A stretch of DNA of 64,000 nt from the NCBI GenBank assembly GCA_029218405.1, contig JAQXRG010000095.1, positions 2,399-66,398 on the forward strand, given 5' to 3'. Of this stretch, positions 1 to 64,000 are shown one piece after another; position 1 is the stretch's first letter, and each line of letters opens with the position of its first letter. This DNA comes from Bacteroidales bacterium. GTDB lineage: Bacteria; Bacteroidota; Bacteroidia; Bacteroidales; Bacteroidaceae. The notes beneath the pieces are model-generated. The model had not been told where the DNA came from. It saw only the letters and a program-made list of their open reading frames with translations, and searched no databases. Made by a program: the position numbers and the translations under genes.

Positions 1-40
1 ACATTACTTTTATATTTGGTTGATACGTTTGCGTACAAAT

Positions 41-108
41 ACTTTTTATACTCCCATTACCTTATTGTGCCATTTTTGCGAATCAGAGGAACCTGTCCCT
101 TTGACCCC
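41..108 (-). repeat. Cassette-delimiting direct repeat, copy 1 (32-bp core 76-107)
   Basis: Core TTGCGAATCAGAGGAACCTGTCCCTTTGACCC is identical at 76-107, 569-600 and 1766-1797. Flank ACTTTTTATACTC-CAT-ACCTTAT is shared with copy 3. Confidence 0.95.
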
Positions 109-500
109 TTGATGTTGGCCACGAACTCCTTGGGAAGGATGATGTTCTCCACATCCATGGCATCCGTAAAGAGGGGAGCTATCTCCTCATCCCGGAATCC
201 TGCTATCCCACAGCCAATACGTGTGACCAGGAACGTCAGTCCGTGATGCGCTTTGGCAAAGCGGATAAAATCATCTACGTAGGGTTTGATGGTATCTACA
301 CCGCCCTGCATGGTAGGGATGGCGTATGTCTGACCATGCAGTCCGACACCTTCTCCCCATACAGCACCAAACCGCTCGTACGCCAATCGTGCGGCACCGC
401 CACCATGTGCGCCTGCCAGATTGCTGCCAAATACGAATATCTCGTTCTCTTTCAATCCCGTAATCCTTTCAGGGGTATATCTTCTGTTGTTCATAACCAT
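57..500 (-). CDS. Macrodomain-like protein (A1S_2505-family 'phage non-structural protein'); C-terminal tail encoded by the repeat
   Basis: Motifs IFVFGSNLAGAHGGGAA, YAIPT and VTRIGCGIAG. The last ~16 aa come from repeat copy 1. Confidence 0.75.
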   Translation of the reverse strand: MVMNNRRYTPERITGLKENEIFVFGSNLAGAHGGGAARLAYERFGAVWGEGVGLHGQTYAIPTMQGGVDTIKPYVDDFIRFAKAHHGLTFLVTRIGCGIAGFRDEEIAPLFTDAMDVENIILPKEFVANIKGSKGQVPLIRKNGTIR

Positions 501-551
501 TATTATCTTACAGTTGGGTCATAATCATTATTTTTTTCTTCTTACCACCTC

Positions 552-601
552 ACCTTATTATGCCATTCTTGCGAATCAGAGGAACCTGTCCCTTTGACCC
601 C
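552..601 (-). repeat. Cassette-delimiting direct repeat, copy 2 (core 569-600)
   Basis: ACCTTATTATGCCATTCTTGCGAATCAGAGGAACCTGTCCCTTTGACCCC, directly abutting the Fic stop codon. Confidence 0.95.
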
Positions 602-1671
602 TATTCTGTAGAGATGGCTAAAACGTGCCACTTGCCGTCTTTCTCGGTTCTTGTAATATATCCTTTGTCTGTCATGGATTTCAGCAGTTTTTGTATGGCA
701 GACTTGTTCACACCCATGATGTCTGTAAGACGGGCGATTGACAAGTCTGGATGAAGCTGCAATGTAGCGAGTAATCTGCTGGCATTGGGGCTGCGGAATG
801 TTATCCGTTCTCCATCGTACCACCAGCCTTCCTCACCTTGGCTCATCACAAAATCAATGTCTGACTGTATCTCTTTCTGTACGAGCTGGGTGAAGTACAG
901 AAGGAAATGCCGTATGTCGGTCAGAGGGGCGTGTGCTCCTAACGATGGAGACAAACCAACTACCATATCCGATTGATGCAGAGCTTCCAGATACTCCTGC
1001 TTTTGGCGGTTGCGTACCACTATCATCGGCCAATCATGACGCGCGAGGATGTAATTGACCATGAGGCGGGCTATCCGACCGTTGCCGTCTTCGAACGGAT
1101 GTATGCGGATATAGCGGTAATGGAAGAGTGCCGCCAATTCAACAGGGGAGAGTTCTCCCTTCTGTTCCTCCTTGTTATACCAATCCACCAAATCACTCAT
1201 GAGAGCGGGAGTCTCTTCTGGGGAAGCATAGTCAAAGTGGTCTCCATATCTCGTTATGACACTGTTGGGGCGTGTCTTATATTGTCCTGCATGTATCACA
1301 TAACTTGTTTGAACACCTCCGGGGAGTGTTCGATATACGGTGTAGTCTTCGCGCAACAATGTATGATGCAGTGTGCGGATGAAGTTTTGCGTCAAGGGTG
1401 TATGGATGCTCTTGGCCTCCTCAGCCATCATCTTCAACGATACCTCGCTGGCCTTCATATCCATAAAGTCCTTCAGGTCACCTTCTCCGCTCACTTTGCC
1501 GAAGAGTAGCAACAGCTCCGTCTGCCCGTATGTCAGGGTGTTGCCCTCCATGTGGTTGGAGTTATAGTTATACTCTACGCTAAACTTCATTCTGAGTTTA
1601 TGCAGCTGTCGTTCGCCAAGCGGTTGCAGACTGAGCCATTTCTGATAGGTTTGTTCTAATGTCATCATCAT
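601..1671 (-). CDS. Fic family protein (AMPylase) with N-terminal inhibitory motif and C-terminal winged HTH
   Basis: Canonical HPFEDGNGRIAR motif; SNHMEGN matches (S/T)xxxE(G/N); C-terminal LSIARLTDIMGVNKSAIQKLLKSMTDKGYI is HTH-like. Confidence 0.92.
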   Translation of the reverse strand: MMMTLEQTYQKWLSLQPLGERQLHKLRMKFSVEYNYNSNHMEGNTLTYGQTELLLLFGKVSGEGDLKDFMDMKASEVSLKMMAEEAKSIHTPLTQNFIRTLHHTLLREDYTVYRTLPGGVQTSYVIHAGQYKTRPNSVITRYGDHFDYASPEETPALMSDLVDWYNKEEQKGELSPVELAALFHYRYIRIHPFEDGNGRIARLMVNYILARHDWPMIVVRNRQKQEYLEALHQSDMVVGLSPSLGAHAPLTDIRHFLLYFTQLVQKEIQSDIDFVMSQGEEGWWYDGERITFRSPNASRLLATLQLHPDLSIARLTDIMGVNKSAIQKLLKSMTDKGYITRTEKDGKWHVLAISTE

Positions 1672-1678
1672 TCATTTT

Positions 1679-1734
1679 TCTTCGTACCACTTTGAAAGGT
1701 GGTACGCGTACCACCTTTCAAAGTGGTACGAAGA
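1679..1734. repeat. Perfect 56-bp palindrome; each arm is itself an 8-bp inverted repeat
   Basis: TCTTCGTACCACTTTGAAAGGTGGTACG|CGTACCACCTTTCAAAGTGGTACGAAGA is its own reverse complement. Each arm contains CGTACCAC-N8-GTGGTACG. Confidence 0.97.
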
Positions 1735-1797
1735 CTTTTTATACTCACATCACCTTATGCCATTCTTGCGAATCAGAGGAACCTGTCCCTTTGACCC
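1734..1797 (-). repeat. Cassette-delimiting direct repeat, copy 3 (core 1766-1797), overlapping the stop codon of the fabK-like gene
   Basis: Same 32-bp core. The TGA of ORF 1773..2726 lies inside it. Confidence 0.95.
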
Positions 1798-2726
1798 TTG
1801 GAAGCGGCCCTGAGGTACTCCTCCAAGAGTCGGTGCATCGCCTCTTCCACCGTAACCACAGGCTGACCTTTGAGCAGGCTGGCTACCTGTCCGATTTCGA
1901 GTTCACCTGCGTCCAAGTCTCCCTCGAACATTCCCTTCTTCGCCCTGCCCTTGCCCAAAAGTTCGCGCAGTTGCATCTCGTCCGCTCCGGCTGCTTCGGC
2001 AGCCTCCACCGCATCGCGGAACTTGTTCTTCACCAAGCGGGTGGGAGACAGTTTCTTCAGCAGCAGACGGGTGTCGCCCTCCTCCAGTTGCAGGCAGCGC
2101 TGTTTGAAGGCCTCGTGCGCCGAACTCTCCTGCGTGAGGGCAAAGAGCGAGCCAATCTGCACGCCATCGGCACCTAAAGCCTGTACGGCATAGATAGCCT
2201 CTCCTGTAGCGATGCCGCCGGCTGCCAGCAGAGGCAGTTGGGTGACCCTGCGTACGGCTGGAACCAGGCAGAGTGTGGTCGTCTCCTCGCGTCCGTTGTG
2301 TCCGCCGGCCTCAAAGCCCTCGGCCACCAGCGCATCCACGCCCGCTTCCTCGGCCTTACGTGCAAACTGGGAAGAAGAGACCACATGCGCCACCTTGATG
2401 CCATGCTCGTGCAGCCACCCTGTCCACTTCTTGGGCGAGCCGGCCGAAGTAAAGACAATCTTCACCCCTTCCTCCACAAGAAGTTGCATTACCTCCTCCA
2501 TCTGTGGATACATCAACGGCAGATTCACGCCAAAGGGGTTCGAGGTCGCCTCCTTTGTCTTGCGGATGTGCTCGCGCAACGTCTCCGGGTGCATTGATCC
2601 TGCACCCAGCAGTCCCAGACCGCCTGCATTACTCACCGCAGCTGCCAGTCTCCAGCCGCTGCACCACACCATTCCCCCTTGTACGATGGGGTATTTGATG
2701 CCAAACAGTTCACAAATTGCATTCAT
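1773..2726 (-). CDS. fabK: Nitronate monooxygenase family / FabK-like enoyl-ACP reductase II
   Basis: YPIVQGGM, GGLGLLG, AEGFEAGGH, AAGGIA and ELEIGQV motifs. Confidence 0.8.
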   Translation of the reverse strand: MNAICELFGIKYPIVQGGMVWCSGWRLAAAVSNAGGLGLLGAGSMHPETLREHIRKTKEATSNPFGVNLPLMYPQMEEVMQLLVEEGVKIVFTSAGSPKKWTGWLHEHGIKVAHVVSSSQFARKAEEAGVDALVAEGFEAGGHNGREETTTLCLVPAVRRVTQLPLLAAGGIATGEAIYAVQALGADGVQIGSLFALTQESSAHEAFKQRCLQLEEGDTRLLLKKLSPTRLVKNKFRDAVEAAEAAGADEMQLRELLGKGRAKKGMFEGDLDAGELEIGQVASLLKGQPVVTVEEAMHRLLEEYLRAASKGQRDRFL

Positions 2727-2765
2727 CTTGTTTCTATTTTTTGCCTGAAAAATACCTCACAGGAG

Positions 2766-2773
2766 CAAAAGTA
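2766..2773 (-). promoter_or_regulatory. Bacteroidetes sigma-A -7 element (TACTTTTG) upstream of the fabK-like gene
   Basis: TAnnTTTG consensus on the minus strand ~40 bp upstream of the ATG. Confidence 0.6.
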
Positions 2774-2917
2774 CACATATTACGTTGAGTTACCAAGAAA
2801 TACCAGTGCAAATTAACCAATATTCTTGGGAACCTGCCTAAAAGAAAAAGGACACGTGCGATGATTGGATAAATTTGGGAAGCAAACTTTTGCGTATAAA
2901 TGCAGTCCTCGTAAAAG

Positions 2918-3193
2918 TTATTTCTTTGAATAATGGTATCTCATGGAGAATATATAAACTTCTATGGTATCGTCATGCACGGAATAAACAATCCGGTGCT
3001 CCGAATTGATGCGCCTTGACCATTTCCCCGCCAATTCATAGTTGAGAGGTTCGGGCTTACCGATGCCTGTATAAGGATGCTCTGCCATATCTTCCAACAG
3101 AGTCTTTATTTTGTTCAGTATCGCTGTATTTCCGCTGTGTGAGAAGAATAGGTATTCTTTTCGTGCCTGTTCTGATAATGTTATTCTGTACAT
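2918..3193 (-). CDS. yoeB: Txe/YoeB family toxin
   Basis: PYTGIGKPEPL, WSRRINSEHRIVY and C-terminal RYHY; overlaps the antitoxin stop. Confidence 0.93.
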   Translation of the reverse strand: MYRITLSEQARKEYLFFSHSGNTAILNKIKTLLEDMAEHPYTGIGKPEPLNYELAGKWSRRINSEHRIVYSVHDDTIEVYIFSMRYHYSKK

Positions 3194-3471
3194 GCCACCC
3201 GTTTTAAGAAGTCCTCCATGCTTTCACTCTCGTTTTGGGTAATGCAGTTACCGCTTTTAATGTCTTCTTCCCCCTTGCGTATGGCTTCCATGGTTTCGGG
3301 TGATGACATGATATATTCGGTTTCCTTTAAAGAATTGTATTCATCCAAAGAAATCATTACCACTCCCTTGCCATTCCCACGATTGATTACAACGGTATCA
3401 TAATCGTCAATGACTGAATCAATATAACTTTTCAGGTTGGTTCTTAAATCTGTGTAATTGGCTGTTCTCAT
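3181..3471 (-). CDS. yefM: Phd/YefM family antitoxin
   Basis: MRTANYTDLRTNLKSYID, VVMISLDEYNSLKETEY; upstream of yoeB. Confidence 0.92.
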   Translation of the reverse strand: MRTANYTDLRTNLKSYIDSVIDDYDTVVINRGNGKGVVMISLDEYNSLKETEYIMSSPETMEAIRKGEEDIKSGNCITQNESESMEDFLKRVACTE

Positions 3472-3492
3472 ACTTCCTCCTTTTTATAAGTG

Positions 3493-3524
3493 CAAAGATA
3501 TGTACTTATTTGCGTACTTGCAAA
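3493..3524 (-). promoter_or_regulatory. yefM-yoeB promoter (TTTG-N20-TATCTTTG) with two GTAC operator cores in the spacer
   Basis: -7 at 3493-3500 and -33 at 3521-3524. GTAC at 3502-3505 and 3514-3517, 12 bp apart. Confidence 0.7.
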
Positions 3525-3576
3525 TGTAAATGGTTAATAAAAGGTCATGTTCATGCTATCTGCCACCCTGATAAAA

Positions 3577-3617
3577 GAAAAAAGCATCGACAATCTTGCG
3601 ATTATCAATGCTTTTTC
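3577..3617 (-). terminator. Intrinsic terminator downstream of tRNA-Pro
   Basis: Minus strand AAAAAGCATTGATAATC-GCAA-GATTGTCGATGCTTTTTT. Confidence 0.7.
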
Positions 3618-3621
3618 TCAG

Positions 3622-3696
3622 TCGGGGTGACTGGATTCGAACCAGCGACCACACGCCCCCCAGACGCGTACTCTAACCGGGCTGAGCTACACCCCG
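3622..3696 (-). tRNA. tRNA-Pro(GGG)
   Basis: CGGGGTGTAGCTCAGCCCGGTTAGAG...CT-GGG-GG...GGTTCGAATCC...CACCCCGA cloverleaf; TACCTTTG promoter at 3727-3734. Confidence 0.96.
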
Positions 3697-3809
3697 CTGT
3701 GTGTGCTTGTCTTTGTTTGACGGGTGCAAAGGTACGCACTTTTTTTGAACCTGCAAGCGTTTTCCCGGTTTTTTTTCATCAAAGGGCGTTTTTTTTCGTT
3801 TTTCGGGCC

Positions 3810-4865
3810 TCAGAGGGTCTCCCGGTAGAAGTCGAGCAGCTCGTAAATCTCCTCTTGCGTGGCGGTCTGGTTGATGCGGATGTCACCGATGCCGCCCAGC
3901 AGGGTGAAGTTGACACAGCCGGCGGAGAAATTCTTCTTGTCGTGCTTCATGAAGTTGAACAGCGTCTCGTAGTCCTCGCAGGTGAACGACAGCCGCCCGT
4001 AGTTCTCCTGGATGAAGTGCAGGGTCTGGTGGAGCTTGTCCTTCGGGAAGCCGGTCCGCAGGGCGGAGAGGTAGAGCTCGCACACCATGCCCCAGGCGAC
4101 GGCATAGCCGTGCAGCACGGGATGCTGCTGCAGGGCAAAGCTCTCGAAGGCATGTCCTACGGTATGTCCCAGGTTGAGGGCCTTGCGGATGCCGTGTTCG
4201 AAGGGGTCCTGTTCCACGATGCGTTCCTTCACCTGCACGGACTTGCCCACCAAGCGCTGCAGCTGGTCGTAGTCGATGTGCTGCATGTCGAAGTTGACCA
4301 GCTCGCTCCAGTGTTCCGTGTCGCTGATGAGGCCGTGCTTCAGCATCTCGGCATAGCCCGAAAGCAGGTTCTCATGGTCGAGCGTGCGGAGGAACTGGCA
4401 GTCGATGAGAACGGTGGCGGCGGGGTGGAAAGCACCGATCTCGTTCTTCAGCTCGTTGAAGTTGATGCCGGTCTTGCCGCCCACGGCTGCATCGACCATC
4501 GAGAGCAGGGTGGTGGGGACATTAATATAAGGTATGCCTCGCTTGAAGGTGGCCGCCGCGAATCCTCCGAGGTCGGTCACCATGCCGCCGCCCAGGTTGA
4601 GGAGCAGTGACCGCCGGGTGGCGCCTTCGTTGCTGAGCCGGTGCCATACATAGGCCAGGGTCTCTAAGTTCTTGTGGATGTCGCCCGGACCGATGCACAG
4701 GTGGGTGGCTCCTTTCAGGCATTCCTGGTCTTGCAGCAGGGGCCAGCACAGGGCCTGGGTGTGCTCATCGGTCAGGATGAACAGCTTGTCGTACGTTTGT
4801 CGGGCCAGCGCCGTGCGAAGGTCTTCTTCGAAGTGCTGGCAGATAATCACTTCTTGTTTGCTCAT
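3810..4865 (-). CDS. aroB: 3-dehydroquinate synthase
   Basis: LGGGMVTDLGGF, PTTLLSMVDAAVGGKTG, LNLGHT, HGYAV and HDKKN. Confidence 0.96.
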   Translation of the reverse strand: MSKQEVIICQHFEEDLRTALARQTYDKLFILTDEHTQALCWPLLQDQECLKGATHLCIGPGDIHKNLETLAYVWHRLSNEGATRRSLLLNLGGGMVTDLGGFAAATFKRGIPYINVPTTLLSMVDAAVGGKTGINFNELKNEIGAFHPAATVLIDCQFLRTLDHENLLSGYAEMLKHGLISDTEHWSELVNFDMQHIDYDQLQRLVGKSVQVKERIVEQDPFEHGIRKALNLGHTVGHAFESFALQQHPVLHGYAVAWGMVCELYLSALRTGFPKDKLHQTLHFIQENYGRLSFTCEDYETLFNFMKHDKKNFSAGCVNFTLLGGIGDIRINQTATQEEIYELLDFYRETL

Positions 4866-4986
4866 AATAGACTGGTTTTTGCCGCAAAATTAGAAAAAAA
4901 GTGAGAAGTGAGCGGTTCTTGACCATCATTTAATTAATTTTGCACCCTGAATTGTAACAATAGTGATTATTTAGAAGAAAGGAAAG

Positions 4987-5397
4987 ATGATGAAAGGAAT
5001 CTTGCCGGCAGGATGCCGGATAGTGGGATATGCGTTGCTGGTCGTGTCGGTGTTCGCTCCCTTGCTGCTGTACATGATGGGACAGGTGGACGACACGAAC
5101 CTGGTGGCGGTGAAGCTGGGAATGAAGTTGGTGATATGGCTGTCGTTGTTTATGGTGTTCTTCGCCCGGCAGAAGGTGGAGGATGAGGCGACGGCAGCGC
5201 TGCGGACGGATGCCATGGGCAAGGCCTTGGTGGCCTGGGGCGTGCTGTATGCCGCTACCTTGGTCATGGGAATCGTGGAGGGCGACATGCAGGCGGGCGG
5301 ATCGGCGGCGCTTCATTACATGGTGCTTTGCGTGCTGGTCTTCGAGTTCCTGGTGAAGAAGCGCCGGGCCGAGGAGGCGTTCCGGAAAAGACGGTAA
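4987..5397 (+). CDS. Hypothetical membrane protein (about 4 TM helices)
   Basis: Hydrophobic segments, host-like codon usage, TAATTTTG promoter at 4935-4942. Confidence 0.7.
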   Translation: MMKGILPAGCRIVGYALLVVSVFAPLLLYMMGQVDDTNLVAVKLGMKLVIWLSLFMVFFARQKVEDEATAALRTDAMGKALVAWGVLYAATLVMGIVEGDMQAGGSAALHYMVLCVLVFEFLVKKRRAEEAFRKRR

Positions 5398-5498
5398 GGG
5401 GACGCGGCAGGAATCCGTGAAAAAATTGGGCCGTCGGATTAAACCTTCGGGAAGAAGGGGCATCCAACAGGCAGTTAAACTAATACAAAGGAATCAAG

Positions 5499-8411
5499 AT
5501 GAAAAGAAAGTTAGTGAGTGCGTTCCTCTCGCTGCTGGCCTTGTGCGCGGTCATGGCACAGGGAACAGGCGGCAAGGCGACTGTGACGGGATGGGTAGTG
5601 GATAACGAGGACAATTCGCCGGTGATACAGGCTACGGTGCAGGTACTGTCGGTGAAGGACAGCTCGATGGTGGCGGGCAATGTGACCGACACGAAGGGGC
5701 ATTTCTCGATTGCGGCGAAGCCGGGACGCTACCTGCTGAAGGTGTCATACATCGGTTACAAGCCGTTTTTCAAGGCGGTGTCGCTGACCCGCAACACGCC
5801 GAACGTGAATGCGGGCAAGATTGCACTGAGTTCTGACGCCATCATGCTGAAGGAGGCGGTGATTGTGGCGCAAGCCGCTGAGGTGACGGCCTCGGAAGAC
5901 ACATTAGTATATAACAGCTCGGCCTACCGTGTGCCCGAAGGCTCGGCCTTGGAGGAGCTGGTGAAGAAGCTTCCCGGCGCGGAGGTGGACGAGAGCGGAA
6001 AGATTACCATCAACGGAAAGGAAATCAAGAAAATCATGGTCGATGGCAAGGAGTTTTTTGCCGATGACCCGAATATTGCCATGAAGAACCTGCCGGTGAA
6101 CATCATCGACAAGGTGAGGGCGTATGACAAGCAGAGCGACATGGCGCGGATGACGGGCATTGACGACGGCGAGGAGGAGACGGTGCTGGACCTGACGGTG
6201 AAGAAGGGCATGAACCGGGGCTTCTTCGGGAATGTGGACGCAGCCGCCGGTACCGAGGACCGCTACAGCGGGAAGCTGTTGGCCAACTATTTCCAGGACA
6301 AGAAGCAGTTTACGGTCATCGGCTCGATGAACAACGTGAACGATGAGAGTTTCCCGGGCGGCGGTGGCGGCGGACGCTGGCGCAGGAACAACGGACTGAC
6401 CTCGGTGAAGATGGGGGGCTTCAACTTTGCCACGGAAACGCCGAAGCTGGAGGCGAGCGGTAGCGTGAACTTTAACTACAAGGACCAGGATGTGGTGAGC
6501 AAGTCATCGTCGGAAACCTTCGTATCGACGGATCGGAGCTCGTTCGCCAACGCCTTGAACCAGAACCGCAACAAGACAACGAAAGTGACGGCGGACTTCC
6601 GCATTGAATGGAAGCCGGACTCGCTGACGAACCTGATGTTCCGTCCGCGTTTCAACTACGGTGACAAGGACAACGCTACGTTCGAGCGCTCCTATACGTT
6701 CAATACCGACCCCGGACTGACTACCGACGAGGTACTGGGAACGGAGGACATCACCTCCTTGGTGCCCGAGGCGAACGTGGTAAACTCGGTGGTGAGGAAT
6801 GCCCTGAGCAAGGGGGATGACATGACCGTGGGCGGAACGATGCTGTTCAACCGCCGCTTAGGCAAGGCCGGACGTAACCTGACGTTCCGCGGGCAGTTCA
6901 ACTATACCAACAGCAGCAGCGAGCAGTTCTCGGCCTCGCAGACCGATTACTTCCAGCAGACGGCCAACCTGGCGGACGCCGGCACGCAGGAGCGGGTGCA
7001 GGACATTATCCGCCGTTACATCGACACGCCGACGAAGAACTACAGTTACAGCGCACGACTGGCTTACAGTGAGCCGATTTTCAAGGGAGGCTACCTGCAG
7101 CTGGGCTATAACTTCCAGTACAAGCGGTCGGATACGGACAACCGGACGTACAACATGCCGGACGAATGGACGGTGTGGGGACCGGCGGCCTCGGCGGGCT
7201 ATGGAGAGCTGGACACTGACCTGAGCAAGAGCGCGAAATACGATTACTACAACCATCAGGTGGACCTGACCCTGCGCTACATGACGAAGAAGCTGCGCAT
7301 GAACGCCGGCTTGTCCTTCCAGCCGCAGACCACGAAGCTGAGCTACGCGCAGGGAGCACTGGACACACTGGTGACGCGCCACGTGTTTAACTTCACCCCG
7401 ACCATGGACTTCCGCTATACGTTCTCGAAGACCAGCCAGCTGCGCATCAACTACCGGGGACGCAGCTCGCAGCCCAGCATGACGGACATGCTGCCCATCA
7501 CGGACAACACGGACCCGCTGAACGTGCGCGTGGGGAATCCGGGACTGAAGCCGACCTTCACTAACTCGCTGATGATGTTCTACAACACTTTCAACACCGA
7601 GAAGCAGCGGGGCATGATGGCGCACCTGAACTTCCAGAACCAGCTGAACAGCATCAGCAACCGCCGTATCTACAACGAGACGACCGGTGGATACACCACC
7701 ACGCCGGTGAACATGAACGGCAACTGGAGCGTGTTCGGTATGGTGGGCACCAACACGGCACTGAACGACAAGCGGTTTACCATCAATACGTTCACCCGTG
7801 CCAACTACCAAAACCAGGTGAGCTACATCAGCAGCAAGACCGTGACCGCAGGCAACGACAAGAACACCATGAAGAACCTCTCGCTGGGCGAACGCCTGCG
7901 TGGAACGTTCCGCAACAACTGGTGGGAGTTCTCGCTGAACGGCTCCATCGACTATGGCCATGCGCGCAACAGTTATAACACGGAGAACAATATGGACACC
8001 TACCAGTTCTCGTACGGGGGAAGCACGAACGTGAACCTGCCGTGGAACATGACCATCTCGACCGATCTGACCCAACAGTCGCGCCGGGGCTACAACCTCT
8101 CGTCGATGAACACGAACGAGCTGATATGGAACGCGCAAATCGCTCAGAACTTCCTGAAAGGAAACGCTGCGACGCTGAGCCTGCAGTTCTACGACATCCT
8201 GCGCCAGCAGAGCAACATCAGCCGCACCATCAGTGCGGCCATGCGGCGGGACGTGGAATACAACGCCATCTACAGCTACTGCATGGTGCACTTCGTGTAC
8301 CGGCTCAACTTGTTCGGCGGCAAGGGAGCACAGCGTCCGTCGGGGCCTGGCTTCGGTCCTGCTCCTGGCATGGGACCTGGCTTTGGTGGCCCCGGACGTC
8401 GTCCGTTCTAG
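5499..8411 (+). CDS. Outer-membrane beta-barrel / TonB-dependent receptor-like protein with N-terminal carboxypeptidase-regulatory-like domain
   Basis: Signal peptide, YLLKVSYIGY, LKEAVI, LVKKLPG, GNPGLKP; Gly/Pro-rich tail ending in F. Confidence 0.85.
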   Translation: MKRKLVSAFLSLLALCAVMAQGTGGKATVTGWVVDNEDNSPVIQATVQVLSVKDSSMVAGNVTDTKGHFSIAAKPGRYLLKVSYIGYKPFFKAVSLTRNTPNVNAGKIALSSDAIMLKEAVIVAQAAEVTASEDTLVYNSSAYRVPEGSALEELVKKLPGAEVDESGKITINGKEIKKIMVDGKEFFADDPNIAMKNLPVNIIDKVRAYDKQSDMARMTGIDDGEEETVLDLTVKKGMNRGFFGNVDAAAGTEDRYSGKLLANYFQDKKQFTVIGSMNNVNDESFPGGGGGGRWRRNNGLTSVKMGGFNFATETPKLEASGSVNFNYKDQDVVSKSSSETFVSTDRSSFANALNQNRNKTTKVTADFRIEWKPDSLTNLMFRPRFNYGDKDNATFERSYTFNTDPGLTTDEVLGTEDITSLVPEANVVNSVVRNALSKGDDMTVGGTMLFNRRLGKAGRNLTFRGQFNYTNSSSEQFSASQTDYFQQTANLADAGTQERVQDIIRRYIDTPTKNYSYSARLAYSEPIFKGGYLQLGYNFQYKRSDTDNRTYNMPDEWTVWGPAASAGYGELDTDLSKSAKYDYYNHQVDLTLRYMTKKLRMNAGLSFQPQTTKLSYAQGALDTLVTRHVFNFTPTMDFRYTFSKTSQLRINYRGRSSQPSMTDMLPITDNTDPLNVRVGNPGLKPTFTNSLMMFYNTFNTEKQRGMMAHLNFQNQLNSISNRRIYNETTGGYTTTPVNMNGNWSVFGMVGTNTALNDKRFTINTFTRANYQNQVSYISSKTVTAGNDKNTMKNLSLGERLRGTFRNNWWEFSLNGSIDYGHARNSYNTENNMDTYQFSYGGSTNVNLPWNMTISTDLTQQSRRGYNLSSMNTNELIWNAQIAQNFLKGNAATLSLQFYDILRQQSNISRTISAAMRRDVEYNAIYSYCMVHFVYRLNLFGGKGAQRPSGPGFGPAPGMGPGFGGPGRRPF

Positions 8412-8449
8412 GCTGAGGGACCGGACGGAGAACAATCCTATGGACGCGT

Positions 8450-9874
8450 ATGATGGAACAAGTCTTTTCGGTTACTTATAACCTGCTGTATTTCACCATT
8501 GTCTTGGTGACGATGGTCCTGGTCATCCTGGACAACCGGAGTCCGGTGAAGACCATGGCGTGGATACTTGTGCTGTTCTTCGTACCGGTCGTGGGATTGT
8601 TCTTCTACTTTTTTTTCGGGCGCAGTACCCGCAAGGAACGGCTTATCAGCCGGAGTGGCTACACCCGGCTGGTGAAACGCCCGATGCAGGAATACCAGAA
8701 CCAGGTCTGCCTGCCCGATACGGACGAGAGCGGTCGGCTGCGCCTGTTTTTCCACCGGGTGAACGGTGCCTTGACGTTCGGCGGCAACCGGGTATCGGTC
8801 TATACGGACGGGGTGTCGATGGTGGAGGCCCTGTTGCGGGACATCCGGAAGGCGCGCCACCACATCCATCTGGAGTTCTACATTTTCGAGAACGATGCCG
8901 TGGGCCGTCTGGTCCGCGATGCCTTGGTGGACAAGGTGCGCGAGGGAGTCAAGGTGCGGCTGCTCTACGATGACGTGGGCTGCTGGCAGGTGGACCGTCT
9001 CTTCTTCGACCAGCTGCTGTGCGAGGGTATTGAGGTGCAAGCGTTCCTGAAGGTCCGTTTCCCCCGCTTCACCAGCAAGGTGAACTACCGCAACCACCGG
9101 AAGATTGTGGTCATCGACGGACGGGTGGGCTATACGGGGGGCATGAACATTGCCGAACGCTACCTGCGGGGTTTCTCGTGGGGGAACTGGCGCGACACCC
9201 ACGTCCGTATCGAAGGGAAAGCGGTCTATGGCCTGCAGACGGCTTTCCTGACAGACTGGTACGCGATGGACCGCACGCTTTATACGTCGTCGGAGTACTT
9301 CCCGAAAATGGAGGAGGAGAAGGGGACGGCGATGGTGCAGGTCGTGACATCGGACGCGGTGGGACGGTGGAGGGACATCCAGCAGGGGCTGGTGATGGCC
9401 GTCGCCAACGCAAAGAGGTATTTCTATGTGCAGACGCCTTATTTCCTGCCCACCGAGGAGGTGATGGCCGCTTTCCAGACCGCGGCGTTGGCAGGGGTGG
9501 ACGTGCGGGTGATGCTGCCCAAGCGGGCGGACGCGTTTGTGACCCACAAGGGCTCTTTATCCTATCTGGACGAACTGATGGAGGCGGGAGTGAAGGTCTA
9601 TCTCTACCGGCCGGGCTTCCTCCATTCCAAGCTGTGGGTGTGGGATGACGAGGCGGCTTCGGTAGGCTCTACCAACCTGGATTTCCGTAGCTTTGAGCAC
9701 AACTTTGAGGTGAACGCCTTTCTTTACGACGTGCCTTTGGCCTTGCGGCTGAAAGAGGCGTTCCTTGAAGACCAGTCCTACTGCCTGTCACTCTCGGCCC
9801 GGCTGTGGGCCCGGCGTTCGTGGACAAACAAGGTGACAGAGTCGGTGGTCCGGCTGCTGGCTCCCTTGTTGTAA
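8450..9874 (+). CDS. cls: Cardiolipin synthase
   Basis: Two N-terminal TM helices and two HKD motifs (NHRKIVVID, LHSKLWVWD). Confidence 0.94.
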   Translation: MMEQVFSVTYNLLYFTIVLVTMVLVILDNRSPVKTMAWILVLFFVPVVGLFFYFFFGRSTRKERLISRSGYTRLVKRPMQEYQNQVCLPDTDESGRLRLFFHRVNGALTFGGNRVSVYTDGVSMVEALLRDIRKARHHIHLEFYIFENDAVGRLVRDALVDKVREGVKVRLLYDDVGCWQVDRLFFDQLLCEGIEVQAFLKVRFPRFTSKVNYRNHRKIVVIDGRVGYTGGMNIAERYLRGFSWGNWRDTHVRIEGKAVYGLQTAFLTDWYAMDRTLYTSSEYFPKMEEEKGTAMVQVVTSDAVGRWRDIQQGLVMAVANAKRYFYVQTPYFLPTEEVMAAFQTAALAGVDVRVMLPKRADAFVTHKGSLSYLDELMEAGVKVYLYRPGFLHSKLWVWDDEAASVGSTNLDFRSFEHNFEVNAFLYDVPLALRLKEAFLEDQSYCLSLSARLWARRSWTNKVTESVVRLLAPLL

Positions 9875-9892
9875 GACCGTCCCGTCAGGGGC

Positions 9893-10426
9893 TCACTGGA
9901 AGAACGAGAAGTTCACGCTGCCGTAGTGGCGGTGCTCCACAAAGCGGGGATGCGCTGAGAAGTCCAGGTCCTTGCCGTGTTCCAGGACAAACCATCCGCC
10001 TTCTTTCAGTAACTGGCACCCGAACACCTTGTCGGGGATGTCCTTCAACTCCTGAAGGGCGTAGGGCGGGTCGGCGAAGATGAAGTCGAACTGTTCGCCG
10101 CACCGTTCGATGTAGCGGAACACATCGCCCCGGAGCGGGAACCACCGGTCGGTCTTCACTTCTTTCATCACCTTGCTGATGAAGGCATGGTGCTGCGGGT
10201 CCTTCTCGACGGAGATGACCCGGTCGCAGCCCCTTGACACCAGTTCGAGACTGATGCTGCCGGTGCCGGCAAAGAGGTCGAGAGCACTGACACCGTCCTC
10301 GAAGTCGATGTAGTTGTTCAACACGTTGAATAGGTTCTCTTTGGCGAAATCGGTAGTGGGACGTGCCTTGAACGAGGGAGGAACGTCGAATCGCCGGCGT
10401 TTGTAGATGCCACTGATTACTCGCAT
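9893..10426 (-). CDS. rsmD: 16S rRNA m2G966 methyltransferase RsmD family
   Basis: RPTTD, LDLFAGTGS and FADPPY. Confidence 0.93.
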   Translation of the reverse strand: MRVISGIYKRRRFDVPPSFKARPTTDFAKENLFNVLNNYIDFEDGVSALDLFAGTGSISLELVSRGCDRVISVEKDPQHHAFISKVMKEVKTDRWFPLRGDVFRYIERCGEQFDFIFADPPYALQELKDIPDKVFGCQLLKEGGWFVLEHGKDLDFSAHPRFVEHRHYGSVNFSFFQ

Positions 10427-11235
10427 GTCACTAATAGTTGGATGTCAAACGGAACGTCTTCGATGGGAGTAGAGGCCGATTCGTTGAAGTCCGCTTGCGG
10501 GGAAATGATGAATACTTTACGGATATACTTCTTGAGCTGTCCGGTCAGGGTGTCCCGGTCGGCAGTGCGTCCTGTCAGGTGCAGCTCGTCGTCTGCCTGG
10601 CTGTAGCCCAACTGCCGCCATACGTTGAGCAGGTAGTAGGCACGGTCGTCGGTGGTGGCGGTGGCGTAGGTGTTGGCCAACAGCAACCGTCCCCGTTCGA
10701 AACAGAACACGTCGGTGCTGTCGGGGTGCAGATGGGCGTAGAGCTTCCGGTTATTGCCTTGCAGGCTTCTGTTGGCCAAGCCTTCCAGTTGGGGACTGAC
10801 GGAGGCGAAAAACCGGGCCTGGGGGAAGTGATCGCTCAGGAACAAGTGGGTGAGCTTGTCGATGGAGAACAGGACAACCAGGTTGCTCCGTCCCAGCACA
10901 TTGCACAGCACCAGTTCGTTGTTGCGGCGGGGAAGGTTCTGGTAGAACAATTCCTCCATCTGCTCGTCCTCGAACAGTTCGAGGGGCACGGACGTGTAGC
11001 GCGGGGAGTGGACCAGGATGTTGGTCTGTTTGTACGTCAGGTCCAGCCCTTCTGTCTCCGCCAAGAACGCCTTGACGTTGGCAGCCATCGAACGCTGGGT
11101 GTTCACGGGCCAGTTCCGGAAGTAGAAGTCGCTTCCGTTCAGCGGGTTATAGATAGAAAAAGAAAATCCATCCGTACTAAGACGGATGGATAAGGTATAT
11201 TGTGCCGATTTGGAGAAATCGAAGGTTTCGTCCAT
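10417..11235 (-). CDS. DUF3822 family protein
   Basis: LSIRLSTDGFSFSI N-terminus; conserved position before rsmD in Bacteroidales. Confidence 0.8.
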   Translation of the reverse strand: MDETFDFSKSAQYTLSIRLSTDGFSFSIYNPLNGSDFYFRNWPVNTQRSMAANVKAFLAETEGLDLTYKQTNILVHSPRYTSVPLELFEDEQMEELFYQNLPRRNNELVLCNVLGRSNLVVLFSIDKLTHLFLSDHFPQARFFASVSPQLEGLANRSLQGNNRKLYAHLHPDSTDVFCFERGRLLLANTYATATTDDRAYYLLNVWRQLGYSQADDELHLTGRTADRDTLTGQLKKYIRKVFIISPQADFNESASTPIEDVPFDIQLLVTCE

Positions 11236-11238
11236 GCT

Positions 11239-11925
11239 TTATTCCCAGTTACCGGCGTTGTTGTTCGGTGTTTCGATGTCACCCACACGCAGGCCGCAGT
11301 ACTTGCCCAGCTTGCTCTGCACGTCCTTCAGGTTGAGGAGTTCCTGGTCGTTGATGCCCTTCAGGTAAGTCTCATAGGGTACCTGCGCCTGGAACAGGCA
11401 GAGCGGAGCACCTGCCTTGGTGGTGTCCTTGCGGATAGCCAGTTCGAACTTGGCACCGTTTCCGTAAGGAACGTAGGGCAGTGAGTCGGGGTTGAAGCCC
11501 TTGGCGAAGATGGTGTCGAGTACGGCTACCCACATCGTGTCACGACGGAAGTTCTGCAGGCCGGCCTTTTCTACTTCGCTCCAGTTGTTGGTCTTTTTGG
11601 CCTTGTTGATGAGGGCCATGGCCTTCTTTTCGGTCATACCGTTGTTCAGCTGGTCGTCGGTCAAGGCACCCACCTTCATGATGAACGGAAGTTTGGCGGT
11701 CTTCACGAAAGCGATCAGGGTATCGAAGTTGTCGGTATAGACACCCTGGTGCAGGGAACGATATTCCTGCTGGGCCTTACGGATATCAATCAGACGGGCG
11801 ATGATGGCCTTGTCGCGGACACTCTTCTCGTTGTCAAAGTTGATAGGACCCATAATACTGCCAAAGCAGATGTACACTAAGCCAATTACACAAGCGGCTA
11901 ACACAAGATTAATTACTGTTTTCAT
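11239..11925 (-). CDS. Conserved Bacteroidetes membrane-anchored hypothetical protein
   Basis: N-terminal TM helix and C-terminal NNNAGNWE. Confidence 0.8.
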   Translation of the reverse strand: MKTVINLVLAACVIGLVYICFGSIMGPINFDNEKSVRDKAIIARLIDIRKAQQEYRSLHQGVYTDNFDTLIAFVKTAKLPFIMKVGALTDDQLNNGMTEKKAMALINKAKKTNNWSEVEKAGLQNFRRDTMWVAVLDTIFAKGFNPDSLPYVPYGNGAKFELAIRKDTTKAGAPLCLFQAQVPYETYLKGINDQELLNLKDVQSKLGKYCGLRVGDIETPNNNAGNWE

Positions 11926-12020
11926 GATAATATTGTTTTTTATGTTTATATTCGTACCGCAAAAATAACGTAAATTACTTAAACCACATATACATTACAT
12001 CAATTTTATTACAGACCATT

Positions 12021-13454
12021 ATGTTAAATAATGATTTAGCGCAGCAAATTAAGCGAAATTTTCTCGATAAACCAACAAATGAGCAAGAAATTGTGATGAA
12101 AAGTTTCGCGGATTTTCTTTTTTTGGCAAAAGAGGAGCGAATTTTCGTCCTGAAGGGCTATGCGGGCACTGGAAAGACCTCCTTGGTGGGGGCGCTGGTC
12201 CGGACGCTGGACGAGCTGCAACGGAAGGTGGTGCTGCTCGGTCCCACGGGACGGGCGGCGAAGGTCTTCGCCCATTTCGCCCGTCATCCGGCCCTGACCA
12301 TCCACAAGAAGATTTACCGCCAGCGGGTCTTCTCGAACGAGACGGACAACTTCGTGCTGCATCCGAACCTGCACCAGCATACGTTGTTCATCGTGGATGA
12401 GGCGTCGATGATCGCCAACCAGGGACTGTCCGGAGCGTCGTTCGGAACGGGGCGCTTGCTCGACGACCTGATACAGTATGTCTATAACGGGCAAGGCTGC
12501 CGGCTGCTGTTGATTGGCGACACGGCACAGCTGCCGCCGGTAGGGGAGGAGGAGAGTCCGGCCTTGTCGGCCGATGTGCTGGCGGGCTACGGGCTGGAGG
12601 TGACGGAGTGCCGGCTCACACAGGTGGTGCGACAGGTGTCGGACTCGGGCATCCTCTACAATGCCACGGCCTTGCGCCGCCGTATCGCCGGAGGTGACTG
12701 TTTTGACCTGCCTCGCATACGGACGGAAGGGTTCGCCGATGTGCGGGTGGTGCCGGGCAGCGAGCTGATAGAGGTCATCAATGACTGCTATGACCATGCG
12801 GGCATGGACGAGACGATGATTATCTGCCGTTCCAACAAACGGGCGAACCTATATAATAAAGGTATCCGGAACAGCATCCTCTACCGGGAGGAGGAGTTGA
12901 GCACGGGCGATGTGCTGATGGTGGCTAAGAACAACTACTACTGGGGAGCGGACTGCAAGGAACTGGACTTTATCGCCAACGGTGATACGGCGGTGGTGCG
13001 CAGGGTGCGCCGCCAGCAGGAGCTCTATGGCTTTCGTTTCGCCGAGGTGACGCTCCGCTTTCCGGACTACGACGACTTGGAACTGGAGGTGAAGGTGCTG
13101 CTCGACACCCTGCATTCCGACGCGCCCTCGCTGACACGCGAGGAGAGCGAGCGGCTGTTCAACGGCGTGATGGAGGATTATGCGGACATCCCCACCAAAC
13201 GGGAGCGGATGAAGAAGATTAAGGAAGACCCGTTCTACAACGCCTTGCAGGTGAAGTATGCGTATGCCGTGACCTGCCACAAGGCACAGGGCGGGCAATG
13301 GATGCGGGTCTTCCTTGACCAAGGATACATGACGGAGGATATGCTCACCCCCGATTATTACCGCTGGCTCTACACGGCCTTCACCCGTGCCACGCAGACA
13401 CTGTATTTGGTGAACTGGCCGGAAGAGCAGACGGAGAAAAATGGAAAACGGTAG
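12021..13454 (+). CDS. RecD-like SF1 ATP-dependent helicase
   Basis: GYAGTGKT, PTGRAA, DEASM, GDTAQLPPV, AYAVTCHKAQG and LYTAFTRA. Confidence 0.9.
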   Translation: MLNNDLAQQIKRNFLDKPTNEQEIVMKSFADFLFLAKEERIFVLKGYAGTGKTSLVGALVRTLDELQRKVVLLGPTGRAAKVFAHFARHPALTIHKKIYRQRVFSNETDNFVLHPNLHQHTLFIVDEASMIANQGLSGASFGTGRLLDDLIQYVYNGQGCRLLLIGDTAQLPPVGEEESPALSADVLAGYGLEVTECRLTQVVRQVSDSGILYNATALRRRIAGGDCFDLPRIRTEGFADVRVVPGSELIEVINDCYDHAGMDETMIICRSNKRANLYNKGIRNSILYREEELSTGDVLMVAKNNYYWGADCKELDFIANGDTAVVRRVRRQQELYGFRFAEVTLRFPDYDDLELEVKVLLDTLHSDAPSLTREESERLFNGVMEDYADIPTKRERMKKIKEDPFYNALQVKYAYAVTCHKAQGGQWMRVFLDQGYMTEDMLTPDYYRWLYTAFTRATQTLYLVNWPEEQTEKNGKR

Positions 13455-13456
13455 TC

Positions 13457-14401
13457 TTACAAAGGATATTCCTCGAACGCGTACAGGACGGTCGAGAGAT
13501 AGCGCTCGCCGGTGTCGGGCAGTACGACTACGATGTTCTTGCCGGCATATTCGGGCTGAGCGGCCAGCTGGAGGGCGGCATAGGTGGCGGCACCGGAGGA
13601 GATGCCGGTCAGCAGCCCTTCCTGGGCGGACAGCTCACGGCCGGTGCGGATGGCGTCGTTGTCCTTCACCCGGATGATGCGGTCCACCACGCTGCGGTCG
13701 AAGGTCTGCGGTACGAAGCCCGCACCGATGCCCTGTATCTTGTGCGCCCCCGGTTTCTCACCCGAGAGAACGGCAGAGGAGTCGGGCTCTACAGCCACTA
13801 CCTCGATGGACGGCTTCAAGGCTTTCAGTGCCCGTCCGGTCCCGCTCAGGGTGCCGCCGGTACCCACACCGGCTACCAGCACGTCTATCTGGCCGTCGGT
13901 ATCCTCCCAGATTTCGCGGGCGGTGGCTGTGTGTGCGGCCGGGTTGGCCGGATTCTCAAACTGTTGCAGGATGACGGCGCCGGGGGTGCTCTCCTTCAGT
14001 TCCTGTGCTTTGCGGATGGCTCCCTTCATGCCCTCGCTGCCCGGTGTCAGTACCAGTTGCGCTCCCCGCGCCTTCAGCAGGTTCTGCCGTTCCACACTCA
14101 TGGTTTCGGGCATGGTGAGGATGGCCTTGTAACCTTTCACACGGGCTACCCACGCCAGTCCCACGCCGGTGTTGCCGCTGGTGGGCTCGATGATGGTGCT
14201 GCCAGGTTTCAGGATACCCTTCTTCTCCGCGTCCTCTATCATGGAGAGGGCGATACGGTCTTTCACGCTGCCGCCGGGGTTGAAGTACTCCAGCTTGGCG
14301 ATGACAGTGGCCTGTGCATGGTGTGACTGTACGATAGCGTTCAGTTCAAGCAAGGGTGTGCGACCAATCAGGTCGGTCAGTTGATGGTAGATACGTGCCA
14401 T
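13457..14401 (-). CDS. cysK: Cysteine synthase A
   Basis: NPGGSVKDR, EPTSGNTG, GVGTGGT, HKIQGIG and PDTGERYLS. Start placed at ATG 14401. Confidence 0.96.
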   Translation of the reverse strand: MARIYHQLTDLIGRTPLLELNAIVQSHHAQATVIAKLEYFNPGGSVKDRIALSMIEDAEKKGILKPGSTIIEPTSGNTGVGLAWVARVKGYKAILTMPETMSVERQNLLKARGAQLVLTPGSEGMKGAIRKAQELKESTPGAVILQQFENPANPAAHTATAREIWEDTDGQIDVLVAGVGTGGTLSGTGRALKALKPSIEVVAVEPDSSAVLSGEKPGAHKIQGIGAGFVPQTFDRSVVDRIIRVKDNDAIRTGRELSAQEGLLTGISSGAATYAALQLAAQPEYAGKNIVVVLPDTGERYLSTVLYAFEEYPL

Positions 14402-14524
14402 AGTTGTATAATGTTTAGTGATTACTTCTTGTTTCTTACTGAGCGCAAAGATAGGGGGATTCCGGAAGGTGTGAAATACCACAAGAATGGTATTTTGGTA
14501 CCGGAGTCGGGAGGGTGGGAAAAG

Positions 14525-14551
14525 AAAAGGACTTCCGGAAGGGAAGTCCTT
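14525..14551 (-). terminator. Intrinsic terminator after the tRNA-Met pair
   Basis: AAGGACTTCC-loop-GGAAGTCCTTTTCTTT on the minus strand. Confidence 0.7.
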
Positions 14552-14555
14552 GTAG

Positions 14556-14628
<73 letters not shown>

Positions 14629-14647
14629 ATGTTATTTCTGTTGTTAG

Positions 14648-14720
<73 letters not shown>

Positions 14721-14833
14721 ATGTTATTTCTGTTTTGCGAGTGCAAAGGTACGGACTCTGTTTGATATATCCAAATAATTATCCTGTTATTTTGCATTTA
14801 TTGGCTTTTAGGGGTGAGAAAAGCCGATAGATA

Positions 14834-14890
14834 TTTGCGGAATAGGGAGAAAAGCAGTAATTTTGCACACATTAATTAGTAATTGTGCAA
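14834..14890 (+). promoter_or_regulatory. Promoter of tetR-fabG-rluA with an overlapping inverted repeat
   Basis: TTTG (14834-37), N20, TAATTTTG (14858-65); TTGCACA-N14-TGTGCAA at 14863-14890. Confidence 0.65.
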
Positions 14891-14902
14891 TAGATTGAGA
14901 GA

Positions 14903-15511
14903 ATGACTGTGCAGAAGACAAAAGCCAAACTGGTAGATGTGGCCCGCCAACTGTTCGCCAAGAAAGGGGTGGAGGAGACCACGATGAATGATATTGCGGT
15001 CGCTTCGAAGAAGGGGCGGCGTACCTTATATACTTATTTTAAAAGCAAGGAGCAAATCTACATGGCTGTTGTCGAGTCGGAAGTGGAACGTCTGACGGAA
15101 ACATTGAAGACGGTGGCGGCGAAGCCGTTGCAGCCGGACGAGAAAATCCTGGAGATGATTGCCACGCATCTGGACAGCATCAAGCAGGCGGTGTTCCGTA
15201 ACGGGACGCTCCGCGCGGGCTTTTTCCGTGACATCTGGCGGGTGGAGGCGGTGCGCAAGGACTTTGACGCGACGGAAATCCAGCTCTTCCGTCGGGTCCT
15301 GACCGAGGGGAAGGAAAGCGGATTGTTCAATATTGAGAATGTGGACATCACCGCAGACATCCTGCACTATTGCATCAAGGGCATCGAGGTGCCGTACATC
15401 CGTAACCAGATCGGTGAGGAGCTGGACGACGAGACGGGATGGCGCTATGTGCTCCAAATTGTGTACGGGGCGTTGGGCCATCGCGGAAAACAGGAACAAA
15501 TAACACTTTAA
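14903..15511 (+). CDS. TetR/AcrR family regulator
   Basis: LFAKKGVEETTMNDIA...RRTLYTYFKSKE helix-turn-helix. Confidence 0.93.
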   Translation: MTVQKTKAKLVDVARQLFAKKGVEETTMNDIAVASKKGRRTLYTYFKSKEQIYMAVVESEVERLTETLKTVAAKPLQPDEKILEMIATHLDSIKQAVFRNGTLRAGFFRDIWRVEAVRKDFDATEIQLFRRVLTEGKESGLFNIENVDITADILHYCIKGIEVPYIRNQIGEELDDETGWRYVLQIVYGALGHRGKQEQITL

Positions 15512-15522
15512 ATAAGAATAAA

Positions 15523-16269
15523 ATGGGATTATTAACTGGAAAAACAGCGATTGTGACGGGTGCCGCTCGTGGTATCGGTAAGGCAATCGCACTGAAATTT
15601 GCAGCGGAAGGTGCAAATATCGCGTTTACGGACTTGGTGATTGACGAAAACGGTCAGAACACGGAAAACGAAATCGCCGCACTCGGTGTCAAGGTGAAGG
15701 GCTATGCGTCCAACGCCGCCAGCTTCGAGGATACCGCGAAGGTCGTGGAGCAGATTCATGCCGATTTCGGTTCGATTGACATCCTGGTCAATAACGCCGG
15801 CATCACGAAGGACGGTCTGATGATGCGCATGAGCGAACAGCAGTGGGATGCGGTGATTGCCGTCAACCTGAAGTCGGCCTTCAACTTCATTCACGCTTGC
15901 ACGCCCATCATGATGCGCCAGAAGCGTGGCAGCATCATCAACATGGCGTCGGTGGTAGGTGTGCACGGCAATGCCGGACAGTGCAACTACTCGGCCTCGA
16001 AGGCGGGAATGATTGGTCTGGCCAAGTCCATCGCTCAGGAACTGGGCTCTCGTGGCATCCGTGCCAACGCCATCGCTCCGGGCTTCATCATCACCGACAT
16101 GACGGCCAAGCTGTCTGACGAGGTGAAGGCGGAATGGTGCAAGAAGATTCCTCTGCGCCGTGGCGGTACGCCGGAAGATGTGGCCAATATCGCTACCTTC
16201 CTGGCTTCGGACATGTCGTCGTATGTGTCGGGTCAGGTCATACAGGTAGATGGTGGCATGAACATGTAA
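15523..16269 (+). CDS. fabG: 3-oxoacyl-ACP reductase
   Basis: TGAARGIG, NNAGIT and YSASK. Start placed at ATG 15523. Confidence 0.95.
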   Translation: MGLLTGKTAIVTGAARGIGKAIALKFAAEGANIAFTDLVIDENGQNTENEIAALGVKVKGYASNAASFEDTAKVVEQIHADFGSIDILVNNAGITKDGLMMRMSEQQWDAVIAVNLKSAFNFIHACTPIMMRQKRGSIINMASVVGVHGNAGQCNYSASKAGMIGLAKSIAQELGSRGIRANAIAPGFIITDMTAKLSDEVKAEWCKKIPLRRGGTPEDVANIATFLASDMSSYVSGQVIQVDGGMNM

Positions 16270-16278
16270 TTAGCACGT

Positions 16279-16947
16279 ATGACGGTCGTTTACGAGGACA
16301 ATCATCTGATCATTGTCAATAAGCGGCCTTCGGAAATCGTTCAGGGTGACAAGACGGGCGACGAGCCCCTCTCGGACACCCTGAAACGTTATCTGAAGGA
16401 GAAGTACGCCAAGCCGGGGAACGTGTTCCTGGGGGTGACCCACCGGCTGGACCGTCCTGTCAGCGGACTGGTGGTCTTTGCGAAGACCAGCAAAGCCTTG
16501 TCGCGGCTCAACGAGATGTTCCGTGCGGGCGAGGTCAAGAAGACGTATTGGGCCATCGTGAAGAACTGTCCGCCACAGGAAGAAGGGGAGCTGGTGCATT
16601 ACTTAGTGCGCAACGAACGACAGAACAAGAGCTATGCCTATGATAAGGAGGTGAAGGGTGCCAAGAAGGCGGTGCTCCACTACCGGCTCATCGGCCGTTC
16701 GGACAACTATTACTTGCTGGAGGTGGACTTGAAGACGGGGCGCCATCACCAGATACGTTGCCAGTTGGCCAAAATGGGTTGCCCTATCAAGGGGGATTTG
16801 AAATACGGTTTTCCCCGCTCCAATCCTGATGGCAGCATCTGCCTTCACGCCCGTTGCGTGCGCTTTGTCCATCCGGTCTCGAAAGAGCAGGTGGAAGTGG
16901 TCGCTCCGGTGCCCGAAGATAATGGGTGGAGTTTTTTTAAGTTATAG
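16279..16947 (+). CDS. RluA family pseudouridine synthase
   Basis: HRLDRPVSG, TGRHHQIR and GDLKYG. Confidence 0.93.
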   Translation: MTVVYEDNHLIIVNKRPSEIVQGDKTGDEPLSDTLKRYLKEKYAKPGNVFLGVTHRLDRPVSGLVVFAKTSKALSRLNEMFRAGEVKKTYWAIVKNCPPQEEGELVHYLVRNERQNKSYAYDKEVKGAKKAVLHYRLIGRSDNYYLLEVDLKTGRHHQIRCQLAKMGCPIKGDLKYGFPRSNPDGSICLHARCVRFVHPVSKEQVEVVAPVPEDNGWSFFKL

Positions 16948-16963
16948 GAGTTAGAGGTGTTCT

Positions 16964-18292
16964 CTAACTCCTTTTTTGAACCTGCTTCCGGAAGCGGGCA
17001 TAATACATCAGTCCCGCACTGGTCAGTCCGAAAGGATACGACATCCAGATGCCCGTCAGTCCCCACTGGCAGACGAACGCGAACAGGTAGCTCAAGGGCA
17101 GTGAGATGACGAAGTAGGCAATGAAGGCGAACAGCAGCATGGGACGTACGTCGGCGATGCCCCGCAGCGCGTTGGCGAAATTGATTTGGAGGCCGTCGCC
17201 GAACTGGTAGATGAGGAAGGGGACGATGACCTGGGCCACCATGCCGCCTACCGTGGCGTTGTCGGTGAACCAGCCGCCGATGGAGTGGCGCAGCAGGAAG
17301 ATGGGCACGCAGCTCATCACCGCCATCAGCAGAATCAGGTGAAAGCCCGAGTGTGCCGTGCCCCGCACGTTCTCCCAATCGTTCTGTCCCCGGAAATTGC
17401 TGACGCGCACCGATACCGCCGCTCCCATCCCGTAGTACATCATAAAGCAGATTTGCGACACGGCTATCATAATCTGGTAGGTGGCCAGCTCGTTGCTGCC
17501 TAACCAGCCTACCATGATGGCGCTCAGGCTGAACGAGGCGGTTTCCATCCCCATCTGCCCGGCAATCGGCCAGCCCAGCCGGTTCAGTTGCAGGAAATCC
17601 TTCCGGTTCAGTGGCCCCGACCGGAAGCCTTGGCGGTAGGTACGGTAACGGCGGGAACAGCAGAACAAGGCTACGTAGGACAGAGTCATGTAGATGCGCG
17701 ACAACAGCGTGGCGGCTCCCGCACCGGTCAGTCCCAGTTCGGGCAATCCTGCCTTGCCATAGATGAGCAGGTAGTTGCCCACGATGTTCAGCAGGTTGCC
17801 GCTTAATAGAATCCACATGGATACTTGGGTGTCCGTGATGCCGTCGGTGAACTGCTTGAACCCGTTGAAGACCATCAGGAAGGGTAGCGAGGCCAGCAGG
17901 GTCAGGAAATAGGGACGGATGGCCGGCAGCAGTTCCTCGGGCTGTCCCAGCCGGTCGATGTTCAGGTACAGGCATCCCAGTATCCCCATGGCGAGCAGGG
18001 CTACCAGCAGGTTGGCGGCCAGGCTGTTCTTGAGTACCCTGGCCGCTTCCTGCCGTTTTTCCTGTCCGAAGAGGCTGCCCACGATGGGGGTCAGTCCGTA
18101 CGAGAAGCCCATGCAGGTGATGATGGCCAGGTTGAACACGTTGTTCACGAAGCCGGCGGCGGCCAGTTCGTGCGTGCTGTGGTGACCAATCATCAGGGTG
18201 TCCGCTATGCCCAGCACAATCATGCCTATCTGCCCGATGACGATGGGGAGGCCCAACGTGAGCAGTGCTTTATGGTGTACGAATCGTTTCAT
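16964..18292 (-). CDS. MATE family efflux transporter
   Basis: About 12 TM helices; DTLMIGH and PELGLTGAGAAT. Confidence 0.92.
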   Translation of the reverse strand: MKRFVHHKALLTLGLPIVIGQIGMIVLGIADTLMIGHHSTHELAAAGFVNNVFNLAIITCMGFSYGLTPIVGSLFGQEKRQEAARVLKNSLAANLLVALLAMGILGCLYLNIDRLGQPEELLPAIRPYFLTLLASLPFLMVFNGFKQFTDGITDTQVSMWILLSGNLLNIVGNYLLIYGKAGLPELGLTGAGAATLLSRIYMTLSYVALFCCSRRYRTYRQGFRSGPLNRKDFLQLNRLGWPIAGQMGMETASFSLSAIMVGWLGSNELATYQIMIAVSQICFMMYYGMGAAVSVRVSNFRGQNDWENVRGTAHSGFHLILLMAVMSCVPIFLLRHSIGGWFTDNATVGGMVAQVIVPFLIYQFGDGLQINFANALRGIADVRPMLLFAFIAYFVISLPLSYLFAFVCQWGLTGIWMSYPFGLTSAGLMYYARFRKQVQKRS

Positions 18293-19554
18293 GCGTCAGT
18301 CTTTCTTTCTGTAAGGGTACCCGCCGCCTTGTAGTAGAGGACACAACAGTTCGTGGGTGTGAAGATACGTGCGGCGGTGGCGGTGATTTCTGCTGCGCTG
18401 ATGGTCCGGTAGCGTTCCACTTCCAGGTTGATCAGCTCCGCGTCGCCCAGCAGTTCGCTATAGGCCAGGTTGGTCGCCACGTTCAGGTAGTTCAGGTTAC
18501 TGAAAATCTGCTCCGCCTCGTAGCGGTTCTTCACCTTTTCCAACTCTTCCGGCTGGACGGGGACGGTCTTCAGTTTCTCCAGCTCCTCCCACACCGCTGC
18601 CTCGGCAGCGGACAGCGACACTCCTTCCGACGGTTTTCCGCAAATATTCAGCAGGCCTTCGTCGATGCTGCCCTGGATATAGGCATCAATCTGGCTGAAC
18701 ACCTTCCGCTCCTGCACCAATGACTGGATGAGGCGCGAGGAACGTCCGTTGGAGAGCAGGTCAGTCAGCAGGTCGCAGACATAATACTCTTGGCTCATCC
18801 GTTTTCCCATGTGAAAAGCCATGTAGAGCGCGTCCACCGGAACGTTCCGTTCCACCGTCTTCCGGCGAAGGGCGGTCTGGGGTGCCTCGGCAGGGAGTTG
18901 GCGCGGCTTCACGTCGCGGGCGGGAATCGGTCCGAACCATTTTTCGGCCAGTGCCACCGTCTCCTCGAACGAGATGTGTCCTGTCACGGCCAGGATGGCG
19001 TTGTTCGGCGCATAGAAGCGGAAGAAGAAGTCCTTCACCTCCTCCATCGTCGCATGGGCGATGTGCCCGATTTCCTTTCCGATGGTCGGCCAGCGGTACG
19101 GGTGGGTCTGATAGGCCAGCTCGCGTATCAGGTGGGCGGAGTCGCCGTATGGGCGGTTCAGGTTACGTTGCTTGAACTCTTCGATCACGACCTGTCGTTG
19201 CACTTCCAGGCTCTTCGGATGAAAGTCGAGGCTGAGCATACGGTCACTCTCCAACCAGAAGCCGGTTTCGCAGTTCTGGTAGGGCAGGGTGATGTAATAG
19301 TTGGTCATGTCGTTGTTGGTCCAAGCGTTGTTCTCGCCCCCTGCGAGCTGTACGGGACCGTCGTAGTCGGGGATGTTCACTGACCCTCCGAACATCAGGT
19401 GCTCGAAGAGGTGGGCGAATCCCGTATGGTCCGGATGCTCATCGCGGGCTCCTACGTCGTACAGCAGGTTGAGGGCGACCATCTGGGTGGAGCGGTCCTC
19501 GTGGTGGACGATGCGGAGCCCGTTGTCCAGCACATGTCGGTGGATGCGTATCAT
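18289..19554 (-). CDS. M16 family zinc peptidase
   Basis: GFAHLFEHLMF (HxxEH), NAWT and LESDRM. Confidence 0.93.
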   Translation of the reverse strand: MIRIHRHVLDNGLRIVHHEDRSTQMVALNLLYDVGARDEHPDHTGFAHLFEHLMFGGSVNIPDYDGPVQLAGGENNAWTNNDMTNYYITLPYQNCETGFWLESDRMLSLDFHPKSLEVQRQVVIEEFKQRNLNRPYGDSAHLIRELAYQTHPYRWPTIGKEIGHIAHATMEEVKDFFFRFYAPNNAILAVTGHISFEETVALAEKWFGPIPARDVKPRQLPAEAPQTALRRKTVERNVPVDALYMAFHMGKRMSQEYYVCDLLTDLLSNGRSSRLIQSLVQERKVFSQIDAYIQGSIDEGLLNICGKPSEGVSLSAAEAAVWEELEKLKTVPVQPEELEKVKNRYEAEQIFSNLNYLNVATNLAYSELLGDAELINLEVERYRTISAAEITATAARIFTPTNCCVLYYKAAGTLTERKTDA

Positions 19555-20393
19555 TCCACTACCACGGCTTTAAGGATGCGTACGTTGTTCAGCGGACGGT
19601 CGGCACGGTTGGTTTTCGAGATTTCGATTTTTTCCACCACGTCCATTCCTTCCGTCACCTCTCCGAATACCGTGTAGTTGCCGTCCAGGTGCGGGGTGCC
19701 GCCCACGGTAGTGTAGGCCTGGATCTGTTCAGGGGTGAAGGTCTTGGCCGGTTCCTGTTTCACAATGGCCCGTGCCTGTGCCTCTAATGAGTCCTGCAGC
19801 TCCAGCAGGGCATCGTTGTCGCCTGCTTTCCGCAGCTTGAAGATTTCCTTCATGTGTTTCCGGGCCAGCTGCTGGAAGACCGTGTCTAAACGGGCCTGGT
19901 TCTGCTGGTTGGCCATGTTGATGAGCTGCGCTTCCGTGAACTTCTTGCCGGTCACGATGTAGAACTGGCAGCCGGATGAGGCTTTCTCAGGGTTCACATC
20001 GTCGCCTTCACGGGCGGCGGCCAGCACGCCCCGCTTGTGGAAGATGGCTGGTGTACGGAATTCGGCAGGCACGGTGTAGCCCACGTCTCCGTCGCCCAAC
20101 ATTGCCGTGTCGGGGGCTGTCTTGCTGTTCGGGTCGCCCGCCTGGCACATGAAGTTCTTGATGACGCGGTGGAAGAGGGTGCTGTCATAGACACCTTCCT
20201 TCACCAGTTTGATGAAGTTGTCCCTGTGCAGGGGAGTCTCGTTGTAGAGTTTCAGGGTGATGTTGCCCAGATTGGTTTCCAGGCGTACCCGTGTTTCGTT
20301 GCCATTCTCCATATCGGAATTGTTCTTTTTGGTGCCGCCGCATGCTGTCAGCAGTCCGACGGCCAGCGTGAATAATAAGGTTAGTTTTTTCAT
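19551..20393 (-). CDS. Cyclophilin-type peptidyl-prolyl isomerase, lipoprotein
   Basis: Lipobox LTAC; FHRVIKNFM, QFYIV and PHLDGNYTVFGEV. Confidence 0.93.
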   Translation of the reverse strand: MKKLTLLFTLAVGLLTACGGTKKNNSDMENGNETRVRLETNLGNITLKLYNETPLHRDNFIKLVKEGVYDSTLFHRVIKNFMCQAGDPNSKTAPDTAMLGDGDVGYTVPAEFRTPAIFHKRGVLAAAREGDDVNPEKASSGCQFYIVTGKKFTEAQLINMANQQNQARLDTVFQQLARKHMKEIFKLRKAGDNDALLELQDSLEAQARAIVKQEPAKTFTPEQIQAYTTVGGTPHLDGNYTVFGEVTEGMDVVEKIEISKTNRADRPLNNVRILKAVVVE

Positions 20394-20507
20394 ACAAGCA
20401 TTGTTTGGGGTACAAAGTTACGACAAAGAAATGAAAGAGCGTGCGGGAGATGGCTTGTTTTTGCTGCTTTCTCGCAGAGAATGCCTTGTGGGGCTTGTTG
20501 GAACTGG

Positions 20508-20547
20508 AAAAGTCTGGGATGTTCCACGGAGCCTGTCCCAGGCTTTT
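20508..20547. repeat. Imperfect hairpin containing GGAGCCTGTCCC (11/12 match to the left-end repeat core)
   Basis: AAAAGTCTGGGAT...GTCCCAGGCTTTT; motif at 20528-20539. Confidence 0.6.
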
Positions 20548-20567
20548 GCTTTTGAAGCTACAGTGAA

Positions 20568-20903
20568 ATGAAGGACTATATACTCTATCGCAAGATTACA
20601 CGCATTATACTTCAGCTTGCTGATGAACTGCAGCTTTCTACTAAGCGTGCTATGCTACTCTTTTACAGTACGAAAGTAGGCCAGCAGCTCCACGACCCGA
20701 AATATGGGTATCAGATTATGTCGGACACCTACATCGTCAATGATATAAAGTCCGAACTCCAGGAATTGCATGGACGTTCAACTGTCAGTGCAATTGGAAA
20801 ATGTTCAGGCTGGGGGATACCCAGCCTGAACATTTTAGTCGTTTATTTCTGCAATGCCGTTTCGATTGTCTTCATCAGCTTCTCGAATTCTTCCGGCGTG
20901 TAG
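20568..20903 (+). CDS. DUF3791-domain protein, probably with a lost stop codon and read-through tail
   Basis: RIILQLA...AMLLFYST...LHDPKYG...MSDTYIVND pattern in the first ~65 aa. The tail runs through a terminator into the convergent gene. Confidence 0.7.
   Translation: MKDYILYRKITRIILQLADELQLSTKRAMLLFYSTKVGQQLHDPKYGYQIMSDTYIVNDIKSELQELHGRSTVSAIGKCSGWGIPSLNILVVYFCNAVSIVFISFSNSSGV
20798..20836. terminator. Bidirectional intrinsic terminator
   Basis: 17-bp perfect stem AAAATGTTCAGGCTGGG-GGATA-CCCAGCCTGAACATTTT, 6 bp after the tlpA-like stop. Confidence 0.85.
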
Positions 20904-21373
20904 CCGAGCGAGGAGTAGAGCAGTTTGCCGTCCTTGCCGAACAGGTAGGCACGGGGAATGCTCTGGTCAGCAAAGAGGGAGAACGCTTCGCGCTTCGGGT
21001 CGGGATAGAGCGGAAAGTCAAACTGTTTCTTCTCGTTGTATTTCTTCAGCTGTTCGTCAGTGTGTTCCCGTCCGATGACTAACAGCCGGAAATCCTTGTT
21101 GCCCTTGTACTTGGGCCATAGGGTCGATTGCACTTCCGCCAGCTCTTTCTGACAGGGGCCGCACCAGGTAGCGAACAGGCTCACCAGGACAACCTTCCCT
21201 TTCAGGTCGGCGGCCGATACGTTGCCGTAGGTCGTGGAGGACAGCTGGATGGCAGGCATCGGGTCGCCGATGTTGATTTTTTCGGTACTTGTCTGTTGTG
21301 CGAAGCCGCACACGCTTCCTGCGGCCATTACTGCCAGCAGAATCATTCTTTTTAGCATCTTTTTCATCATCAT
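20843..21373 (-). CDS. TlpA-like thiol:disulfide oxidoreductase
   Basis: Signal peptide and FATWCGPC. The exact start is uncertain. Confidence 0.9.
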   Translation of the reverse strand: MMMKKMLKRMILLAVMAAGSVCGFAQQTSTEKINIGDPMPAIQLSSTTYGNVSAADLKGKVVLVSLFATWCGPCQKELAEVQSTLWPKYKGNKDFRLLVIGREHTDEQLKKYNEKKQFDFPLYPDPKREAFSLFADQSIPRAYLFGKDGKLLYSSLGYTPEEFEKLMKTIETALQK

Positions 21374-21418
21374 GTTAGTTAGAAATGTTGTCACATTGTG
21401 GAAAAACGGTCTTGTGCA

Positions 21419-23722
21419 TCAATGCATGTACAGGTGGGTGAACGGTATGACTTGTCCGTCACTGTCCATTACCTTCAGCTGCAGGGTGCCACCGTTGCTG
21501 TCGAAGTAGCGCAGCTCCAACGGATGGTAGCCTTTCTTCAGGGCCTTCTGTCCTGTCATTTCCTTGGGCGCATGCGGGCCGTCATTATCTACGACCATTT
21601 CGCCGTCAATGGCCAGGGTGCTCCCGTCATCGCTCAGCAGGGCGAAAGAGTAGATGTCATCGGCGGGGGCGTTGAGATAACCTCTCACGATGAGGCCGAT
21701 GTTTCCGCTCACCCGTTTGGGAATGCACACATCCTCAATCTTGTAGCGGCCCTTCAGCGGTGCCTCGCTGATGTTGGCGCAGCGGTTGCCCCGGAAGTCG
21801 TGCCACAGGGCTTCCAGTCCGGGTGAGCTGGGAGCGGTCTGTGTGGCGGGCGCATATTCGCTCTTCACGAAACGGGTCTTCACAAAGTCGCCTTTGGCTC
21901 CGTTGGCACGGAAGGTCCGGAAGGTGAAATCGGTGGTCTCGGTCACCTGGAGGGGACCTTCATACAATGTGGAGGCGGCAGTAGGGATGGAACCGTCGGT
22001 CGTGTAGCGGATGACGGCGGTAGAGTCGAGGCAGCTCACTTCCACTTTTGTCTCGCCGATAAAGGCGTTCGATTCATTGAAGCCTTCCAGGTCGGGGATG
22101 CGGTAAGGGATGTCCATTACGTTCAGCCGGTGGAACTGGTCGGCCATGCGTCGGCTGAAACCTGTCCAATCGTTCTGCTGTGGACCGCTCCAGCCCAGTT
22201 CGGCGATGGCCAGCATACGGGGGGCTGCCATGTAGAGCATCCGTTCGCGCGAAGGAATCCATTCACACCAGATGTTTCCCTGCACGCCCATGATGAGCTC
22301 TTGCTGGGCTTCGGTCATGCCTTCCAGTTCGGGCACATAGTCGTAGATGGCCCGTACACTCTTCTTGTCCTGTTGGTAGTCCAGGTAGAAAGGAGCGTTG
22401 GGGGTGTAGATGACCTTGTTGCCATGGGTGGTCGCTTCGCGCGAGGCGTTCTTCGCCCAGCTGCGCCACCACATGACGGTGGAGGTCTCTGACAAGCCTC
22501 CTTCAATGATTTCGTCCCATCCGATCATCTCCTTGCCGTTGGCGTTGAAGAAGTCTTCCATCTGGTGTGTGAACCAGGCCTGCAGCTGCTCTTCCGTCTT
22601 CAAGCCGTTGTCACGCATCCGCTTCTGGCAGTCGGGACACTTCTTCCAGTTGGTCTTTTCCACCTCGTCGCCGCCGATGTGGACATACTTGTAGGGGAAG
22701 AGCTGGAAGATTTCCTTATATACGTTCTGGCAGAACTCGATGGCGGAGTCCTTGCCTGGGCAGGCAGGAGAGGAGAAGGTGGTGCCCCAGCCGGTATCGT
22801 CGGTGCAAGCCACGCCCGAGTAGTTGCCTACAGCGGCCAGCATGTGACCGGGCATGTCGATTTCAGGCACTACGTCAATGCCCCGGATGCCGGCGTACTG
22901 CACGATGTCACGCACCTCGTCCTGGGTGTAGAAGCCACCATAGAGGGTGTCGCCGTTCTCGATGTGCAGCTTGTCGGCCGGAATCTCATAGTCAGGATTG
23001 TCCTGTGCTTTTGCCAGACGGATGCACTCCCGGTCGTGGCTGTTGAAGTGCCGCCAGGCACCCTTCTCGGTCAGCAAGGGGTATTGCTTGATTTCCACTC
23101 GCCAGCCTTGGTCATCGGTAAGGTGCCAGTGGAACTTGTTCATCTTGTAGAGGGCCATGAGGTCGAGCAGTTCTTTCACCTCCTCGGTGCTGTAGAAGTG
23201 GCGGGACACGTCGAGCATCAAGCCGCGCCATTCGTAACGGGGGGCGTCCGTGATGTGGACGTTGGGTACTGCCCATCGGCGGCTCACTTTCCGAGTGGCC
23301 TCGATATCATCAGGCAGGAGCTGGCGCAAGGTCTGGATACCGGCAATGACCCCTTCGTATCCATTACCGCTGATGACTACCTCTTCGGGGGTGGTAGTCA
23401 GGGTATAGGCTCCTTTCTGGCCGCCGGCGTGGAGGCGGAGGGAGATGTCGCCCTTCCCTTCACGGAGTGACAGGGCATAGCCAGTGGCCGGGGAGAGGAG
23501 GTCGCCCAGATAGACAGCGGCAGGCAGCAGCTCGGGGCTGTCATAGCCGATGATGGTGCTGGAGGTCAGTTCAAAAGGTGGGTTTCCCGTTTCCGCCACT
23601 TGGCTCGGTTGGGGGAGCAGGGAGACAGGTTCGGGAATTGCCGGGCCTCCACAGGAAGCCAATAGCAGGGTGCTTGTCAAGGTAAGGGCAGCCATCAGCT
23701 GCCGTCCGATGTTTTTGTTCAT
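21419..23722 (-). CDS. GH20 beta-N-acetylhexosaminidase lipoprotein with FN3-associated and PA14 domains
   Basis: Lipobox LASC; RGLMLDVSRHF, HWHLTDDQGWR, EIDMPGH, HIGGDE and LLSDDGS. Confidence 0.94.
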   Translation of the reverse strand: MNKNIGRQLMAALTLTSTLLLASCGGPAIPEPVSLLPQPSQVAETGNPPFELTSSTIIGYDSPELLPAAVYLGDLLSPATGYALSLREGKGDISLRLHAGGQKGAYTLTTTPEEVVISGNGYEGVIAGIQTLRQLLPDDIEATRKVSRRWAVPNVHITDAPRYEWRGLMLDVSRHFYSTEEVKELLDLMALYKMNKFHWHLTDDQGWRVEIKQYPLLTEKGAWRHFNSHDRECIRLAKAQDNPDYEIPADKLHIENGDTLYGGFYTQDEVRDIVQYAGIRGIDVVPEIDMPGHMLAAVGNYSGVACTDDTGWGTTFSSPACPGKDSAIEFCQNVYKEIFQLFPYKYVHIGGDEVEKTNWKKCPDCQKRMRDNGLKTEEQLQAWFTHQMEDFFNANGKEMIGWDEIIEGGLSETSTVMWWRSWAKNASREATTHGNKVIYTPNAPFYLDYQQDKKSVRAIYDYVPELEGMTEAQQELIMGVQGNIWCEWIPSRERMLYMAAPRMLAIAELGWSGPQQNDWTGFSRRMADQFHRLNVMDIPYRIPDLEGFNESNAFIGETKVEVSCLDSTAVIRYTTDGSIPTAASTLYEGPLQVTETTDFTFRTFRANGAKGDFVKTRFVKSEYAPATQTAPSSPGLEALWHDFRGNRCANISEAPLKGRYKIEDVCIPKRVSGNIGLIVRGYLNAPADDIYSFALLSDDGSTLAIDGEMVVDNDGPHAPKEMTGQKALKKGYHPLELRYFDSNGGTLQLKVMDSDGQVIPFTHLYMH

Positions 23723-23812
23723 GGTCTTTCGTATTAGGGTGGATAGTATGGTTTTCAAATGAAGGTGTAATATTACATCTTTTTGTTGGATTGTGCAACA
23801 GTTTTGGCAGAT

Positions 23813-25720
23813 TTAACGCACGGCGGTCAGTTTTCCATCGAGTAGTCGGATTTCTTCTTCGCCCATGAGGTATTTCAGTACGGGCTCATACTGTTGGAAC
23901 GGATAGGGCATCCGTTCGGCCAAATCGGACGGAAGCAGCGGTGTTTCTTTCAGCAGCTGGAGCAAGTAGTCGGCTATTTCGAGGAACCGGTCGTTTCGCA
24001 GTCCGGTGGAATGGCGTTGGAGACAGGCGTCACACTGGCCGCAGGGACGGCTCTGCTTTTCACCAAAGTATCGGAGCAGGAGCTGGCTGCGGCACAGTCC
24101 GTCGCTCTCGGCGTACTCTGTCATGGCCTCGATGCGTTGGGTATAGCTTTTCTTGCGGTCCTCATAGACCTCCCGGCTGAGGACGATGCGGCCCGTTTCC
24201 TGCCGTTCGCGCGTATATATTATATAAGGTGTCTTTCGGCCGGGAATGTAGTGCAGGATGCGGCGGCGCGACAATGAGATGAGAATGTCGTACACCTGCT
24301 GGCGGGTGAGCCCGCTCCGTCGTGCCAGGTGGTTCTCGTCGATGTAGGCATAGTCGGCGAACAGGCCCGTATAGGAACGGAGCAGGCAGTGAAGCAGTCG
24401 TTCGGTGTCCTCGCTGTTTTCGTGGATACGGTACAGTTCGTCTCGGTTCAGGGTGAACATAATACGGGAGGCATTGTCCTGCTCGTCGGTGTATTCTAAG
24501 TAGCCGGCACGGGTGAGGATTTTCAGCGCACTGTCCACCCGGACCGGAAAGTGCTTGAAGTGCTGGCAGAACTCGTCAATGTCGAAGGCGAAGGTGCAGC
24601 CCCGTCCGTCGCCCATGGCCATCTGGTAGTAGTATTGCAGGTCCTCATAGACTTTGCGGATGTAGTCTTTCTCGGGAAATGTGTCGGCGATGCGCCGTTG
24701 CAGCATCCCCTTGTCCGACCGGGAGCAGAGGAGTACGGCATACGCTTTTGCTCCGTCACGTCCGGCCCGTCCCGCCTCCTGGAAGTACGCTTCGGGGGAG
24801 TCGGGCAGGTCAATGTGTACGACTAAGCGCACGTCGGGCTTGTCGATGCCCATGCCGAAGGCGTTGGTCGCCACCATTACGCGATGCCCGCCGGTGAGCC
24901 AGCTCTTCTGCCGCTCGTCCTTCGTGTCGTTCGAGAGACTGGCATGGTAGAACGTGGCCGTGATGTGGTTCGCTTCCAGGTATTGTGCCACCTCCTTGGT
25001 CCGTTTGCGGTTGCGGGTATAGACGATGGCGGCCCCCTGCAGGCTGTGGAGGATGTGCAGGAGTTCGGTGGGCTTGTCTTCCGTACGCCGGACGATGTAG
25101 GCCAGGTTTTTCCGCTCGAAACTCATGCGGAACACGTTTTTCTGACGGAAGGCCAGCCGTTCTTGTATGTCATCCACCACTTCGGGAGTGGCGGTCGCGG
25201 TGAGGGCCAGTACGGGGATGTCGGGCAACAGGTGCCGCACTTCGGCTATCTGGAGATAGGAGGGACGGAAGTCGTAGCCCCATTGCGAGATGCAATGGGC
25301 CTCGTCGATGGCGATGAGGTTGACCGGTATGTGGCGCAGCTTGACCCGGAAGATGTCGGTCGCCAGTCGTTCGGGCGAGATGTAGAGGAACTTGTAGTTG
25401 CCGAAGATGCAGTTTTCCAGCGCCACGACAATCTCCTCACGGGTCATGCCAGAGTAGATGGCGGTCGCCTTGATGCCGCGCGACCGCAGGTTGCGCACTT
25501 GGTCTTTCATCAGGGCGATGAGCGGGGTGACCACTAAGCAGAGCCCCTCCTTGGCCAAGGCAGGCACCTGGAAGGTGATGGACTTTCCTCCCCCTGTGGG
25601 CATCAGCCCCAAGGTGTCGTGTCCGTCACCGATGCTTCGGATGATGTCTGCCTGGATGCCCCGGAAGTCTTCGTACCCCCAGTACTGCTTCAGGATGCGT
25701 CGATAGTCTGCCAGTTCCAT
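23813..25720 (-). CDS. recQ: RecQ family DNA helicase
   Basis: MPTGGGKS, DEAHCISQWGYDFRP, ATNAFGMGIDK, QEAGRAGRDG and a Zn-binding CGQCDAC. Confidence 0.93.
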   Translation of the reverse strand: MELADYRRILKQYWGYEDFRGIQADIIRSIGDGHDTLGLMPTGGGKSITFQVPALAKEGLCLVVTPLIALMKDQVRNLRSRGIKATAIYSGMTREEIVVALENCIFGNYKFLYISPERLATDIFRVKLRHIPVNLIAIDEAHCISQWGYDFRPSYLQIAEVRHLLPDIPVLALTATATPEVVDDIQERLAFRQKNVFRMSFERKNLAYIVRRTEDKPTELLHILHSLQGAAIVYTRNRKRTKEVAQYLEANHITATFYHASLSNDTKDERQKSWLTGGHRVMVATNAFGMGIDKPDVRLVVHIDLPDSPEAYFQEAGRAGRDGAKAYAVLLCSRSDKGMLQRRIADTFPEKDYIRKVYEDLQYYYQMAMGDGRGCTFAFDIDEFCQHFKHFPVRVDSALKILTRAGYLEYTDEQDNASRIMFTLNRDELYRIHENSEDTERLLHCLLRSYTGLFADYAYIDENHLARRSGLTRQQVYDILISLSRRRILHYIPGRKTPYIIYTRERQETGRIVLSREVYEDRKKSYTQRIEAMTEYAESDGLCRSQLLLRYFGEKQSRPCGQCDACLQRHSTGLRNDRFLEIADYLLQLLKETPLLPSDLAERMPYPFQQYEPVLKYLMGEEEIRLLDGKLTAVR

Positions 25721-25736
25721 GTGTTTTTGCTGCTGG

Positions 25737-27461
25737 CTAATGGTTCCGGCTCGGCTTGATGTCCTCAATCTGCAGCTGGATGTCCCCCCGTTTGTGGGTG
25801 TTCTCCTCGATGGTATAACAGATGTTGAACGACTGCTTGGTCTTGATGAAGCGCGCCTGCGAGCTTTGGCCGAAGGCGATGCCGTTCATCACATTGTTCG
25901 ACTTGTTGTCCACCAGCTCCAGCTTGATGTGTTCCTGGTCGCGGCCCACTACCTTGCTGGTGCCGTAGTCATAGACGTTGAGGGTACAGAACACCGGCTT
26001 GTGGTTGTCCGGCCCGAAGGGGTTGAACTTCTTCAGGTCGAAAAAGAACTTGGGGGTGATGTCGCGGAAGTCCAGTTGCGCGTCGATGTCGATGGTGGCG
26101 CTCATCTGCTCGGGCAGGATGTGCTCGGTGACGTACGCCTCGAACCGTCGGGTGAACTCCGGTACGTTCTCTACCCGCATGGACAGGCCGGCGGCATACG
26201 TATGGCCACCGAAGTTCTCCAGCAGGTCACGGCAGTGTTCGATGGCCTTGTACACATCGAAGCCGGATACAGAGCGGGCGGAGCCTGTGGCCAGGTTGTC
26301 GGTGCGGGTCAGTACCACCGCCGGACGGTAGTAGATTTCCGTGAGCCGGGAGGCGACGATGCCAATGACTCCTTTGTGCCAGGCCTCGTTGAACAGGACG
26401 ATAGAACGATGTTCGGAAAGGTTGGCAACCCGTTCCACAATCCGGTTGGCCTCTTCGGTCATGCTCTTGTCCAGGTCCTTGCGTGTCTCGTTGTATTGGT
26501 TGATGTGGGCCCCTTTCCGGAGAGCTGTCTTGATGTCTTTCTCGATGAGCAGGTCCACTGCCTCCTTGCCGTTTTGGATGCGTCCCGACGCATTGATGCG
26601 CGGACCTATCTTGAAGACGATGTCACTCATGTTGATTTCGCGGTCGCTCAGTCCGCACACATCAATGATGGCTTTCAGGCCCACGCTGGGGTTCGTGTTC
26701 AGCTGCCGCAGTCCGTGATAGGCCAGGATGCGGTTCTCGCCCATGATGGGCACGATGTCCGACGCGATGCTGACCGCCACCAGGTCGAGGAACTGGTGGA
26801 GTTGGTGCAGTTCGATGCCGTTGCTCAACGCGAAGGCCTGCATGAACTTGAAGCCCACGCCGCAACCCGACAGGTGTTCGTACGGATAGGTAGAGTCCGC
26901 CCGCTTCGGGTTCAGAATAGCCACTGCCGGTGGCAGCTGCTCATCGGGGACATGATGGTCGCAGATGATGAAGTCAATGCCTTTTTCCCGTGCATAAGCG
27001 ATTTCCTCGACCGCCTTGATGCCGCAGTCGAGCACGATGACCAGTTGTACGCCGGTGCTGGCGGCGTAGTCCACCCCCTTCGTCGATACTCCATACCCTT
27101 CGTTGTAGCGGTCGGGGATGTAGTAGTCGATGTTCGAATAGAACTGCTGAAGGAATTTGTACACCAATGCGACGGCGGTGGTTCCGTCCACATCGTAGTC
27201 TCCGTACACCAGGATACGTTCTTTACGGCCCAGGGCAAGGTTCAGCCGTTCCACGGCTTTTTCCATGTCGCGCATGAGAAAAGGGTCGTGGAGTTCTGTC
27301 AGCTGCGGGCGGAAGAAACTTTTGGCTTCTTCCGCTGTCCGGATGCCCCTTTCCTGAAGCAGCCGGCACAGGATGGGGCTGATGCCGATGTCTTTTGCCA
27401 GGGCACGTGCGGCTTCACGTTGCTCTTGTGTAGGAGGTTGGTAGTTCCATTTGTAATTCAT
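25737..27461 (-). CDS. recJ: ssDNA exonuclease RecJ
   Basis: GDYDVDG, DCG, DHH, GSARS and FGGH. Confidence 0.96.
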   Translation of the reverse strand: MNYKWNYQPPTQEQREAARALAKDIGISPILCRLLQERGIRTAEEAKSFFRPQLTELHDPFLMRDMEKAVERLNLALGRKERILVYGDYDVDGTTAVALVYKFLQQFYSNIDYYIPDRYNEGYGVSTKGVDYAASTGVQLVIVLDCGIKAVEEIAYAREKGIDFIICDHHVPDEQLPPAVAILNPKRADSTYPYEHLSGCGVGFKFMQAFALSNGIELHQLHQFLDLVAVSIASDIVPIMGENRILAYHGLRQLNTNPSVGLKAIIDVCGLSDREINMSDIVFKIGPRINASGRIQNGKEAVDLLIEKDIKTALRKGAHINQYNETRKDLDKSMTEEANRIVERVANLSEHRSIVLFNEAWHKGVIGIVASRLTEIYYRPAVVLTRTDNLATGSARSVSGFDVYKAIEHCRDLLENFGGHTYAAGLSMRVENVPEFTRRFEAYVTEHILPEQMSATIDIDAQLDFRDITPKFFFDLKKFNPFGPDNHKPVFCTLNVYDYGTSKVVGRDQEHIKLELVDNKSNNVMNGIAFGQSSQARFIKTKQSFNICYTIEENTHKRGDIQLQIEDIKPSRNH

Positions 27462-27677
27462 TATATAGTGTTTTTTCTTTTCAGCTTCAGGGCCTTACCG
27501 TTCAGGGAAAGGCAGGTTTGTACCGGTGTTGTTACCGGTACTCCATTTCAATCCGTAAAGTTAGCAAAAAAGAAGCAAACAAACGTGGTGTTTTTCGTTA
27601 TATTTCGTAAAATAGGGTTGTAAGAGGGAAATACCCTACTGTCACCGTTGGTGGGAGGGGGATTCCCCGGATTTTTG

Positions 27678-27991
27678 TCAAGGCAGAATTAAGGGGTCGA
27701 AGTCCAAATCGATGCCGTCTCTCTTCAGACCTCTGGCAAAAGAACGGTCGATGTAGAAAGGCTCGTACTTTGACAAGGGAGCGATGAAGTTGTGGCGGTA
27801 GAACATCAGCATTCGCTGTAATGGCTGCCTTTCCCACTGATATGGTCTCCTGTATCATCCCCTACATATTCGGCCATGGCTTCTTTGTCCTTGGAGTTGA
27901 TGCGCTCCAGATGTATGGGTGTATAGACCTCGTCGTGAGGGGTGTTCTCCACCGGCCGGTGGCTGCATACGAAAATTTTCAGCTTGTTCAT
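27678..27991 (-). pseudogene. Internally deleted DUF4422-like (polysaccharide glycosyltransferase-associated) gene remnant
   Basis: KIFVCSH...YTPIHL...GDDTGDHIS...YSE N-terminus stops at 27806. Another frame continues LMFYRHNF... to a TGA at 27678. Confidence 0.65.
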
Positions 27992-28074
27992 GTAGATATC
28001 TTTTTGAGAATTGGCCCAGTAGATGTCTCATCGGTGAGCATCTGCTGGGCCAACCTGATTGCCTGATGATAAAA

Positions 28075-29283
28075 TTACTTCACGCCCAGCTTCTTGGCAA
28101 TGGCGGCGGGAAGAGCCTTCTTGTTGACAAGGATGTTCATGGTCTTGTAACGGACAAATGCCTTGGAGGCGTACCATTTGCCTTCATACTTGCCGGCCTT
28201 GCCCCAAGAGTTCTTCACCATGTAGTATTCGTTGCCTTCCTGGTCCTTGGCGATGCCGTAAATCTGCATGCCATGGTCGTCGGTAGTCTCGAAGTTGTCG
28301 TAGGCTTCCTGACGCTCTTCCTGGGTGCACCACTTCTGCGGCTGCGGCTTTGTGTTGAGTTTCTTCTCTTCGGGTTTCATCTTCAGCCAGTGGGCCATGT
28401 CCGAACCGCTCAGTTCCTGTACCTTTAGGTCATCGGGCAGCACGGCGATACCGTCACGGGTGAAGCCTTGTTCGCTGACATCCGACCCCCAAGCGATGGT
28501 GTAGCCGTTCATGATGGCATTGTCGAACACTTCCATCAGTTCGTCGATGGGCAGGTTGTACGACTGTGCCCAGCGCCAGTTGTCCTGGATTTCCAGTACG
28601 AAGGGTTTGTAGAACGGATGATGGGTATAAGAGGTCAGGGAGATGTAGTCGTCAGGGTTCAGCCCCAGTGACTGGTAGAACGACTGAGGTGTGTATTCCT
28701 TGCCCTTGTAGGTGAACTTCTCAGGACATTGGCCCAGGTAGATGTCATGGATAGAGGCGATGGCCTTCTTCCACAGCGGACGACGGTCGCTGTCGGTCTG
28801 CAGCTTGCGCAGGTTGCCTTTGGCGATGGCAGCCACAACCGCGTCGGATACGGCGGTCAGTTCGGTATGGTTGCTCAGCGTGTCGCCGTACATCACACCC
28901 GGGCGCATTTCTTCTTCGGGCACTAAGCCAAAGTGTTCCATGCCATACATCACGTCGTAGAACGAGCCACCCTGCGAGAACGATACGTCGCCGTGGGTGC
29001 GGACAGCCGCGTCGGCGCGGTCCAGGTAAGTCTGGTGAACGATGAACATCTCGGACAGGTCAAATTCCCCTTTGCCCATCCGCAGCAGTTCGGATTCCAG
29101 GAATGCCATGCTGGAGTAGCACCAGCACGTGCCGGCGCGGTTCTGGTTCTTGATGGACGTGATAGGATTCTCCTTCACGGTGGTAAACACGAAGCCTTCG
29201 TCGGCCTTGTTCTCGTCCGCATTCTGAGCGGTTGCTCCGCCGAAGCAAAGGCCTGCGGCGAGGAGCGCTAACATCTTTTTCAT
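28075..29283 (-). CDS. C1 family cysteine aminopeptidase (PepC-like), secreted
   Basis: QNRAGTCW, DDHGM and VKNSWG catalytic motifs; signal peptide. Confidence 0.92.
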   Translation of the reverse strand: MKKMLALLAAGLCFGGATAQNADENKADEGFVFTTVKENPITSIKNQNRAGTCWCYSSMAFLESELLRMGKGEFDLSEMFIVHQTYLDRADAAVRTHGDVSFSQGGSFYDVMYGMEHFGLVPEEEMRPGVMYGDTLSNHTELTAVSDAVVAAIAKGNLRKLQTDSDRRPLWKKAIASIHDIYLGQCPEKFTYKGKEYTPQSFYQSLGLNPDDYISLTSYTHHPFYKPFVLEIQDNWRWAQSYNLPIDELMEVFDNAIMNGYTIAWGSDVSEQGFTRDGIAVLPDDLKVQELSGSDMAHWLKMKPEEKKLNTKPQPQKWCTQEERQEAYDNFETTDDHGMQIYGIAKDQEGNEYYMVKNSWGKAGKYEGKWYASKAFVRYKTMNILVNKKALPAAIAKKLGVK

Positions 29284-29311
29284 TGTCGTTAGGATTTGAT
29301 AGGGTTAATAA

Positions 29312-30703
29312 TCAATTGTTCATGAACGTCTCCACCTCCTCAAGGGTAATGGGGATGCGCTGGTCGCCCGTAAACCGGGAGCCATCGGCGGTAATCAGGA
29401 TATCATCTTCCAGACGGATGCCGCCGAAGTCCTTGAAGCGGTCGATGGCGTCGAAGTTCAGGAAGTCGGTGTGCAGCCCTTCCGCCCGCCATTTGTCGAT
29501 GAGGGCAGGGATGAAGTAACAGCCCGGTTCATCGGTGATGACAAAGCCTTCTTCCAGTCGGCGTCCCATGCGGAGAGAAGCCAGCCCGAACTGGTCGGAT
29601 GGGCGTACTTCGTCATCATAACCTACATATACCTGGCCCAAGTCTTCCATGTCGTGCACGTCGATGCCCATCATGTGTCCCAGTCCGTGGGGCATAAACA
29701 AGGCGTGCGCTCCGGCGGCAACAGCCTCCTCAACGTTGCCTTTCATCAGTCCCAGGTCTTTCAGTCCTTGTGCCAGCACTTTGCAGACTTCCAGGTGGAC
29801 AGACTTGTAGGTCACACCCGGACGGGCCAGTTCCAAGGCTTTGTCGTGTCCGGCCAGTACGATGCTGTACACGTCGCGCTGACGGGCGGTAAAGCGTCCT
29901 CTCACCGGGACGGTACGGGTGTGGTCGGAGCAGTAATTGGTCACGCTTTCCGCCCCAGCGTCCGTCAGCATCAGCCGTCCGGTTTCCAGTATATGGCTGT
30001 GGTCGTGGTTGTGCAAGGTCTGTCCGTTCTGGGTCAGGATGGTGGCGAAAGAGACCATGTTGCCGTAAGAAGCGGCGATTCCGTCCAGCACTCCGGCGAT
30101 GTATCCCTCGGATACTCCTGGCTTGCAGAGGCGCATGGCGGCGGTGTGCATTTCGTAACCGATGTTGCAGGCCTTGTCAATTTCCGCGATTTCCAACGCG
30201 TCTTTCTTCGAACGGAGGTTGACCACCGCCTTGATGAGCTCCACTGAAGCGTAGGACTTGAGCAGAGAAGCACGGATGCCGGTCAGTTCCTCCAGCAGCA
30301 GCTGATTGTCATAGCGGTAAGGAGGCAGGAAATGAACCTTCCGTTGTTGGGCGATGGCCTTTTGCACAAAGTCTTTCAGCCGTGCGAAGGGGAAGCTCTT
30401 CTCGATGCCGATGCGGGCAGCCAGTTCCTTTACGGTAGGCTGAGGCCCCATCCAGATGATGTCATCCATAGTCACGTCGTCCCCGAAGAAATAGTCTTCT
30501 CCGGCCTCAATGTCGAGGATGGCGGCATAGCCCGGATGCGCGTGGCCTAAGAAATAGATGAACGAACTGTCCTGACGGTATTTATAGGTGTTGTCGGGAT
30601 AGTTGGCAGGTGCCTCGTTGTTTCCAAGCAGCAGGATGATGCCACTTCCTGTCTGCTGCCGCAGTGCGGCGCGGCGCTGTTGATATACTTGTGATTCAAA
30701 CAT
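29312..30703 (-). CDS. pepP: Xaa-Pro aminopeptidase (M24B)
   Basis: YRQDS, DAG, SDHTRT, HGLGHMMGIDVHD, DEPG and GIRLEDD. Confidence 0.92.
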   Translation of the reverse strand: MFESQVYQQRRAALRQQTGSGIILLLGNNEAPANYPDNTYKYRQDSSFIYFLGHAHPGYAAILDIEAGEDYFFGDDVTMDDIIWMGPQPTVKELAARIGIEKSFPFARLKDFVQKAIAQQRKVHFLPPYRYDNQLLLEELTGIRASLLKSYASVELIKAVVNLRSKKDALEIAEIDKACNIGYEMHTAAMRLCKPGVSEGYIAGVLDGIAASYGNMVSFATILTQNGQTLHNHDHSHILETGRLMLTDAGAESVTNYCSDHTRTVPVRGRFTARQRDVYSIVLAGHDKALELARPGVTYKSVHLEVCKVLAQGLKDLGLMKGNVEEAVAAGAHALFMPHGLGHMMGIDVHDMEDLGQVYVGYDDEVRPSDQFGLASLRMGRRLEEGFVITDEPGCYFIPALIDKWRAEGLHTDFLNFDAIDRFKDFGGIRLEDDILITADGSRFTGDQRIPITLEEVETFMNN

Positions 30704-30830
30704 GATGACAATGGTCTTTTAAGTGATGGATACTATATTTTCCGGCAAATGTAACAAATTTATCGATTCGATGGTACGAATTTCAAAATTAAATGTAAAT
30801 TTGCAGGGAACAACAAAAATGTAGATGCGT

Positions 30831-31676
30831 ATGGAACTGGACTTGAAGACAACCGGACTGGTGCTCGAAGGAGGTGGAATGCGGGGCGTGTTCACTTGTG
30901 GAGTGCTGGATTACCTGATGGACCATCAGATTGAATTTCCCTATGGCGTGGGCGTATCGGCGGGGGCCTGTAACGGGCTCTCTTATCTGTCCCGTCAGCG
31001 GGGCAGGGCGAAGTACAGCAATATTGATATGCTGGAAAAATACCATTATATCGGCTTGAAGTACCTATGGTACCAGCGTAGCATCCTCGACCAGAAGCTG
31101 TTGTACGAGACCTTCCCCGAAAAGTTGGTGCCTTTCGACTATGCGGCCTGTTTCCGCAACCCGATGCGCTTCGAGATGGTCACGACCAACTGCGTGACGG
31201 GACGGGCCTGTTACTTAGCGGAACGGGCGGACAAGGACCGGCTCATCGCCATTGCCAAGGCATCGAGCAGCTTGCCCTACGTCTGTCCGATGACGTGGGT
31301 GGACGGTGTGCCGATGCTGGACGGTGGTATCGTGGACTCCATCCCTGTATTGAGGGCCATCAGCCAAGGATACCGGACCAATCTCGTGGTGCTGACCCGC
31401 AACAAAGGCTACCGGAAGTCGGAGAAGGACATCCGGGTGCCTCATTTCATTTACCGCCGCTATCCCCGGTTGCGGGTGGTGCTCAGTAACCGTTGCCGGG
31501 CCTACAACGAACAGCTGGAGATGGTGGAACGGATGGAGGACGAAGGAAGTATCCTGGTTATCCGTCCGCAAGCGCCCGTCACGGTGAACCGCATCGAGAA
31601 AGACGTGAAGAAGCTCACCGCCCTTTACGACGAGGGATACGCCTGTGCGGGGGAAGTGCTGAACGGGAGACTTTAG
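30831..31676 (+). CDS. Patatin-like phospholipase (DUF6363 C-terminus)
   Basis: LEGGGMRG, GVSAG and LDGG. Confidence 0.92.
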   Translation: MELDLKTTGLVLEGGGMRGVFTCGVLDYLMDHQIEFPYGVGVSAGACNGLSYLSRQRGRAKYSNIDMLEKYHYIGLKYLWYQRSILDQKLLYETFPEKLVPFDYAACFRNPMRFEMVTTNCVTGRACYLAERADKDRLIAIAKASSSLPYVCPMTWVDGVPMLDGGIVDSIPVLRAISQGYRTNLVVLTRNKGYRKSEKDIRVPHFIYRRYPRLRVVLSNRCRAYNEQLEMVERMEDEGSILVIRPQAPVTVNRIEKDVKKLTALYDEGYACAGEVLNGRL

Positions 31677-32326
31677 CGGAGCAGTTGTTCCTTCAGCTCC
31701 TCCACTGTGTCGGCAATGAAGTGAGGAGCGTATGACTCGAGCTCTGTGCGCGGACGGAATCCCCAGCTCACACCGAAGGTGGTGACCCCCGCGTTATGGC
31801 CGGTCTGCATATCGACGGACGAGTCGCCCACATACGCCGTCTCTTCAGCGCTGGCACCTGCTTCCTGAATGATTTCGCGCACCACCTGTGGGTCGGGTTT
31901 GGTAGGAATGCCTTCCCGTTGGCCATAGATGGCTGTGAAATGGATGGAGGGGAAAAACTGTCGGATGAGTTTCTCGGTCGCTGCCTGGTATTTGTTCGAA
32001 GCCACGGCTACCTGTACGCCCTGTTGCTGAAGATGGCTGAGTAGTTCCGGAATGCCCGGATAGGGACGGCTCAGGTCGGCGTTGTGTATCGTATAATAAG
32101 GTATAAAGAACGACCGCATCTTCCGCATGTTCGTTGGGGTGCGTTCTGTTTCCGGCAACGCCCGCTCAAACAGCTTGTCGATGCCGTTTCCCACAAAGAA
32201 CCGGTAGGCCTCGGTGGGGTGGACCGGGTAACCGCAGGCTTGCAGTGCCTGGTTGGTGGCGGCCGCCAGGTCGGCGATGGTGTCGAGCAGCGTACCGTCC
32301 AAGTCGAAAATGATAAGTTTCTTCAT
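31673..32326 (-). CDS. HAD family phosphatase (phosphoglycolate phosphatase-like)
   Basis: FDLDGTLLD, SNK, KPDP and VGDS. Confidence 0.92.
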   Translation of the reverse strand: MKKLIIFDLDGTLLDTIADLAAATNQALQACGYPVHPTEAYRFFVGNGIDKLFERALPETERTPTNMRKMRSFFIPYYTIHNADLSRPYPGIPELLSHLQQQGVQVAVASNKYQAATEKLIRQFFPSIHFTAIYGQREGIPTKPDPQVVREIIQEAGASAEETAYVGDSSVDMQTGHNAGVTTFGVSWGFRPRTELESYAPHFIADTVEELKEQLLR

Positions 32327-32566
32327 CTTGATAACCTGTTAGCGTTTTCTGTCGGCAAAAGTACAAATAATTTGCTATCCGGGGTTGCTTTTGTGAGCGG
32401 TTTTTGTAAAAGAACAGTAAAAAGTTTCTGTTCTGCTTCGGTTTTTTAATTATTTTAAGAGAATCTTCGCGTCAGTTAGCTTGCCTTTCTGTACTTTTGG
32501 GGCGTATTTCGTGAAGTAGTATTCGCGAAGTGCATGAATTGTAACGATTAATATACTATTTAAGGT

Positions 32567-32821
32567 ATGGGAAACATTGGATTAGGATTAATGCTGATGG
32601 TCATCGGTATGTGTACCGTCTTCATCATTCTACTCATTGTCATTTGGGGCAGCACGCTGCTGATCAAGCTGGTCAACAGGGTGGCGCCGGAAGAGGCTCC
32701 TAAGAAGCCGGTGGCAACTCCTTCCTCGCCCGCCAATGCGGCGGCGATGGATGCCATCAAGGCGGCTGTGGACATCCTGACCGCCGGTAAGGGCCAAGTG
32801 ATAAAGATAGAAAAATTATGA
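32567..32821 (+). CDS. oadG: Na+-transporting decarboxylase gamma subunit (OadG family)
   Basis: One TM helix with GMCTVF, a Pro/Ala linker and AIKAAV; first gene of the operon. Confidence 0.85.
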   Translation: MGNIGLGLMLMVIGMCTVFIILLIVIWGSTLLIKLVNRVAPEEAPKKPVATPSSPANAAAMDAIKAAVDILTAGKGQVIKIEKL

Positions 32822-32854
32822 TGATCCTACATTAGAAAACATTTACTTACACAA

Positions 32855-34714
32855 ATGGAAAGAGAAGTAAAATTCAGTCTGGTCTTCCGCGACATGTGGC
32901 AGAGTGCCGGTAAGTACGTTCCGCGCGTTGACCAGTTGGTAAAAGTGGCTCCGGCCATTGTTGAAATGGGTTGTTTCGCCCGTGTGGAAACGAACGGCGG
33001 TGGTTTTGAACAGGTAAATTTGTTGTTTGGTGAGAACCCGAACAATGCGGTTCGTCAGTGGACGAAGCCGTTTCACGAAGCAGGTATTCAGACGCACATG
33101 TTGGACCGTGCCTTGAACGGCCTGCGCATGAGTCCGGTTCCGGCCGATGTGAGAAAGTTATTTTATAAGGTGAAGAAGGCACAGGGTACAGACATTACCC
33201 GTACGTTCTGCGGCTTGAACGATGTCCGTAACATTATCCCTTCCATCGGTTATGCCCATGAAGCGGGCATGATTTCGCAGTGCAGCCTCTGCATCACCTA
33301 TTCACCCATCCATACGGTGGACTACTACTTGGGCATCGCCCGGCAGTTGATTGACGCCGGTTGCGATGAAATCTGCATCAAGGACATGGCAGGTATCGGC
33401 CGTCCGGTCTTCCTCGGACAGATTGTGTCTGGTATCAAGAAAATCAAGGATATCCCCATCCAGTACCATTCCCATGCCGGTCCCGGCTTTAACATGGCTT
33501 CTATTCTTGAAGTCTGCAAGGCGGGTTGTGACTATGTGGACGTAGGTATGGACCCGCTGTCGTGGGGTACGGGCCACGCAGATGTCATCAGTGTGCAGGC
33601 CATGCTGAAGGACGCTGGCTTCAAGGTGGCGGACATCAACATGTCGGCCTACATGAAGGTACGCTCGCTCGTACAGGAGTTTATGGATGATTTCCTTGGC
33701 CTGTACATCAGCCCGAAGAACCGCATGATGAACTCCTTGCTGATTGCTCCGGGCCTGCCGGGCGGTATGATGGGTAGCCTGATGGCGGACCTCGACTCGA
33801 ACCTGGAGTCCATCAACAAGTACAAGGCAAAACGTAACCTGCCGTTCATGACACAGGACGAACTGCTGATTAAGCTGTTCGACGAAGTGGCGTATGTATG
33901 GCCGCGGGTAGGCTATCCCTGCTTGGTGACTCCCTTCAGCCAGTACGTAAAGAACCTGGCCATGATGAACGTCATCCAGATGGAGAAGGGCAAGGAACGC
34001 TGGGGTATCATCGCCGACAATATTTGGGACATGATTCTGGGCAAGGCCGGCCAGTTGCCGGGTCCGTTGGCACCGGAAATCATTGAGAAGGCCGAACGCG
34101 AGGGACGCAAGTTCTTCACAGGCGACCCGCAAGACAATTTCCCCGACCAGTTAGAGAAATACCGTCAGCTGATGTGGGAGAAGAAGTGGGAGACCGGTCA
34201 GGACGACGAGGAACTCTTCGAATATGCCATGCATCCCGAACAGTACGAGGCGTACAAGAGCGGTAAGGCAAAGGCCGACTTCCTGGCCGACGTGAAGAAG
34301 CGTCGGGAAGAGAAGGAAGAGGTACACATCGCCAACGAGCCGACCAAGGTGCTGACGGTGGATGTGAACGGACAGCCCTACCGCGTGACGGTGGCGTTTG
34401 GTGACGTGAATCCCGCCAAGTTGGCGGCGGCCAATGGTGCGGCTCCCGCAGCGGTTTCTGCCGCTCCTGTACAGGCGGGCGAGGGCAAGGAAATCCTGGC
34501 TCCGCTGGAAGGTAAGTTCTTCCTGACCAAGGGTACGGACGAGACTCCTGTCAAGGTGGGCGACAAGGTGAACCCGGGCGACGTGCTTTGCTACGTGGAA
34601 GCCATGAAGACCTTCAACGCCGTACGTGCCGAGTTCGCAGGTACGGTGACGGCTATCTGCTATCACTCCGGCGATTCAGTATCAGAAGATGATGTATTAA
34701 TGAAGATATTATAA
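32855..34714 (+). CDS. oadA: Oxaloacetate decarboxylase alpha-like subunit (carboxyltransferase plus biotinyl domain)
   Basis: RDMWQS, IKDMAG, HSH, PGGM, LVTPFSQ and the EAMK biotin site. Confidence 0.85.
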   Translation: MEREVKFSLVFRDMWQSAGKYVPRVDQLVKVAPAIVEMGCFARVETNGGGFEQVNLLFGENPNNAVRQWTKPFHEAGIQTHMLDRALNGLRMSPVPADVRKLFYKVKKAQGTDITRTFCGLNDVRNIIPSIGYAHEAGMISQCSLCITYSPIHTVDYYLGIARQLIDAGCDEICIKDMAGIGRPVFLGQIVSGIKKIKDIPIQYHSHAGPGFNMASILEVCKAGCDYVDVGMDPLSWGTGHADVISVQAMLKDAGFKVADINMSAYMKVRSLVQEFMDDFLGLYISPKNRMMNSLLIAPGLPGGMMGSLMADLDSNLESINKYKAKRNLPFMTQDELLIKLFDEVAYVWPRVGYPCLVTPFSQYVKNLAMMNVIQMEKGKERWGIIADNIWDMILGKAGQLPGPLAPEIIEKAEREGRKFFTGDPQDNFPDQLEKYRQLMWEKKWETGQDDEELFEYAMHPEQYEAYKSGKAKADFLADVKKRREEKEEVHIANEPTKVLTVDVNGQPYRVTVAFGDVNPAKLAAANGAAPAAVSAAPVQAGEGKEILAPLEGKFFLTKGTDETPVKVGDKVNPGDVLCYVEAMKTFNAVRAEFAGTVTAICYHSGDSVSEDDVLMKIL

Positions 34715-35949
34715 TGGAAGAGATTTTTGAGAAACTATATGAAATGACCGCGTTCAGCAACATTGCTGCCGATCCGCGGTTCATCATCATGTACGTCATC
34801 GCGTTCGTGCTGCTCTACTTGGGCATCAAGAAGCAGTACGAGCCGTTGCTGCTGGTGCCCATTGCCTTCGGGGTGTTGCTGGCCAACTTTCCCGGCGGTG
34901 ACATGGGGGTCGTGCAGGCTGACGAGAACGGCATGGTGATGGTGAATGGCGTGGCGAAGAACATCTGGGAAATGCCGCTGCACGAGATCGCGCACGACCT
35001 GGGCCTGATGAACTTCATCTATTACATGCTCATCAAGACCGGTTTCCTGCCTCCTGTCATCTTTATGGGGGTAGGTGCGCTGACCGACTTCGGCCCCATG
35101 TTGCGCAACCTCCGTCTGTCTATCTTCGGTGCGGCCGCACAGCTGGGTATCTTCACCGTATTGCTGGTGGCTATCCTGATGGGCTTTACTCCGAACGAGG
35201 CAGCCTCATTGGGTATTATCGGTGGTGCCGACGGTCCTACGGCAATCTTCACCACCATTAAGCTGGCGCCCCATTTGCTGGGCCCCATCGCCATTGCGGC
35301 GTATTCCTACATGGCGTTGGTGCCGGTCATCATTCCCTTGGTAGCTCGTCTGTGGTGTTCGAAGAAGGAGCTGTCCATCAACATGAAAGAACAGGAGAAG
35401 AAATATCCTTCTAATTTGGAAATCAAGAACCTGCGTGTGTTGAAGATTGTCTTCCCCATTGCTACGACCACGGTAGTGGCTTTGTTCGTACCGTCTGCAG
35501 TGCCTTTGGTGGGCATGCTGATGTTCGGTAACCTGGTGAAGGAGATCGGTAGCAACACCTCCCGTTTGTTTGATGCCGCTTCCAACAGCATTATGAATGC
35601 CGCTACCATTTTCCTCGGAATTTCGGTGGGTGCTACCATGACCATCGACGCCTTCCTGAACTGGACCACTATTGGTATTGTGGTAGGTGGTTTCCTGGCG
35701 TTCGCCCTGTCCATCACAGGGGGTATCTTCTTTGTGAAGGTGTACAACCTCTTCACCAAGAAGAAAATCAATCCGTTGATTGGTGCCACGGGCCTGAGTG
35801 CTGTGCCTATGGCCAGCCGTGTGGCCAATGAGATTGCCTTGAAGTACGACCCGAAGAACCATGTCCTGCAGTATTGCATGGCCAGCAACATCTCGGGGGT
35901 GATCGGCTCTGCCGTAGCCGCCGGTGTGCTGATTTCGTTCTTGGGATAA
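34714..35949 (+). CDS. oadB: Na+-translocating decarboxylase beta subunit
   Basis: YEPLLLVPI, IIGGADGPT, AAYSYMAL and SAVPMA. Confidence 0.93.
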   Translation: MEEIFEKLYEMTAFSNIAADPRFIIMYVIAFVLLYLGIKKQYEPLLLVPIAFGVLLANFPGGDMGVVQADENGMVMVNGVAKNIWEMPLHEIAHDLGLMNFIYYMLIKTGFLPPVIFMGVGALTDFGPMLRNLRLSIFGAAAQLGIFTVLLVAILMGFTPNEAASLGIIGGADGPTAIFTTIKLAPHLLGPIAIAAYSYMALVPVIIPLVARLWCSKKELSINMKEQEKKYPSNLEIKNLRVLKIVFPIATTTVVALFVPSAVPLVGMLMFGNLVKEIGSNTSRLFDAASNSIMNAATIFLGISVGATMTIDAFLNWTTIGIVVGGFLAFALSITGGIFFVKVYNLFTKKKINPLIGATGLSAVPMASRVANEIALKYDPKNHVLQYCMASNISGVIGSAVAAGVLISFLG

Positions 35950-35958
35950 ATAATTAGC

Positions 35959-36029
35959 TGAGGCGTTTAAAGGCAGGTGGGAGACGCAGTGTTCCCATCC
36001 TCCCTTTAAACGCCTCAAGATTTTTTTCA
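35959..36029 (+). terminator. Long hairpin / terminator after oadB
   Basis: 15-bp perfect outer stem TGAGGCGTTTAAAGG / CCTTTAAACGCCTCA plus an inner stem, followed by a T-run. Confidence 0.7.
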
Positions 36030-36031
36030 TC

Positions 36032-36418
36032 ATGCTCAAAACATTACTTTGTATAGGTGCCGGCAGTTGCCTGGGAGGCATGCTCCGTTACCTGCTCTCC
36101 AGGTTTTTTCTGGGGCTTATCCCTGCTGCTTTCTTTCCGATAGGTACGTTTCTGGTCAATCTGGCCGGCTGTTTTGCCATAGGCTTCTTCAGCGGCTTGT
36201 ACGAGAACGGGACGTTGCTGAACCCTCAGCTGAAGCTCTTCCTGACCGTTGGCTTTTGTGGCGGTTTCACCACTTTCTCCACCTTTATCAACGAGGATGC
36301 CTCCCTGTTGCGCGAAGGTCAGTTCCTTTCCTTGTGCCTCTATACGGGCGGCAGTCTCTTTGCGGGTTTTGTCCTTTTGCAGGTGGGGCGTTTTTGTGCG
36401 CGTCTGTTTCAAGGATGA
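36032..36418 (+). CDS. crcB: Fluoride efflux channel FluC/CrcB
   Basis: [14 protein letters not shown] and [12 protein letters not shown]. Confidence 0.95.
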
Positions 36419-36439
36419 CGGTCGTTTTTCACCCTATTT

Positions 36440-36677
36440 CTTGCGTATTTCAGAAATTAATTCTATTTTTGCCTAAAATAGAAGATGCCGTTTGGCGAAG
36501 TCAAGGCGGTAGGAGAGTAAGACTCTATAAATGAATATTTTATGAAAAAGTCATTTATCTTTTTTCGCGAAATATTCAATGGGATGAGGATTGTCGCTGG
36601 TAAGCATGATTCCGTTTCATTTGTGTCTGTCTAGACATTTACTTACAATCATGTCTGAATTGTGAGGAGGAGAGAAT
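36440..36677 (+). promoter_or_regulatory. CPS promoter and ~200-nt leader with an ops-like element
   Basis: CTTG (36440-43), N20, TATTTTTG (36464-71); GGCGGTAG at 36505-36512. Confidence 0.6.
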
Positions 36678-37202
36678 ATGTGGTACATTGTTTACCGGGC
36701 GAAAACGAGCACGACAGAACTTACGAAAGAACTGGACCGGGCGGGGGTGGAACATTACATTCCGACTCAGTTGGTAGAGCGGCTGAATGAAGACGGCACC
36801 GAGATGGTGGAGGTGGAGGAAGTCGCTATCCGTAATTTAATTTTTCTGCGGACTGACCAAGAGCTTTATTCCATCGTGGACCGGATAGAAGGGATTCGTG
36901 CCCCTTTCAGGGATACCATGACCGGTAAGCCGGCAGAGGTAGGCGATGCCGAAATGAACCGGTTCATCGCGATATTGAAAGTCCATCCCTCAGGAATCAA
37001 GCTGTTGCATGACCCGTATGCAAAGTTTGCCGACCGTCCTTTGGTACGGGTAAAGGCAGGCTTGTTTGAAGGAATGGAGGGTCGTGTGGTGCGGGTGCTC
37101 CGGGATCGCAAGTTGGTGTTGGCCGTGGGACAGATGGCGATAGCTGTATCCGGCATTCATCGTTCGTTGTTGGAATATGTGGAAGAATCGAATGAAAAGT
37201 AA
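36678..37202 (+). CDS. upxY: UpxY-like NusG-family antiterminator
   Basis: MWY start, HYIP, NLIFL and KOW motif VRVKAGLFEGMEGRV; heads the CPS locus. Confidence 0.85.
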   Translation: MWYIVYRAKTSTTELTKELDRAGVEHYIPTQLVERLNEDGTEMVEVEEVAIRNLIFLRTDQELYSIVDRIEGIRAPFRDTMTGKPAEVGDAEMNRFIAILKVHPSGIKLLHDPYAKFADRPLVRVKAGLFEGMEGRVVRVLRDRKLVLAVGQMAIAVSGIHRSLLEYVEESNEK

Positions 37203-38016
37203 AATCTGGAAGTATGGACTCTGTGTCCTATTGCCGATAGGGCTTGCAGCGTGTACAGTGCCGGCCAATTTTACGTATTTTCAAGATGCGGAGGCTGTGT
37301 GGGGCATGGTCGTGCAGGAAGAACAGCCGTTCCGCCTGCGACCCGAAGACAAGATCAACATAGTGGTCAGCAGTTCCGATCCGCTGCTGACGGAACAGTT
37401 CACGTTGTCCGTGGCCAGTGCTTCCCGTACGTTAGGAGCTTCTGTTAGGCCGGTCACCGAGGCTGGGATGTCTTCATCAGGCCAGTTGCTGGCCTATACG
37501 GTCGATGAGCAGGGAGATATCCAGTTTCCTGTGCTGGGAAAAGTGGCCGTCAGTGGCAAGACCCGTTCTGAGGTGGCGGCGTATATTGCCCGCCGATTGG
37601 TGGAGCGTGAGTTGGTGCTGGATCCTGTTGTGACCGTGGAATATGTCAATTTGGGGGTCAATGTTCTGGGAGAAGTCGTCCGTCCGGGACGCGTTGCCAT
37701 TACCAAGGACCATTTTACGGTCCTTGATGCCATTGCCGCCGCTGGCGACCTGACCGTGAATGGTTTGCGGACCAATGTGATGGTCTGCCGTCAGGTGGAC
37801 GGCGAGGACAGGACCTATTTCTTGGACCTGTGCAGCCGGCAGGACTTGCTTACCTCGCCTGCGTATTACTTGCAGCAGAACGATGTGGTGTATGTGTCGC
37901 CCAACAACAAACGGATGCGCGATGCGAATGCGACGGGTAACGCATTGAGCAACCCCAGCTTTTGGATATCGGTGGTCTCGCTGTTGACCACCATTACGGC
38001 GCTTCTTGTCAGATAA
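37192..38016 (+). CDS. wza: Polysaccharide export lipoprotein (Wza-like)
   Basis: Lipobox LAAC, YFQD, YTVDEQGDIQFPVLG, VLGEV and LQQNDVVYV. Confidence 0.92.
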   Translation: MKSKIWKYGLCVLLPIGLAACTVPANFTYFQDAEAVWGMVVQEEQPFRLRPEDKINIVVSSSDPLLTEQFTLSVASASRTLGASVRPVTEAGMSSSGQLLAYTVDEQGDIQFPVLGKVAVSGKTRSEVAAYIARRLVERELVLDPVVTVEYVNLGVNVLGEVVRPGRVAITKDHFTVLDAIAAAGDLTVNGLRTNVMVCRQVDGEDRTYFLDLCSRQDLLTSPAYYLQQNDVVYVSPNNKRMRDANATGNALSNPSFWISVVSLLTTITALLVR

Positions 38017-38027
38017 TCAATAGGTTT

Positions 38028-40205
38028 ATGGATATATCCGCAAATGCTCCCGTACGCAAGCAGACCGAGGATTTCATCTCGTTGGTTGACTTGTTTCACA
38101 TTTGTTGGGCAAATAAGTGGTGGTTCGTTTGTTCTATCTTTGTGTTTGTCTCTCTGGCATCTTATAAGCTGTCCATTACTCCCAAAGTCTATACCCGGGA
38201 GGCTGCTATCATGGTTACGCAGGAGAGTCTGGGTAAGAATGCTGGGGGTAACGTGTCCGGCAATTCATTCAATGACCTCGGCTTTGTGCAGCAGAATGTC
38301 AGTGTGAACAATGTGCAGCGTCATCTGACATCATTGGACGTGCTGATGGAGGTGGTGCGGCGCCTTGGACTGGCCGAGGGGCGTGACGTGCTGCGAAGAG
38401 CCAGTGGCATCAAGGGAAGGCTGAAGGCCAGTATAGCCGATGACAAATCTACCATCATCAATCTGAAGATGACCGACTCTTCTCCCAAGCAGGCGGAGCA
38501 GATTCTTTATACGTTGGTGCAGGTATATAACGAGAAATGGGTGGAGAATAAGAACCAGGTGGTCATCAGCACCTCCCAGTTCATTGACGAGCGTCTTCGG
38601 TTGCTTGAACGAGAACTGAGCAGTGTGGATGACAGTATTTCTGCTTTCAAGCGTCGACACCAAATCACCGAACTGGGTGAAGTGGGCGGGATGTACTTGC
38701 AGCAGCAGAACCGTTCGGGAGAGGTGTTGCTCCAGTTAAGTAACCAGAAGGCGATGGCAGAATACATCCGCGACCTGTTGCAGGATGAGTCCGGAAAACG
38801 TCGGCTGCTCCCTTCCAATTCCGGTATCGGCAATACAGCGGTAGAGGCTCAAATTTCCGATTACAACGATCAATTGCAACTGTTGGGAGCGCACTTAGCT
38901 TATACGTCCGAGCAAAATCCGGTTATCCGGAACCAGATGAGGGAACTGGACCAGTTGCGGACCAGCATTATCAACAACATCAACTACCAGATAGAGACCA
39001 TCGACATCCAGTTGCAGTCGCAGGAAGGATACAGCGGTAACGCTTCCCAGAAGATTGCCGATACCCCCGGACAGGCCCAGCATCTGGCGGCCATCGAACG
39101 CCAGAAGTTGGTGAAAGAGAGTCTTTACTTGTTTTTGTTGCAGAAGCGTGAGGAGAACGAAATCAGTATGACTTATACGGCCAACAACATCCAGCTCATT
39201 GACGTGCCGAACGGTAGCGATACGCCCACTTCGCCGGTTCCCCGCACCACGTTGATGATGGCGTTGGTGGCAGGGCTCTTCCTGCCGGTGGCCGTGTTGT
39301 TTGTCAAGGAGAACCTGAACAGTACTATCCGCGATATGGATGACCTGGAGCACCGTACTGTCTTGCCTGTCATCGGTGAAATTCCGTTGGAGCGGCCCCG
39401 GAAACAGAAAGGATTCCTGCGCCTGCTGCCCCGTCGGAAGAAGGTGGATCCGCGTGCCCGTCGTAGGATTGTGGTGGAGCCGGGTAGCCAGGATTTGCAG
39501 AACGAGGCGTTCCGTGTTATCCGTAGTCACCTGGAGTTCATGACCGAAGGGGATGCCAAGGCGGAAAATGTCTATCTGTTCACTTCCCATTCTCCCGGAG
39601 CCGGGAAGACCTTTGTCTCCATGAACCTGGCGGTGGCATTGGCCATCAAGGGGCACAAGGTGCTTTTCATCGATGGCGACTTGCGCCGTGCTTCGGCCTC
39701 CGTCAGTTGGAACGCTCCCAAGTTGGGGTTGAGCAGCTATTTGGGAGGAACGGAAACCGACCTTGACGCACTGCTGCTCCGCCAGCCTTCCTATCCTACC
39801 CTTGATGTGCTGCCGGTCGGCATCATCCCACCCAATCCTACAGAGCTGTTGTCGGGTGAAAAACTGGGACAGCTCATTCAGGAAGTACGGCGCAGGTACG
39901 ACTATATCTTTATTGACTGTCCGCCTACCGCCCACATGGCCGATACCAGCATTATCGAGCATTATGCCGACCGTACCTTGTTCATTATCCGCGCCGGATT
40001 ATTCGACCGCAAGAATATTCCTGACCTGGAGATGAACGTGCAGTCAGGCCGTTACAAGCACCTGAGCCTCATCCTGAACGGAACTCAACGGTTGCCGCAC
40101 CGCGGCAATAAGTACGGTTATAACTACGGTTACGGGTATGGCTATGGCTACGGGTATTCCGAGTCTTCCGCCCGGCGCGAGAAGCGCCATTTCCTTGGTA
40201 TATAA
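38028..40205 (+). CDS. wzc: Wzc-like chain-length regulator / BY tyrosine autokinase
   Basis: Two TM helices, EAFR, PGAGKT, IDGDLR, PPNPTELL, DCPP and a C-terminal (YG)n cluster. Confidence 0.93.
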   Translation: MDISANAPVRKQTEDFISLVDLFHICWANKWWFVCSIFVFVSLASYKLSITPKVYTREAAIMVTQESLGKNAGGNVSGNSFNDLGFVQQNVSVNNVQRHLTSLDVLMEVVRRLGLAEGRDVLRRASGIKGRLKASIADDKSTIINLKMTDSSPKQAEQILYTLVQVYNEKWVENKNQVVISTSQFIDERLRLLERELSSVDDSISAFKRRHQITELGEVGGMYLQQQNRSGEVLLQLSNQKAMAEYIRDLLQDESGKRRLLPSNSGIGNTAVEAQISDYNDQLQLLGAHLAYTSEQNPVIRNQMRELDQLRTSIINNINYQIETIDIQLQSQEGYSGNASQKIADTPGQAQHLAAIERQKLVKESLYLFLLQKREENEISMTYTANNIQLIDVPNGSDTPTSPVPRTTLMMALVAGLFLPVAVLFVKENLNSTIRDMDDLEHRTVLPVIGEIPLERPRKQKGFLRLLPRRKKVDPRARRRIVVEPGSQDLQNEAFRVIRSHLEFMTEGDAKAENVYLFTSHSPGAGKTFVSMNLAVALAIKGHKVLFIDGDLRRASASVSWNAPKLGLSSYLGGTETDLDALLLRQPSYPTLDVLPVGIIPPNPTELLSGEKLGQLIQEVRRRYDYIFIDCPPTAHMADTSIIEHYADRTLFIIRAGLFDRKNIPDLEMNVQSGRYKHLSLILNGTQRLPHRGNKYGYNYGYGYGYGYGYSESSARREKRHFLGI

Positions 40206-40233
40206 GTAGGATTGTCCCCTAATAGACGACGAT

Positions 40234-41787
40234 ATGCGAAACGAATCAAGAATTTATAAATCATGGATGAATACCAAGGTGAACTTGCTATTCTATCTGT
40301 TGATGACCGTTGTCACGTTTTTCTCCCGGAAGATTTTCTTAGATAGGTTGGGAGCCGACTTCATCGGTCTGACAGGCACCTTGCAGAACATATTGGGCCT
40401 TCTCAACCTGGCCGAACTGGGCATTGGCTCGGCCGTGAGTTTCGTGCTCTATAAGCCGTTGCGGGAGGGCGACAAGCAAGCCATTTCTGAGATTGTCTCT
40501 GTATTTGGGTATTATTACCGCAAGATTGGCATCATCGTCTTAGGGATTGCTGTGTTGGTCAGTCTGTTTTTCCCTTTCATCTTCAAGGAGTCAGTCTTTG
40601 ACAACAGCCTGATTTATTTTGCGTTTTACGCCTTTTTATTGTCCTCATTAATCGGCTATTTTGTCAATTTCCGCCAAATCCTGCTGACGGCCGACCAGAA
40701 GAAGTATGTGGTGACCGCTTATTTCCAGACAGCGAACTTAGTGAAGATACTCATTCAGGTAGTTGTTGCCTTGTATGCTACCAACCTGTATGTTTGGGTG
40801 GCCATTGAATTGAGTTTCGGGCTTCTTTATGCAGTGATTCTGAATTGGAGAATCCGACAGCATTATCCTTGGCTGAAAGCTACCGTAAAGAAAGGAGATC
40901 GCGAACGCCGCAACTATCCCATCATTATTTCGAAGACGAGACAGGTCTTTATTCACAAGTTCAAGGACTTTCTGTTGAGCCAAAGTGACCAGATACTGAT
41001 TTTCGCGTTTGTCTCGTTGAAGATGGTGGCCTATTACGGCAACTATGTCATGGTGGTGTCGAAGGTGACCATGCTGTTCTCGACCGCCATGGACGGTATG
41101 TTTGCCAGTGTGGGAAATCTGATTGCAGAAAATGACCAGAAGAAAATCCAGAAAGTCTTTTGGGAGTTGGTCTGCTTACGTTTTTTTATCGGAGGGGTGG
41201 TTGTCTTCTGTGTCTATCACTTGATGGTGCCTTTCATTACGTTGTGGGTGGGTCCCCAATATATCTTGGACCACTCCATCTTAGTCTTGCTGATGGTGAG
41301 TACCTTTATTATGCTGACCCGAGGTGCGGTCGATATGTTCAATGCTGGTTATGGTAATTATGGCGATCTTTGGGCTGCTTGGACGGAGGGCGTGATATGT
41401 CTGGTGGTGACGCTTCTTGTCGCATCCGAATGGGGGTTAGCAGGCATTCTGGTTGGGAAGATTGTCAGTCTGGTTCCCATTGTTGTCATTTGGAAACCCG
41501 TGTATCTGTACCGTCAGGGTTTCCATTTGCCTCTAAAAGAGTATTGGAAAGGGGTCTTTCCGTATTACGTCGCTTTTGGTGCAGCTTTCCTGTTGCTGCA
41601 TTTCATGGCTGATTGGATACCGGTTTGCCCCTCAGAGGGCATATATCCGTTGGTGGCCTATGCTGTCATTATTTGCACCGGGTTCATAGCGGTGTATTCC
41701 GTATTGCTTTATTGGCTGGCAGATGGAGCTAAGTCATTGATAATAAGAATGGTTGATGTGATTGACGCAAAACGAAGAAAGTCATGA
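40234..41787 (+). CDS. wzx: Wzx flippase
   Basis: Multi-TM protein; LNLAELGIGSA...LYKPL. Confidence 0.88.
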   Translation: MRNESRIYKSWMNTKVNLLFYLLMTVVTFFSRKIFLDRLGADFIGLTGTLQNILGLLNLAELGIGSAVSFVLYKPLREGDKQAISEIVSVFGYYYRKIGIIVLGIAVLVSLFFPFIFKESVFDNSLIYFAFYAFLLSSLIGYFVNFRQILLTADQKKYVVTAYFQTANLVKILIQVVVALYATNLYVWVAIELSFGLLYAVILNWRIRQHYPWLKATVKKGDRERRNYPIIISKTRQVFIHKFKDFLLSQSDQILIFAFVSLKMVAYYGNYVMVVSKVTMLFSTAMDGMFASVGNLIAENDQKKIQKVFWELVCLRFFIGGVVVFCVYHLMVPFITLWVGPQYILDHSILVLLMVSTFIMLTRGAVDMFNAGYGNYGDLWAAWTEGVICLVVTLLVASEWGLAGILVGKIVSLVPIVVIWKPVYLYRQGFHLPLKEYWKGVFPYYVAFGAAFLLLHFMADWIPVCPSEGIYPLVAYAVIICTGFIAVYSVLLYWLADGAKSLIIRMVDVIDAKRRKS

Positions 41788-42605
41788 AGTATCCTAAGAT
41801 TACAGTAGTTACTGTGTGTTATAATGCAGCCGCGGAGATAGCATCTACCATGCGGTCTGTGCTCAACCAGTCGTATGACAATCTGGAATATATTCTGGTG
41901 GACGGCGCATCGAAGGATGACACACTGGACATTATCCAGAAAGTTTGTGCCGAGTTCCCATCGGCCGACATTACTGTTCGTTCCGAGCCGGATAACGGCA
42001 TCTTTGACGCTATGAACAAGGGGATTGAATTGGCGACAGGTGATTGGATTAATTTTATGAATGCAGGCGATATGTTCGCGGATGCCAATGTAGTGCGTGA
42101 TTTTTTCCATATAGCGGATCTTACGCCCCCTAACGACATTATTTATGGGGATACTATCCTGAAATATCCCTTTGGCTGTTATTATAAGGATTGTAAGCCG
42201 AAGCATGCAGCGAACATCACATGGTGTCATCAGTCCTTGTTCGCCAGGGTATCGCTGATGAAACGTATGCGTTTCAACGTCAGATACAAGTATAATGCAG
42301 ACCATAATTTTATCGTTCAGTCTCAGAAACAAGGAAGCCGTCTTGTTTATTTCCCTAGGGTGGTAGCTTGCTATAAGGATTATGACGGGTTCTCTACGCT
42401 GAATACCTGCAAACGAACCATCGATACCTACGAGATTGAGGGATGGCCCAAAGACTGGAGATATTACTATCTGGTGGTAAGAAATTTCATACAATCGACT
42501 TTTCATATCAGGAGCTTTCGGGGAAATCTGGAGGCTCGGAAGTTGCAGTCTGTGGAAGCAAATACACGGCTGCGGAGAATAGCGGATGTAGTGCCCTGGT
42601 GGTGA
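41784..42605 (+). CDS. GT2 glycosyltransferase
   Basis: VVTVCYN, VDGASKD, GIFDAMNKG and FMNAGD. Confidence 0.92.
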   Translation: MKYPKITVVTVCYNAAAEIASTMRSVLNQSYDNLEYILVDGASKDDTLDIIQKVCAEFPSADITVRSEPDNGIFDAMNKGIELATGDWINFMNAGDMFADANVVRDFFHIADLTPPNDIIYGDTILKYPFGCYYKDCKPKHAANITWCHQSLFARVSLMKRMRFNVRYKYNADHNFIVQSQKQGSRLVYFPRVVACYKDYDGFSTLNTCKRTIDTYEIEGWPKDWRYYYLVVRNFIQSTFHIRSFRGNLEARKLQSVEANTRLRRIADVVPWW

Positions 42606-42630
42606 TAAACAAATGTAAACAACCATTTTC

Positions 42631-43728
42631 ATGAAGAAAAAGATCTGTTTCAATATCGCAGACATCCATTCAAAAGGGGGGGAGGAAAGGATGTGTACGA
42701 CACTGGCCAATTCGTTGGTGAGAAAGGGGTACACAGTGTGTATTTGCTCTTTTTTCTCCCATAAAGATGCATCCCTTTTCTACCCGGTTGATGCTGCCGT
42801 CAACATCTGTCATTTATTGGGGAGTTTTTGGGAACGGCGTGTCCATCAGTTCTTCCCAGGGCTGAAATATGCGGAGACCAAGTATAAATCGTACCTGAAA
42901 AAGAAGGATATAGAGGTGATTATTGACGTGGATACTGACCGGACTCCTTTTTCTGCTCCTATAGCCAAGGAGTTGGGCATCAAGCATATCGCATGGGACC
43001 ATTTTTACTATGGCCGGTTCAGACAGCGTGCTTGCTCTGCCCGGATTCTTCCTCATTTGTTGCACGATGTGGACAAGCTGGTTGTTCTTACGAAGGATGA
43101 TGAACGCCTGTATAAGGAAGATGCCAAGATTCCTGGGGAGAAAGTTGTACAGATCTACAATGCATCCCCGATAGAGGAGGTGGAGAGGTATCAGCACGAT
43201 CGTCCTGTCGTGCTGGCGATGGGCAGGCTGTGCTACCAGAAAGGCTTTGATATGTTGATTGAAGCCTGGCATTTAATAGCCGAACGCTTCCCTGACTGGA
43301 CATTGCGCATTGTTGGAGACGGTGAGGACAAACAGATGCTTCAGGACCAGCTCCGTCATTGGAAACTGACCAATGTCGTGCTGGTACCCGCTACTAAAAA
43401 TCCCAAAGAGGAGTATCTGAATGCAGGCATTTTTGTTCTTTCTTCTCGGTATGAAGGACTGGGACTGGTGCTTTTAGAGGCCGCAAATATGAGCCTGCCG
43501 CTTGTCTCTTTCGATTGTGATAACGGACCGAGAGAGATTATCCAGGAAGGTGTTAACGGATGTCTGGTTCCTCCTAATGATGTCCCTCAATTGGCCAAGA
43601 TTCTTCAACGAATGATGGAGGATACGGAGTTGCGTCAACGGATGTCGGCCCACGCGCTTGATACAGTTTCCTCATTCAGGACAGAACGCATCTTGCGACA
43701 GTGGATGCGTGTGATTGACGATTTGTAA
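42631..43728 (+). CDS. GT4 glycosyltransferase
   Basis: GGEER, GRLCYQKG and SRYEGLGLVLLEA. Confidence 0.92.
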   Translation: MKKKICFNIADIHSKGGEERMCTTLANSLVRKGYTVCICSFFSHKDASLFYPVDAAVNICHLLGSFWERRVHQFFPGLKYAETKYKSYLKKKDIEVIIDVDTDRTPFSAPIAKELGIKHIAWDHFYYGRFRQRACSARILPHLLHDVDKLVVLTKDDERLYKEDAKIPGEKVVQIYNASPIEEVERYQHDRPVVLAMGRLCYQKGFDMLIEAWHLIAERFPDWTLRIVGDGEDKQMLQDQLRHWKLTNVVLVPATKNPKEEYLNAGIFVLSSRYEGLGLVLLEAANMSLPLVSFDCDNGPREIIQEGVNGCLVPPNDVPQLAKILQRMMEDTELRQRMSAHALDTVSSFRTERILRQWMRVIDDL

Positions 43729-43757
43729 TGATAGATTAGCAGTTAGTTTTGTTTAGG

Positions 43758-44696
43758 ATGACATCCCCAAAAATCAGTATTATCATTCCTGTATATAAGG
43801 TAGAAGAGTATCTTGCCTGTTGCATTGACTCTGTTTTGGCCCAGACATTTTTGGACTGGGAATTGTTGTTGATCGATGATGGCAGTCCTGACCGTTGCGG
43901 ACAGATTTGTGATGCGTACGCCCGAAAGGACGGACGTATTCGTGTCTTTCATGTAGAGAACGGCGGAGTGGGAAGTGCTCGGAATATTGGAATAAGACAG
44001 TCACAAGGAGAATGGCTGACCTTCATAGATAGTGACGATTGGATAGCCCCCGATTTCATCGCTTCGTTGATACAACCTGCCATGGATGATCCTTATCTGG
44101 ATTTTATCCATGGAGGCTGTCAGAATTATCAAGATCCTGTCGGTTATTCTATCAATCAACAGTATGATTATTATAAAGGTGAAGATGTTTGTAAACTGCT
44201 TAATCTATTTAGAGGATTGGTTTTCTCCAAATTATTTAAAAAAAGTATCATTGATAAGGCAGACCTTTATTTTGATGAGCAAATGAAAATAGCTGAAGAT
44301 TATGTATTCACGCTTGACTACTTGGCTCATGTCCATGGTTATTGTTTTATTGAATCCACCGGGTATTTCTACCGTTTCCGTCCAATGTCAGCCACGAAAT
44401 CGGGAAAACGGAGAGAGGCAAAGGAACAATTAATCGGACTGGCTCATCATATCACTTCGTTGCAATACTATCAGTGGAAGAAAGGAGTGAGCGACCAACA
44501 AGCAGTTAAGCGTTGGACGGCTATTTCCACTATTGCTTTTGGCATTATTCGTGAGCAAGGTTTTTTCCGTATGGAGAAGAAAGCAGCACATCAGTTGGTG
44601 GACAGCATCAGAAGAAGTCATTTGCTGAAGTACCAGCCTGCTTTGTCCAAGCGTTTGTATATGTGCATGTTTATGATTTTCAGATTATTTGTTTGA
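43758..44696 (+). CDS. GT2 glycosyltransferase
   Basis: IIIPVY, IDDGSPD, SARN, FIDSDD and AED. Confidence 0.92.
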   Translation: MTSPKISIIIPVYKVEEYLACCIDSVLAQTFLDWELLLIDDGSPDRCGQICDAYARKDGRIRVFHVENGGVGSARNIGIRQSQGEWLTFIDSDDWIAPDFIASLIQPAMDDPYLDFIHGGCQNYQDPVGYSINQQYDYYKGEDVCKLLNLFRGLVFSKLFKKSIIDKADLYFDEQMKIAEDYVFTLDYLAHVHGYCFIESTGYFYRFRPMSATKSGKRREAKEQLIGLAHHITSLQYYQWKKGVSDQQAVKRWTAISTIAFGIIREQGFFRMEKKAAHQLVDSIRRSHLLKYQPALSKRLYMCMFMIFRLFV

Positions 44697-44722
44697 GGAA
44701 TTCTTTAAAGATTCGAATAAAA

Positions 44723-45772
44723 ATGTCTGCATTCGTAAGTCAAAGAATAGAATACATTGATGCCATGCGTGGTTTCACTATGCTTTTGGTAGTGATGGCA
44801 CATGTTTCCCAGTTTTGTTTGGGGTTGCATGGGTATGAAGGCTTTTCGTTCAATCAGATGATGACCGAGTTTCGGATGCCTTTGTTCTTTTTTGTCAGTG
44901 GTTTTGTATTGTTCAAACCAGGTTATCACTGGAATCTCAGCAATATCGTCCGGTTCCTGCAAAAAAAGATTATGGTACAGCTGATTACTCCGACAGTTTT
45001 CTTGTTTGTCAGCGTGTATTTACGCAGTTTGAACTTCATTGACAGCCTGTGCAATCCGATGAAGGAGGGATATTGGTTTACCTATACGCTCTTTGTGTTC
45101 TTTGTTTTTTATATCGTAGCTCAATGCTTGCTGGATGTGTGGCAAATCAGAGGTTGGAGGAAGGATGTGTGTCTGCTGCTCTTTGCCTGTGCTGTTTATG
45201 TGCTGGGCCCATTGGGATATGAACTGCCTGTGAATGTCCGGATCATTGACGCTTTAGGGACTATGCAATGGCAGTATTTCTTCTATTTTATGATAGGAAA
45301 TAGGCTGAGGAAGCACTTTGAGCGATGGGAACGGCTGATGGACGGCCCGTTGCTCGTGTCGGTAGCGATAGTGGTCTTTTTTAGCTTTAATATCTTCCGC
45401 CCCTTTTTTTGGAACTTTTCCCCCTCTCTTTTCTGTCTATTGACCGCTTTGTCCGGTCTGCTGCTTGTGCTCGCTTTCTTCAGAACGAATGCAGCTGTTT
45501 TTTCAGGTGGAACTGTTGTGGGCCGATTGTTCCAGTATGTGGGTAAGCGGACGCTCGACATTTACTTACTACATTATTATTTCGTGTTTTCTAATTTGGG
45601 GGATGTATTGCCAGATTTCTCTCTTTATAAGGAACCGTTTTCTGAATTGTTGGTCTCCTTTGCCGTTTCCATCATTATCATTGCATTTTGCCTAATGATT
45701 TCCTCAATTCTGAGGTTGAGCCCAGTGATTGCCCATTATGGATTTGGACAAAAGAAGTTGGTTGGAAAGTGA
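44723..45772 (+). CDS. Acyltransferase-3 family (membrane O-acyltransferase)
   Basis: IDAMRG, VMAH, MPLFFFVSG, YWF and IYLLH. Confidence 0.9.
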   Translation: MSAFVSQRIEYIDAMRGFTMLLVVMAHVSQFCLGLHGYEGFSFNQMMTEFRMPLFFFVSGFVLFKPGYHWNLSNIVRFLQKKIMVQLITPTVFLFVSVYLRSLNFIDSLCNPMKEGYWFTYTLFVFFVFYIVAQCLLDVWQIRGWRKDVCLLLFACAVYVLGPLGYELPVNVRIIDALGTMQWQYFFYFMIGNRLRKHFERWERLMDGPLLVSVAIVVFFSFNIFRPFFWNFSPSLFCLLTALSGLLLVLAFFRTNAAVFSGGTVVGRLFQYVGKRTLDIYLLHYYFVFSNLGDVLPDFSLYKEPFSELLVSFAVSIIIIAFCLMISSILRLSPVIAHYGFGQKKLVGK

Positions 45773-45804
45773 AAGTAAATTAAGCAACAAGGAGTTAGTA
45801 TATC

Positions 45805-47091
45805 ATGCTGCATAAATGGATTTATAAATTAGGGATGGAAAGGCGCAATCCTAGTTTGGCGCCTTATCTGGACTTTCTGATGAAGTCTGAAGAATGGACT
45901 TTGTCTGCCTTGGAGGATTATCAGTTTGAGAAGTGTAAGGAACTATGCATCTTTGCCTCGCAGCATTCTCCGTTTTACCGGCAGCGTTTTGAGGAGGTGG
46001 GATTCAAGCCCGAAAAAATGCAGAGCGTGTACGACCTGTCTGTACTTCCTCTACTTGGTAAGGACGATTTGCGCGTGCACCATGATGAGATTGCGGCGCG
46101 CTATTCATTCCGGACAGTGACACTGGCCGAGACATCAGGCACGTCAGGACAGCCGTTGAGCTTTTATCGCAATGAGGAATGGGACTCGCATAATCGAGCG
46201 GCCATGTTCAGAGGGTATGCCTGGTACGGTGTCAACCCTTGGGATAAGAATGGCTATTTTTGGGGGTATAATATTGACAAGTCTCAACGCTGGAAGACAA
46301 TGGTACTGGACGGGCTACAGAATCGTTTCCGGTTGTTCGATTACGATGAACAGCATATACGGCGGTTCGTGGAACGCCTGAAGGGAGCCACGTTCGTTTC
46401 CGGTTATTCGTCCATGATCTATGAGGTAGCAAAGATGATCAATGAATTGGGCATCAGCAATAAGTTCGGGTTGAGAATGGTGAAGGGAACCTCGGAGAAA
46501 ATCTATCCTTCCTATCAGGAAGAGGTGCTGATGGCGTTCGGTCGGAAGATGATTAGCGAATACGGGTCTTGTGAATCGGGACTGATAGCCTATGAATGCC
46601 CGGAAGGCGGACACATGCACATCAACATGGAGAATGTGGTGGTGGAAGAAGTGGATGGGGAGATGGTTGTGACAAATCTTCTGTCGCATTCGTTCCCGAT
46701 TATTCGTTATCGGTTAGGGGATTCGATTCGGTTGGCCCCCCGTGGTTTCCGATGCCCTTGTGGTCGCGAGCATCCGGTGCTGTTGGACGTGTTGGGGCGC
46801 GTAGGAAAGAAGGTAGTAGGGAAACAGAAGAATTATCCTAGCCTGACGTTCTATTATGTGTTCAAGAACCTGCTGTTGACTCGTCGGATCGCCTTGAATT
46901 ATCAGGCAGTGCAGGAGCGTGCTGGACACATTTTGTTGAGGATTGAGCAGAACCGGCCTGAGTTGCAACCCTATGTAGAAACAGAACTGAAGAGGTATTT
47001 CTCCGATGACCTGGAAGTTGATATCCGTTGGGGGGAGTCGCTGCATGCCATGGATGGCAAGTTGCGTGACTTTATTACACATATCCAATAA
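45805..47091 (+). CDS. Phenylacetate-CoA ligase family / CapK-like adenylate-forming enzyme
   Basis: SPFYR, TSGTSG, EYGSCE, PIIRYRLGD, CPCGR and GR. Confidence 0.88.
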   Translation: MLHKWIYKLGMERRNPSLAPYLDFLMKSEEWTLSALEDYQFEKCKELCIFASQHSPFYRQRFEEVGFKPEKMQSVYDLSVLPLLGKDDLRVHHDEIAARYSFRTVTLAETSGTSGQPLSFYRNEEWDSHNRAAMFRGYAWYGVNPWDKNGYFWGYNIDKSQRWKTMVLDGLQNRFRLFDYDEQHIRRFVERLKGATFVSGYSSMIYEVAKMINELGISNKFGLRMVKGTSEKIYPSYQEEVLMAFGRKMISEYGSCESGLIAYECPEGGHMHINMENVVVEEVDGEMVVTNLLSHSFPIIRYRLGDSIRLAPRGFRCPCGREHPVLLDVLGRVGKKVVGKQKNYPSLTFYYVFKNLLLTRRIALNYQAVQERAGHILLRIEQNRPELQPYVETELKRYFSDDLEVDIRWGESLHAMDGKLRDFITHIQ

Positions 47092-47094
47092 GTT

Positions 47095-48306
47095 ATGAGA
47101 GAACTATTGTACAGGCTGAAGCATGTTTTCCAGTGGCGGTTGCGGTGGGAAGAGGCCAAGGCATTTTCTCTCTTCTTGTTAAGTTGGCTATTGTTCCGTT
47201 TTTGCCGCAAGGAGAAGAATCTTTGGTTGTTCTCCGAGCGAGGTACAGACGCACGTGACAATGGCTACTGGATGTTCCGTTATGTGATGGAACATCATCC
47301 CGAAGTGAATGCTAAGTTCATCATTTGTAGGGATTCTGAAGACAGAAAGAAGTTGTCGGAATGGGAGGATCGGTTGGTACCCTTCGGGACGTTCCGGCAT
47401 TATTTGATGATATGGCAGGCTGCGTGCGCCATTAGTACGCACGTGGGTGGTTACCTGCCTTACTACATTCGTGAAGTGCCTGCTTTTCGTCGGTTGTATC
47501 ATAAGTGGGCACCCCTCATCCGTCTGGTGTGGCTACAGCATGGTGTGATTATGAACGATATGCCCCAGTATCATTTTGGCCGGACTCATTTGGACCTGCT
47601 GGTTTGTGGAGCCCAACCGGAACATACGTTTATCTCCACGACATTTGGTTATCCCAAGGGAGTGGCCCGTTATTTAGGGTTGGCCCGTTACGACCAGCTG
47701 CACGATGTGCAGGTCAATGGACGGCAGATTCTGCTGATGCCCACATGGCGACAATGGTTGTTGAAGAAAAAGGCGTTTCTGCAGAGTGACTACCTGCATA
47801 CCTATGCCGCCTTATTGGCGGACGATCGGTTGCACAGGTTGTTACAGGACAATGGCCTGACATTGGTTTTCTATCCACATTACGAGGTTCAGCCCTACGT
47901 GGATGAGTTCCGAAAGAAACCACTGCCCGATTGCATCTGTATTGCTGATAAGGCTCACTACGATGTGCAGCGGCTGCTGAAAGAGTCGGCATTATTGATT
48001 ACGGACTATAGTAGTGTGGGATTAGATTTCGCTTATATGCGCAAGCCGCTGGTATATTTTCAGTTCGATGCGCAAGAGTTCTGGAAGGGGCATTACTGCC
48101 GGGGTTACTATGACTATCACCAAGGTCTGGGGGATTGGTGTGATACGGTTTCTGGTTTGTTGTCAGTACTGGAACGCTCGGTCCGTCATAATTTTCAAAT
48201 GCCCGACGTGTACCGCAAGAGAGCCGATGAGTTTTTTCCCTTGCAGGATACAGGTAACTGTGAACGTAACTTTATGGCTATTCGTCAGTTGTTGGAAAAA
48301 GAATAG
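47095..48306 (+). CDS. CDP-glycerol/polyol-phosphate phosphotransferase (TagF/TagB family)
   Basis: DNG, LQHG, MPTWR, YPH and LITDYSSV..DFAYMRKP. Confidence 0.9.
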   Translation: MRELLYRLKHVFQWRLRWEEAKAFSLFLLSWLLFRFCRKEKNLWLFSERGTDARDNGYWMFRYVMEHHPEVNAKFIICRDSEDRKKLSEWEDRLVPFGTFRHYLMIWQAACAISTHVGGYLPYYIREVPAFRRLYHKWAPLIRLVWLQHGVIMNDMPQYHFGRTHLDLLVCGAQPEHTFISTTFGYPKGVARYLGLARYDQLHDVQVNGRQILLMPTWRQWLLKKKAFLQSDYLHTYAALLADDRLHRLLQDNGLTLVFYPHYEVQPYVDEFRKKPLPDCICIADKAHYDVQRLLKESALLITDYSSVGLDFAYMRKPLVYFQFDAQEFWKGHYCRGYYDYHQGLGDWCDTVSGLLSVLERSVRHNFQMPDVYRKRADEFFPLQDTGNCERNFMAIRQLLEKE

Positions 48307-48311
48307 GTCTG

Positions 48312-49442
48312 ATGGGCAATGTGCTGTTTGAAAGCCAGACACCGGCGTTGGTCATTAGTAACATGGTGCTGTTGACCATTATTTATTATTCTTTACAGCC
48401 GGCTTATTACAATTTGCAGACGAATCCTCCGAAACGACTGTATCTGGGAATTGTTTGTATCTTTCTTTTCACGATGTTCTCCTTCTGGATACACGACTGG
48501 TTCGGGTATCAGCGGGAATACATGTTAATTCGGGAGAGTGAGTGGTACCGTGAACGTACTAGTCTGGAACCGGTCTATATATGGATTATCTTACACAGCC
48601 CAGATTACCTGATCTTCAGGTTTGTGGTGTTTGGGGGAGCGTTATTGCTGGTGTATCTTATCATTCGGCATCTACAGGTTAGTCGCGATTTGTCTTGTTT
48701 CTTTTTTGGGGTTTTGTTTTTGCCGCTGTTTGCTTACGCGAGGGTCAGTCTGGCTGTGGTGATGATGTTGTATGGCACCGTGCTGATTAGCCGACCTTTT
48801 GCGAATCGCCGGACATTGTCTTATGTGTCAGGAGTCGTGTTGGTGGTGGTGTCTGTCTTTTTCCACAAGTCAGCGGCCATGGGGATATTAGTGGTCATTT
48901 TTAGTTTCATTTCCAGGACTGCCAATAAGAATTCTTGGTTTTATATCGTGTTGGCTTTCATTGCTACAGCCGTTATTGCTCGTGTAGCGATAAGCATATT
49001 TTTGGGAGGAGCACTGGATTCGGATGAAATGTCCTCAAAGTCTATGGAAGCCGGACAGAAATACATGAATAAGGAAGCTGTTGAAAGCGGAGTGGGTGCT
49101 TTGTTGGGCTATACCCTTGAACGCACACCTTACTATTTGTGCGCATTGCTTAGTTTTCAGATACAGAGTGAATATAAAGTACCCAAGGAAATAGAGGCGA
49201 TTCTTAAGTTTGATATGTATTTAGTGCTACTGGCTACCGTCTTTGCGGTGGATCTCGGAGCGAATACCTCTATCATGTTTGGGCGCCTGCTTCGGTTTGC
49301 GTTGGTACCCTCCACCGTTATTATGGCCTATGCGTATCAATACGGACTGTTTACCAAACTGGTGAAGATTATTTTTTTTATCGGGTTGTCCTGTGTTATC
49401 TACCGGTTGACCTATACTTTTTATAATGTTTTAGTGGCATGA
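48312..49442 (+). CDS. wzy: EpsG-family polymerase (Wzy-like)
   Basis: Multi-TM protein; DWFGY, EP, RVSLA and FHKSA. Confidence 0.8.
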   Translation: MGNVLFESQTPALVISNMVLLTIIYYSLQPAYYNLQTNPPKRLYLGIVCIFLFTMFSFWIHDWFGYQREYMLIRESEWYRERTSLEPVYIWIILHSPDYLIFRFVVFGGALLLVYLIIRHLQVSRDLSCFFFGVLFLPLFAYARVSLAVVMMLYGTVLISRPFANRRTLSYVSGVVLVVVSVFFHKSAAMGILVVIFSFISRTANKNSWFYIVLAFIATAVIARVAISIFLGGALDSDEMSSKSMEAGQKYMNKEAVESGVGALLGYTLERTPYYLCALLSFQIQSEYKVPKEIEAILKFDMYLVLLATVFAVDLGANTSIMFGRLLRFALVPSTVIMAYAYQYGLFTKLVKIIFFIGLSCVIYRLTYTFYNVLVA

Positions 49443-50545
49443 AGATTTTGCACATTCATCCCTCTCTGGAAGGAGGAGGCATTGAAGCCATGATTTGCGG
49501 TCTGGCGAATGAGATGGTGAAGACCGAAGACGTAACGGTCTGCTCAATTTTCGAACCGAAGGAAACAGATGTCTTTTATCGACAGTTGGTGCCCGGAGTT
49601 CGCCGGGTTACTTGTCATAAAATTCGACAAGGCTTTTCTTTGAAAGAGTTGTTTCTGGTCTGGCAAATAATTCGTCGAGGAAAATATGATGTGGTCCATC
49701 TGCATGGTTTCCTCTATTATTATCTGTTGGCCATCCTGTTGTCTGGAAGATCAAAGACAAGATTTGTTTATACTGTCCACAATGATGCGGTCAGGGAGAA
49801 CGGGCGTTGGGATACTCGTCTGTTGGGTATTAAAAAGTGGCTGTTCCGCAAAGGGATTGTTCGTCCGGTGACGATTTCTGAAATTTCAAAAGCTTCATTC
49901 ACTGCATTGTATCATTGTGAGAGCAGATTGGTGTATAATGGTATTCCCTGTCCGAAGACGGATGCATCGAAGCGCACTGACATCATTGAGGCGGCTCGAC
50001 GCACGAAACACACGACAGTGCTCTTGAATGCAGCTCGTATTGATACGCAGAAGAATCAGTTGGTGTTGTGTAAGGTGGCGAAACGCTTGGTAGAGGAAGG
50101 GGAGGACATAGTTTTGTTGCTGGCCGGTTCAGTGACGAACACAGTTTCTTATGAGGAGATTGTACCCTACCTGTCTGAACGCATCATTTATCTGGGGGAG
50201 CGGAATGATATCCCTCAATTGTTCAGCGAGGTGGATGCTTTCTGTCTGCCTTCGAGATGGGAAGGGCTTCCTGTAACACTCTTGGAGGCATTGGCCGTGG
50301 GGTGTATACCGATTTGTGCGCCTGTAGGAGGTATCGTGAATGTGCTGACCGATGGGAGAGATGGGTTGTTATCTGCTTCGTGCAGCGAAGAGGATTATTA
50401 CCAGGCCCTGAAACGTTTTCTGGTGCTTTCGCCAGAAGAACATATGGTGATGCGTCGGGAAGGAATGGAAACTTTTAGACGTTATGAAATCTCAAAGACA
50501 GCCAGAGAGTATCTTGCTTTTTATCGTGAGTTGTTGGATGAGTAA
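49439..50545 (+). CDS. GT4 glycosyltransferase
   Basis: GGIE, YNGI, QKN and SRWEGLPVTLLEA. Confidence 0.92.
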   Translation: MKILHIHPSLEGGGIEAMICGLANEMVKTEDVTVCSIFEPKETDVFYRQLVPGVRRVTCHKIRQGFSLKELFLVWQIIRRGKYDVVHLHGFLYYYLLAILLSGRSKTRFVYTVHNDAVRENGRWDTRLLGIKKWLFRKGIVRPVTISEISKASFTALYHCESRLVYNGIPCPKTDASKRTDIIEAARRTKHTTVLLNAARIDTQKNQLVLCKVAKRLVEEGEDIVLLLAGSVTNTVSYEEIVPYLSERIIYLGERNDIPQLFSEVDAFCLPSRWEGLPVTLLEALAVGCIPICAPVGGIVNVLTDGRDGLLSASCSEEDYYQALKRFLVLSPEEHMVMRREGMETFRRYEISKTAREYLAFYRELLDE

Positions 50546-50554
50546 TCTTGTTCG

Positions 50555-51388
50555 TTGATGAACCATTATCTTGTTTCCGTTATTATTCCCACGTATTGTC
50601 CGAAAGAGTACTTGTGGGATTGCTTGGACTCGCTCCGCCAGCAGACTTTGCAGAAAGAAGCGTTCGAGGTCATCGTCGTACAGAACGGTCAGGTAGAACC
50701 ATATCGGACACAGATAGAGGCGTACCGGTCGAGACATCCGGAACTGCACCTTCGTTTGGAACAAGCCGAGCCCGCTGGGGCGGCGAGAGCGAGGAATGTA
50801 GGGTTGGACGTGGCGGAAGGGACGTTCATCCTGTTTATTGATGATGATGACTTTGTGAGTCCTATGTGTCTGGAAGAAATGCTCACGTTGGCTGATGACC
50901 GGTTCATAGCGGTGTGTTATCCTTATTCATTTCAGGACGGAGCTTTGGAGATGCAGTGCCCGTACAAGCTGACGGAAGCGTATGACGTTTGTTCACCGCA
51001 GCCGTATGCATCTGTCACAGGAATGGCTCGTCAGTTCCTCTCTGGTCCATGCATGAAGTTGATATCCAGATCCATCATCGGTGACCGGCGGTTTGATCCT
51101 CGCTTTAAGGTAGGTGAAGACAGCCTGTTCATGTTCCTGATTTCCGATCGGATTCAAGGAATCCGTTTTACGTCACGTCAGTCGGTCTATTATCGCCGCT
51201 TGCGGGAAGGGAGCATCATCCATTCTCAAGGCGTGTGGCACAGTATCCGTACGGGAGTTGCCATAGTAAGGGAATATACCCGGGTTTACTGGAAAGGCAA
51301 TTACTCTTCTTATTTGTACGTGACCCGTCTGCTGGGAGCGGGGCATCGGGTGCTTCATTGTTTGAAACAGAAAATTAAACATCTCTAA
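50555..51388 (+). CDS. GT2 glycosyltransferase
   Basis: VIIPTY, ARNVG, FIDDDD and GED. Confidence 0.9.
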   Translation: MMNHYLVSVIIPTYCPKEYLWDCLDSLRQQTLQKEAFEVIVVQNGQVEPYRTQIEAYRSRHPELHLRLEQAEPAGAARARNVGLDVAEGTFILFIDDDDFVSPMCLEEMLTLADDRFIAVCYPYSFQDGALEMQCPYKLTEAYDVCSPQPYASVTGMARQFLSGPCMKLISRSIIGDRRFDPRFKVGEDSLFMFLISDRIQGIRFTSRQSVYYRRLREGSIIHSQGVWHSIRTGVAIVREYTRVYWKGNYSSYLYVTRLLGAGHRVLHCLKQKIKHL

Positions 51389-51408
51389 TTATACGATATT
51401 TTTCAGTT

Positions 51409-52683
51409 ATGGAAAAACAGATAAAAATTTGTGTGATAGGACTAGGCTATGTAGGATTGCCGTTGGCTCGGTTGTTCTCGACCAAGTTTGAGACTGTGGG
51501 GTTTGATAAGAACCAACGGCGGGTGGATGCCCTGATGGCGGGGCATGACTCAACGCAGGAAGTCAGTGATAATGTGCTACAGGAGGCTATTTTGAAGAAC
51601 GGTTTCCGGTGTACGACACAATTGGATGAAATTCGTGACTGTAACTTTTATGTGGTAGCGGTGCCGACTCCAGTGGATAACGACAATCACCCTGACTTAA
51701 AGCCGTTGTGGGGAGCCAGCGAGACGGTGGGCAAGGTGATTTCGAAAGGAGATATTGTGGTCTATGAATCAACGGTCTATCCGGGTGTGACTGAAGAAGA
51801 ATGCTTGCCGGTAGTGGAACGGGTCAGCGGCTTAAAATATAATGTGGATTTCTTTGCCGGTTATTCTCCCGAGCGCATTAATCCAGGAGACAAGCAGCAC
51901 ACGGTAGAACAGATTAAGAAGGTGACCTCTGGATCTACACCGGAAATCGCGGATATTGTGGATGCGGTGTATAATACGGTGTTGGTGAACGGCACGCACA
52001 AAGCATCTTCTATTCGTGTGGCGGAAGCCAGCAAGATTATTGAGAACACGCAGCGCGATGTGAATATCGCATTCATGAATGAGTTGGCCAAGATTTTCAA
52101 TGCCATGGGAATAGATACGCAGGAGGTAATCGAAGCAGCTTCCAGTAAGTGGAACTTCATCAAGATGAAGCCCGGTTTGGTGGGAGGTCATTGTATTTCT
52201 GTGGATCCATACTATTTGATTCAGAAGGCGCAGGTATATGGTGTCCTGCCTCGTATCATGTTCTCGGCAAGACGCTTGAATGACAGTATGGGAGAGTATG
52301 TGGCCAACCAGGTCATCAAATTGATGAATAAGAAGGGGATTCTTGTGAAAGATGCGAATATACTCTTGCTGGGTATTACCTTCAAGGAAAACTGTCCGGA
52401 CATTCGGAATACCAAGGTCGAGGACATCTACATGACGTTAGCAGAATACACGCGCAACATTACGGTACTTGACCCTCTTGCGGATGCTGATGAGGTGAAA
52501 AGGGCGTATGGGATTGAGATTGTGGATGCCTTACCGGAGGGCAGGCTTTATGATGCGGTGATTCTGGCGGTTTCTCACAAGGACTTCGAATCGATAGACA
52601 TTCCTTCCTTGGTGCGTACGCCTGGCGTAGTGTACGATGTGAAAGGCATATTGCCCAAAGCAATCATTGATGGAAGATTATAA
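51409..52683 (+). CDS. UDP-N-acetylhexosamine 6-dehydrogenase (WbpO/TviB-like)
   Basis: GLGYVG, AVPTP, ESTVYPG, SPERINPG, GGHCI and FKENCPD. Confidence 0.93.
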   Translation: MEKQIKICVIGLGYVGLPLARLFSTKFETVGFDKNQRRVDALMAGHDSTQEVSDNVLQEAILKNGFRCTTQLDEIRDCNFYVVAVPTPVDNDNHPDLKPLWGASETVGKVISKGDIVVYESTVYPGVTEEECLPVVERVSGLKYNVDFFAGYSPERINPGDKQHTVEQIKKVTSGSTPEIADIVDAVYNTVLVNGTHKASSIRVAEASKIIENTQRDVNIAFMNELAKIFNAMGIDTQEVIEAASSKWNFIKMKPGLVGGHCISVDPYYLIQKAQVYGVLPRIMFSARRLNDSMGEYVANQVIKLMNKKGILVKDANILLLGITFKENCPDIRNTKVEDIYMTLAEYTRNITVLDPLADADEVKRAYGIEIVDALPEGRLYDAVILAVSHKDFESIDIPSLVRTPGVVYDVKGILPKAIIDGRL

Positions 52684-53677
52684 GCCTATGTTGTCTGTGA
52701 TTTGTCCGATATACTACGAGGAAAAGTATATCAGGAATTGTATAGAGTCCATTTTGGAGCAGGATTATCCGAAGAATGACCTGGAGGTCATATTTGTGGA
52801 CGGTGGAAGTAAAGACGGCACACGGCGTATCGTGGAGGAATATGCGGCACGGTTCCCATTTATCCGTTTATTAGACAATCCCCACCGCATTGTCCCGTAT
52901 GCCATGAATCTGGGAATTCAGGCGGCGAAAGGAGAGGTCATCATGCGTCTTGATGCCCACGCCATGTATGAACGCAACTACTTCTCAGCATTGGTTCGTC
53001 AGTTGAAGGAACTGAAGGTGGATAATGTGGGGGCGGTCTGCAAGACCGATGTCTTGCATAAGAACCCAAAGTCGCTTGCCATCAGGGAAGTGTTGAGTAA
53101 TAAGTTCGGAGTGGGGGACTCCACGTTCCGCACGGGAATTTCCGAGGTACAGGAGGTAGATACAGTGCCGTTCGGTTGTTGGCGTCGGGATGTATTTGAG
53201 AAATACGGCTATTATGATGTACGTTTGGTGCGTAATCAGGACATTGAACTGAACAAGCGAATATTGCGGGGAGGAGGTAGGATTTGTATTGTTCCCGATA
53301 CGTACTCTATCTATTTTGCCCGGGAGACGTACAGGCGTCTGGCAAGGAACAATTTTGGGAATGGGTTATGGAATATTTGGACAGTATATTATACTCGACA
53401 GTTCAGCTCATTGTGTCTTCGGCATTTCATCCCATTACTGTTTGTATTGTCACTTGTTTTGCCGATTTTAGCATCGTTCATATGGTGGCCCTTGATAGGA
53501 GTGGCTTGCCTGTCGTTATTAGCCTACACTTCCTTGTTAGGGGCAATTAGTTGGAGACTGGCGGTGGATAAGCACCTCAATTTCTTGTATTTGCTGGCCA
53601 GTTTTCTTGTGTTGCATGTCTCTTATGGGTGGGGTTCTCTTTGCGGAATAGTGAAAATTCCTTTTTTGAAACAATAA
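52667..53677 (+). CDS. GT2 glycosyltransferase (ExoA-like)
   Basis: VDGGS, RLDAH, VDTVPFG, RNQD and C-terminal TM helices. Confidence 0.9.
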   Translation: MMEDYKPMLSVICPIYYEEKYIRNCIESILEQDYPKNDLEVIFVDGGSKDGTRRIVEEYAARFPFIRLLDNPHRIVPYAMNLGIQAAKGEVIMRLDAHAMYERNYFSALVRQLKELKVDNVGAVCKTDVLHKNPKSLAIREVLSNKFGVGDSTFRTGISEVQEVDTVPFGCWRRDVFEKYGYYDVRLVRNQDIELNKRILRGGGRICIVPDTYSIYFARETYRRLARNNFGNGLWNIWTVYYTRQFSSLCLRHFIPLLFVLSLVLPILASFIWWPLIGVACLSLLAYTSLLGAISWRLAVDKHLNFLYLLASFLVLHVSYGWGSLCGIVKIPFLKQ

Positions 53678-53678
53678 C

Positions 53679-53727
53679 AAAAAAAATTCCCCCCCCCTTG
53701 CTATTTAGCAAATAAACCGTATCTTTG
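53679..53727 (+). promoter_or_regulatory. Internal promoter for the initiating-sugar module, preceded by A9-TT-C8
   Basis: CTTG (53697-700), N19, TATCTTTG (53720-27). Confidence 0.65.
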
Positions 53728-53793
53728 CACAACTAAAATGAAGTAAGAGGGTGGGAACCTCTTGTTTGGATGGATTAATTTAATAAGAATAGG

Positions 53794-54402
53794 ATGATAA
53801 AGTTTATTTTCGACCGGATTGTGGCCCTGATGGGGTTGTTGATATTGTGGCCCGTCTTTGTGATTGTGGCTGTTTTGAGCTTGATTAAGATGCCGGGAGG
53901 TCCCGTATTCTTCACACAAGAGAGAGTGGGGAGAGGGGGCAGGTTGTTTACCATCTACAAGTTCCGTACGATGGCGGTGTCGCACGACGGCACCAGTGTC
54001 ACCGTGGCGGGACAGAGCCGCATCACTCCGCTGGGTGCGGTACTGCGCAAGTATAAGATTGACGAGTTGCCAGAGCTATTGAACGTGCTCGTGGGCGACA
54101 TGAGCTTTGTGGGACCTCGTCCGGACGTACCGGGCTATGCCGACTTGCTGCTGGGCGAGGACCGGGAGATTCTGCAGCTGCGTCCGGGCATCACCGGTCC
54201 GGCTTCGATGAAATACCGTAACGAGGAGGAGCTGCTGGCCAAGCAGGAGAACCCGCACCGCTACAACGATGATGTGCTCTTCCCCGACAAGGTCCGGCTG
54301 AACCGGTATTACCTGCACCATTATTCGTTCTGGAAGGACATTCAGATGATTGTCTGCACGGTGCTGGGACGGAAAATGCTGTATGCTGGCGAATGGATAT
54401 AA
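53794..54402 (+). CDS. Initiating phosphoglycosyl transferase (PglC/WcfS-like)
   Basis: Single TM helix; KFRTM, IDELP, GDMSFVGPRP and PGITG. Confidence 0.93.
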   Translation: MIKFIFDRIVALMGLLILWPVFVIVAVLSLIKMPGGPVFFTQERVGRGGRLFTIYKFRTMAVSHDGTSVTVAGQSRITPLGAVLRKYKIDELPELLNVLVGDMSFVGPRPDVPGYADLLLGEDREILQLRPGITGPASMKYRNEEELLAKQENPHRYNDDVLFPDKVRLNRYYLHHYSFWKDIQMIVCTVLGRKMLYAGEWI

Positions 54403-54469
54403 TATGAAAAGAACAGCGCGTTAGCGCTTGCATTTAACCTTGACTTTGACCCTAACTTTATTATAAGAT

Positions 54470-55660
54470 ATGAAAAGGATATATCTTTGCCTGGCTCACA
54501 TGAGCGGGCAGGAACAGCAATACATTCAGGAAGCGTTCGACACCAACTGGGTGGTTCCTTTAGGACCGAACGTAAACGCCTTCGAGCAGGAACTCAAGGC
54601 CTATACAGGCAATGAAGAGGTGGAAGTGGTGGCCCTTTCATCGGGGACGGCAGCCATCCACTTGGCCTTGGTGGCGCTGGGTATCCAGCCTGGGGACGAG
54701 GTGATGGTGCAGAGCTTCACGTTCTGCGCGTCGGCCAACCCTGTCAAGTATGTAGGAGCTGTCCCTGTTCTGGTAGATTCGGAACCGGATACCTGGAACA
54801 TGGACCCGGTATTGCTGGACGAAGCGATTGCTGATCGTATTCGAGTGACAGGACGCAAGCCGAAGGCCATCATTCCGGTGGCGCTGTATGGCATGCCTCC
54901 AAAGATGGACGAGATCATGGCCGTGGCCGGGAAGTACGGTATCCCCGTAGTGGAGGATACGGCGGAGGCCTTGGGCTCTTATTACAAGGGGCGGTTCTGT
55001 GGCACACTGGGCCGGTTCGGCGTGATGTCTTTCAATGGCAACAAAATGATTACCACTTCGGGAGGCGGCGCGCTAATATGTCCGGACTTGGAGACAAAGC
55101 AGCGGGTGATGTATTTCGCCACACAGGCCCGTCAGCCGTTCCCCTATTACCAGCATACGGAAATCGGCTACAACTACCGGATGAGCAACATCTGTGCGGG
55201 CATCGGACGCGGACAGATGACTGTGGTGCGGGAGCATGTGGAGCACCACCGCCACGTGGCGCGTCTCTATCAACAGCTGTTGGCGGAGGTGCCCGGCGTG
55301 AAGGTGCATTGGGCCCCGTCGGAGGAGTTCGACAGCAATTACTGGCTGACGACGGTGGTGCTGGACGCAGACGTGAAGGTACGGGAAGTGGTGGATAACC
55401 ATCGTCCGCATACCGATTGCGAGCCGAATCCGAACGTGATGGCGTTGGCGGCCGGACTGGACAAGGCGGGCATCGAAAGCCGCCCGCTGTGGAAACCCTT
55501 GCACTTGCATCCCGTGTTCGCGGACAGTCCGCGGTATGTGAACGGAATCAGCGAGGCACTCTTTCAGGTGGGGCTGTGCCTGCCGTCGGGACCCATGGTG
55601 TCCGACGAGGAGGTACGGTATATCATCGATACAATAAAGGAACTGATAATCCGTCAGTAA
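54470..55660 (+). CDS. DegT/DnrJ sugar 4-aminotransferase (PglE/EpsN-like)
   Basis: SSGTAAIH, EDTAEA, SFNGNKMITTSGGG, GYNYRMSN and LCLPSG. Confidence 0.93.
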   Translation: MKRIYLCLAHMSGQEQQYIQEAFDTNWVVPLGPNVNAFEQELKAYTGNEEVEVVALSSGTAAIHLALVALGIQPGDEVMVQSFTFCASANPVKYVGAVPVLVDSEPDTWNMDPVLLDEAIADRIRVTGRKPKAIIPVALYGMPPKMDEIMAVAGKYGIPVVEDTAEALGSYYKGRFCGTLGRFGVMSFNGNKMITTSGGGALICPDLETKQRVMYFATQARQPFPYYQHTEIGYNYRMSNICAGIGRGQMTVVREHVEHHRHVARLYQQLLAEVPGVKVHWAPSEEFDSNYWLTTVVLDADVKVREVVDNHRPHTDCEPNPNVMALAAGLDKAGIESRPLWKPLHLHPVFADSPRYVNGISEALFQVGLCLPSGPMVSDEEVRYIIDTIKELIIRQ

Positions 55661-55663
55661 AGG

Positions 55664-56761
55664 ATGAAAAGGATTAATTTGGAGGATTTGCTGCCACGGC
55701 ATCCCATTGAGACCGACCGTGAGGTGATTGCCGCCTACCTGAAAGGGAAGGTGGTGTTCATCACGGGGGCCGCCGGCAGTATAGGCAGTGAACTGACACG
55801 ACAAATTGCCGCCTTTGGTCCCAAGACCATTGTGATGATTGACTTTGCGGAAACTCCGCTCCATGACATGATGCTGGAGATGAAAAAGAAGTTTCCGAAC
55901 ATTGAGACAGTGCCTATCCTGACCAGCATCACTGACAAGCGGAACCTGGAACTGGTGTTCGGACTGTACCGGCCGGAGGTGGTGTTCCATGCGGCGGCCT
56001 ACAAGCATGTGCCGATGATGGAGTCGTTCCCTGCCAAGGCAGTACAGAACAACTGTATGGGAACCCGTATCGTCGCCGACCTGGCCGTGAAGTTCAGCGT
56101 ACAGAAGTTCGTGATGATTTCCAGCGACAAGGCGGTGAACCCGACCAACGTGATGGGATGCAGCAAGCGCATCTGCGAGATTTACTGCCAGGCGCTCGAC
56201 CGGAGTACCGGACATCATACGCAGTTCGTCACGACCCGTTTCGGCAATGTGCTGGGCAGCAACGGCAGTGTGATTCCGCTTTTTCTGGAACAGATAGAGG
56301 AAGGGGGACCGGTGACGGTGACACATCCGGAAGTGGTGCGGTATTTCATGCTGATTCCGGAGGCCTGCCAGTTGGTGTTGCAGGCCTGCACACAGGGAAA
56401 GGGAGGCGAGATTTTTGTTTTCGACATGGGACGCCAGGTGAGAATTGCGGACCTGGCCCAGCGGATGATTGACCTGAGCGGAAAGAAAGGTATCGAAATC
56501 AAGTACATCGGATTGCGCAACGGCGAGAAGTTGTACGAGGAGGTGCTGAACAAGGAAGAAACGACCTTGCCGACCAAAAACCCGAAAATCAAGATAGCGA
56601 AGGTGCGTGAGTACGAGTTCGGCGAGGTGTTGCGCAACGAGCTGGCCCTGGAGGAACTCAGCTATTCGGGTGGGGACTTCAATATCGTGCGCAAGATGAA
56701 AGAAATTGTGCCGGAATACATCAGTCAGCACTCCAAATTCCAGATATTAGACAATCAATGA
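55664..56761 (+). CDS. UDP-GlcNAc 4,6-dehydratase (CapD/PglF catalytic domain only)
   Basis: TGAAGSIGSE, HAAAYKHVP, SDKAVNP, RFGNVLGS and GEKLYEE; no N-terminal TM region. Confidence 0.9.
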   Translation: MKRINLEDLLPRHPIETDREVIAAYLKGKVVFITGAAGSIGSELTRQIAAFGPKTIVMIDFAETPLHDMMLEMKKKFPNIETVPILTSITDKRNLELVFGLYRPEVVFHAAAYKHVPMMESFPAKAVQNNCMGTRIVADLAVKFSVQKFVMISSDKAVNPTNVMGCSKRICEIYCQALDRSTGHHTQFVTTRFGNVLGSNGSVIPLFLEQIEEGGPVTVTHPEVVRYFMLIPEACQLVLQACTQGKGGEIFVFDMGRQVRIADLAQRMIDLSGKKGIEIKYIGLRNGEKLYEEVLNKEETTLPTKNPKIKIAKVREYEFGEVLRNELALEELSYSGGDFNIVRKMKEIVPEYISQHSKFQILDNQ

Positions 56762-58458
56762 TGTACAGCAAACGTGCGGGAAGGTATGCGCTGGTCGTGT
56801 TGAGTGGACTGCTCGGCTGTGTGGCAGTCGGGGCGCAGGAGCGCGACTCGGTGTATTTCCAGTTTTTCGCAGGTATCAACAAGTCCGCCAACGAGCATTT
56901 GCCCTGGAGCGAATTCTCCACCTATCCGTGGTCGTTCGGAGGTTTTGTGGGAGTCGGAAAAGAATGGACTCCCTTGTGGGGGGGCCGTCTGACGTTTGGC
57001 TACAACCACAACAAGAGCCGGAACGTGCCGGCGTGTGAATCGAAAGCGACGTGGGGATGGGACGATGTGGAACTGTTCGCCGACGCGACGTTCGACCTGA
57101 CGGATGCGTTCCGTAGTAAAAAACAGGGGGAAGCCGCTGACCCGTCTTCTTTCAATCTGAAGGCATTCGCCGGCGTGGGCAGTTTGGCCACGTTCAGTTA
57201 TCCAAAGGATTTTCCGTTATCTTACACAGATCCTTATTCTGCTGACAACAAGGTGTGTCTCGGGGTCCGGGCAGGTCTGACCGCACGGTGGCGGCTGTCG
57301 GACTATTGGCATTGGGGCATGGAATTATCGCACACGATGGTGCAGGACAAGTTCAATGGGGTGGTGGACAAGAAGGCCCCCTTTGACGGACGCACCAACC
57401 TGAGTGTCGGGCTGACCTACTTGCTGTTCCGTCCGAAACGGAAGCCGAAAGGCCCCATTGTCTATGCAAACCGCCTGAAGGTCATCCCTCGTTTGCCCTT
57501 GCGGCTGCCCGAGCCGGAAACGGTGAAGAAACGGCAGATTGTGGGAAGGGCGTTCCTCGATTTCCCGGTCAACGAGACCATTATTTATCCGTCCTACCGG
57601 AAGAACCCGGAGGAACTGGCCAGCATACGGGCTTCGATGGACAGTGCCCTGTTCGACAAGAGCATCCGCATCACTTCCATTTCCTTGCACGGATACGCCT
57701 CTCCGGAGAGTCCGTATTCCAACAACACCCGTTTGGCGAAAGGACGCACGGCGGCGTTGGCGGACTATCTGCGGGAAAACTATGAACTGCCCGACACGGT
57801 GTTCCAGACGGATTTTACGCCCGAGGACTGGGACAACCTGCGGGCCTTCGTGGCGGCCGGCAACCGTCGGAAGGTCAAGGGAGACGGGTGGTATGACAAT
57901 CCGGCCTTCACAGAAACGCCGGAAATACCGAAGGAGGTGCGTGACCACCGTGACGAGCTGCTGGCGGTGATGGATTCGGACCTGGAGCCCGATGCCAAGG
58001 AGGAGAAACTCAAGCGGGTAGGGGGCGGAGCGCCCTACCGCTGGCTGCACCGCCATGTCTATCCCGGACTGCGCCATACGGACTACATCATTGAATATGT
58101 GGTGAAGGAATATCCGGTGCGCGATGCGAAACGGTTGATATACACGCATCCGGAAGCGTTGAGCGTCGAGGAGTTCTACCGCGTCGCACAGTCTTATGAG
58201 GTGGGCTCCGATGGGTATTACGAGGCCTTGACCATCGCGGCCGACCGTTATCCTGACGACCCGACCGCCAACCTGAACGCGGCGTGTGCCTGTGTGCAGG
58301 TACGGAGGCTGAAGGACGCGGAGGCGTACCTGGAAAAGGCAGGCGAGTCGAAGGAGGTGGAGTATGTCCGTAGCGTCATCCGGGCCATGCAAGGCAAGGG
58401 CTCCTGGCGGATGGAGCACGGGAAAGTTGTGGAATCGTATGAAAAGCAAGAACCATGA
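56758..58458 (+). CDS. Outer-membrane protein: N-terminal beta-barrel, OmpA-like domain and TPR (C-terminal half as in DUF3868 proteins)
   Basis: Signal peptide; alternating strands ending LSVGLTY; FLDFPVN, GYASPE, LAKGR, EDW and ANLNAA. Confidence 0.7.
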   Translation: MMYSKRAGRYALVVLSGLLGCVAVGAQERDSVYFQFFAGINKSANEHLPWSEFSTYPWSFGGFVGVGKEWTPLWGGRLTFGYNHNKSRNVPACESKATWGWDDVELFADATFDLTDAFRSKKQGEAADPSSFNLKAFAGVGSLATFSYPKDFPLSYTDPYSADNKVCLGVRAGLTARWRLSDYWHWGMELSHTMVQDKFNGVVDKKAPFDGRTNLSVGLTYLLFRPKRKPKGPIVYANRLKVIPRLPLRLPEPETVKKRQIVGRAFLDFPVNETIIYPSYRKNPEELASIRASMDSALFDKSIRITSISLHGYASPESPYSNNTRLAKGRTAALADYLRENYELPDTVFQTDFTPEDWDNLRAFVAAGNRRKVKGDGWYDNPAFTETPEIPKEVRDHRDELLAVMDSDLEPDAKEEKLKRVGGGAPYRWLHRHVYPGLRHTDYIIEYVVKEYPVRDAKRLIYTHPEALSVEEFYRVAQSYEVGSDGYYEALTIAADRYPDDPTANLNAACACVQVRRLKDAEAYLEKAGESKEVEYVRSVIRAMQGKGSWRMEHGKVVESYEKQEP

Positions 58459-60311
58459 GACGATGGATAGTTGGAATGCTGGGTCTCTGTCTGCTCGGGG
58501 CGTGCAACGACGACCCCGAAGTGTCGGAGTACCAGCGGGTGAAGGAGGAATTTGAGCATCAGATGGGTGGGCAGATAGACCCCTCCCAGTACTGGAAGAC
58601 GGCGGTGAAGCTACGGGTGCGTGTGACCACTACTCAGCCTACGGACATCGTGGCCTATTGTGGCACGCAGCAAAACTTGGTGTACGACCGGAAGGAGGTG
58701 GGCAAGAACGGTACGGTGCTCATGACTGTTCCGCAGGGGTACGGCGCACAAGTGCTGCTGGTGGGCAACAACGGGAAGCGGAGGGTGTTGAAGAACGTGG
58801 CGCTGACCGGTGTCCAGGTGCAGGACGTGGAGTTGGTGATGCCCGATTCGGACCTGCAGTATGAACTGCCTTCGGCGGCGCTCAGGGCCGAGATTCCCGC
58901 TTCGCTGAACGGGACGGACATCACTCCCAACCATGGGTATGCGGTACTGAATCCGCGCGTGATGCTGCCGGCCATCGAGGAAATCGATGAGGGCAAGAAC
59001 GCGGCAACCAGCGGGGCGGAGATCAACTACGAGCTGATATCGAACGGTCCGTTCGACGTGACCATGTTCTATGGGTTTACGGGCTGTTACCAGTCGCGCA
59101 TCCTGGGGTACTATTATCACTCGCCGGGCACCTACGCGGACATGAAGTTTGTGGACCTGGTGGAGACCCATCTGTATGACTACATCGACGGAAAGTCGAA
59201 GGTACAGTATCAGTTGGACGGGAATACCGATAAGTGGTACGATACCAATTACGACTACCGCGATGGGTTCGAGCCGCCATGGACCAGTGTGACCGCTCGC
59301 CTGGGCGATGATATCTATAACCTGGAGTGGGTCATCCGGAAGTATGGGAAGGACCGGATTACGGGCTTGCGCGGCTTGGCCTATACCATTGACGTGCCGA
59401 AAGACTACCGCATCGGGTTCTACCTGAAGTCGGAGGGACGCATGAACGAGACCCAACGGGCTTCCATTGTCAGCAAGGGCATTCCGGCAGGGGTATTGCC
59501 CGTCCCGTTTTATGAGACCAACTTTTCGGCCATGGCGCTGAACAAGGATGGTCTTCACCGCAGTTTCCTTTTGAAGACCAAAGAGTACTCCATCATGGGT
59601 ATGGAGGACGCGCCTGCTTCCATTGACTACGACTGTAACGACGTGATATTCGGACTGGAGGCCGGAGTGGAAAGCGAGCTGCCGACCATCACGGTGCCGG
59701 ACATCGACTTCATCAACCGTGACGACTTAGTGCTCCTGCCGTGGACCATCGCTTTCGAGGACGTGGCACGGAAGGCGGATTTCGACTTCAATGAGGTGGT
59801 CATCCGTGTCGTACCGGACTATACGGAAGAGCGGGCCTGCGTCACCCTGCTGGCGGCGGGCAGCGACAGTAATACAAAGATGTACCTGCACTACAACGGT
59901 CCCGATGGGGATGAGAACCTGGGCGAGGTGCACGCGCTGCTGGGCGGTGGCGACTACATCAATACCACATCGGCCGTGGCGTTAGAGTCGGGGGTGGAAC
60001 TCGACTGTGTGGCATGGCCCAAGTCCTACACCATGGGCACTGACGCCAATCGTTTTTATGTGGAGGTGGTACGGGGCTCCTGTGAGGATTGCAGCGACCT
60101 GCTGGCCTTCTCCGACGACCCGGGCGTGCTGCCCCAGGCTATTTGTGTGGCCGGCGAATGGGAGTGGCCGAAGGAAGGAGTGCACATCTCGACGGCGTAC
60201 TCCCACTTCCCGCGCTGGGCGAAAGACATCGCCCAGCAGAAGTACTGGGGGTGGCACACTTCGCCGCAGGAGGACACCACCGTATCTTATACAGAAAGTG
60301 GACTTGAATAA
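58455..60311 (+). CDS. LruC/DUF4842-domain lipoprotein
   Basis: Lipobox LGAC; MED...DYDCNDVIF, AFED...DFDFNEVV, EVH, WEWPKE and FPRW. Confidence 0.75.
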   Translation: MRRWIVGMLGLCLLGACNDDPEVSEYQRVKEEFEHQMGGQIDPSQYWKTAVKLRVRVTTTQPTDIVAYCGTQQNLVYDRKEVGKNGTVLMTVPQGYGAQVLLVGNNGKRRVLKNVALTGVQVQDVELVMPDSDLQYELPSAALRAEIPASLNGTDITPNHGYAVLNPRVMLPAIEEIDEGKNAATSGAEINYELISNGPFDVTMFYGFTGCYQSRILGYYYHSPGTYADMKFVDLVETHLYDYIDGKSKVQYQLDGNTDKWYDTNYDYRDGFEPPWTSVTARLGDDIYNLEWVIRKYGKDRITGLRGLAYTIDVPKDYRIGFYLKSEGRMNETQRASIVSKGIPAGVLPVPFYETNFSAMALNKDGLHRSFLLKTKEYSIMGMEDAPASIDYDCNDVIFGLEAGVESELPTITVPDIDFINRDDLVLLPWTIAFEDVARKADFDFNEVVIRVVPDYTEERACVTLLAAGSDSNTKMYLHYNGPDGDENLGEVHALLGGGDYINTTSAVALESGVELDCVAWPKSYTMGTDANRFYVEVVRGSCEDCSDLLAFSDDPGVLPQAICVAGEWEWPKEGVHISTAYSHFPRWAKDIAQQKYWGWHTSPQEDTTVSYTESGLE

Positions 60312-60326
60312 CAAAAACATACAACT

Positions 60327-62102
60327 ATGAAAGAATTTTTGAAGTTTACCTTGGCATCCATCGTAGGATGGTTCGTGGCCGGCATCGCCTTCCTGTTGGT
60401 GGGCATCCTGGCGTTGGCAGGACTGATGGCGTCCGCCTCATCGGAAAGTGAGACGGTCGTGAAGGACAATTCGGTGTACCTGCTCCGCCTCTCGGGTACA
60501 GTGGTGGAGCGCTACGCTTCCAGCCCTTTCGATAAATACATGGGGGCCGTGCAGTCGCCGCTCAGCCTGACGGACATGCTGGCTTCCATCCGGAAGGCGA
60601 AAGACAACGATAAGATAAAAGGAATCTACTTAGAGGCGGGATCGCTGTCCTGCGCTCCCGCCACGATGCAGGCGATTCGTCGGGCATTGGCCGATTTCAA
60701 GGAAAGCGGAAAATTTATCATCGCCTACAGCGACGGTTACCAGCAGAACACGTACTACATCGCCAGTCTGGCAGACCGGTTGGTGGTCAACCCCAAGGGG
60801 AGCATCGCCTGGCACGGCCTCAGTCAGCAGACCATGTTCCTGAAGGGATTGCTGGAAAAGATGGGCGTGGAGATGCAGGTCTTCCGGGTCGGCACGTACA
60901 AGGCGGCGGTGGAGCCCTTCATCGCCACCGAGATGAGTGAGGCCAACCGGAAACAGATTCAGGCGTACCTGGACGACATCTGGTCGCAGATGGTCGGCGA
61001 TGTGGCTGCCGCCCGTTCGCTGACGGCCGGACAGCTGGACGAACTGGCCGACGAGCATATGGACCTGCAGCCGGCGGAGACGTATGTCCGTCAAGGCCTG
61101 GCCGACACGTTGCTCTATAAAGACCAGGTGGTGGACCTGTTGGTGGAGCAGATGGGCGTAGAGGAGGAAGATGACCTCGAGCTCCTGACCACCCAGGACA
61201 TGATGGGCATCCAACGGAATGTCCCGAAGGACATGAGCGGCAACATTGTCGCGGTGTATTACGCCTTCGGAGAGATTGATAACGGTGTTGATGACTCTTA
61301 CGAGCAGGAGGGCATCCATGCCAAGACGGTCATTGCCGACTTGCGCCGTTTGCGGAAGGATGATGACGTGAAGGCGGTGGTGCTCCGGGTGAACTCGCCG
61401 GGAGGCAGTGCCTATGCTTCCGAGCAGATCTGGCGGGAAGTGTCGTTGCTGAAAGCTCAAAAGCCGGTGGTGGTTTCCATGGGCGACTATGCGGCTTCGG
61501 GCGGTTATTATATCTCCTGTCCGGCCGACTGGATTGTGGCCGAACCGACCACGCTGACCGGTTCCATCGGTATCTTCGGGATGGTGCCCAACGCGTCACA
61601 GTTGCTGAACAAGGAACTGGGGCTGCGTTTCGAGACGGTCAAGACCAACCGGCTGGCCGACCTTGGCGACCTGAGCCGTCCGTGGACCCCAGAGGAGAAA
61701 GCCTTGATGCAGCGGTCGGTGGACCAAGGCTACGAGTTGTTTACGCTTCGTTGCGCCGAAGGACGAGGCCTGTCGCAGGACTCCATCAAGCGGATAGCGG
61801 AAGGAAGAGTATGGTCGGGTCTTCAGGCCCAGCAGCTGCACCTGGTGGACGAGCTGGGCGGTATGGACCGGGCGATAGCGGAAGCGGTCGAGCGGGCCGG
61901 AGTGGACCGCTACTCGTTGGTCAGCTATCCGTCGAGCCGGAGCTTGCTCGACCGCTTGGCGGATGTAGGAATGGAGCGTTACATTGAGGCACGTCTTCGC
62001 ACCTCGTTCGACGGATATTTCCAGAGCGTCTCGTGGTTGCGGAGGCTGAAGGAGGCCGACCGCCTGCAGGCACGTCTGCCTTTTGAAGGAGTGATAGAGT
62101 AA
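60327..62102 (+). CDS. sppA: Signal peptide peptidase SppA (67 kDa type)
   Basis: YKAAVEP, RVNSPGGS, AASGGYY, TGSIG and AEGRVW. Confidence 0.95.
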   Translation: MKEFLKFTLASIVGWFVAGIAFLLVGILALAGLMASASSESETVVKDNSVYLLRLSGTVVERYASSPFDKYMGAVQSPLSLTDMLASIRKAKDNDKIKGIYLEAGSLSCAPATMQAIRRALADFKESGKFIIAYSDGYQQNTYYIASLADRLVVNPKGSIAWHGLSQQTMFLKGLLEKMGVEMQVFRVGTYKAAVEPFIATEMSEANRKQIQAYLDDIWSQMVGDVAAARSLTAGQLDELADEHMDLQPAETYVRQGLADTLLYKDQVVDLLVEQMGVEEEDDLELLTTQDMMGIQRNVPKDMSGNIVAVYYAFGEIDNGVDDSYEQEGIHAKTVIADLRRLRKDDDVKAVVLRVNSPGGSAYASEQIWREVSLLKAQKPVVVSMGDYAASGGYYISCPADWIVAEPTTLTGSIGIFGMVPNASQLLNKELGLRFETVKTNRLADLGDLSRPWTPEEKALMQRSVDQGYELFTLRCAEGRGLSQDSIKRIAEGRVWSGLQAQQLHLVDELGGMDRAIAEAVERAGVDRYSLVSYPSSRSLLDRLADVGMERYIEARLRTSFDGYFQSVSWLRRLKEADRLQARLPFEGVIE

Positions 62103-62116
62103 GTTTGGGCAGGGTC

Positions 62117-63208
62117 ATGGAAGCTTCTTCTGTGCGCATTTTCCGTAGTCTTTATCCGCTTTCCTTCCTGTATGGGTGCGGCGTAAGGGTCCGCAACTGG
62201 CTGTTCGACCAAGGGCTGTTGCCATCGCGGCGGTTTCCGCTGCCGGTCATCAGCGTGGGCAACCTGGCAGTGGGGGGCACCGGCAAGACCCCCCATACCG
62301 AGTACCTCATCCGCCTGTTGCGGAACGACTGGCAGGTGGCCGTCCTGAGCCGGGGGTATCGTCGGAAATCGAAAGGCTTTGTGCTGGCTTCTGCTTCTGC
62401 GACAGCCGCCGACATCGGAGACGAGCCGTACCAGATGGCGCACAAGTTCCCCGACATTTATGTGGCGGTGGACAGCGACCGTTGCGAGGGCATTGACCGG
62501 CTCACGGACAGTCGGACGGCCCCCGGTGTGGAAGTGATTCTCCTCGATGATGCCTTCCAGCACCGGTATGTACGCCCCGGTCTCAGCCTGTTGCTGACGG
62601 ATTACCATCGCCCGTTCTTCCAGGACGCCTTGCTGCCGGCAGGACGCCTGCGCGAACCCGTGGCTGGCAGACGGCGGGCGGAGGTGATGGTGGTCACCAA
62701 GTGCCCTCCCGGACTGGGCGAGGACGATCGGCAGCGCTACTTGCAGGCCTTGGCCCCGTATCCCGGCCAGCAGGTGTTCTTCACGACCTTGGTCTATGGT
62801 GCCTTGCAGCCCCTGTTTGCTCACCGTCCGGAGCGGCGGCTCGACACGTTGGGGGCCGAAGACCATGTCTTGCTGCTCACCGGCATAGCCGCGCCTGCCC
62901 CCCTGCAGCGGGAGGTGGCCCGTTACACCCCTCACGTGGTGTCTGTCTCCTTTGCCGACCATCACGACTTCTCCGCCTCCGACCTCCGGCGGGTGGAAGA
63001 GGCGTTCCACCGGTTGCCCGAGGACCGACGGATAGTGGTCACCACAGAGAAGGACGCTTCGCGGCTGTTGGGACATGCGGAGCTTTCGGAAGCCCTGAAG
63101 GAGCGGCTGTACGTGCTGCCGGTCGAGGTGGACTTCCTGTTTCACGAGAAAGAACGTTTTAACCAATATATCACTGCGTATGTTAGAGAGAATACAAGAA
63201 GCCGCTGA
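62117..63208 (+). CDS. lpxK: Tetraacyldisaccharide 4'-kinase
   Basis: GNLAVGGTGKTP, SRGY, GDEP, DDAFQH, GRLRE, DHH and TEKD. Confidence 0.95.
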   Translation: MEASSVRIFRSLYPLSFLYGCGVRVRNWLFDQGLLPSRRFPLPVISVGNLAVGGTGKTPHTEYLIRLLRNDWQVAVLSRGYRRKSKGFVLASASATAADIGDEPYQMAHKFPDIYVAVDSDRCEGIDRLTDSRTAPGVEVILLDDAFQHRYVRPGLSLLLTDYHRPFFQDALLPAGRLREPVAGRRRAEVMVVTKCPPGLGEDDRQRYLQALAPYPGQQVFFTTLVYGALQPLFAHRPERRLDTLGAEDHVLLLTGIAAPAPLQREVARYTPHVVSVSFADHHDFSASDLRRVEEAFHRLPEDRRIVVTTEKDASRLLGHAELSEALKERLYVLPVEVDFLFHEKERFNQYITAYVRENTRSR

Positions 63209-63992
63209 CTTCCTGCGGGCACGGATGCACGTGTGTCCTCAGTCCGCCATCATCTTGGGGACGGGACTGGGAAGTCTGGTGCAAGACATGACAGACCGGC
63301 AGGAAATCAACTATGCGGACATCCCCCATTTTCCCGTATCGACGGTAGAAGGCCATAGCGGGAAACTGATCGTCGGCCGGCTGGGCGGCAAGGACATCCT
63401 TGCCATGCAGGGACGTTTTCATTATTACGAAGGCTACAGCATGAAGGAAGTGACGTTCCCTGTCCGGGTGATGCGCGAGCTGGGCGTACGGATTCTTTTC
63501 GTATCGAATGCGGCGGGAGGAACGAACCCCACCTTCCAGGTGGGCGACCTGATGCTGATTACCGACCACATCAACCTCTTTCCCGAGCATCCCTTGCGGG
63601 GCAAGAACCTGGACTACGGCCCCCGCTTCCCCGACATGAGCGAGGCCTATTCGAAAGAGCTCATCGCCGCCGCGCGGCAAGTGGCCGCCGAGCAAGGCAT
63701 TCCCGTGCGGCAGGGCGTGTACCTCGGCTCGCAAGGCCCTACCTTTGAGACTCCGGCCGAATACAGGATGTTCCATCTCCTCGGGGCCGATGCCGTCGGC
63801 ATGTCCACGGTTCCCGAGGTGATTGTGGCGCGCCATTGCGGGATGCGGGTCTTTGGCGTGTCGGTCATCACCAATGTGGCCACCGCCGCTGAGGCACCGG
63901 TCGAGGCGTCCCATACGGAGGTGCAGCTGGCGGCGGATGCGGCCCAGCCCCGCATGACAACATTAATGAAAGAACTTATCAACAGAATTTGA
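63180..63992 (+). CDS. punA: Purine nucleoside phosphorylase (trimeric PunA/XapA type)
   Basis: ILGTGLG, STVEGH, GRFHYYEG, GPTFETPAE and GMSTVPE. Confidence 0.93.
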   Translation: MLERIQEAADFLRARMHVCPQSAIILGTGLGSLVQDMTDRQEINYADIPHFPVSTVEGHSGKLIVGRLGGKDILAMQGRFHYYEGYSMKEVTFPVRVMRELGVRILFVSNAAGGTNPTFQVGDLMLITDHINLFPEHPLRGKNLDYGPRFPDMSEAYSKELIAAARQVAAEQGIPVRQGVYLGSQGPTFETPAEYRMFHLLGADAVGMSTVPEVIVARHCGMRVFGVSVITNVATAAEAPVEASHTEVQLAADAAQPRMTTLMKELINRI

Positions 63993-64000
63993 ACGATATG

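Follow-up and report, generated by a model that had tools for sequence, protein, structure and literature searches.

Behind a fabK-like gene in a Bacteroidales genome (2.7 Mb, 83% complete), four copies of one repeat are stacked in direct orientation. By sequence, the first 19 bases of this repeat are the terminal repeat of TIRtrons, in which HUH/Y1 genes lie between inverted ends. With modest confidence, we favor the explanation that the copies are solo TIRtron ends and that a transposase acting in trans has joined their 5' edge to varying sites. The family identity, the sharp 5' edge, the variable 3' tails, and the different junctions among alleles are apparent from sequence comparisons. The window analyzed here is a stretch of 64,000 nucleotides (C95:2399-66398); the stack runs past its left end into the adjoining part of the contig.

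An exact 32-bp core occurs on the minus strand of the window at positions 1766 to 1797 (R1), 569 to 600 (R2), and 76 to 107 (R3), with spacings of 1197 and 493 bp, confirming the original prediction; in 200 shuffles of positions 1 to 1800, the longest word present in three copies was at most 9 nt, compared with the 32 observed. A fourth exact copy (R4) was found at C95:2187-2218, about 180 to 210 bp to the left of the window. Along the minus strand, the order is the fabK-like gene, R1, a Fic-wHTH gene, R2, an A1S_2505-family gene, and R3, followed by 255 bp with no gene, R4, a broken A1S_2505 duplicate, a GP30.3-family gene, and a NadD-like gene. The fabK-like host gene, of the nitronate-monooxygenase family (positions 1773 to 2726, minus strand; Pfam NMO, 207 bits), scored 283 bits against TIGR03151, below the cut-off of 453. 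The Fic plus winged-helix protein (601 to 1671, minus strand; 354 to 356 amino acids) matched Pfam Fic and MarR_2 as well as PADLOC SoFic/PDC-S04, and the A1S_2505-family gene (57 to 500, minus strand; 147 amino acids) scored 149.5 bits against NF049995, over a cut-off of 45. Its product, a putative macrodomain protein, was labeled "putative Macro domain" in the ESM Atlas with high confidence, and its sequence had no real match in the PDB. Both open reading frames lie between the copies and share the orientation of the fabK-like gene.

Contrary to what had been proposed, the copies are not cleanly intergenic. The last seven codons and the stop of the fabK-like gene come from R1, the A1S_2505-family gene terminates within R3, its native C-terminal tail being replaced by R3-encoded residues, and the Fic stop codon abuts R2. 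Likewise, one gene per interval holds for only two of the three intervals, since the R3-R4 interval (spacing of 287 bp) lacks a gene and holds just the right-end fragment of an IS3-family element plus a short repeat known from other contigs; R4 then heads the broken A1S_2505 duplicate, which is approximately 90% identical to the window gene. The expectation that no Bacteroidetes consensus promoter lies between the repeats and the gene starts was borne out. On the minus strand of C95:1901-5300, TAnnTTTG matched solely at window position 2773, upstream of fabK, making this -7 consensus match (2766 to 2773, minus strand) the candidate promoter for the stack, and a sigma-70 scan gave no site at the repeats. 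Contigs of RNA run X10 covered fabK, Fic, and A1S_2505; as they also covered intergenic DNA, they are not evidence of co-transcription of the three genes.

Beyond the core, 3' sequence shared between the copies continues for 50 to 75 nt. On alignment, all four derive from a single repeat-plus-Fic-leader module, whose 5' edge is fixed and whose 3' length varies. A Prevotellaceae genome (L066) has a leader, likewise headed by the repeat, that is homologous to the R1 tail and Fic leader (1672 to 1765, minus strand) over positions -2 to approximately +134. R2, of which 51 nt are identical to R4, has an R1-type leader without the palindrome (501 to 568, minus strand), which still closes with a stretch resembling the Fic start and is joined to the A1S_2505 upstream region. 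The R3 tail, also an R1-type leader (33 to 75, minus strand), is broken off by the IS3-end fragment, which begins at positions 1 to 33 (minus strand; blastn) and runs left past the window edge to R4, and the R4 tail is deleted into the duplicate gene. In a set of 11 solo copies, the alignment starts at the initial G of the end, and the sequence 5' of that base shows no conservation. Most pairwise alignments on the repeat started 0 to 3 nt before the edge, a few instead beginning between -4 and -9 or between +7 and +11; they stopped 34 to 158 nt past it, indicating tails of variable length. Of 48 copies, which are not independent of one another, 29 have A at position -1 and 39 have a purine at position -2.

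The R1 leader holds a perfect 56-bp palindrome (1679 to 1734; fold z of -8.9). We rejected it as part of the repeat, as its dyad occurs at Fic homologues instead. Across the Bacteroidaceae, many Fic-wHTH homologues (L127-L155) have a conserved dyad just upstream, often overlapping a TAnnTTTG promoter, and the palindrome appears to be an expanded form of this dyad and a likely candidate for an autoregulatory operator. The IS3-end fragment between R3 and R4, whose family we take from its motif, matched contigs C145, C51, C184, C139, C159, and C35, with an IS3-like open reading frame upstream of the matching end on C184 and C145. The IS3-family right end and the short CCAGTACCAG-containing repeat that follows it were also seen at several contig ends of the genome, and C145 and C159 carry a decayed TIR-like motif near this right end.

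The assignment of the repeat to TIRtrons comes from the surroundings of its motif elsewhere. TIRtrons were named in 2013 by Di Nocera et al. (PMC3733652), who give GGGGWSAS as the TIR consensus; their transposases, the TIRYTs, correspond to TnpA-Y1 subclass 2.1 in PMC6006769, a large Y1 subclass present in 14.9% of strains, and to RAYT group 1 in bioRxiv 10.1101/119735. The consensus was matched at 8 of 8 positions in one element end (L074) and at 7 of 8 in R2 and R3. A metagenome scan for the motif returned 28 loci: in 16 ids (15 contigs) it ends a Y1 transposase gene, and the rest were four dimers, five solo copies with the tail of the window, two other singles, and one match (L083) that was rejected as chance. 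On 11 contigs, a whole element of approximately 1.05 kb, of Segatella copri type, lies between inverted, near-identical copies. Its protein, named "transposase [Segatella copri]", scored 34 against Pfam Y1_Tnp (cut-off, 23) and 56.5 against NCBIfam NF047646 (RAYT), under the cut-off of 80, and carries a Y---NP motif, which is the class-2 motif as given in PMC6006769. As the motif brackets Y1 genes, the prediction that the repeat belongs with an HUH Y1 transposase, which would operate in trans, was upheld.

Related ends also occur away from fabK. In the source genome, relaxed scans located the 19-bp head in inverted dimers (C78 and C103) and in single copies (C161, C159, and C145), and the strict end pattern occurred in 5 of 400 family genomes, one of them with eight copies, mostly intergenic dimers. 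Transposase homologues were present in 25 of 401 family genomes, and at 12 of 30 homologue loci, related repeats of the GGGAC type lie next to the transposase gene; the Y1 genes of G360 and G391 have no such repeat beside them. The S. copri-type element was found with three left flanks and six right flanks and no visible target duplication, and in L078 one of its right ends is joined to the interior of an AlbA-type gene. Flank variety and this mid-gene joint suggest mobility in a class described as mostly immobile. The approximately 1.05-kb TIRtron (L074:3980-5030, L078, L092, and L072) was observed on human-gut contigs, with its protein on more than 1,000 contigs and with doubled ends. L092 is about 500 bp shorter than L078; it contains unrelated filler and was therefore not counted as a clean nested deletion.

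The fabK locus is not itself a whole TIRtron. Its copies are direct and neither the contig nor the genome yielded a Y1 gene (Pfam and tblastn, 83% complete genome), so we regard it as an end-derived element. A transposase query against 108 genomes of the genus gave no match, nor was a transposase found with exactly the end variant of the window beside it. These observations raise the possibility that the stack is passive debris, in which one ancient TIRtron end came to lie at fabK and later copies arose by slippage and RecA, with no transposase involved since. It would agree with such an origin that the window variant does not fold (z of about 0 to +1; the element ends fold weakly, z of -1.9), that the remnant after R4 also has deletions away from the repeats, and that an IS3-end fragment lies within the stack. 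However, new junctions have formed time and again at this 5' edge, with nothing shared on the opposite side, which homology-driven events do not predict, and the 32-bp core remained unchanged in four copies while the tails and the duplicate gene drifted. We therefore consider passive decay unlikely as the source of the stack.

The junctions that bear on the joining model come from strain alleles. Among the 15 fabK cluster members listed of 93, one of which is a fragment, all 14 full-length members have the repeat-encoded tail, and contigs joined fabK to the core in six of seven runs, run X12 having no contig there; R1 thus looks fixed at fabK across strains. Around R1, the alleles differ. The Fic members P0023 and P0025 (among the 15 of 17 members listed), which probably represent one allele, end at approximately residue 157 in a repeat-encoded tail. 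For the A1S_2505 gene, P0031, P0061, and P0065 share the cut point of the window, and in P0062 and P0068 a doubled repeat cuts the gene about five codons further on. P0066 is uncut and keeps the native tail, the same as in the remnant after R4, and P0045 has another repeat tail at its end. Near-identity and contigs of the same size (86,560 and 5,826 bp) were the grounds on which P0023/P0025, P0062/P0068, and P0066 were assigned to the fabK locus, and the uncut gene of P0066 could also stem from homologous recombination between the A1S_2505 gene and the remnant. As judged from these alleles, the junctions 5' of the repeat vary among strains and truncate genes. The strain comparison foreseen by the original prediction was answered in part: junctions differ, but the seven runs gave no unit-skipping joint, empty site, circle, or reordering, their contigs breaking at the core so that the runs cannot phase repeat units. 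The gene set and order at fabK looked alike in all runs examined.

In the joining model, an HUH enzyme of the TIRYT type, supplied in trans, would introduce a nick at the solo end's 5' edge and stay bound to that strand. The nicked edge would then be joined to a 3'-OH elsewhere at low-specificity sites, by analogy with TnpA-REP of Escherichia coli, which performs low-specificity cleavage and strand transfer on single strands (PMC3333891). Joining upstream would trim the upstream gene, as proposed for Fic at about residue 157 and for A1S_2505 at two points. A joint made further along, or to the sister strand, would produce repeat-leader-gene tandem duplicates such as R2-A1S_2505 and R4-remnant. 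The outcome would be the deletion and duplication of pieces of a resident accessory-gene island, with Fic and A1S_2505 presumably read from the fabK promoter. Since DNA 3' of the end would be carried along, occasional one-ended gene capture would also be possible.

A working capture platform has been considered in which the same HUH transposase excises and reinserts repeat-leader-gene cassettes, giving variable arrays of defense-island genes at resident repeats, and this doubtful reading draws on the relatives of the module. Outside the source genome, seven of nine solo tail-bearing copies have, no more than approximately 210 bp further on, a gene or gene remnant on the same strand (Fic, AlbA_2, RhuM, BspA-LRR, and HsdS), while the other two lie before a leader remnant and at a contig end. 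L067/L071 and L068 share left and right flanks and hold different repeat-headed genes, L076 has the order repeat-RhuM-repeat-HNH, and in runs from pig-gut metagenomes, the holders of the core, it is found with many different flanks. The predicted accessory or defense-type cargo was supported by the genes that the repeat heads in relatives. Against a capture platform, the repeat was absent from all 29 other Fic loci (drawn from the 30 best of 59 matches; four loci end at contig ends) and from all 22 fabK relatives, the junctions truncate genes and one interval has no gene, and at fabK all runs looked alike in gene order, with no unit-skipping joint. Five loose, four-mismatch repeat matches at Fic or fabK relatives were rejected. 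Precise, site-specific cassettes added serially, as originally envisaged, were not supported, given the absence from other Fic loci, the gene-less interval, and the truncating junctions, whose differing positions are not those of precise cassette joints.

Because the module heads varied defense-island genes on Prevotella-type contigs, a role in capture is nevertheless possible. Only tentatively do we entertain that solo TIRtron ends anchor a Bacteroidales gene-capture system in which TIRYT moves end-leader-gene units one-endedly. If true, it would be an HUH-based integron analogue, shuffling Fic, RhuM, AlbA_2, HNH, and ADP-ribose genes between gut species, with the units stacked behind host genes and inside restriction-modification islands.

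In wider searches, the exact core had no match in the genome-contig and metagenome-contig collections, a core 28-mer occurred in 1 of 107 genus genomes, and a blast search with R1 plus leader against 401 family genomes matched only two others. Viral sequences contained neither core matches nor a TIRYT relative, and five viral pattern matches, coding and within one long phage protein, were rejected as chance. A search for unrelated proteins ending in the repeat-encoded peptide, a weak test, found none. Internally deleted rhuM remnants and leader-only remnants lie by repeats in L067:5195-5400, L068:1800-1970, and L066, and may be decay products of repeat-rhuM units. Type I restriction-modification loci also carry the tail-bearing variant next to Fic genes, namely L094 and L172 (G360:C13); in L172 it replaces the Fic C-terminus and sits before hsdS. 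The dimers and singles of related repeats in the genome are ordinary intergenic elements, which speaks against the serial cassettes of the original prediction.

Integrons and CALINs hold co-oriented, promoterless accessory genes between repeats, with strain-variable content, and attC sites have RYYYAAC...GTTRRRY ends and a bottom-strand hairpin. The direct repeats and co-oriented promoterless genes of the fabK stack could likewise suggest an integron-like site for a tyrosine recombinase, and six tyrosine-recombinase matches over cut-off lie elsewhere in the genome. However, there was no integron integrase in this 83% complete genome (best TIGR02249 score, 75.6; cut-off, 265), the attC-type end pattern was present at none of the four copies, the motif brackets Y1 genes rather than integrases, and the junctions are imprecise. 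This reading is thus largely refuted, and we hold it to be highly improbable. In contrast to integrons and CALINs, with their IntI and attC, the stack has near-identical instead of diverse sites and a repeat placed at the head, not the tail, of the unit; it is not an integron. It also differs from a CRISPR array in its spacings of 287, 493, and 1197 bp with genes inside.

IS91/ISCR elements and Helitrons have one fixed end, a variable other end, and no target duplication, and carry neighboring genes along, using Y2 or rolling-circle enzymes with ori/ter ends. The end in the fabK stack, in contrast, belongs to a Y1 TIRYT, and a search for a Y2 enzyme, run without a positive control, found none. 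As in REP/BIME systems with TnpA-REP (PMC3333891), the likely enzyme is a Y1 HUH protein, with low cleavage specificity and strand transfer that could vary and amplify repeats; unlike them, the stack lacks a GTAG tetranucleotide, its window variant forms no stable hairpin, and it comprises gene pieces of kilobase scale, and with about four copies plus five other sites (fewer than 15 copies genome-wide), it is unlike high-copy REP/REPIN sequences. TIRtrons and dispersed TIRs are already known and named, and the exact repeat family may already be among the TIR sequences in Figure 9 of PMC3733652. The repeat shares with TIRtrons/TIRYTs the GGGGWSAS-type ends inverted around a Y1 gene and the occurrence as dispersed singles, dimers, and groups. 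It differs from those described in the available text of PMC3733652 in its solo direct stack, its conserved tail and leader, and the lack of an adjacent transposase, and the strain-variable, gene-trimming junctions set it apart from described TIRtrons.

Within the available text of PMC3733652, PMC6006769, and bioRxiv 10.1101/119735, no TIRYT assay is described, and our literature search, in the text accessible to it, returned nothing on solo TIRtron ends stacked over cargo genes. The fabK locus and its relatives may be natural products of a likely TIRYT reaction, in which one end is fixed, the targets vary without being duplicated, genes are trimmed, and repeat-gene units are duplicated. These junction products therefore provide specific substrates for a first TIRYT assay. 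They suggest one route by which gut Bacteroidales remodel the passenger genes of defense islands. Were units to move with their cargo, they would make up an integron-like system of different chemistry; what the data show at present is remodeling rather than such movement.

Other features lie near the stack. After the A1S_2505 remnant, C95:168-1850 (L036) holds the GP30.3-family gene and the NadD-like gene, which has a NADAR-looking C-terminus, and together with A1S_2505, which in other settings is fused to a PARG or an ADP-ribosylglycohydrolase domain, these look like an NAD/ADP-ribose island. A yefM-yoeB toxin-antitoxin pair (40% GC) was observed at window positions 2918 to 3471, between a tRNA gene and fabK, placing accessory DNA on both sides of fabK. 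Further into the window, a tRNA gene at positions 14553 to 14734 is present as two identical 90-nt tandem copies.
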